35,893 bases of DNA. Source: Sphingomonas sp. (lineage in GTDB: Bacteria > Pseudomonadota > Alphaproteobacteria > Sphingomonadales > Sphingomonadaceae). Location: NCBI GenBank assembly GCA_035714425.1, contig DASTLZ010000160.1, forward strand, positions 1-35,893, given 5' to 3'. Below the pieces are notes generated by a model. The model saw nothing but the letters and a program-made list of their open reading frames with translations. It had not been told where the DNA came from and searched no databases. Shown piece by piece: positions 1 through 35,893 of the stretch (position 1 is its first letter; every line of letters begins with the position of its first letter). Position numbers and translations under genes: made by a program.

Positions 1-1131
1 CGGATCATCGACTTCGCGCTCTCCAACGCGATCAATTCGGGCATCCGCCGCATCGGCGTGGCGACGCAATACAAGGCGCACAGCCTGATCCGCCACCTCC
101 AGCGCGGCTGGAACTTCCTGCGCCCCGAACGCAACGAGAGCTTCGACATCCTCCCCGCCTCGCAACGCGTGTCGGAGACCCAGTGGTACGAAGGCACCGC
201 CGACGCGGTCTATCAGAACATCGACATCATCGAAAGCTATGCGCCCGAGTTCATGGTCATCCTGGCGGGCGATCATATCTACAAGATGGATTATGAGATC
301 ATGCTCCAGCGGCATTGCGAGACCGGCGCCGACGTGACGGTCGCGTGCATGGAGGTGCCGCGGATGGAGGCGGCCGGCTTCGGCGTGATGCACGTCGATG
401 CCGATGACCGGATCGTGGATTTCGTCGAAAAGCCCGCCGATCCGCCCGCGATTCCCGGCAACCCCGATATCGCGCTGGCGTCGCTCGGCATCTACGTCTT
501 CTCGACCAAGCTGCTGTTCGAACAATTGCGCCGCGACGCCGCGACGCCGGGATCGGACCGCGATTTCGGCAGGGATCTGATTCCCTATCTCGTCAGGCAC
601 GGCAAGGCGGTGGCGCACCGCTTCGGCGAGAGTTGCGTGCGCTCGGCCGAGGAACCCGGCGCCTATTGGCGCGACGTCGGCACGATCGACGCGTATTGGG
701 AGGCCAATATCGACCTCACCGACGTGGTGCCCGAACTCGACCTCTACGACCGCAGCTGGCCGCTGTGGACCTATTCGGAGATCACCCCGCCCGCCAAGTT
801 CGTCCACGACGTCGACGGCCGCCGCGGCTCGGCGGTCGCCAGCCTGGTGGCGGGCGACTGCATCATCTCGGGCGCGTCGATCCACCGCTCTTTGCTGTCC
901 ACCGGCACGCGCGCGCACAGTTTCGCGATGCTCGACGAAGCGGTGGTGCTGCCGCATTGCCACATCGGCCGCGGCGCCCGGCTGCGCCGCGTGGTGGTCG
1001 ATCGCGGCGTCGTGATCCCCGACGGGCTGGTGGTGGGCGACGACCCGGCCGTCGACGGCGAACGCTTCCGCCGCACGGCCAAGGGCGTGTGCCTGATTAC
1101 GCAACCGATGATCGACCGGCTGCGGGGATGA
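1..1131 (+). CDS. glgC: Glucose-1-phosphate adenylyltransferase (ADP-glucose pyrophosphorylase), 5'-truncated by the window edge
   Basis: Frame is open from base 1 ([25 protein letters not shown]). Motifs [26 protein letters not shown] and YWRDVGT; left-handed beta-helix-like C-terminus; upstream of glgA. Confidence 0.97.
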
Positions 1132-1146
1132 GGGGGATCCCCCTTG

Positions 1147-1297
1147 TCCTCCCCGAGCTTGCTCGGGGAGGGGGACCGCCGCCGCCCTTGCGGCGGTGGT
1201 GGAGGGGCCGTCGCTGCAAGCGACGGTGGCCCGCCATGCCCCTCCACCACCAGCCTTCGGCTGGCGGTCCCCCTCCCCAAGCTTTGCTTGGGGAGGA
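1147..1297. repeat. Family A palindromic element, intergenic copy (151 bp)
   Basis: Terminal inverted repeats TCCTCCCC / GGGGAGGA; terminal hairpins CTCCCCGAGC-TT-GCTCGGGGAG and CTCCCCAAGC-TTT-GCTTGGGGAG; inner arms GGGGACCG/CGGTCCCC and GGTGGTGGAGGGG/CCCCTCCACCACC. Same layout at 4363 and 26249. Confidence 0.92.
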
Positions 1298-1304
1298 ATA
1301 GGAC

Positions 1305-6257
<4,953 letters not shown>

Positions 6258-6261
<4 letters not shown>

Positions 6262-7799
6262 TCGCCCGCCTTCTTCTGGGGATGTTGGCGACGCTCCTGC
6301 TGGCCGCATCGCCGCCGCCGCGCTCGCCCGCGCAGATCTTCGGCACGCTCTACCGCGACGTCGAGATGCGCGGCATTTTTCCGGACTCCAAGACCTTCGC
6401 CGACGCGACGCCTATGCGTCCCCCGGCCGCGATCCTGGCCGCATACCGCCGCTGCGACTGCCGAACCGACCGCCTGCTGCGCGCTTTCGTCACGTCGCAC
6501 TTCACCCTGCCCCCGGCGCCGGCCCCAATTGCGCAGGAAAGGCTGCCGCTTGCCGCGCACATCGACGCGCTCTGGCCGCAGCTCACCCGTACCTTGCCGA
6601 TCGTGCCGCCGGGTTCTTCCGCGCTGTCGCTGCCGCGCCCGTTCGTCGTTCCCGGCGGGCGTTTTCGCGAAATGTATTATTGGGACAGCTATTTCTCGAT
6701 GCTCGGCCTGCCCCCGGCCGGCCGGCAGCCGCTGGTCGAGGACATGATCGCGAACTTCGGCAGCCTTCTCGATCGCTATGGCCGTATCCCGAACGGCACC
6801 CGCAGCTATTATCTGAGCCGCTCGCAACCGCCCGTCTTCCATCTCATCGCGGGCCTGTCGAGGAACCCGCGCACGCTCACGCAGCGCACCCGCTGGATGC
6901 GGCTTGAACACGCCTTCTGGATGAACGGCGAACGGGGGCTGAAGCGCGGCGATCAGCACGCGCGCGTCGTGCGCCTTGACGATGGCGACGTGCTCAACCG
7001 CTATTGGGACGATCGCGACGATCCGCGCGACGAAAGCTATCGCGAGGACGCGATGCTCGCCGATGCGGTGCCATCGCGAGACCGGCGTCAGCTGTTCCGC
7101 GATCTACGGGCGGGCGCCGAGAGCGGCTGGGACTTTTCGTCACGCTGGCTCGGCAACGGCCGCACGCTGGCGACGATCCGCACGACGCGCATTGCGCCCG
7201 TCGATCTCAACAGCCTGCTCCACGGACTGGAAGCGGCGATCGCCGCCAATTGCCGCGTGCTTGGCGATACCGCCTGCGCGCGTACCTTCACCCTCCGTTC
7301 AGCGGCACGCGCCGAAGCCATCCGCCGGCACCTCTGGAACCCGGCCGGCTATTTCGCCGACTACGATCTGGACAGGCGCCGCGTGGCCGATGGCAGAACC
7401 GCCGCGATGGCCTTCCCCCTGTTCGCCGGTATCGCAACCTCCGATCAGGCGCGTTCCACCGCGCAAGCGCTCGCGCCGTTGATCGGCACCGGCGGCATAA
7501 GGACCACGCCGGTCGCGACCGGCCAGCAATGGGACGATCCCAACGGGTGGGCGCCGCTCCAATGGATCGCGGTAGAAGGCTTGCGTGCCTATCACGAGGA
7601 CGCGCGTGCCGACCGCATACGCGACGCATGGCTAACCACCGTGTCGCGCGAATATGCGGCCAGCGGCAAGTTGCTGGAAAAGTACGACGTCGCCGAACAG
7701 CGGCCCGGCGGCGGCGGCGAATACCCGCTTCAGGACGGCTTCGGATGGACAAACGGGGTCACGCGCGCGATGCTGTCGCAGAGCCACCGAACGCGGTGA
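6258..7799 (+). CDS. treA: Alpha,alpha-trehalase (GH37), with an N-terminal signal peptide
   Basis: DSKTFAD, PGGRFREMYYWDSY, YYLSRSQPP, AESGWDFS, QQWDDPNGWAP, EKY, GFGWTNG; hydrophobic N-terminus; ATGA overlap with glgX. Confidence 0.92.
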
Positions 7800-7809
7800 C
7801 GGAAGGCCA

Positions 7810-8877
7810 TCAGGAGATCGGCGCGGCCTGCCAGTCGATGCCGCTGCCGTAAGGGTGACAGATCGCCAGGCATTTGGTCCGCCCATCCGGCCAACAAGTG
7901 AGCAGCAGCCTCACCTCGCTGCGGCTCGCGGTCCATTCGAATCTTATCCACGCGAGCGGCCTTTGCGCCGATGCCGCCCGCCCGGCTTCCTCGATCGCGG
8001 CCACGACCCTCTTCCGATCGGCAACGCTCAGATATTGCAGCACCATCGAATGAAACACCGCGCGACATACGCGCGCCGGCTGCGGCGTGGCGAGTTGGTC
8101 GCGCAGCCAGGCGGTCGCATCGGCCCGGTCGATCCGGGGCGGAAATTGCTGCGCGATCGTCAGCGCCGCTTCCAGGCGGCGTGCGCGATCGGGTTGATCC
8201 GCGAAGACATAGGCCAGCAATCGCTCGCGCGTCGCCGCGTTCGCCGCATCGAGCGGGTTGAGGTCGACGCCCCGCGCGCCTACCACCTCGATCGGCGCAT
8301 TCGGCGGCGGCGGCCCGCGCCAACGCGGCCGGATCGTGACGTGTGAGCCTGGCTCTCCCGTCCGCACGCCCGCCAGATCATAGGCATATCGCGCCAGGTT
8401 GAGGTTCAGTCCGGCGCTCGACCCGAGTTCGAAAAGTTCGAACGGCAGCCCGAAGGCTTGCCGCGCGACCATCAGCGCCGCGACGATGGAGGCCGCGCGA
8501 CCGACTTCGTTGGTCTGCGGCGGATCGCGCATCCAGGCCGCGATGAACGCGTCCTCGGCCGCCATGACAGCACCGATCGTGCCGTCGAAATCGTCATGTC
8601 TGCGCCGAAGAAGAGCGCCGAGCGCGGTCGCCGGGTCACGCCGGGCGACCGCATGGATGGCCGCGTTGAAGCGCATCGCCAGCGCCGCCTCTGCACGGTC
8701 GCCGGGCCAGGATCGGACGAGCGCTGCGGTAAGCGGCGCACGATCGAGTTGCCGCTCGCCCGCTTCGAGGACGGCGGCCGCCAATGGCGATCCCAGGCCG
8801 CGGACGACCTTGGCCTGGCGGGAGAATTCCCCCTCATCGCGGGCTGGACGCGATACGGTATCTTCCATCATCAACAT
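7810..8877 (-). CDS. DUF2332 family protein; start probably 8877 (alternatives 8871, 8868)
   Basis: Motifs PPQTNEVGRAA, ELGSSAGLNL, GVDLNP and VFHSMVLQY, recognised as DUF2332-like. The ORF-track extension to 9072 overlaps the MCP gene and was not used. Confidence 0.8.
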   Translation of the reverse strand: MLMMEDTVSRPARDEGEFSRQAKVVRGLGSPLAAAVLEAGERQLDRAPLTAALVRSWPGDRAEAALAMRFNAAIHAVARRDPATALGALLRRRHDDFDGTIGAVMAAEDAFIAAWMRDPPQTNEVGRAASIVAALMVARQAFGLPFELFELGSSAGLNLNLARYAYDLAGVRTGEPGSHVTIRPRWRGPPPPNAPIEVVGARGVDLNPLDAANAATRERLLAYVFADQPDRARRLEAALTIAQQFPPRIDRADATAWLRDQLATPQPARVCRAVFHSMVLQYLSVADRKRVVAAIEEAGRAASAQRPLAWIRFEWTASRSEVRLLLTCWPDGRTKCLAICHPYGSGIDWQAAPIS

Positions 8878-8950
8878 CGCGTCGTGTTTTCCAGGAAGAA
8901 CGCACCATCCCTCGGGCGCCTGTACCACCGCAGGTAAAGCTGACGCGCGG

Positions 8951-10801
8951 TCAGAACGCCGTCCAGCCGTCGTCCGCACCGACCGGGGCTCGCACCAACG
9001 CGCGCACCTCGTCGCGCGGCAACGTCCTGGTCGGTCCCGAAAAGCGCGTCGACGCATGGCCCGGGCCACCACCAGCTGGATGGCCGGTATTGAACCGGCC
9101 GGCCTGTTCGGTAAGGCCGGTTACCTCGCCGGCCAGAGTCCGGGCGGCGGCCGAGGTTTCCTCGACCATCGCGGCATTCTGCTGCGTGGCCTGGTCCATC
9201 AGCCCGATTGCCGAGGAGATTTCGGTGATCGCCGCGGCCTGAGCCTGGTTGTCCGCCGCCATCGTGGCCAGCAGTTCATGCACCTGGCCGACGTCCCCCG
9301 AGATGTCGGCAAGCGCGCCGTCCACCTTCTGAACCGCGCCCACCGCAATGGCGATGTCGGTCTGCGTCACCGTCAGCTGGTTGCGTGCGCGTTTGGCCTC
9401 TTCCTCGGCGCGCATCGCGAGCGCCGAAACCAGATCGGCGACGACCGCAAAGCCGCGACCGGCGTCGCCTGCGCGGCCAGCCTCGACCGCCGCGTTCATT
9501 GCAAGGACGCGGGTCTGGAACGCGATCTTGTCGAGACCTTCGATGACCGAATCGATTCCCTTGGCGCTTTCGGACACCCGGCCCATGACCTGCACCGCCT
9601 CGTCGGCAATCGCGCGGCCGCCACCGATCGTCGCAATCGCCTCGTCGGCGCGCTGCACGGTGCGCGTGGCTGCCTGCGCCGACAGTCGCAGGCGCCCATC
9701 CATCTGCGTCACCGACGCCGCGGTCTCTTCCAGGCTTGCGGCGTTGCTCTCGGTGCGGCGCGCCAGATCCTCGGCCGCTTGGGCGATCTCGCCCGATCCG
9801 GTGCGGATGGAAACGGCGCTTTCGGTGACCGATCCGATCAACGCGCGCAGCTTGGTCAGCGCTTCGTTGAAATTGGCCTTGAGAGTCGCGTACCGGCCGG
9901 AGAACTCTTCGCTGATCGGCCTCGTCAGATCGCCGGCCGAAAGATCCGCCAGATGCGTCGACACGATCTCCACGACCTTGGTCTGCTCGGCATCCGCCTT
10001 GGCCTTGTCAGCGTCGTTCGCCTGTTTGGCGATCGCCGCCTCGCGAAACACCATCACGGCGCGCGCCATATCGCCCAGTTCGTCTCGGCGATCGACATGG
10101 GGCACATTTATGTCGTTCTTACCGGCGGCAAGATCAGCCATCGTCCGAGTCAGCGCAGTAACAGGCTTCGCAATGATCCGGCCGAGTAGCATGGCAAGCG
10201 TCACCGCGATGCCGATCAATGCGATACCGCCGACGATCAGCGTCGTCGTCGCCGTGCCGATCGCGCTGTCCTGACTGGCCGAGTTCTGCTCGATCAGCTT
10301 GGTCTCCGCGTCGCGCACCTCGCGCAGCGGCAGCGCGACCTTGCTGACCAGCACGGCCTTGCCCGCGCCGCGCACCGCCGCCTGCGCCTCTTCACGCCGT
10401 CCGTCGCGAACCCATTGGATCAGCCGGTCTCCCCAGTCCTTTCGCCACGCCAGCGTCTCGTTGCGCGACTCGACGACCAAAGCCCGCTTCGCCGGGTCGG
10501 TCAGCATCGCCTCCAGGTCGCGCGAGGTCGTGTCATATTCGTCGCGCGCCTCGCGATAGGATTTGAGGTACGTCTCGTCGCCGGTCACCAGAAAGCCACG
10601 AAACTGGCTGTTCTGCCGCAGGATGGATGTCTCCAGCGTCAGCGCCTTGGCATAGACCGACTGGCTGAAATTGTTGCCCGCGGTCGCGCTGCGGATGCTT
10701 GCGATGTTGGCATAGAACACCACCATCACGACCGCAGCCGACAGGCAGATCGCCAGAAAAGAAAGACCCAGCTTTTTTGGAATGTTCATTGCCCTGACCA
10801 T
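8951..10801 (-). CDS. Methyl-accepting chemotaxis protein (TM, CHASE3-like periplasmic domain, TM, HAMP, signalling domain)
   Basis: Signalling hairpin IAFQTRVLAMNAAVEAGRAGDAGRGFAVVA; HAMP RRDELGDMARA; RGFLVTGDETYL typical of CHASE3; C-terminal pentapeptide-like GWTAF. Start 10801 or 10789. Confidence 0.93.
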   Translation of the reverse strand: MVRAMNIPKKLGLSFLAICLSAAVVMVVFYANIASIRSATAGNNFSQSVYAKALTLETSILRQNSQFRGFLVTGDETYLKSYREARDEYDTTSRDLEAMLTDPAKRALVVESRNETLAWRKDWGDRLIQWVRDGRREEAQAAVRGAGKAVLVSKVALPLREVRDAETKLIEQNSASQDSAIGTATTTLIVGGIALIGIAVTLAMLLGRIIAKPVTALTRTMADLAAGKNDINVPHVDRRDELGDMARAVMVFREAAIAKQANDADKAKADAEQTKVVEIVSTHLADLSAGDLTRPISEEFSGRYATLKANFNEALTKLRALIGSVTESAVSIRTGSGEIAQAAEDLARRTESNAASLEETAASVTQMDGRLRLSAQAATRTVQRADEAIATIGGGRAIADEAVQVMGRVSESAKGIDSVIEGLDKIAFQTRVLAMNAAVEAGRAGDAGRGFAVVADLVSALAMRAEEEAKRARNQLTVTQTDIAIAVGAVQKVDGALADISGDVGQVHELLATMAADNQAQAAAITEISSAIGLMDQATQQNAAMVEETSAAARTLAGEVTGLTEQAGRFNTGHPAGGGPGHASTRFSGPTRTLPRDEVRALVRAPVGADDGWTAF

Positions 10802-11129
10802 CGTCACTGCCTTGTCGAAATCGAAATGGCGGGCGATGCGCGACGCCCGGCCGTGCCTCTTGCCACGCCACCGGTTATTATGTCGCTGCCCATGCCGATG
10901 GTGAGCACGCCAGCAGTGCCGCAGGGCACGAGTCCGTAAAGCTTCACACCAATGCCCCTTCAGGATGATACGCATCCCCCTAGGGTTATAGGACGTGAGA
11001 CGGCGTTTGGTCGTGGCCAGGCGGGGTTTTTGGCTCTGGTGCCCATCACCCTTCGGGTATGCCGCCGTGGTGGTGGGCTGATCTTCCGATCGCCGGGGGC
11101 CGACATCACAGCCGGTGCGTTGCTCCGCC

Positions 11130-11819
11130 ATGCTCGATACCCAAGGCAGCGAACGCAAGACCGATAGGGCGGAGGCTTTCAGCGACGCGGTGCTCGCGAT
11201 CGCGATCACCCTGCCGCTCGTCGACCTCAAATCTCCCGGGGTGGAAGTCGCCCGGCCGCTCGCTGCGCAATATGCCGCGCTTGAGCCTCACTACGCCGCT
11301 TACGGTCTCGGGTTCGTCGTCATTGGCCTCTATTGGGCCTATTCCCATTTCAGCGGCAAGTTGCTCGTGAAGACCGATCACGGGTTCAACCTGTTGACCC
11401 TGGTCTTCCTCGCGGCCGTCAGCCTCACGCCGTTGCCCGCGCGACCATTCGTCGAGCATCTGGGCGACGCTGGCGATGCTGCGACGGCGGCCAGCATCTA
11501 TGCGTGGATGCTCGCCGCGCCCGCGGTGTTATGGGCGGTACGCTGGTACTATGCCGTGCGCCGGGGACTCCTCAGCCCCCATCTCACGCCGGACTATATT
11601 CACGCGACCAATGTCAAATACACCGCGATCGCAGCGGCTTGCGTCGTCGGAGCGCTCATCGCCACGTTCGCCATGTGGCAGGCGGGCATCGCGATAGTCG
11701 GGCTCGTCACCTTGAGCTTCGCGCTCCCGCCGATGATGCCGCGTTACAAAGACGGCGAAGCCCCTGCCGACGACATCGAGGAGGCTGACGAACAGCATGC
11801 ACGCGAGCGCGACGTGTGA
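11130..11819 (+). CDS. TMEM175 (DUF1211) family membrane protein, putative K+ channel
   Basis: Signature RxxxFSDAVLAIAITL, YW-x2-H helix, about six hydrophobic segments. Confidence 0.85.
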   Translation: MLDTQGSERKTDRAEAFSDAVLAIAITLPLVDLKSPGVEVARPLAAQYAALEPHYAAYGLGFVVIGLYWAYSHFSGKLLVKTDHGFNLLTLVFLAAVSLTPLPARPFVEHLGDAGDAATAASIYAWMLAAPAVLWAVRWYYAVRRGLLSPHLTPDYIHATNVKYTAIAAACVVGALIATFAMWQAGIAIVGLVTLSFALPPMMPRYKDGEAPADDIEEADEQHARERDV

Positions 11820-11829
11820 CCGCGAGCGA

Positions 11830-12246
11830 TCAGCCCTCCGGCGGCTTGGGCGGACGTGCCAGGCCTTGTGCCCAACGCTCCAGTGCCGAGGCCGCCGCGC
11901 CGACCACGCGGGCAGCCTCGGGCGGAAGGTTGAGAGACGAGGCCTCGAACTTCGGCGCATAGCCTGCCCTGGTCTCAGACGGCTCCGGCGCAGTCGGCGG
12001 CACGGGCGGAACGGGAGGAACCGGCGCCTCGGCACTTGCGCCTCTTGCACCATCGCGGCCGGCGATGGCACCCGCTGCCGCGACCAATGCGCCGGCGATC
12101 ATCTGTCGCCCCGCCGGGGTGGCAACCTGCCGTGCAACCGTCGCCGCAATGCCTGCGAGTGCGGGCGGCATCTGGAAGCCGCTTCCCGTGCCGTTGTGCC
12201 GCCCGCCATCGGCCGCATGCTTAGCCTTTTTCTTCTTGCCCATCAC
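11830..12246 (-). CDS. Hypothetical protein (about 138 aa; Lys-rich N-terminus, Pro-rich linker)
   Basis: GGAGG ribosome-binding site before GTG/ATG; fills the gap between TMEM175 and uvrA without overlap. Confidence 0.7.
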   Translation of the reverse strand: MMGKKKKAKHAADGGRHNGTGSGFQMPPALAGIAATVARQVATPAGRQMIAGALVAAAGAIAGRDGARGASAEAPVPPVPPVPPTAPEPSETRAGYAPKFEASSLNLPPEAARVVGAAASALERWAQGLARPPKPPEG

Positions 12247-12364
12247 CGCCTCCGATCAGCCTATGACGTCGTGTATTAGAGAGATAAGACGCGAACAGGC
12301 GATGTCCACCCCCGCTGGCGCTATCACCGGCACATGCCTATCTGCGACACTGGCATCTATATAA

Positions 12365-12379
12365 GAACAGAAGTAGAAC
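12365..12379 (+). promoter_or_regulatory. Alphaproteobacterial LexA (SOS) box GAAC-N7-GAAC
   Basis: GAAC-AGAAGTA-GAAC, 7 nt before the uvrA ATG and just after an AT-rich TATATA -10-like sequence at 12358-12363. Confidence 0.88.
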
Positions 12380-12386
12380 CGCTCTC

Positions 12387-15260
<2,874 letters not shown>

Positions 15261-15370
15261 CATCACGCTGACGGATGCGTCGGCATTCGCTGAACGATGC
15301 GCCCGCGTGGCGATGCATCCGTTTTGCGCTTTCGCCTCAACACACTATGGCGAGCGCCTTGGAGGATTCT

Positions 15371-16423
15371 ATGACGGCCAAGGCGATCATTCCCATAATC
15401 CTGTCCGGCGGATCGGGGACACGGCTATGGCCGATGTCGCGGCCCGAAAAGCCCAAGCAGCTCCTTGCGCTCCACGCCGATGAAACGATGCTGCAACTCA
15501 CCGCGATGCGCACCGGCGGCGCGGCTTATGCCGCGCCGATCGTCGTCGCCAACGCCGTGCATGCCGACATGATCGACGCGCAACTGACCGATGTCGGCAT
15601 GGCGCCGCGATCGGTGATCCTGGAGCCTACCGGGCGCAACACCGCGCCCGCCATCGCGCTCGCCGCACTGGCGGCCGGCGGCGGCGAGGAAGCGTTGCTC
15701 GTCATGCCGTCGGATCACGTCATTGCCGATGTCGAGGCGTTCCACGCCGCGATCCGTGCCGCATTGCCGCTGGTATCGGACGGCTGGCTGGTCACTTTCG
15801 GGATCGCGCCCGACGCGCCGGAAGTCGGCTATGGCTGGATCAAGGTAGGCGATGCCATCGCGCCGGGCGTCCACCGCGTCGCGCGCTTCGTCGAAAAACC
15901 GCCGCTGGACGCGGCGCAGGCGATGCTGGCCAGCGGCGATCACGCATGGAACGGCGGTATCTTCTTGTTTCGCGCCGACATCTATCTAGGTGAACTCGCC
16001 GCCCACGGCCCTGCGATGCTGGTCGCTGCGCAGGACGCGATGCGCCAGGCGCGGCGCGACGGCAACCGCATCTACCCGGACGCGCACGCATTCTCCGCCT
16101 GCCCGTCCGAATCGATCGATTATGCCGTCATGGAGAAAGCGGACCGGGTCGCAGTCGTGCCGGTCGAAATGGGATGGAGCGATCTGGGCAGCTGGGATGC
16201 GCTGCACGCCATCGCCGATCACGACTCGGCGGGGAACGCGCACCGCGGCGACGTGATCGCGATCGGCACCCAAAACTGCCTGGTGCAGACCGACGGAGCG
16301 CGCATCGCAATGGTCGGCGTGTCGGACCTGATCGTTGTGGCCGCCGGCACCGACATCATGATCCTGCCGCGCGGCCGCAGTCAGGAAGTGAAGACGCTGC
16401 TCGCGGCTATGGCCAAGAAATAG
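15371..16423 (+). CDS. manC: Mannose-1-phosphate guanylyltransferase (no C-terminal isomerase cupin domain)
   Basis: ILSGGSGTRLWPMSR, PKQ, EPTGRNTAPA, FVEKP, SIDYAVMEK, WSDLGSW; GGAGGA at 15361-15366 places the start at 15371. Confidence 0.9.
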   Translation: MTAKAIIPIILSGGSGTRLWPMSRPEKPKQLLALHADETMLQLTAMRTGGAAYAAPIVVANAVHADMIDAQLTDVGMAPRSVILEPTGRNTAPAIALAALAAGGGEEALLVMPSDHVIADVEAFHAAIRAALPLVSDGWLVTFGIAPDAPEVGYGWIKVGDAIAPGVHRVARFVEKPPLDAAQAMLASGDHAWNGGIFLFRADIYLGELAAHGPAMLVAAQDAMRQARRDGNRIYPDAHAFSACPSESIDYAVMEKADRVAVVPVEMGWSDLGSWDALHAIADHDSAGNAHRGDVIAIGTQNCLVQTDGARIAMVGVSDLIVVAAGTDIMILPRGRSQEVKTLLAAMAKK

Positions 16424-16489
16424 CCGGCGGCTTCGTCAGACCTTCCATTCGTTTCGAGCGCATGCGAGAAACGCTCTCCGCTGGAGCGA

Positions 16490-17722
16490 TCAGCGCGGCG
16501 TCAGCCGCAACAGCTTACCCCCCGCACCCCGGCCGCCGTCTTCGAGCAGCCACACCGATCCGTCCGGCGCCTGCGCCACGTCGCGGATGCGCGTGCCCAT
16601 GTCGAATTGCTCGGCCGCCGTCGCACGGTCGCCGTCCACTTTCACGCGGATCAGCGCCTTGTCAGAAAGCGCCGCGATCAGCAGCGATCCGCGCCATGCC
16701 GGGAACATCGCGCCGGTATAGGCGATCATCCCGCCCGGCGACATCGCCGGGTTCCACCACGCCTTGGGCGCGGCCAGATCGGGGCGGCTCGGGTGGTCGG
16801 GGATCGGCTGGCCTGAATAATTGTCGCCGTTCGACACGGCCGGCCAGCCGTAATTGCGCCCCGGCTCGATCAGGTTCAGCTCGTCGCCGCCCTGCGGTCC
16901 CATTTCCTCTTCCCACAGCCGCCCGTCGGGCGTGAAGACCAGGCCGTAGGGATTGCGGTGGCCGGTCGACCACGTCATCGCTCGCACGCCGCCGGCCGCA
17001 TACATCGGATTGCCGGGCCACGCCTTGCCGTCCAGCGTCAGGCGGACGATCTTGCCCAGCAATTGCTCCGGGTCCTGCGCCGGGGTGAAGCGCTGCCGCT
17101 CGCCCGATGTCAGGAACAGGGATCGGCCGTCCGGCGCGAAGGCGATGGTCGCGCCGAATTGCCCGCCCGGCCCGTTGGAGCCGGATCGCCAGATGACGCT
17201 CAGGTCGCGCAGGGCAGGGGCGCCGGTCAGGTCCAGCCGCGCCTTGGCAAGCGCCAGCGCGCTCCCCTGGGCACCCGGTTCGGCGTAACTGAGGTACAAC
17301 GTGCCGCTCTGCGCGAAATTCGGTGCGACCGCCACGTCGAGCAAACCGCCCTGGCCCCCTGCGGCGACAGACGGCACGCCATTAACGGTAGCGACCGCAC
17401 CGTCCTTCGCGCGCAGTTTCAGGGCCCCGCCCTTCTCGGTCACCAGCAAGCGACCATCGGGCAGGAAGGCGAGGGCGAACGGTTCGCTGAAACTGCCGAT
17501 CGGCGTTACCTTGAAGGTGGGCGCGATGGCCGTCAGGTTGGCGCGGCCGGTGGTCGCGGGTACGTTCTTGATCGCGGCATCGAGCGGCGCGTTCTTGGGC
17601 ACCGGCTGCGATGCTTCTGCCGGCTGCGGCGGAAACACCGCGGCAGTGGGTGCGGGCTGCTCGGCGGAGCAAGCGGTGGCGAGCGCGATGGTCGCCGCGG
17701 TGGTGAGCATGATACGGATCAT
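16490..17722 (-). CDS. PQQ-dependent sugar dehydrogenase (YliI/GSDH family), probable lipoprotein
   Basis: GQGGLLDV, GHRNPYGL, GPQGGDELN, NYGWP, RIRDV; signal peptide ending LATA-C. Confidence 0.88.
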   Translation of the reverse strand: MIRIMLTTAATIALATACSAEQPAPTAAVFPPQPAEASQPVPKNAPLDAAIKNVPATTGRANLTAIAPTFKVTPIGSFSEPFALAFLPDGRLLVTEKGGALKLRAKDGAVATVNGVPSVAAGGQGGLLDVAVAPNFAQSGTLYLSYAEPGAQGSALALAKARLDLTGAPALRDLSVIWRSGSNGPGGQFGATIAFAPDGRSLFLTSGERQRFTPAQDPEQLLGKIVRLTLDGKAWPGNPMYAAGGVRAMTWSTGHRNPYGLVFTPDGRLWEEEMGPQGGDELNLIEPGRNYGWPAVSNGDNYSGQPIPDHPSRPDLAAPKAWWNPAMSPGGMIAYTGAMFPAWRGSLLIAALSDKALIRVKVDGDRATAAEQFDMGTRIRDVAQAPDGSVWLLEDGGRGAGGKLLRLTPR

Positions 17723-17760
17723 GATCGCCCAACGGCTATCGGGCAGGATGGTTGCGGCCC

Positions 17761-17789
17761 TTGTGCGGCGGCCCGGCGAGGCGTATAGG
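17761..17789 (+). promoter_or_regulatory. Putative sigma70 promoter of the rimP-nusA-infB operon
   Basis: TTGTGC-N17-TATAGG, followed by a GC-rich leader hairpin GCTGCGGGG-TCGG-CCCCGCGGC (17825-17846). Confidence 0.55.
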
Positions 17790-17857
17790 AACGCCACATT
17801 CTCTTACATCGTCAGGTGAAAGAGGCTGCGGGGTCGGCCCCGCGGCGCCACCTTCGC

Positions 17858-18448
17858 ATGGACACCGATTTGCCCGATATCGCTCTCTTGAACAGCCTGA
17901 TCGAACCCGAAGCCAGGGCGCTCGGCTTCGATCTGGTGCGCGTGCGCATGCAGGGCGGCAAGGGCGATCCGACGTTGCAGGTGATGGCCGAACGCCCCGA
18001 CACCCGCCAGTTGACGATCGACGATTGCGCCGATCTGTCACGCCGCATTTCCGACCTGATGGACACGCTGGAAGCCGAAGGGCGCGACCCGATCGAATAC
18101 GCCTATCGCCTGGAAGTGTCGTCGCCCGGCATCGACCGGCCGTTGACGCGGCTGCGCGATTTCGCCGACTGGCAGGGCCACGAAGCCCGCGTGCGCCTGG
18201 TCGAGCCGATCGACGGCCGCAAGCAGCTGACGGGCAATCTGGCGGGGGTGGAGGATGACTGGGTGTCGGTCGACCTCGGTCAATATGGCGTCGTCGGGGT
18301 CGGCTTTGCGCAGATCGCCGACGCCAAATTGGTGATGACCGATCGCCTGATCGCCGCCACCGCACCGCTGTCGGCCGACGGTGCCGACGAATTCGAAGAA
18401 GCTCAAGACGAAGCGTCGGACGAGACGCAAGCAGAGGAAACCAACTGA
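17858..18448 (+). CDS. rimP: Ribosome maturation factor RimP (start 17858, or TTG at 17870)
   Basis: IDDCADLSR, YRLEVSSPGIDRPL; directly upstream of nusA. Confidence 0.95.
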   Translation: MDTDLPDIALLNSLIEPEARALGFDLVRVRMQGGKGDPTLQVMAERPDTRQLTIDDCADLSRRISDLMDTLEAEGRDPIEYAYRLEVSSPGIDRPLTRLRDFADWQGHEARVRLVEPIDGRKQLTGNLAGVEDDWVSVDLGQYGVVGVGFAQIADAKLVMTDRLIAATAPLSADGADEFEEAQDEASDETQAEETN

Positions 18449-20091
18449 TGGCCACCGCCGCAACCGCCACCGCCAACCGTGCGGAGCTGATCGCGATCGC
18501 CAATTCGGTCGCGTCGGAAAAGATGATCGACAAGGCCATCGTGATCGAAGCGATGGAAGACGCGATCCAGCGCGCGGCAAAGGCGCGTTACGGCGCGGAG
18601 AACGACATCCGCGCGAAGCTCGACCCGCAGACCGGCGACCTGCGCTTGTGGCGCGTCGTCGAAGTGGTCGAGGGCGTCGACGATTATTTCAAGCAGATCG
18701 ACCTGAAGGGCGCCGAAAAGCTTCAGAAGGGCGCCGCGATCGGCGATTACATCGTCGATCCGCTGCCCCCGATCGAGTTCGGCCGCATTGCGGCGCAGGC
18801 GGCCAAGCAGGTGATCTTCCAGAAGGTCCGCGATGCCGAGCGCGAGCGCCAGTTCGAAGAATTCAAGGATCGTCAGGGCGAGATCATCACCGGCGTCGTC
18901 AAGCGTGTCGAATTCGGCCACGTCGTGGTGGATCTGGGCCGCGCCGAAGGCGTCATCCGCCGCGACGCGCAGATTCCGCGCGAAGTGGTGCGCGTCAACG
19001 ACCGCATCCGCTCGCTGATCTTCAAGGTGGTGCGCGAGAACCGCGGGCCGCAGATATTCCTCAGCCGCGCGCACCCCGATTTCATGAAGAAGCTGTTCGC
19101 GCAGGAAGTGCCCGAAATCTACGATGGCATCATCGAGATCAAGGCAGCGGCGCGCGATCCTGGCAGCCGCGCGAAGATCGGCGTCATCAGCCATGACAGC
19201 TCGATCGACCCCGTCGGCGCCTGCGTGGGCATGAAGGGCAGCCGCGTACAGGCCGTCGTGCAGGAAATGCAGGGCGAAAAGATCGACATCATCCCCTGGT
19301 CCGCCGACACCGCGACCTTCGTCGTCAACGCGTTGCAGCCGGCGTCGGTCAGCCGCGTCGTGATCGACGAGGAAGAGGACCGGATCGAAGTCGTCGTGCC
19401 CGACGATCAGCTCAGCCTCGCCATCGGCCGTCGCGGACAGAACGTTCGTCTCGCCAGCCAGCTGACCGGCAAGGCGATCGACATCCTGACTGAACAGGAC
19501 GCCAGCGAAAAGCGCCAGAAGGAATTCGCCGAGCGGACCGAGATGTTCCAGACCGAGCTGGACGTCGACGAGACGCTGGCCCAGCTGCTGGTGGCCGAGG
19601 GCTTCGGCGCGCTCGAAGAAGTGGCCTATGTCGAACTCGACGAAATCGCCGGGATCGAAGGCTTCGACGAAGACCTGGGCCAGGAATTGCAGAGTCGCGC
19701 TGTCGAGGCGCTGGAGCGCCGCGAAGCCGCCAATCGCGAGGAACGCACCGCAATGGGCGTCGAGGACGCGCTGGCCGATCTGCCGTATCTGACCGAGGCC
19801 ATGTTGGTCACGCTGGGCAAGGCGGGCATCAAGACGCTGGACGATCTCGCCGATCTCGCGACCGACGAACTGGTCGAAAAGAAGCGCCCGGAACAGCGCC
19901 GCCGCAAGGAGGACGCCCCCAAGCGTCCCGAGCACAAGGGCGGCGTGCTAGCCGATTTCGGCCTGTCCGAAGAACAGGGCAACGAGATTATCATGGCTGC
20001 CCGCGCGCATTGGTTCGACGACGAACCCGCCGCGCCTGCCGTAGCCGCCGATACGGTAGTGGCCGATACCGCGGAGGGCGAAGACGCCTGA
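18448..20091 (+). CDS. nusA: Transcription termination/antitermination factor NusA
   Basis: FGRIAAQAAKQVI, S1 and KH domains (ARDPGSRAKI, GACVGMKGSRV, AIGRRGQNVRLA), acidic C-terminal repeats. Confidence 0.99.
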   Translation: MATAATATANRAELIAIANSVASEKMIDKAIVIEAMEDAIQRAAKARYGAENDIRAKLDPQTGDLRLWRVVEVVEGVDDYFKQIDLKGAEKLQKGAAIGDYIVDPLPPIEFGRIAAQAAKQVIFQKVRDAERERQFEEFKDRQGEIITGVVKRVEFGHVVVDLGRAEGVIRRDAQIPREVVRVNDRIRSLIFKVVRENRGPQIFLSRAHPDFMKKLFAQEVPEIYDGIIEIKAAARDPGSRAKIGVISHDSSIDPVGACVGMKGSRVQAVVQEMQGEKIDIIPWSADTATFVVNALQPASVSRVVIDEEEDRIEVVVPDDQLSLAIGRRGQNVRLASQLTGKAIDILTEQDASEKRQKEFAERTEMFQTELDVDETLAQLLVAEGFGALEEVAYVELDEIAGIEGFDEDLGQELQSRAVEALERREAANREERTAMGVEDALADLPYLTEAMLVTLGKAGIKTLDDLADLATDELVEKKRPEQRRRKEDAPKRPEHKGGVLADFGLSEEQGNEIIMAARAHWFDDEPAAPAVAADTVVADTAEGEDA

Positions 20092-20321
20092 TGCCCTTCG
20101 TTTCGATCCGCATGGCCGGCACGGCCACCCGCGCGCAGAAAGCGGCGATCGTTCAGGACGTGACCGACAGCCTGGTCGCGCATCTGGGCAAGAACCGTGC
20201 CGCCGTGCAGATCGTGATCGAGGAAGTTTCGCTCGAAAATTACGGTGCGGGCGGCCAGTTGATCGCCGACCGCGACGCGATCCCATCACGGGAGGACGCG
20301 CATGCGGACCCTTCCCGATGA
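20091..20321 (+). CDS. 4-oxalocrotonate tautomerase family protein
   Basis: Starts M-P (catalytic Pro1), 76 aa, QKAAIV and VIEEV..ENYGAGG pattern; TGATG coupling to nusA. Confidence 0.85.
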   Translation: MPFVSIRMAGTATRAQKAAIVQDVTDSLVAHLGKNRAAVQIVIEEVSLENYGAGGQLIADRDAIPSREDAHADPSR

Positions 20322-20499
20322 GTATCTGAGCGGCACCCCCCGCCACACAGCCCACCACACCATCTACCGCCCCGGCGAAGGCCGGGGCCCGGCTGGGAAA
20401 GCCTCCGTAACGACGGGCCGTCCGTCACCGTTCCGCTCCCCCGACTGGTCTCCGGCCTTCGCCGGGGTGGTGGCGCGCGCTGAGGGCCCGCCCCCATGA
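20302..20499 (+). CDS. 65-codon ORF, probably the detached N-terminus of the DUF448 gene, containing a family B repeat
   Basis: GGAGGA at 20291-20296 lies 5 nt before the ATG; the frame reads through the palindrome; the stop overlaps the ATG at 20496 (ATGA). Confidence 0.5.
   Translation: MRTLPDEYLSGTPRHTAHHTIYRPGEGRGPAGKASVTTGRPSPFRSPDWSPAFAGVVARAEGPPP
20366..20471. repeat. Family B palindromic element (inverted pair of REP-like hairpins)
   Basis: Left end ACCGCCCCGGCGAAGGCCGGGG; right end CCGGCCTTCGCCGGGGTGGT, its reverse complement with one mismatch over 20 nt. Confidence 0.85.
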
Positions 20500-21205
20500 C
20501 CGCCGCGGAACCGATCCGCAAATGCATCCTCTCACAGGATCGCGGTGCGCGCGACCATCTCGTGCGCCTCGCGCTCGCGCCCGACGGCCAGGTGCTGCCC
20601 GACGTCCGGGCCAAGGCGCCCGGGCGCGGCGCGTGGATCGGCGCGACGCGGGCCGAACTCGACGTTGCCCTTGCCAAGGGTAAGCTGAAAGGTGCGCTGG
20701 CGCGCGCGTTCAAGACGTCCGATTTCGTCATTCCCGCCGATCTGCCCGATCGCATCGCCGCCGCGCTGGAACGCAATGCGCTCGACCGGCTCGGCCTCGA
20801 ATCGCGCTCCGGCATGCTGCTGACGGGATCGGACAAGATCGCGAGCGCCGCGCGGGGCGGGCAGTTGCAGGCCCTGTACCATGCCGCCGATGCCGCGGCG
20901 GACGGTGCGGGCAAGCTGGCGCAGGCGTGGCGCGTCGGCTCCGATCGCGAAGGCTCCGATCTCAGGGGCTTGGCGTTGCCGGTGCCGCGCACCATATTGG
21001 CGTTGGCGCTGGGGCGCGAGAATGTGGTACACATCGGCTTGACCGACCGCGCTGCAGCAAAGCGGGTAAGCGAAGCGCTTGCCCGCTGGCTGCATTTCAT
21101 CGGACCAGAATCCCTATCGGCACCTTGCGAAACGGCCTCGCAGGGCGCATCGGCGCCCGGTTCGCACCGGGCACAGACGGCCGTAAGTACGCACGAGGAA
21201 TTTGA

Positions 21206-21209
<4 letters not shown>
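20496..21209 (+). CDS. DUF448/YlxR family RNA-binding protein with an L7Ae-like C-terminal part
   Basis: PIRKCILS, LVRLAL, PDVRAKAPGRGAWI, ALGRENVVH; conserved position between nusA and infB. Confidence 0.88.
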
Positions 21210-24010
<2,801 letters not shown>

Positions 24011-24015
24011 CCCCC

Positions 24016-24106
24016 TCATGCCGGCTCACGCCGGCATCTCCCAGCCGCGGGCGCGACGCACGATCGTCGGACCTGCGGCCGGGGGGCTCCGGCCATGCCG
24101 GGGTGA
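24016..24106. repeat. Degenerate family B-like palindromic element between infB and rbfA
   Basis: Left hairpin TCATGCCGGC-TCAC-GCCGGCAT and right hairpin CTCCGGC-CAT-GCCGGGGTGA in inverted arrangement. Confidence 0.6.
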
Positions 24107-24124
24107 TGCAGCGACGGCAGCGCC

Positions 24125-24511
24125 ATGAACAAAGAGCCCCAGGAAAAGTCGGTCCGCACGCTGCGTGTCGGCGAACAGATGCGCCACATCCTGTCGGAAG
24201 TGCTCGCGCGCGGCGACGTGCATGACGACACGCTCGCCAAGCATATGGTCTCCGTCACCGAAGTCCGCATGTCGCCCGACCTGCGCCACGCGACCGTGTT
24301 CGTGAAGCCGCTGCTGGGCAAGGACGAGGCGGCGGTGCTGAAGGCGCTGCGCACCAACACCGCCTATCTCCAGCGCGAAGTCGCCACCCGCGTGAAGATG
24401 AAATATGCCGCGAAGCTCAAATTCCTGGCCGACGAAAGCTTCGACGAAGGCAGCCACATCGATGCCCTCCTCCGCAAACCCGAAGTCGCCCGCGACCTGG
24501 GCGGGGATTGA
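24125..24511 (+). CDS. rbfA: Ribosome-binding factor A
   Basis: [40 protein letters not shown]; follows infB. Confidence 0.97.
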
Positions 24512-24539
24512 CGGCACGCTTGGTAAGGCGCATCTTACC
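24508..24539 (+). promoter_or_regulatory. Putative toxin-antitoxin promoter with a palindromic operator
   Basis: TTGACG (24508-24513)-N17-CATCTT (24531-24536); inverted repeat GGTAAG-N6-CTTACC (24522-24539) overlaps the -10 element. Confidence 0.7.
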
Positions 24540-24542
24540 CGC

Positions 24543-24821
24543 ATGAACGCACATTCGGCAAAATTCTCGGCAAAAGGTCAGATCGTCATCCCCAAGGATG
24601 TGCGCGACCGCTATCGCTTCGGCAATGGCGACGTCGTCGACGTGATCGAGACGACGGAAGGCGTATTGCTGAAGCGCCCGAGCAGCACGAAGGCGGCGTC
24701 GTTCGAAGATGCGCTGGCCCGTATCCGCGCCGCGGTTCGCTACGATGGCCCGCGCCTCGACGAAGGCGATTGGCAGGCCGGCATCGCCGCTGCCGTTCGG
24801 GAGAAATGGACGGGTCAGTGA
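24543..24821 (+). CDS. AbrB/MazE/SpoVT family antitoxin (VapB-like)
   Basis: SAKGQIVIPKDVRDR...GDVV motif, 92 aa, GTGA overlap with the PIN gene. Confidence 0.9.
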   Translation: MNAHSAKFSAKGQIVIPKDVRDRYRFGNGDVVDVIETTEGVLLKRPSSTKAASFEDALARIRAAVRYDGPRLDEGDWQAGIAAAVREKWTGQ

Positions 24822-25207
24822 TCGCTGCCGACACCAATCTGTTGGTCCGCCTCATCACGCGCGACGATCCCCGACTTGCGGAGCGCAGCGAGAGTGTGCT
24901 GGCTAGCGGTGCCTATATTTCACCAACGGTGCTCCTGGAAACTGCCTGGGTCCTCGCCTATTCCTATTCCATCGGGCGCGCGGCTTTGGCCGAGGCGCTG
25001 GAAGGCGTCCTCGACATGCCCAGCATCCAGGTCGCGGACGAATCGGCGATACGCTGGGCTTTGTCGCGCTATCGGGACGGCGCGGACATTGCCGACATGG
25101 TCCATCTGACGCAGGCAGGCCGCGCCGAAGTTTTCGTCACCTTCGATCGCGGGGTTGCGCGACAGGCCGGTCCGGACGCGCCGCTGCGGATCGAGACGCT
25201 GCGCTGA
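24818..25207 (+). CDS. vapC: PIN-domain toxin, VapC family
   Basis: IAADTNLLVR, VLLETAWVL, DIADMVH, FVTFD: the acidic PIN tetrad; 129 aa. Confidence 0.9.
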   Translation: MIAADTNLLVRLITRDDPRLAERSESVLASGAYISPTVLLETAWVLAYSYSIGRAALAEALEGVLDMPSIQVADESAIRWALSRYRDGADIADMVHLTQAGRAEVFVTFDRGVARQAGPDAPLRIETLR

Positions 25208-25208
25208 T

Positions 25209-25787
25209 ATGGCCAAGCTCTATTTCTACTACGCCTCGATGAACGCCGGCAAATCCACGACGCTGCTGCAAGCCGATTTCAATTATCGCGAGCGGGGGAT
25301 GCGCACGATGCTGTTCACCGCGGCGCTCGACGATCGCTTCGCTGCCGGGACGATCGCGTCGCGCATCGGGCTGGAGGCGCCTGCGTCGATGTTCGATCGC
25401 ACCACCCAGATCGCGGCTCTCGTGGAGGCCGAACACGCCCGCGCGCCGCTGGCCTGCGTGCTCGTCGACGAAGCGCAATTTCTGACCGCGGATCAAGTTG
25501 ACCAATTGGCCCACATCGCCGACGTCACCGGCATCCCCGTACTCACCTACGGCTTGCGCACCGATTTCGTCGGTGCCTTGTTCGAAGGCTCGGCGCGGCT
25601 GCTCGCGCTTGCCGATGCGCTGGTCGAGATCAAGTCGGTCTGCGATTGCGGGCGCAAGGCGACGATGAACCTGCGCATCGATGGCGAGGGCCGTCCCGTC
25701 CTCCAGGGCCACCAGACCGAAATCGGCGGCAACGATCGCTATGTCGCGCTGTGCCGCCGCCACTTCACCGCCGCGTTGGCTAGCTGA
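25209..25787 (+). CDS. tdk: Thymidine kinase
   Basis: MAKLYFYYASMNAGKST, VDEAQFL, YGLRTDF, CDCGRKA, YVALCRRH. Confidence 0.97.
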   Translation: MAKLYFYYASMNAGKSTTLLQADFNYRERGMRTMLFTAALDDRFAAGTIASRIGLEAPASMFDRTTQIAALVEAEHARAPLACVLVDEAQFLTADQVDQLAHIADVTGIPVLTYGLRTDFVGALFEGSARLLALADALVEIKSVCDCGRKATMNLRIDGEGRPVLQGHQTEIGGNDRYVALCRRHFTAALAS

Positions 25788-26782
25788 TGCACGGCTGGAT
25801 CATCCTCGACAAGCCGCTTGGCCTCGGCTCGACGCAAGGGGTGTCCGCGGTCAAGCGCGCCCTGCGGGCTGGCGGTTATGGCAAGGCGAAGGTCGGCCAC
25901 GGCGGTACGCTCGATCCGCTGGCGACGGGCGTGCTGCCGATCGCGATCGGCGAAGCGACCAAGCTGGCGGGGCGGCTGCTCGACAGCGACAAGGTGTATG
26001 ATTTCACCATCCGCTTCGGTGAACAGACCGACACGCTGGACGGGGAGGGGGCGGTGATCGCCACGTCCACCGTCCGCCCCACCGCCGCCGCGGTCGAGGC
26101 CGTGCTTGCGCGCTTCACCGGCCCGATCGCACAAGTGCCACCGGCCTATTCCGCGCTGAAGGTCGACGGCGCCCGGGCCTACGACCTCGCCCGCGCTGGC
26201 GAAGACGTGATCCTCGCCAGCCGCGACGTGACCATCCACCAACTCCATTCCTTCCCGGCGCGGGGAGGGGGGCTGCCGCGCAGCGGTGGTGGAGGGGGCG
26301 CCACCACCATTGCTCCGCTCGGGGAAGCCCCCCTCCACCAGCCTGCGGCCGGTCCCCCTCCCCGTGCCGGGGAGGAATTGTCCCAGACCACCCTGACCGC
26401 GCACGTCTCGAAAGGCACCTATATCCGCAGTCTGGCGCGCGACATCGCGCTCGCGCTGGGCACAGTCGGGCATGTCGTCATGCTGCGCCGGACGAAGGCC
26501 GGGCCGTTCGATCTGCGTCACGCGATATCGCTGGACAAGCTGGCGGATCTGGGGCAGGCGCACGCGCTTGAAGGCATTACCCTGCCTCTGAGGGCGGGGC
26601 TGGACGACATCCCGGCTCTATCCCTCACCCCCGATCAGGCAGGGGCGCTCCGCCAGGGGCGTGCACTGACCGGGATCGCCGCGCAAGACGGCCTGACCTT
26701 CGCGATGCTCGACGACGTCCCCGTGGCGCTGGTCGAGGTGATCGCGGGCATGGTCCGGGTCGAACGCGGCTTCAACCTGTGA
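25787..26782 (+). CDS. truB: tRNA pseudouridine(55) synthase, with a repeat-derived internal insertion
   Basis: [48 protein letters not shown]. Confidence 0.98.
26249..26376. repeat. Family A palindromic element in frame within truB (128 bp)
   Basis: TCCTTCCC...GGGGAGGGGG...GGTGGTGGAGGGGG...CCCCCTCCACCA...CGGTCCCCCTCCCC...GGGGAGGA. Confidence 0.92.
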
Positions 26783-26801
26783 TGTCGAGGACGATATTCG
26801 A

Positions 26802-27071
26802 ATGACGATCACTGCCGAGCGCAAGACCGAATTGGTCAAGGAACATGCCCGCGCCGAGGGCGATACCGGGTCCCCGGAAGTCCAGGTCGCGATCCTGACC
26901 GAGCGGATCAAGAACCTCACCGAGCATTTCAAGGGCCACAAGAAGGACAACCACTCGCGTCGTGGTCTTTTGATGATGGTCAACAAGCGGCGGTCGCTGC
27001 TGGATTACCTTCGCCATACCGAAGGCCAGCGCTACCTCGATCTGATCGCGAAGCTGGGTCTTCGCAAGTAA
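26802..27071 (+). CDS. rpsO: 30S ribosomal protein S15
   Basis: [25 protein letters not shown], 89 aa. Confidence 0.99.
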
Positions 27072-27079
27072 TTCGTGGA

Positions 27080-27102
27080 AAGGGCGCCCTTGCGGCGCCC
27101 TT
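27080..27102 (+). terminator. Hairpin after rpsO (weak terminator or processing stem)
   Basis: AAGGGCGCC-CTTGC-GGCGCCCTT with only a short pyrimidine tail. Confidence 0.55.
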
Positions 27103-27233
27103 CTCGCATCTGTCGCGTTACGCAATCCGGCGGCGCGGCTGGGGGCCGCAAGAGGCTCCACACCGACGCAGGCCGGCTTAGCCTGCATTAGAGGCCCCGC
27201 CACGCATCGGGCGTGCGGAGTGAAGGAAAAAGA

Positions 27234-29606
27234 ATGTTCGATACCAAGATCGTGACGACCCAATGGGGCAACCAGACGCTCACCCTCGAAACCGGCCGCG
27301 TCGCGCGCCAGGCCGACGGCGCCGTGCTGGCGACGTTGGGTGAAACCGTGGTGCTCTGCGCCGTCACTGCCGCCCGTTCGATAAAGGAGGGGCAGGATTT
27401 CTTCCCGCTGACCGTCCATTACCAGGAAAAATTCTCCGCCAGCGGCCGTATCCCCGGCGGCTTCTTCAAGCGTGAGCGCGGCGCGACCGAAAAGGAAACG
27501 CTGACCAGCCGCCTGATCGATCGCCCGATCCGCCCGCTGTTCCCGGAAGGGTTCTACAACGAAATCAACGTCATCTGCCAGGTTTTGAGCTATGATGGCG
27601 AGAATGAGCCCGATATCGTCGCGATGGTCGCCGCGTCCGCCGCGCTGACCATTTCGGGCGTGCCCTTCATGGGCCCGATCGGCGCCGCGCGCGTCGGCTA
27701 TGTCGATGGCGAATATATCCTGAACCCGACCCTGGATCAGGTGAAGCAGGGCGATCTTGATCTGGTCGTCGCCGCCACGCCGGGCGCGGTGATGATGGTC
27801 GAATCCGAAGCCAAGGAGCTGTCCGAAGAGGTCATGCTCGGTGCCGTCCAGTTCGCGCACAAGGCCTGCCGCCAGGCCGCCGACGCGATCATCGACCTGG
27901 CTGAAAAGGCTGCCAAGGACCCGTGGGAAATGGCGCCCCAGGCCGATCTGTCGGCTGCCAAGACCAAGCTGAAGACGCTGATCGGCAAGGATATCGCCGC
28001 GGCGTACAAGATCACCGACAAGTCGAAGCGTTCCGGCCTGCTGAACGAAGCGCGGGCGAAGGGCAAGGCGGCGTTCGCCGATGCCGCGCCGCAGGATCAG
28101 ATGGCTGCCGGCAAGCTGATGAAGAAGCTGGAAGCCGAAATCGTCCGCGGCGCCATCCTGAAGGACGGCAAGCGCATCGACGGCCGCACGACCACGCAGA
28201 TCCGCCCGATCGAAGCGATGGTCCACTTCCTGCCGCGCGCGCACGGATCGGCGCTGTTCACCCGTGGCGAGACGCAGGCGATCTGCACGACGACGCTTGG
28301 CACCCGCGATGCGGAGCAGATGATCGATGGGCTGAACGGCCTGTCGTATGAAAACTTCATGCTCCACTATAACTTCCCGCCCTATTCGGTCGGTGAAGTC
28401 GGCCGCTTCGGCGCCCCGGGCCGCCGCGAAGTTGGCCACGGCAAGCTGGCATGGCGTGCGCTGCATCCGGTGCTGCCATCGAAGGACGAGTTTCCGTACA
28501 CGATCCGCGTCCTCAGCGACATCACGGAGAGCAACGGATCGTCGTCGATGGCGACGGTGTGCGGCGGTTCGCTGTCGATGATGGATGCCGGCGTGCCGCT
28601 GAAGCGTCCGGTGTCGGGGATCGCGATGGGTCTGATCCTGGAAGGGAAGGACTTCGCCGTCCTCTCCGACATTCTGGGTGACGAGGATCATCTGGGCGAT
28701 ATGGATTTCAAGGTCGCAGGCACGTCTGAGGGCATCACCACGATGCAGATGGACATCAAGATCGCCGGTATCACCGAAGAGATCATGGGCAAGGCGCTGG
28801 CGCAGGCCAAGGAAGGCCGCGCGCACATCCTGGGCGAAATGGCCAAGGCGCTGGATCACACGCGTGAAGAACTGTCGGCGCACGCACCGCGCATCGAAAG
28901 CTTCACGATCGACAAGTCGAAGATCCGTGAAGTCATCGGCACCGGCGGCAAGGTGATCCGCGAGATCGTCGCGCAGACCGGCGCCAAGGTCGACATCGAC
29001 GACGAGGGCGTCATCAAGGTGTCGTCGTCCGATCCCGCGCAGATCGAAGCCGCGATCAAGTGGATCAAGGGCCTGGTCGAGGAAGCGGAAGTCGGCAAGG
29101 TGTACGACGGCAAGGTCGTCAACATGGTCGATTTCGGCGCGTTCGTGAACTTCATGGGCGGCAAGGACGGCCTTGTCCACGTCTCCGAAATTCGCAACGA
29201 GCGGGTCGAGAAGGTGTCGGATGCGCTGACTGAGGGTCAGGCCGTGAAGGTCAAGGTTCTTGAAATCGATCCGCGCGGCAAGGTTCGCCTGTCGATGCGC
29301 GTCGTCGATCAGGAAACCGGCGCCGAGCTGGAAGACACCCGTCCGGCCCGCGAACCGCGCGGCGATCGTCCCGATCGCGGCCCGCGCAGCGGCGGTGGCG
29401 GTGGCGGTGGCGGTGATCGCGGCCCGCGTCGTGACGGCGGCGGCGGCGGCGGTCGCGACGAAAGCCGCGGCCCGCGCCGCGACCGTGGCGATCGTGCCCC
29501 GCGCGCGGAGGGCGATCGTGCTCCCCGTGGTAATGGCGGCGGCGGCAACGAAGACGGCCCCGCGCCGGAATTCGCGCCGGCCTTCCTGACCGGCGACCGC
29601 GACTGA
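27234..29606 (+). CDS. pnp: Polyribonucleotide nucleotidyltransferase (PNPase)
   Basis: [46 protein letters not shown] and S1 domains; AAGGAA ribosome-binding site at 27223-27228. Confidence 0.99.
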
Positions 29607-29634
29607 TCTTTCGCGGCACGGCCTCGAAAACAAG

Positions 29635-29666
29635 AAGAGGGGCTCGGGCAACCGGGTCCCTTTTTT
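29635..29666 (+). terminator. Rho-independent terminator after pnp
   Basis: GGGGCTCGG-GCAA-CCGGGTCCC stem (GNRA loop, G-U pairs) followed by TTTTTT. Confidence 0.85.
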
Positions 29667-29783
29667 GCGTCACGCCTCCTGCCGCGATCCCCTGATCCGG
29701 CACCGTTGAGACTTTCTTTCCCCTTTTGATGCAAAGGGAAGTGTCGGCATCGCTCGCTTGCCGCTGCCGGGGTTGCGCAACGC

Positions 29784-31172
29784 ATGGTTCGCCTGTTCAA
29801 GCACTATGTTCCGCACGCCGTATTGCTGCTCGGCTTCGTCGACGTGCTGCTGCTGATCGCCTCGGCGGAAATCGGCTGGGTCGTGCGCGCGCATCAGATC
29901 GGCATGCCCGTCGGCACTTTTCTGGACCGCATGCCGCAATTGCTCAGCTTCGCACTGGCGCTGCAACTCGCGCTGGTGGCGGTGGGGGCCTATGGCGCCG
30001 CGTCGTTCCTGTCGCTGCGCTTTGCCGCGGCGCGGCTGGCGGTGGCGATCGCGCTGGGCGTGATCTTCCTGTCGGTCCTGTATTTCATGATCCCCGCCCT
30101 GTCGCTGTGGCGGTCCAACCTGTTGTTCGCGATGATATCCGCTGCGATGCTGCTGGTGACGGTGCGCGCGCTGCTCGGCCGCACCCTGGGGAGCGATCGG
30201 TTCAAGCGACGGGTGGTGGTGCTGGGCGCCGGTACGCGGGCGGACCGGATTCGCACGCTGGCTCAGCAACCCGGAATCAACTTCATCGCCGCGGGCTTCG
30301 TCGCGATGGACGGCGCGCCGCCGCTGGTGCGCAATGCCGTACCCCGGGCCGCGATCGACAATCTGGCGGCGCATGTCGTCGCCCTTGACGCCAGCGAAGT
30401 CGTGCTCGCGCTGGAGGAGCGACGAAACGCCTTGCCGCTTCAGGACTTGCTGCGCGTGCGCACCACCGGCGTGCGGGTCTGCGACCTGTCGACGTTTCTG
30501 GAGCGAGAGACCGGCCGCGTCGATCTGAACAGCGCCAGCCCGTCCTGGCTGTTCTTCTCCGACGGGTTCGCCGCCGGCCGCCTGGTGTCGAGCGGTGCGA
30601 AGCGTGCGTTCGACATCGTCGCCAGCCTGCTGCTGCTGCTGCTGACGCTGCCCGTGGTCATCTCCACCGCCATCGCGATCAAGCTGGAATCGCCCGGCCC
30701 GGCTTTCTATCGCCAGCGCCGCGTCGGCCTGAACGGCCTGGGGTTCGACATCGTCAAGTTGCGCTCGATGCGCGACGATGCCGAAGTGGCGGGCACCGCC
30801 GTCTGGGCCGCCGAGGACGATCCGCGCATCACCCGTATCGGCCGGCTGATCCGCAAGGTCCGCATCGACGAGCTGCCGCAATGCTGGACGGTGCTGAAGG
30901 GGGAGATGAGCTTCGTCGGCCCGCGTCCGGAACGCCCCCAATTCGTCCAGCAGCTGGAAGATCACGTGCCCTATTACGCCGAACGCCATGTGGTGAAACC
31001 GGGCATCACGGGCTGGGCGCAGATCAACTATCCTTATGGTGCGTCGATCGAGGATGCGCGGCACAAGCTGGAATACGATCTGTACTACGCCAAGAACTAT
31101 TCGCCCTTCCTCGATCTGCTGATCCTGCTCCAGACCCTGCGCGTGGTGCTCTGGCCCCGGGGCGCGCGTTAG
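29784..31172 (+). CDS. PEP-CTERM/XrtA-system polyprenyl glycosylphosphotransferase (priming sugar transferase)
   Basis: MVRLFKHYVP N-terminus, four TM helices, KRAFD, KLRSM, RIDELPQ, GEMSFVGPRPERP, KPGITGWAQ; upstream of prsK/prsR. Confidence 0.92.
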   Translation: MVRLFKHYVPHAVLLLGFVDVLLLIASAEIGWVVRAHQIGMPVGTFLDRMPQLLSFALALQLALVAVGAYGAASFLSLRFAAARLAVAIALGVIFLSVLYFMIPALSLWRSNLLFAMISAAMLLVTVRALLGRTLGSDRFKRRVVVLGAGTRADRIRTLAQQPGINFIAAGFVAMDGAPPLVRNAVPRAAIDNLAAHVVALDASEVVLALEERRNALPLQDLLRVRTTGVRVCDLSTFLERETGRVDLNSASPSWLFFSDGFAAGRLVSSGAKRAFDIVASLLLLLLTLPVVISTAIAIKLESPGPAFYRQRRVGLNGLGFDIVKLRSMRDDAEVAGTAVWAAEDDPRITRIGRLIRKVRIDELPQCWTVLKGEMSFVGPRPERPQFVQQLEDHVPYYAERHVVKPGITGWAQINYPYGASIEDARHKLEYDLYYAKNYSPFLDLLILLQTLRVVLWPRGAR

Positions 31173-31183
31173 GTCCGCCGCTC

Positions 31184-33190
31184 ATGCTGATCCTATGGGG
31201 CAATGCGCTGGCGGCGCTGATCTTCGGCATCCTGACGCTGCGTCAGGCCTCGGTTAAGGGGCGGCGCGTGCTGGCCGCGGCGCTCGCTGCCAGCGGCCTG
31301 TGGGCGCTCGCCGCCGCGGGCAACGGCCCCGGCGACGCCGGCACCGCGTTGGCCGAAGCCGTCCGCGATATCGCCTGGCTCTGCGCCATGCTGCTCTTCG
31401 TGCGCGCATCGGGCGTCGCCGGCGTCGCCGTCGGTGCGGTGTATGCCGCCGTTGCCACGATCGCGCTGCTGTCGGCGTCGCTGGCGATCGCCAGCGTCCT
31501 GCCGATCGCGCAGGGGGCAGGCTTCCTTGCGGTCCGCGCGCTGCTGCGCATGTTGGCCGCGGCGGGAGCGCTGCTGCTCGTCCACAACGCGTTGGCCGCG
31601 GCGCGGGTCAGCGGGGCGGACCGCGCGCATTTGGTCGGTGTGGCGCTCGCGGTGATGTGGGGCGTGGATCTGGCCGCCTTCGGCGCTATCTACGCTGGCG
31701 CGATCGGCCCCGCCGGCCTTGTCGCGCTGCGCTGCATTGGTTCGCTCGCCAGCGCCGGGATCGTCGTGCTCGCCAGCCAGCGCCGTGATGCGCGCCGCGT
31801 CGTTCTGTCGCGCACCATCGCGGTGCGATCGTTGTCGGCCGCCGCGCTGGGGGGCTACACCGCGCTGCTCGCGTTGCTGACCAGCATGGCCGGTGCGTTC
31901 GGTGGCGCCCATGCCCGCCCTGCACAGACCGCCATCGTCATCGGCGGCACCGTCGCTTTGCTCACGATCGTATCGAGCAAATGGCTGCGCGCCTGGACGA
32001 AGGTGAAGCTGGCCAAACATCTGTTCAGCCACCGCTACGATTACCGCATCGAATGGCGCCGCTTCACCGACACGCTGGGCCATCCCGCACCCGACGCCGC
32101 CCCGCTGGCGACGCGCGTGGTGAAGGCCATTGCCGACCTCACCGATTCCCCCGCCGGCCTGCTACTGATCGCGCAGGGCCAGCGGCTGGACGCCGGCCCC
32201 GCGTGGCAATGGGAAAGCGCGACCGACGAGGGCGACGATAACGGCTTCGGCGCGTATCTCGCGCAATCGGGCCGTATCGTCGAACTCGATGCGGTGCGCC
32301 GCTCCGCCGATCCGCCGCCGGTCCCGCGCTGGCTGATCGAGCGCGCGGACGCCTGGGCCGTCGTGCCGTTGGCGCAGGGAGATCGCTTCGCCGGCGCGGT
32401 CGTGCTCGCGCGCCCGCCCGTCGACCGCGCGCTCGACTGGGAGGATCTGGACCTGCTCCGCCTCGCCGCAACGCAGGCGGCCGGCTATCTGGCGGAGGAC
32501 CGCGCCCATGCCGCACTCGCGGAGGCGCAGCGCTTCGACGAATTCAGCCGCCGTTTCGCCTTCCTGATGCACGACATCAAGAATCTCGCGAGCCAGCTGG
32601 CGCTCACCGCGCGCAATGCCGAACGCCACGCCGCCAATCCCGATTTCCGCGCGGACATGGTCGCCACGCTGAAGGAATCGTCCGATCGCATGGCGACCCT
32701 GCTCGCCCGCCTTGCGCCGCAGGATAGCGCCCGGCCCGAACTGCTCGGCCCGGTCGATGCCGCCGCGCTGCTCCGCCGCATCGCCCAGGGCCGCCGTGCG
32801 CAGCATCCCGTCGTCGCCGATGCCACAGCCGGCCTGCTCGCCGTGGCACATGCCGGGCGGCTCCAACAGGTGCTCGGCCACCTCGTCCAGAACGCGATCG
32901 ACGCCAGCGCGCCCGATGCGCCCGTCCACCTGTCTGCCCTCGCGGACGGCGCGCAGGTCGCGATCACGGTCGCCGACGCCGGCGCCGGCATGTCCGCCGG
33001 GTTCGTCCGCGATCAGCTGTTCCGCCCGTTCGTGTCGACCAAGGCGGGCGGCTTCGGCATCGGCGCGTTCGAAGCGCGTCAACTCGTCACCACAATGGGC
33101 GGAACTTTGTCGGTCACCAGCCGCGAAGGCGAGGGCAGCTGCTTTCGCATCCTCTTGCCCGCCGCAGCCATGATGGAAGCCGCGGCGTGA
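31184..33190 (+). CDS. prsK: PEP-CTERM system histidine kinase PrsK
   Basis: Multi-TM N-terminus, KHLFSHRYDYRIEW, GAF-like region, H-box AFLMHDIKN, N-box HLVQNAIDA, D-x-GAGM, FRPFVSTK, GFGIGAF. Confidence 0.9.
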   Translation: MLILWGNALAALIFGILTLRQASVKGRRVLAAALAASGLWALAAAGNGPGDAGTALAEAVRDIAWLCAMLLFVRASGVAGVAVGAVYAAVATIALLSASLAIASVLPIAQGAGFLAVRALLRMLAAAGALLLVHNALAAARVSGADRAHLVGVALAVMWGVDLAAFGAIYAGAIGPAGLVALRCIGSLASAGIVVLASQRRDARRVVLSRTIAVRSLSAAALGGYTALLALLTSMAGAFGGAHARPAQTAIVIGGTVALLTIVSSKWLRAWTKVKLAKHLFSHRYDYRIEWRRFTDTLGHPAPDAAPLATRVVKAIADLTDSPAGLLLIAQGQRLDAGPAWQWESATDEGDDNGFGAYLAQSGRIVELDAVRRSADPPPVPRWLIERADAWAVVPLAQGDRFAGAVVLARPPVDRALDWEDLDLLRLAATQAAGYLAEDRAHAALAEAQRFDEFSRRFAFLMHDIKNLASQLALTARNAERHAANPDFRADMVATLKESSDRMATLLARLAPQDSARPELLGPVDAAALLRRIAQGRRAQHPVVADATAGLLAVAHAGRLQQVLGHLVQNAIDASAPDAPVHLSALADGAQVAITVADAGAGMSAGFVRDQLFRPFVSTKAGGFGIGAFEARQLVTTMGGTLSVTSREGEGSCFRILLPAAAMMEAAA

Positions 33191-34542
33191 GCGCGCGGCC
33201 TGTCCTGCTGGTGATCGAGGACGATGTCGGGCTGCAACGCCAATTGCGCTGGGCGTATGAGGGCTATGAGGTCGTGATCGCCGGCGATCGCGCCGCCGCG
33301 ATCGACGCGCTGCGCCTGCACGAACCCCCCGTCGTCACCCTCGATCTGGGTCTGCCCCCAGACGCGGACGGCACCTCCGAAGGGTTTGCGACACTCGCCG
33401 ACATCCTCGCGCTTGCCCCGCATACCAAGGTGATCGTCGCATCCGGCCATGCCGCGCGCGACAGTGCGTTGCGCGCAGTGGGGCAGGGGGCGTGGGATTT
33501 CTACGCCAAGCCGATCGACATCGACGCACTCGGCCTGATCGTGTCGCGCGCTTTCCACGTCCATGCGCTGGAAGCGGAAAACCGTCGGCTGGTGGCGGGG
33601 CAGGGGACGACCGGCTTCGGCAGCATGATCTATGCCGCGCCCGAAATGGCCACATGCATCCGCACCCTGGAACGCGTCGCGCCCACCGACGTGTCGGTGA
33701 TGCTGCTGGGCGCGAGCGGCACGGGCAAGGAATTGCTGGCGCGCGGCCTGCACGACGCCTCGCCGCGCCGGGGGGGCGCGTTCGTCGCGATCAATTGTGC
33801 GGCAATCCCCGAAAACCTGCTCGAAAGCGAGCTGTTCGGGCATGAGAAAGGCGCGTTCACTGGTGCCGTGAAGACGACCGAGGGCAAGATCGAACAGGCG
33901 CAGGGCGGTACGTTGTTCCTTGACGAGATCGGCGACGTGCCGCTGACGTTGCAGGTCAAATTGCTCCGCTTTCTTCAGGAACGCGTGATAGAGCGCGTGG
34001 GCGGGCGCAAGGCGATTTCCGTCGACACCCGTATCGTCTGCGCCACCCATCAGAATATCGACGCGATGGTCGCCGCCGCGACGTTTCGCGAAGACCTGTA
34101 TTACCGCCTCGCAGAAATTGTCGTGCGCATACCCGCGCTGGCGCAGCGCAGCGGCGACGCTGCGTTGCTCGCGCGTGCGTTCGTGCTGCGCCACGCAAAG
34201 GTGCTGAATCCCGCGATCGTCGGCCTGTCGGCGGACGCACACGCCGCGGTCGATGGCTATAGCTGGCCCGGCAACGTCCGCGAACTGGAAATCCGGATCA
34301 AGCGCGCCGTTATCATGGCGGAGGGGCGCCACGTCAACGCCGCCGACCTCGATCTGGTGGCGGACGGTGCCGATACCCCGGCCGACCTGAACCTGCGCCA
34401 GATCCGCGAAGCCGCCGACCGCCGCGCCATCGGCCGCGCCGTCGCCCGCGCCGACGGCAACATCTCCGCCGCCGCCCGCCTCCTCGGCATCAGCCGCCCG
34501 ACGCTCTACGATCTGCTGAAGACCTATGGTCTCCAACCCTGA
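33187..34542 (+). CDS. prsR: Sigma54-dependent response regulator PrsR
   Basis: Receiver domain (EDD, LDLGLPP), GASGTGKE, GAFTGA, WPGNVREL, Fis-type HTH; GTGA overlap with prsK. Confidence 0.93.
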   Translation: MSARPVLLVIEDDVGLQRQLRWAYEGYEVVIAGDRAAAIDALRLHEPPVVTLDLGLPPDADGTSEGFATLADILALAPHTKVIVASGHAARDSALRAVGQGAWDFYAKPIDIDALGLIVSRAFHVHALEAENRRLVAGQGTTGFGSMIYAAPEMATCIRTLERVAPTDVSVMLLGASGTGKELLARGLHDASPRRGGAFVAINCAAIPENLLESELFGHEKGAFTGAVKTTEGKIEQAQGGTLFLDEIGDVPLTLQVKLLRFLQERVIERVGGRKAISVDTRIVCATHQNIDAMVAAATFREDLYYRLAEIVVRIPALAQRSGDAALLARAFVLRHAKVLNPAIVGLSADAHAAVDGYSWPGNVRELEIRIKRAVIMAEGRHVNAADLDLVADGADTPADLNLRQIREAADRRAIGRAVARADGNISAAARLLGISRPTLYDLLKTYGLQP

Positions 34543-34570
34543 GCCCCGCTGCGGTCACTTCACCATAACA

Positions 34571-34657
34571 CGTACCCGGCGAAGGCGGGGGCCCAGTTGC
34601 GAAACGCTGTGGGGTGGTCACGCCGCGTGCCCGATCCCGGCGACCCGCGGATGACGG
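34571..34657. repeat. Degenerate family B element between prsR and the TPR gene
   Basis: CCCGGCGAAGGCGGGGGCCCAGTTGCGAAA closely resembles CCCGGCGAAGGCCGGGGCCCGGCTGGGAAA at 20371; the right end is decayed (GATCCCGGC...GGATGACGG). Confidence 0.65.
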
Positions 34658-34668
34658 CTGGCTACCCC

Positions 34669-35893
34669 ATGCTCCACAAGCAGCGCCGGCGCGCCGCGAG
34701 CCTGCGTCCAACCAGCCGCACCCTCGCGCTGGCGCTGCTCGCCATCCTCATCCTCGCCGCCCTTTACGCCCTCACCCGCGGCTCCCCCCCGCCGGACCCG
34801 CCCGGCCTCATCGCAGAGGCGCGTAAGGCGCTGGCCGCCGGCCATTACAGCGCAGCCCGGCAAAAGGCGCAGGCCGCCGTTACCGCCGCCCCGCGCGCCG
34901 CCGCCGCCCATGTCCTGCTCGCCCGCGCCGATCTGATGCTCGACGATGGACTGGCCGCGGAGGCCGAACTGGATCGCGCCGCTCGCCTCGGGGCCCCCGC
35001 TGCGGCGCTGCACACCCTGCGCGCCAACGCGCTGCTGTTGCAGGGAGACACGGACGGCGCCTCGGGTGAAGTCGCGCGCGCCAGTCCCCGAAGCGTCTCC
35101 GCTGCCCGGGTCCGCGCACGCGTGCTGGCCGCGCGGGGCGATCCCGCCGCCGCGGACCGCGCCCTCACTGCCATCGTCGCGGCCGTGCCAACGGATGGCG
35201 CCGCCTGGACCGACCTCGCGCGCTTGCGATTGACCGCTGGCGATGTCGCCGGCGCGGCACAGGCCGGCGCGCGCGCGGTCGCTTCCGCCCGCCACGACCC
35301 CGCCGCGCTCACCTTGGGCGGAGAGATCGTCCGCCTCCGCTTCGGGCTCGTCGCCGCCTTGCCGTGGTTCCGCGCCGCTCTGGCCCGCGATCCCGCCTAT
35401 CATCCCGCACTGATCGAATATGCTGCGAGCTTAGGCGATCTTGGCCGCGGCGCGGCCATGCTCGCCGCCACCCGCTACGCAATGGCCGCTCGCCCGGGCA
35501 GCCCGCAGGCGCTGTATCTGCAAGCCGTCATGGCCGCACGAGCAGGGCGCCTCGATCTCGCGCGGCGCTTGCTTCAGCGGACCGGCGGCGCGATCGACGG
35601 CATGCCCGGCGTCATGCTGCTGTCCGGCTCGCTCGATTTCGCCCGCGGTGATTACGATCAGGCGACCGTGACATGGCGCCGCCTGGTCGCCGCACAGCCG
35701 CGCAACCTGGCCGCACGCCGCCTGCTCGGCACCGCCATCCTGCGCGCCGGCGATCCGCAAGGCGCGCTCGACACGCTGGCGCCGATCGTCGCCCGCGCGG
35801 ACGCCGACAGCTACACCCTGCGCATCGCGGCCCGCGCGAGCGAGCGGACCGGCGACCGCCCCACAGCCGCGACCTTGCTCGATCGCGCCGCGC
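34669..35893 (+). CDS. Tetratricopeptide-repeat protein (PrsT-like), 3'-truncated by the window edge; alternative start 34651
   Basis: Hand translation: MLHKQRRRAASLRPTSRTLALALLAILILAALYALTRG...ARKALAAGHYSAAR...AHVLLARADLMLDDGLAAEAELDRAARLG; Ala-rich TPR-like helices, follows prsR. Absent from the ORF track, presumably because it runs off the window end without a stop. Confidence 0.82.
   Translation, partial: MLHKQRRRAASLRPTSRTLALALLAILILAALYALTRGSPPPDPPGLIAEARKALAAGHYSAARQKAQAAVTAAPRAAAAHVLLARADLMLDDGLAAEAELDRAARLGAPAAALHTLRANALLLQGDTDGASGEVARASPRSVSAARVRARVLAARGDPAAADRALTAIVAAVPTDGAAWTDLARLRLTAGDVAGAAQAGARAVASARHDPAALTLGGEIVRLRFGLVAALPWFRAALARDPAYHPALIEYAASLGDLGRGAAMLAATRYAMAARPGSPQALYLQAVMAARAGRLDLARRLLQRTGGAIDGMPGVMLLSGSLDFARGDYDQATVTWRRLVAAQPRNLAARRLLGTAILRAGDPQGALDTLAPIVARADADSYTLRIAARASERTGDRPTAATLLDRAA

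What the first reader, a model, noticed from the sequence alone, without database searches (positions are those of the whole stretch)
26249..26376. Palindromic DNA element translated in frame inside TruB
Seen: between RDVTIHQL and [14 protein letters not shown] the protein carries [44 protein letters not shown]. The DNA is a 128-bp copy of the element that is non-coding at 1147-1297; the frame is intact and all TruB motifs are present on both sides. Established: in canonical TruB only a short turn separates these two beta strands before SKGTY, and Rickettsia palindromic elements (RPE) are the precedent for repeats translated inside housekeeping proteins. Inference: this lineage has its own selfish element that adds peptide loops to core enzymes at tolerant surface sites.
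Basis: partly seen in the sequence, partly recalled or inferred. Interest (0 to 1): 0.88.

Follow-up and report, generated by a model that had tools for sequence, protein, structure and literature searches.

The report
Nuclease-linked hairpin translated inside TruB
A 133-base hairpin repeat sits in frame in a loop of the tRNA enzyme TruB of a Sphingomonas-like bacterium; its two halves match the ends of a small nuclease (DUF559) cassette that likely spreads it, and related bacteria fill, swap and lose such repeats in the same loop.

Summary
Observation confirmed. A hairpin at 26247-26379 (z -9.9) lies in frame in an intact truB, in a predicted disordered loop. Among 36 congeners the loop is empty in 16, holds this family in 16, other repeats in 3 and is cut off in 1. 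The TruB backbone stays under purifying selection. The element's halves are the terminal arms of DUF559 nuclease cassettes. One arm matches 49 of 50 nt; arm type follows the nuclease tree (7 changes, shuffles 33 or more); 46 of 50 nucleases picked by protein alone carry these arms, against 0 of 30 controls. Mobilisation by that nuclease is inferred, not shown, and none was found in this 60%-complete bin. The behaviour is known: Rickettsia RPE-1 and CGTC REPs in sphingomonad truB (PMC3733652). This is not an RPE and is not lineage-specific. The scan reported truB hairpins and DUF559 arms before, on other DNA.

The parts
25787..26782 (+). truB, tRNA pseudouridine-55 synthase, intact (K9, D43, Y71, SKGTY 208-212)
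   Evidence: only truB in the bin
26247..26379 (.). gene-less hairpin element ('A-type'), read in frame as TruB residues 154-198
26247..26298 (+). left arm: terminal hairpin, purine tract, inner variable hairpin, GGTGGAGGGG; 43-49 matches over 52-64 columns to six of seven DUF559 cassettes (38 of 54 to the seventh)
26299..26327 (+). variable core, at the position where the full cassette holds the DUF559 gene
26328..26379 (+). right arm ending GGGGAGGA; 49 of 50 nt identical to a DUF559 cassette arm (L179); read as G-E-E, the frame of the nuclease's own tail
1147..1299 (.). second copy between glgC and glgA; its GGAGGA end lies 7 nt before the glgA ATG
4361..4491 (.). third copy, in frame between the GTG start of glgX (4348, overlapping the pgm stop) and the conserved part of GlgX

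Best explanation
The insert is a gene-less copy of the two hairpin arms that bracket one clade of DUF559 (Vsr-like) nuclease genes in sphingomonads; it is likely spread in trans by that nuclease and likely translated as a tolerated, disordered 44-residue loop of an intact TruB. Shown: the two halves equal the cassette arms; the frame is intact; the loop lies between two beta strands; relatives have empty, filled, swapped and collapsed alleles. Inferred: (1) the nuclease recognises the folded arm and nicks or cuts, and host repair copies the arm pair into a new site, replacing a few host codons without a target duplication. (2) Only in-frame landings in permissive loops survive. Between genes the ends can supply a stop (T+GA) upstream and a GGAGGA ribosome site downstream. 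(3) Each arm begins with its own small palindrome, so recombination between the ends can collapse the element to one hairpin or flip it, and the neutral loop is then re-invaded by this or unrelated repeats. The peptide is probably a passenger.
For: Right arm 49/50 nt identical to L179's arm. In 70 DUF559 genes of the genus, the 7 with A arms form one clade (95/82), sister to B arms (100/100 together); arm type needs 7 changes against a minimum of 33 in 500 shuffles, with 63 of 70 typed. Prediction test: 46 of 50 nucleases found by protein similarity alone in other genera carry these arms, against 0 of 30 top Pfam-scoring DUF559. Genomes with the nuclease clade have a median of 15 further arms (n=21), those without a median of 2 (n=15), p=8e-7 uncorrected for kinship. 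Whole cassettes occur as 92-98% identical triplicates in G261 and G030. A-type truB alleles are not one clade (AU p=9e-59). Sister alleles at dS 0.10-0.21 carry different families or none. Backbone dN/dS is 0.06-0.24 with an insert and 0.11-0.21 without; insert dN is close to dS in the six closest pairs. No frameshift or stop was seen in the loop in any truB locus that spans it. pLDDT <50 at 158-190 between strands 146-155 and 200-207; TM 0.80 to 1K8W. E-x-D-G-x-x-H is present in 6 of 7 A-clade proteins, with the His one residue off in the seventh.
Against: No DUF559 gene was found in this bin (60% complete). Arms and nuclease are physically linked, so concordant trees show co-inheritance, not recognition. 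The link between nuclease presence and an A/B insert in truB (14/21 vs 2/14, Fisher p=0.005) is not significant on 5 independent pairs (median p 0.25). The recent triplicate cassettes in G030 and G261 share flanking sequence beyond their arms, which looks like a second repeat that could be the real vehicle. The window's insert is no closer to its own genome's copies (best 0.62) than to other genomes' (0.71-0.72); only G010 clearly shows the own-genome pattern. Filled and empty states keep some phylogenetic signal (21 changes against a shuffle minimum of 23). A Caulobacter DUF559 protein is interpreted as a mismatch-repair enzyme (PMC12907096). No transcript or peptide evidence.
Confidence: 0.6

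Rival explanations
1. One old insertion in the ancestor of many sphingomonads. Its ends are anchored at the locus and its interior is rewritten by gene conversion, inversion and deletion through host recombination, with little fresh nuclease-driven insertion.
For: The right terminus is in the same frame in 50 of 50 A/B alleles, and in most of them 39 nt before SKGTY, across both arm types. Inserts are inherited vertically over short distances (similarity about 0.9 at backbone p-distance <0.12). Collapsed scars (L029, L072; a scar at pntA, L348) and a contig with truB 3' sequence on both sides of the element (L439, 42/48 identical) fit deletion and flipping.
Against: Unrelated families (CGTC REP dimers; P, Q, R, S arms) occupy the same loop and share no homology for conversion. 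Short 24-residue alleles are scattered through the tree. LeuS, GlyS and GlgX show the same patchwork. The 50-allele set is partly enriched by a protein-ranked search.
Confidence: 0.2
2. The DUF559 gene is a passenger or a repair enzyme. The arms are moved by something else (an HUH or IS transposase, an outer repeat, or replication template switching), and the nuclease merely sits inside them.
For: Triplicated cassettes share flanks beyond the arms. VsrA of Caulobacter is SOS-induced and proposed as a very-short-patch repair enzyme (PMC12907096, passages). No nuclease in this bin.
Against: Each nuclease clade keeps its own arm type across loci and genomes, arm abundance follows nuclease presence, and the nuclease frame runs into the arm.
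Confidence: 0.15
3. The hairpin or the peptide is selected for a host function, such as mRNA stability, coupling in the truB-rpsO-pnp region, or a protein contact.
For: Insert DNA diverges more slowly (0.03-0.12) than synonymous sites of the same truB pairs (0.20-0.50). The inner hairpins covary among the bin's copies.
Against: 16 of 36 congeners lack an insert. The peptides are unrelated between alleles. Sense-strand G-U does not exceed A-C (32 vs 34). No terminator-like site at the element.
Confidence: 0.05

Closest known systems
Rickettsia palindromic elements (RPE-1; as described in PMC10969869, PMC2229807 and PMC3733652, passages read; the primary papers were not seen)
   Same: 105-150 bp palindrome with open frames, in frame in housekeeping genes; RPE-1 also interrupts truB of R. 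conorii.
   Different: No NCBIfam or Pfam match in any of six frames; G/C-rich; sphingomonad host; has a candidate autonomous partner; polymorphic among close species.
CGTC REPs in sphingomonad genes (PMC3733652, section 15 and supplementary file 3)
   Same: Listed inside TruB of S. alaskensis (residues 169-177) and E. litoralis (164-190). The same peptides occur in this loop in L065 and L482, so the site is already known to take repeats.
   Different: Different family: 0 of 55 copies end in CGTC or GTAG; about 130 bp against 20-40 bp units.
REPIN/RAYT (REPtrons; PMC3733652 passages and own knowledge)
   Same: A single nuclease gene flanked by inverted hairpins, plus dispersed gene-less doublets of those hairpins.
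   Different: The partner is a PD-(D/E)xK, Vsr-like DUF559 protein (3HRL E 1.6e-15; weak 3R3P E 0.19), not an HUH tyrosine transposase; no GTAG tag.
BoxC/PIT/TM-ECO triplex repeat (PMC4666352, passages)
   Same: Purine-tract hairpin. A relaxed version of the printed consensus matches 12 of 12 DUF559 loci with P-type arms, so it looks like a sister arm type.
   Different: 0 of 55 A-type copies match the consensus. The paper reports the E. coli motif as always intergenic and not tied to mobile elements.
Caulobacter CIR1-4 (only through the review PMC2229807; the primary paper PMC166474 is not held)
   Same: About 110-bp alphaproteobacterial repeats with a two-part inverted organisation.
   Different: CIRs are described as GANTC-bearing, intergenic and closed in all frames. 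Here GANTC is in 9 of 55 copies, every copy has 4-6 open frames, and the fold is end to end.

Membership tests
RPE | palindromic 100-150 bp repeat, multi-copy | tested here: met
RPE | in-frame insertion in conserved genes | tested here: met
RPE | sequence or peptide homology to RPE families; Rickettsia host | tested here: not met
   no NCBIfam or Pfam hit at cut-off in six frames (that NCBIfam holds RPE models is recalled, not shown by a call); relatives are Sphingomonas; 1 of 120 class-level genomes matched at E<=1e-8, with at most 7 candidates scored in each
RPE | insert present in the expressed protein | not testable with these tools
   RNA run X21 held only arm-matching pieces, nothing bridging a junction
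CGTC/GTAG REP | terminal CGTC or GTAG tag | tested here: not met
   0 of 55
REPIN/RAYT | repeat flanks a cognate nuclease gene | tested here: met
REPIN/RAYT | partner is an HUH tyrosine transposase | tested here: not met
   partner is DUF559
classical MITE | terminal inverted repeats shared with an autonomous element | tested here: met
classical MITE | target-site duplication | tested here: not met
   0 of 48 copies with a 5-nt duplication, 0.54 expected; shorter ones not tested; LeuS and GlyS alleles lack 4-6 host codons
CIR | conserved GANTC site | tested here: not met
   9 of 55
CIR | intergenic only, stops in all frames | tested here: not met
   all 55 have 4-6 open frames
CIR | sequence similarity to the CIR1-4 consensus | not testable with these tools
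   primary paper not held
BoxC/PIT | TM-ECO consensus | tested here: not met
   0 of 55
TruB | catalytic Asp, motif I Lys, Tyr, SKGTY and fold | tested here: met
   the roles of these residues are from own knowledge

The most novel reading that the evidence does not exclude
DUF559 nucleases and their structured arms form an unrecognised class of bacterial mobile element, a PD-(D/E)xK counterpart of REPIN/RAYT. Each nuclease clade propagates its own arm type, BoxC/PIT being one, and the arms carry stop, ribosome-site and open-frame signals that let them land in operons and protein loops harmlessly. The sphingomonad TruB, LeuS, GlyS and GlgX loops are safe harbours where these families replace one another within species-level distances.
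Probability: 0.45. Interest if true: 0.82.

Novelty: new variant of a known kind. Interest (0 to 1): 0.52.

Why it matters
How RPE-like, BoxC/PIT and similar palindromes move is an open question; the papers read name no enzyme for the CGTC REPs or for BoxC. Here a defined nuclease clade, its cognate arms and culturable Sphingomonas carrying empty, filled and swapped alleles make the question directly testable. It also bears on reading solitary DUF559 genes as repair enzymes, and it warns annotators that Pro/Gly-rich loops and N-terminal extensions in sphingomonad proteins can be repeat DNA. The insertion in truB, taken alone, is a known kind of event.

Tried and rejected
Assembly artefact: rejected (relatives carry similar inserts). 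Pseudogene: rejected. RNA-level excision: unlikely, because the frame is kept in every spanning allele while dispersed copies fall in all three length classes (18/26/11); not tested directly. Rfam: only sub-threshold miRNA-hairpin matches. Sense-strand RNA selection: G-U 32 vs A-C 34 in 34 thinned inserts. Stem extension by rewriting of flanks: only position 2 (and weakly 1) covaries in 47 dispersed copies, none in 34 truB inserts, although GC3 drops to 0.55 from 0.83 in the four codons left of A inserts. A fixed GGAGG target motif: empty GlyS alleles lack it. The idea that the exit frame is inherited from the nuclease tail: weakened, since B-type tails mostly use another frame yet B inserts in truB exit as G-E-E/D. 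The figure of 10 of 11 included two BchB inserts found with a same-frame peptide query; I dropped them (8 of 9). The first 30 DUF559 loci had no A arms. The peptide search gave only 3 hits. Runs X5-X24 have small shares and were not used; X21 gave no junction. The independent-pairs test was not significant. Ten literature searches (the terms included DUF559 with 'inverted repeats' and with 'endonuclease' and 'repeat') showed no listing that describes this family or a DUF559-arm link. Most hits were seen as listings only, and subscription papers, the primary RPE and CIR papers and bioRxiv supplements were out of reach.

Full report
Observation. The window encodes an intact truB at 25787-26782, the only one in the bin. 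Bases 26247-26379 form a near-perfect hairpin (z -9.88) read as residues 154-198. E. coli TruB has four residues at this point. An AlphaFold2 model built from 47 orthologues has pLDDT <50 at 158-190, between strands 146-155 and 200-207, and matches 1K8W with TM 0.80. From my own knowledge of the fold, the second strand runs about nine residues before SKGTY, so the insert is at its far end; I could not measure distances. Named relatives are Sphingomonas.

Copies in the bin. An HMM built from seven copies finds 15 in 1.96 Mb (the seven match by construction). Six are in frame in genes: truB, leuS, a 2-oxoacid dehydrogenase E2, murD (half element), dnaE2 (half element; the upstream side runs off the contig) and the N-terminus of glgX. 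Five end 4-8 nt before a likely start codon, with GGAGGA placed like a ribosome site: glgA, ddl, ubiB, acpS and a nitrite/sulfite reductase. Four are otherwise intergenic. In other genomes, internal in-frame copies are rarer: 4 of 48 and 2 of 47, by a codon-score rule that can miss some. ATG is enriched 3-10 nt after element ends (22 in 8 positions against 35 in 31, p=0.001), though short operon spacers could give part of this.

The truB site. In an unselected draw of 36 congeners, 16 alleles are short. Sixteen carry this family or its sister subtype (11 A, two of them cut by contig ends; 4 B; 1 A plus CGTC). Two carry CGTC REPs, one another sequence, and one is cut before the site. Other genera of the family show the same mix. 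On a tree of 108 truB genes with the loop removed, the states need 41 changes and filled against empty needs 21 (shuffle minimum 23, mean 32.6); monophyly of A alleles is rejected. Pairs at dS 0.10-0.21 differ in occupant. Backbone dN/dS is alike with and without an insert. Insert dN is close to dS in close pairs, yet insert DNA changes more slowly than synonymous sites. No spanning allele has a stop or frameshift in the loop. LeuS (6 of 30 loci with a long insert), GlyS-beta (12 of the 15 loci that my parser spanned, of 30 fetched) and GlgX (3 filled) are similar hotspots. There the element stands in place of 4-6 host codons, and no 5-nt duplication was found in 48 dispersed copies.

The parent. 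DUF559 genes occur in 57 of 61 genomes of the genus draw. The best Pfam scorers have other arms, but lower scorers are bracketed by the two halves of this element; one arm is 49/50 identical to the truB insert's right arm. Among 70 DUF559 proteins, arm type follows the protein tree (7 changes, shuffle minimum 33; 7 untyped; the bootstrap had not fully settled). As a prediction test, 46 of 50 nucleases retrieved by protein alone from other genera carry these arms, against 0 of 30 controls. Arm counts are far higher in genomes with the clade, but kin are not independent and the pairs test has no power. At the pntA junction, 8 of 31 loci hold a full cassette, 2 a left arm with the gene, 1 a single-hairpin scar, 10 no arm and 10 were not parsed. 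Near-identical triplicate cassettes in G261 and G030 show recent movement, but they share flanks beyond the arms. Database proteins have DUF559 embedded in PurL, DeoC and PriA, bordered by Pro/Gly-rich tracts that resemble other arm types. No DUF559 was found in this 60%-complete bin.

An unexplained bias. In 8 of 9 genes found by DNA search, the element exits as GGG GAG GAx, G-E-E/D (p=0.001; 7 of 8 without truB, p=0.003; the exception is a truncated copy in ligD). All 7 A-clade nuclease ORFs read through the right arm in that same frame. At truB it holds in 50 of 50 A/B alleles, a set partly enriched by a protein-ranked search, and in all 15 alleles of the unselected draw that include the exit. 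Selection on the peptide, anchoring at the locus and codon-phased targeting all remain open.

Mechanism. Shown: arm identity, clade concordance, frame integrity, purifying selection and allele turnover. Inferred: nuclease recognition of the folded arm, copy-in by repair, collapse or flip through the small terminal palindromes, and translation of the loop. I put the whole account at 0.6 and its descriptive part at about 0.9.

Comparison. It works like an RPE in its effect on proteins and like a REPIN in its anatomy, but it fails the membership tests for RPE, CGTC/GTAG REP, RAYT-linked REPIN, CIR and BoxC. PMC3733652 (passages, section 15 and supplementary file 3 read) already lists CGTC REPs in TruB of two sphingomonads and recalls RPE-1 in R. 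conorii truB. PMC10969869, PMC2229807, PMC3184786, PMC4666352, PMC12907096 and PMC4741004 were read as passages only. PMC166474 was not available. My ten searches showed no paper on this family or on a DUF559-arm link. Earlier notes of this scan report truB hairpins and DUF559-flanking arms in other lineages; I had named DUF559 as a candidate before reading them and tested it here on my own loci.

Verdict. Real; a new variant of a known kind. Interest 0.52. The value lies in the testable nuclease-arm pairing and the hotspot series, not in the truB insertion alone.

Noticed in passing
window 4348-4491; L364, L365, L379: glgX carries the element between its GTG start (overlapping the pgm stop) and the conserved region in three genomes. 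A second glg operon in this bin (C107) holds the empty allele.
   Followed up: yes
window 20366-20471: Inverted pair of short GC hairpins (arms 20366-20402 and 20435-20471) in the nusA-infB region; looks like a REP dimer of another family.
   Followed up: no
L439 (G011:C34) 1-230: The element has truB 3' sequence on both sides in inverted orientation (42 of 48 identical). Possibly two strains with the element flipped, or a chimeric contig.
   Followed up: partly
L417-L419 (G261), L445-L447 (G030): Three near-identical full DUF559 cassettes per genome, each nested in a shared outer inverted sequence that may be a second mobile repeat.
   Followed up: partly
DUF559 loci with P-type arms (e.g. 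L126, L133, L148): 12 of 12 match a relaxed BoxC/PIT consensus, which links that repeat to one DUF559 clade.
   Followed up: partly
P0002: A protochlorophyllide reductase B-type protein carries two in-frame A-type inserts.
   Followed up: partly
30 copies with co-oriented flanks in L193-L265: On the sense strand, A-C mismatches exceed G-U between the arms (30 vs 10, p=0.002). May reflect a shared arm asymmetry; unexplained.
   Followed up: no
truB codons 150-153 in A alleles: GC3 falls to 0.55 against 0.83 in empty alleles; partly the element's A/T-rich outer end.
   Followed up: partly
L344 (G000:C30, pntA junction): In this bin the junction that often holds the cassette has 485 nt of other coding-like sequence and no arm; not identified.
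   Followed up: no
L086: A record titled as a Bordetella MAG has a truB nested among Sphingomonas sequences; likely a mis-binned contig.
   Followed up: no
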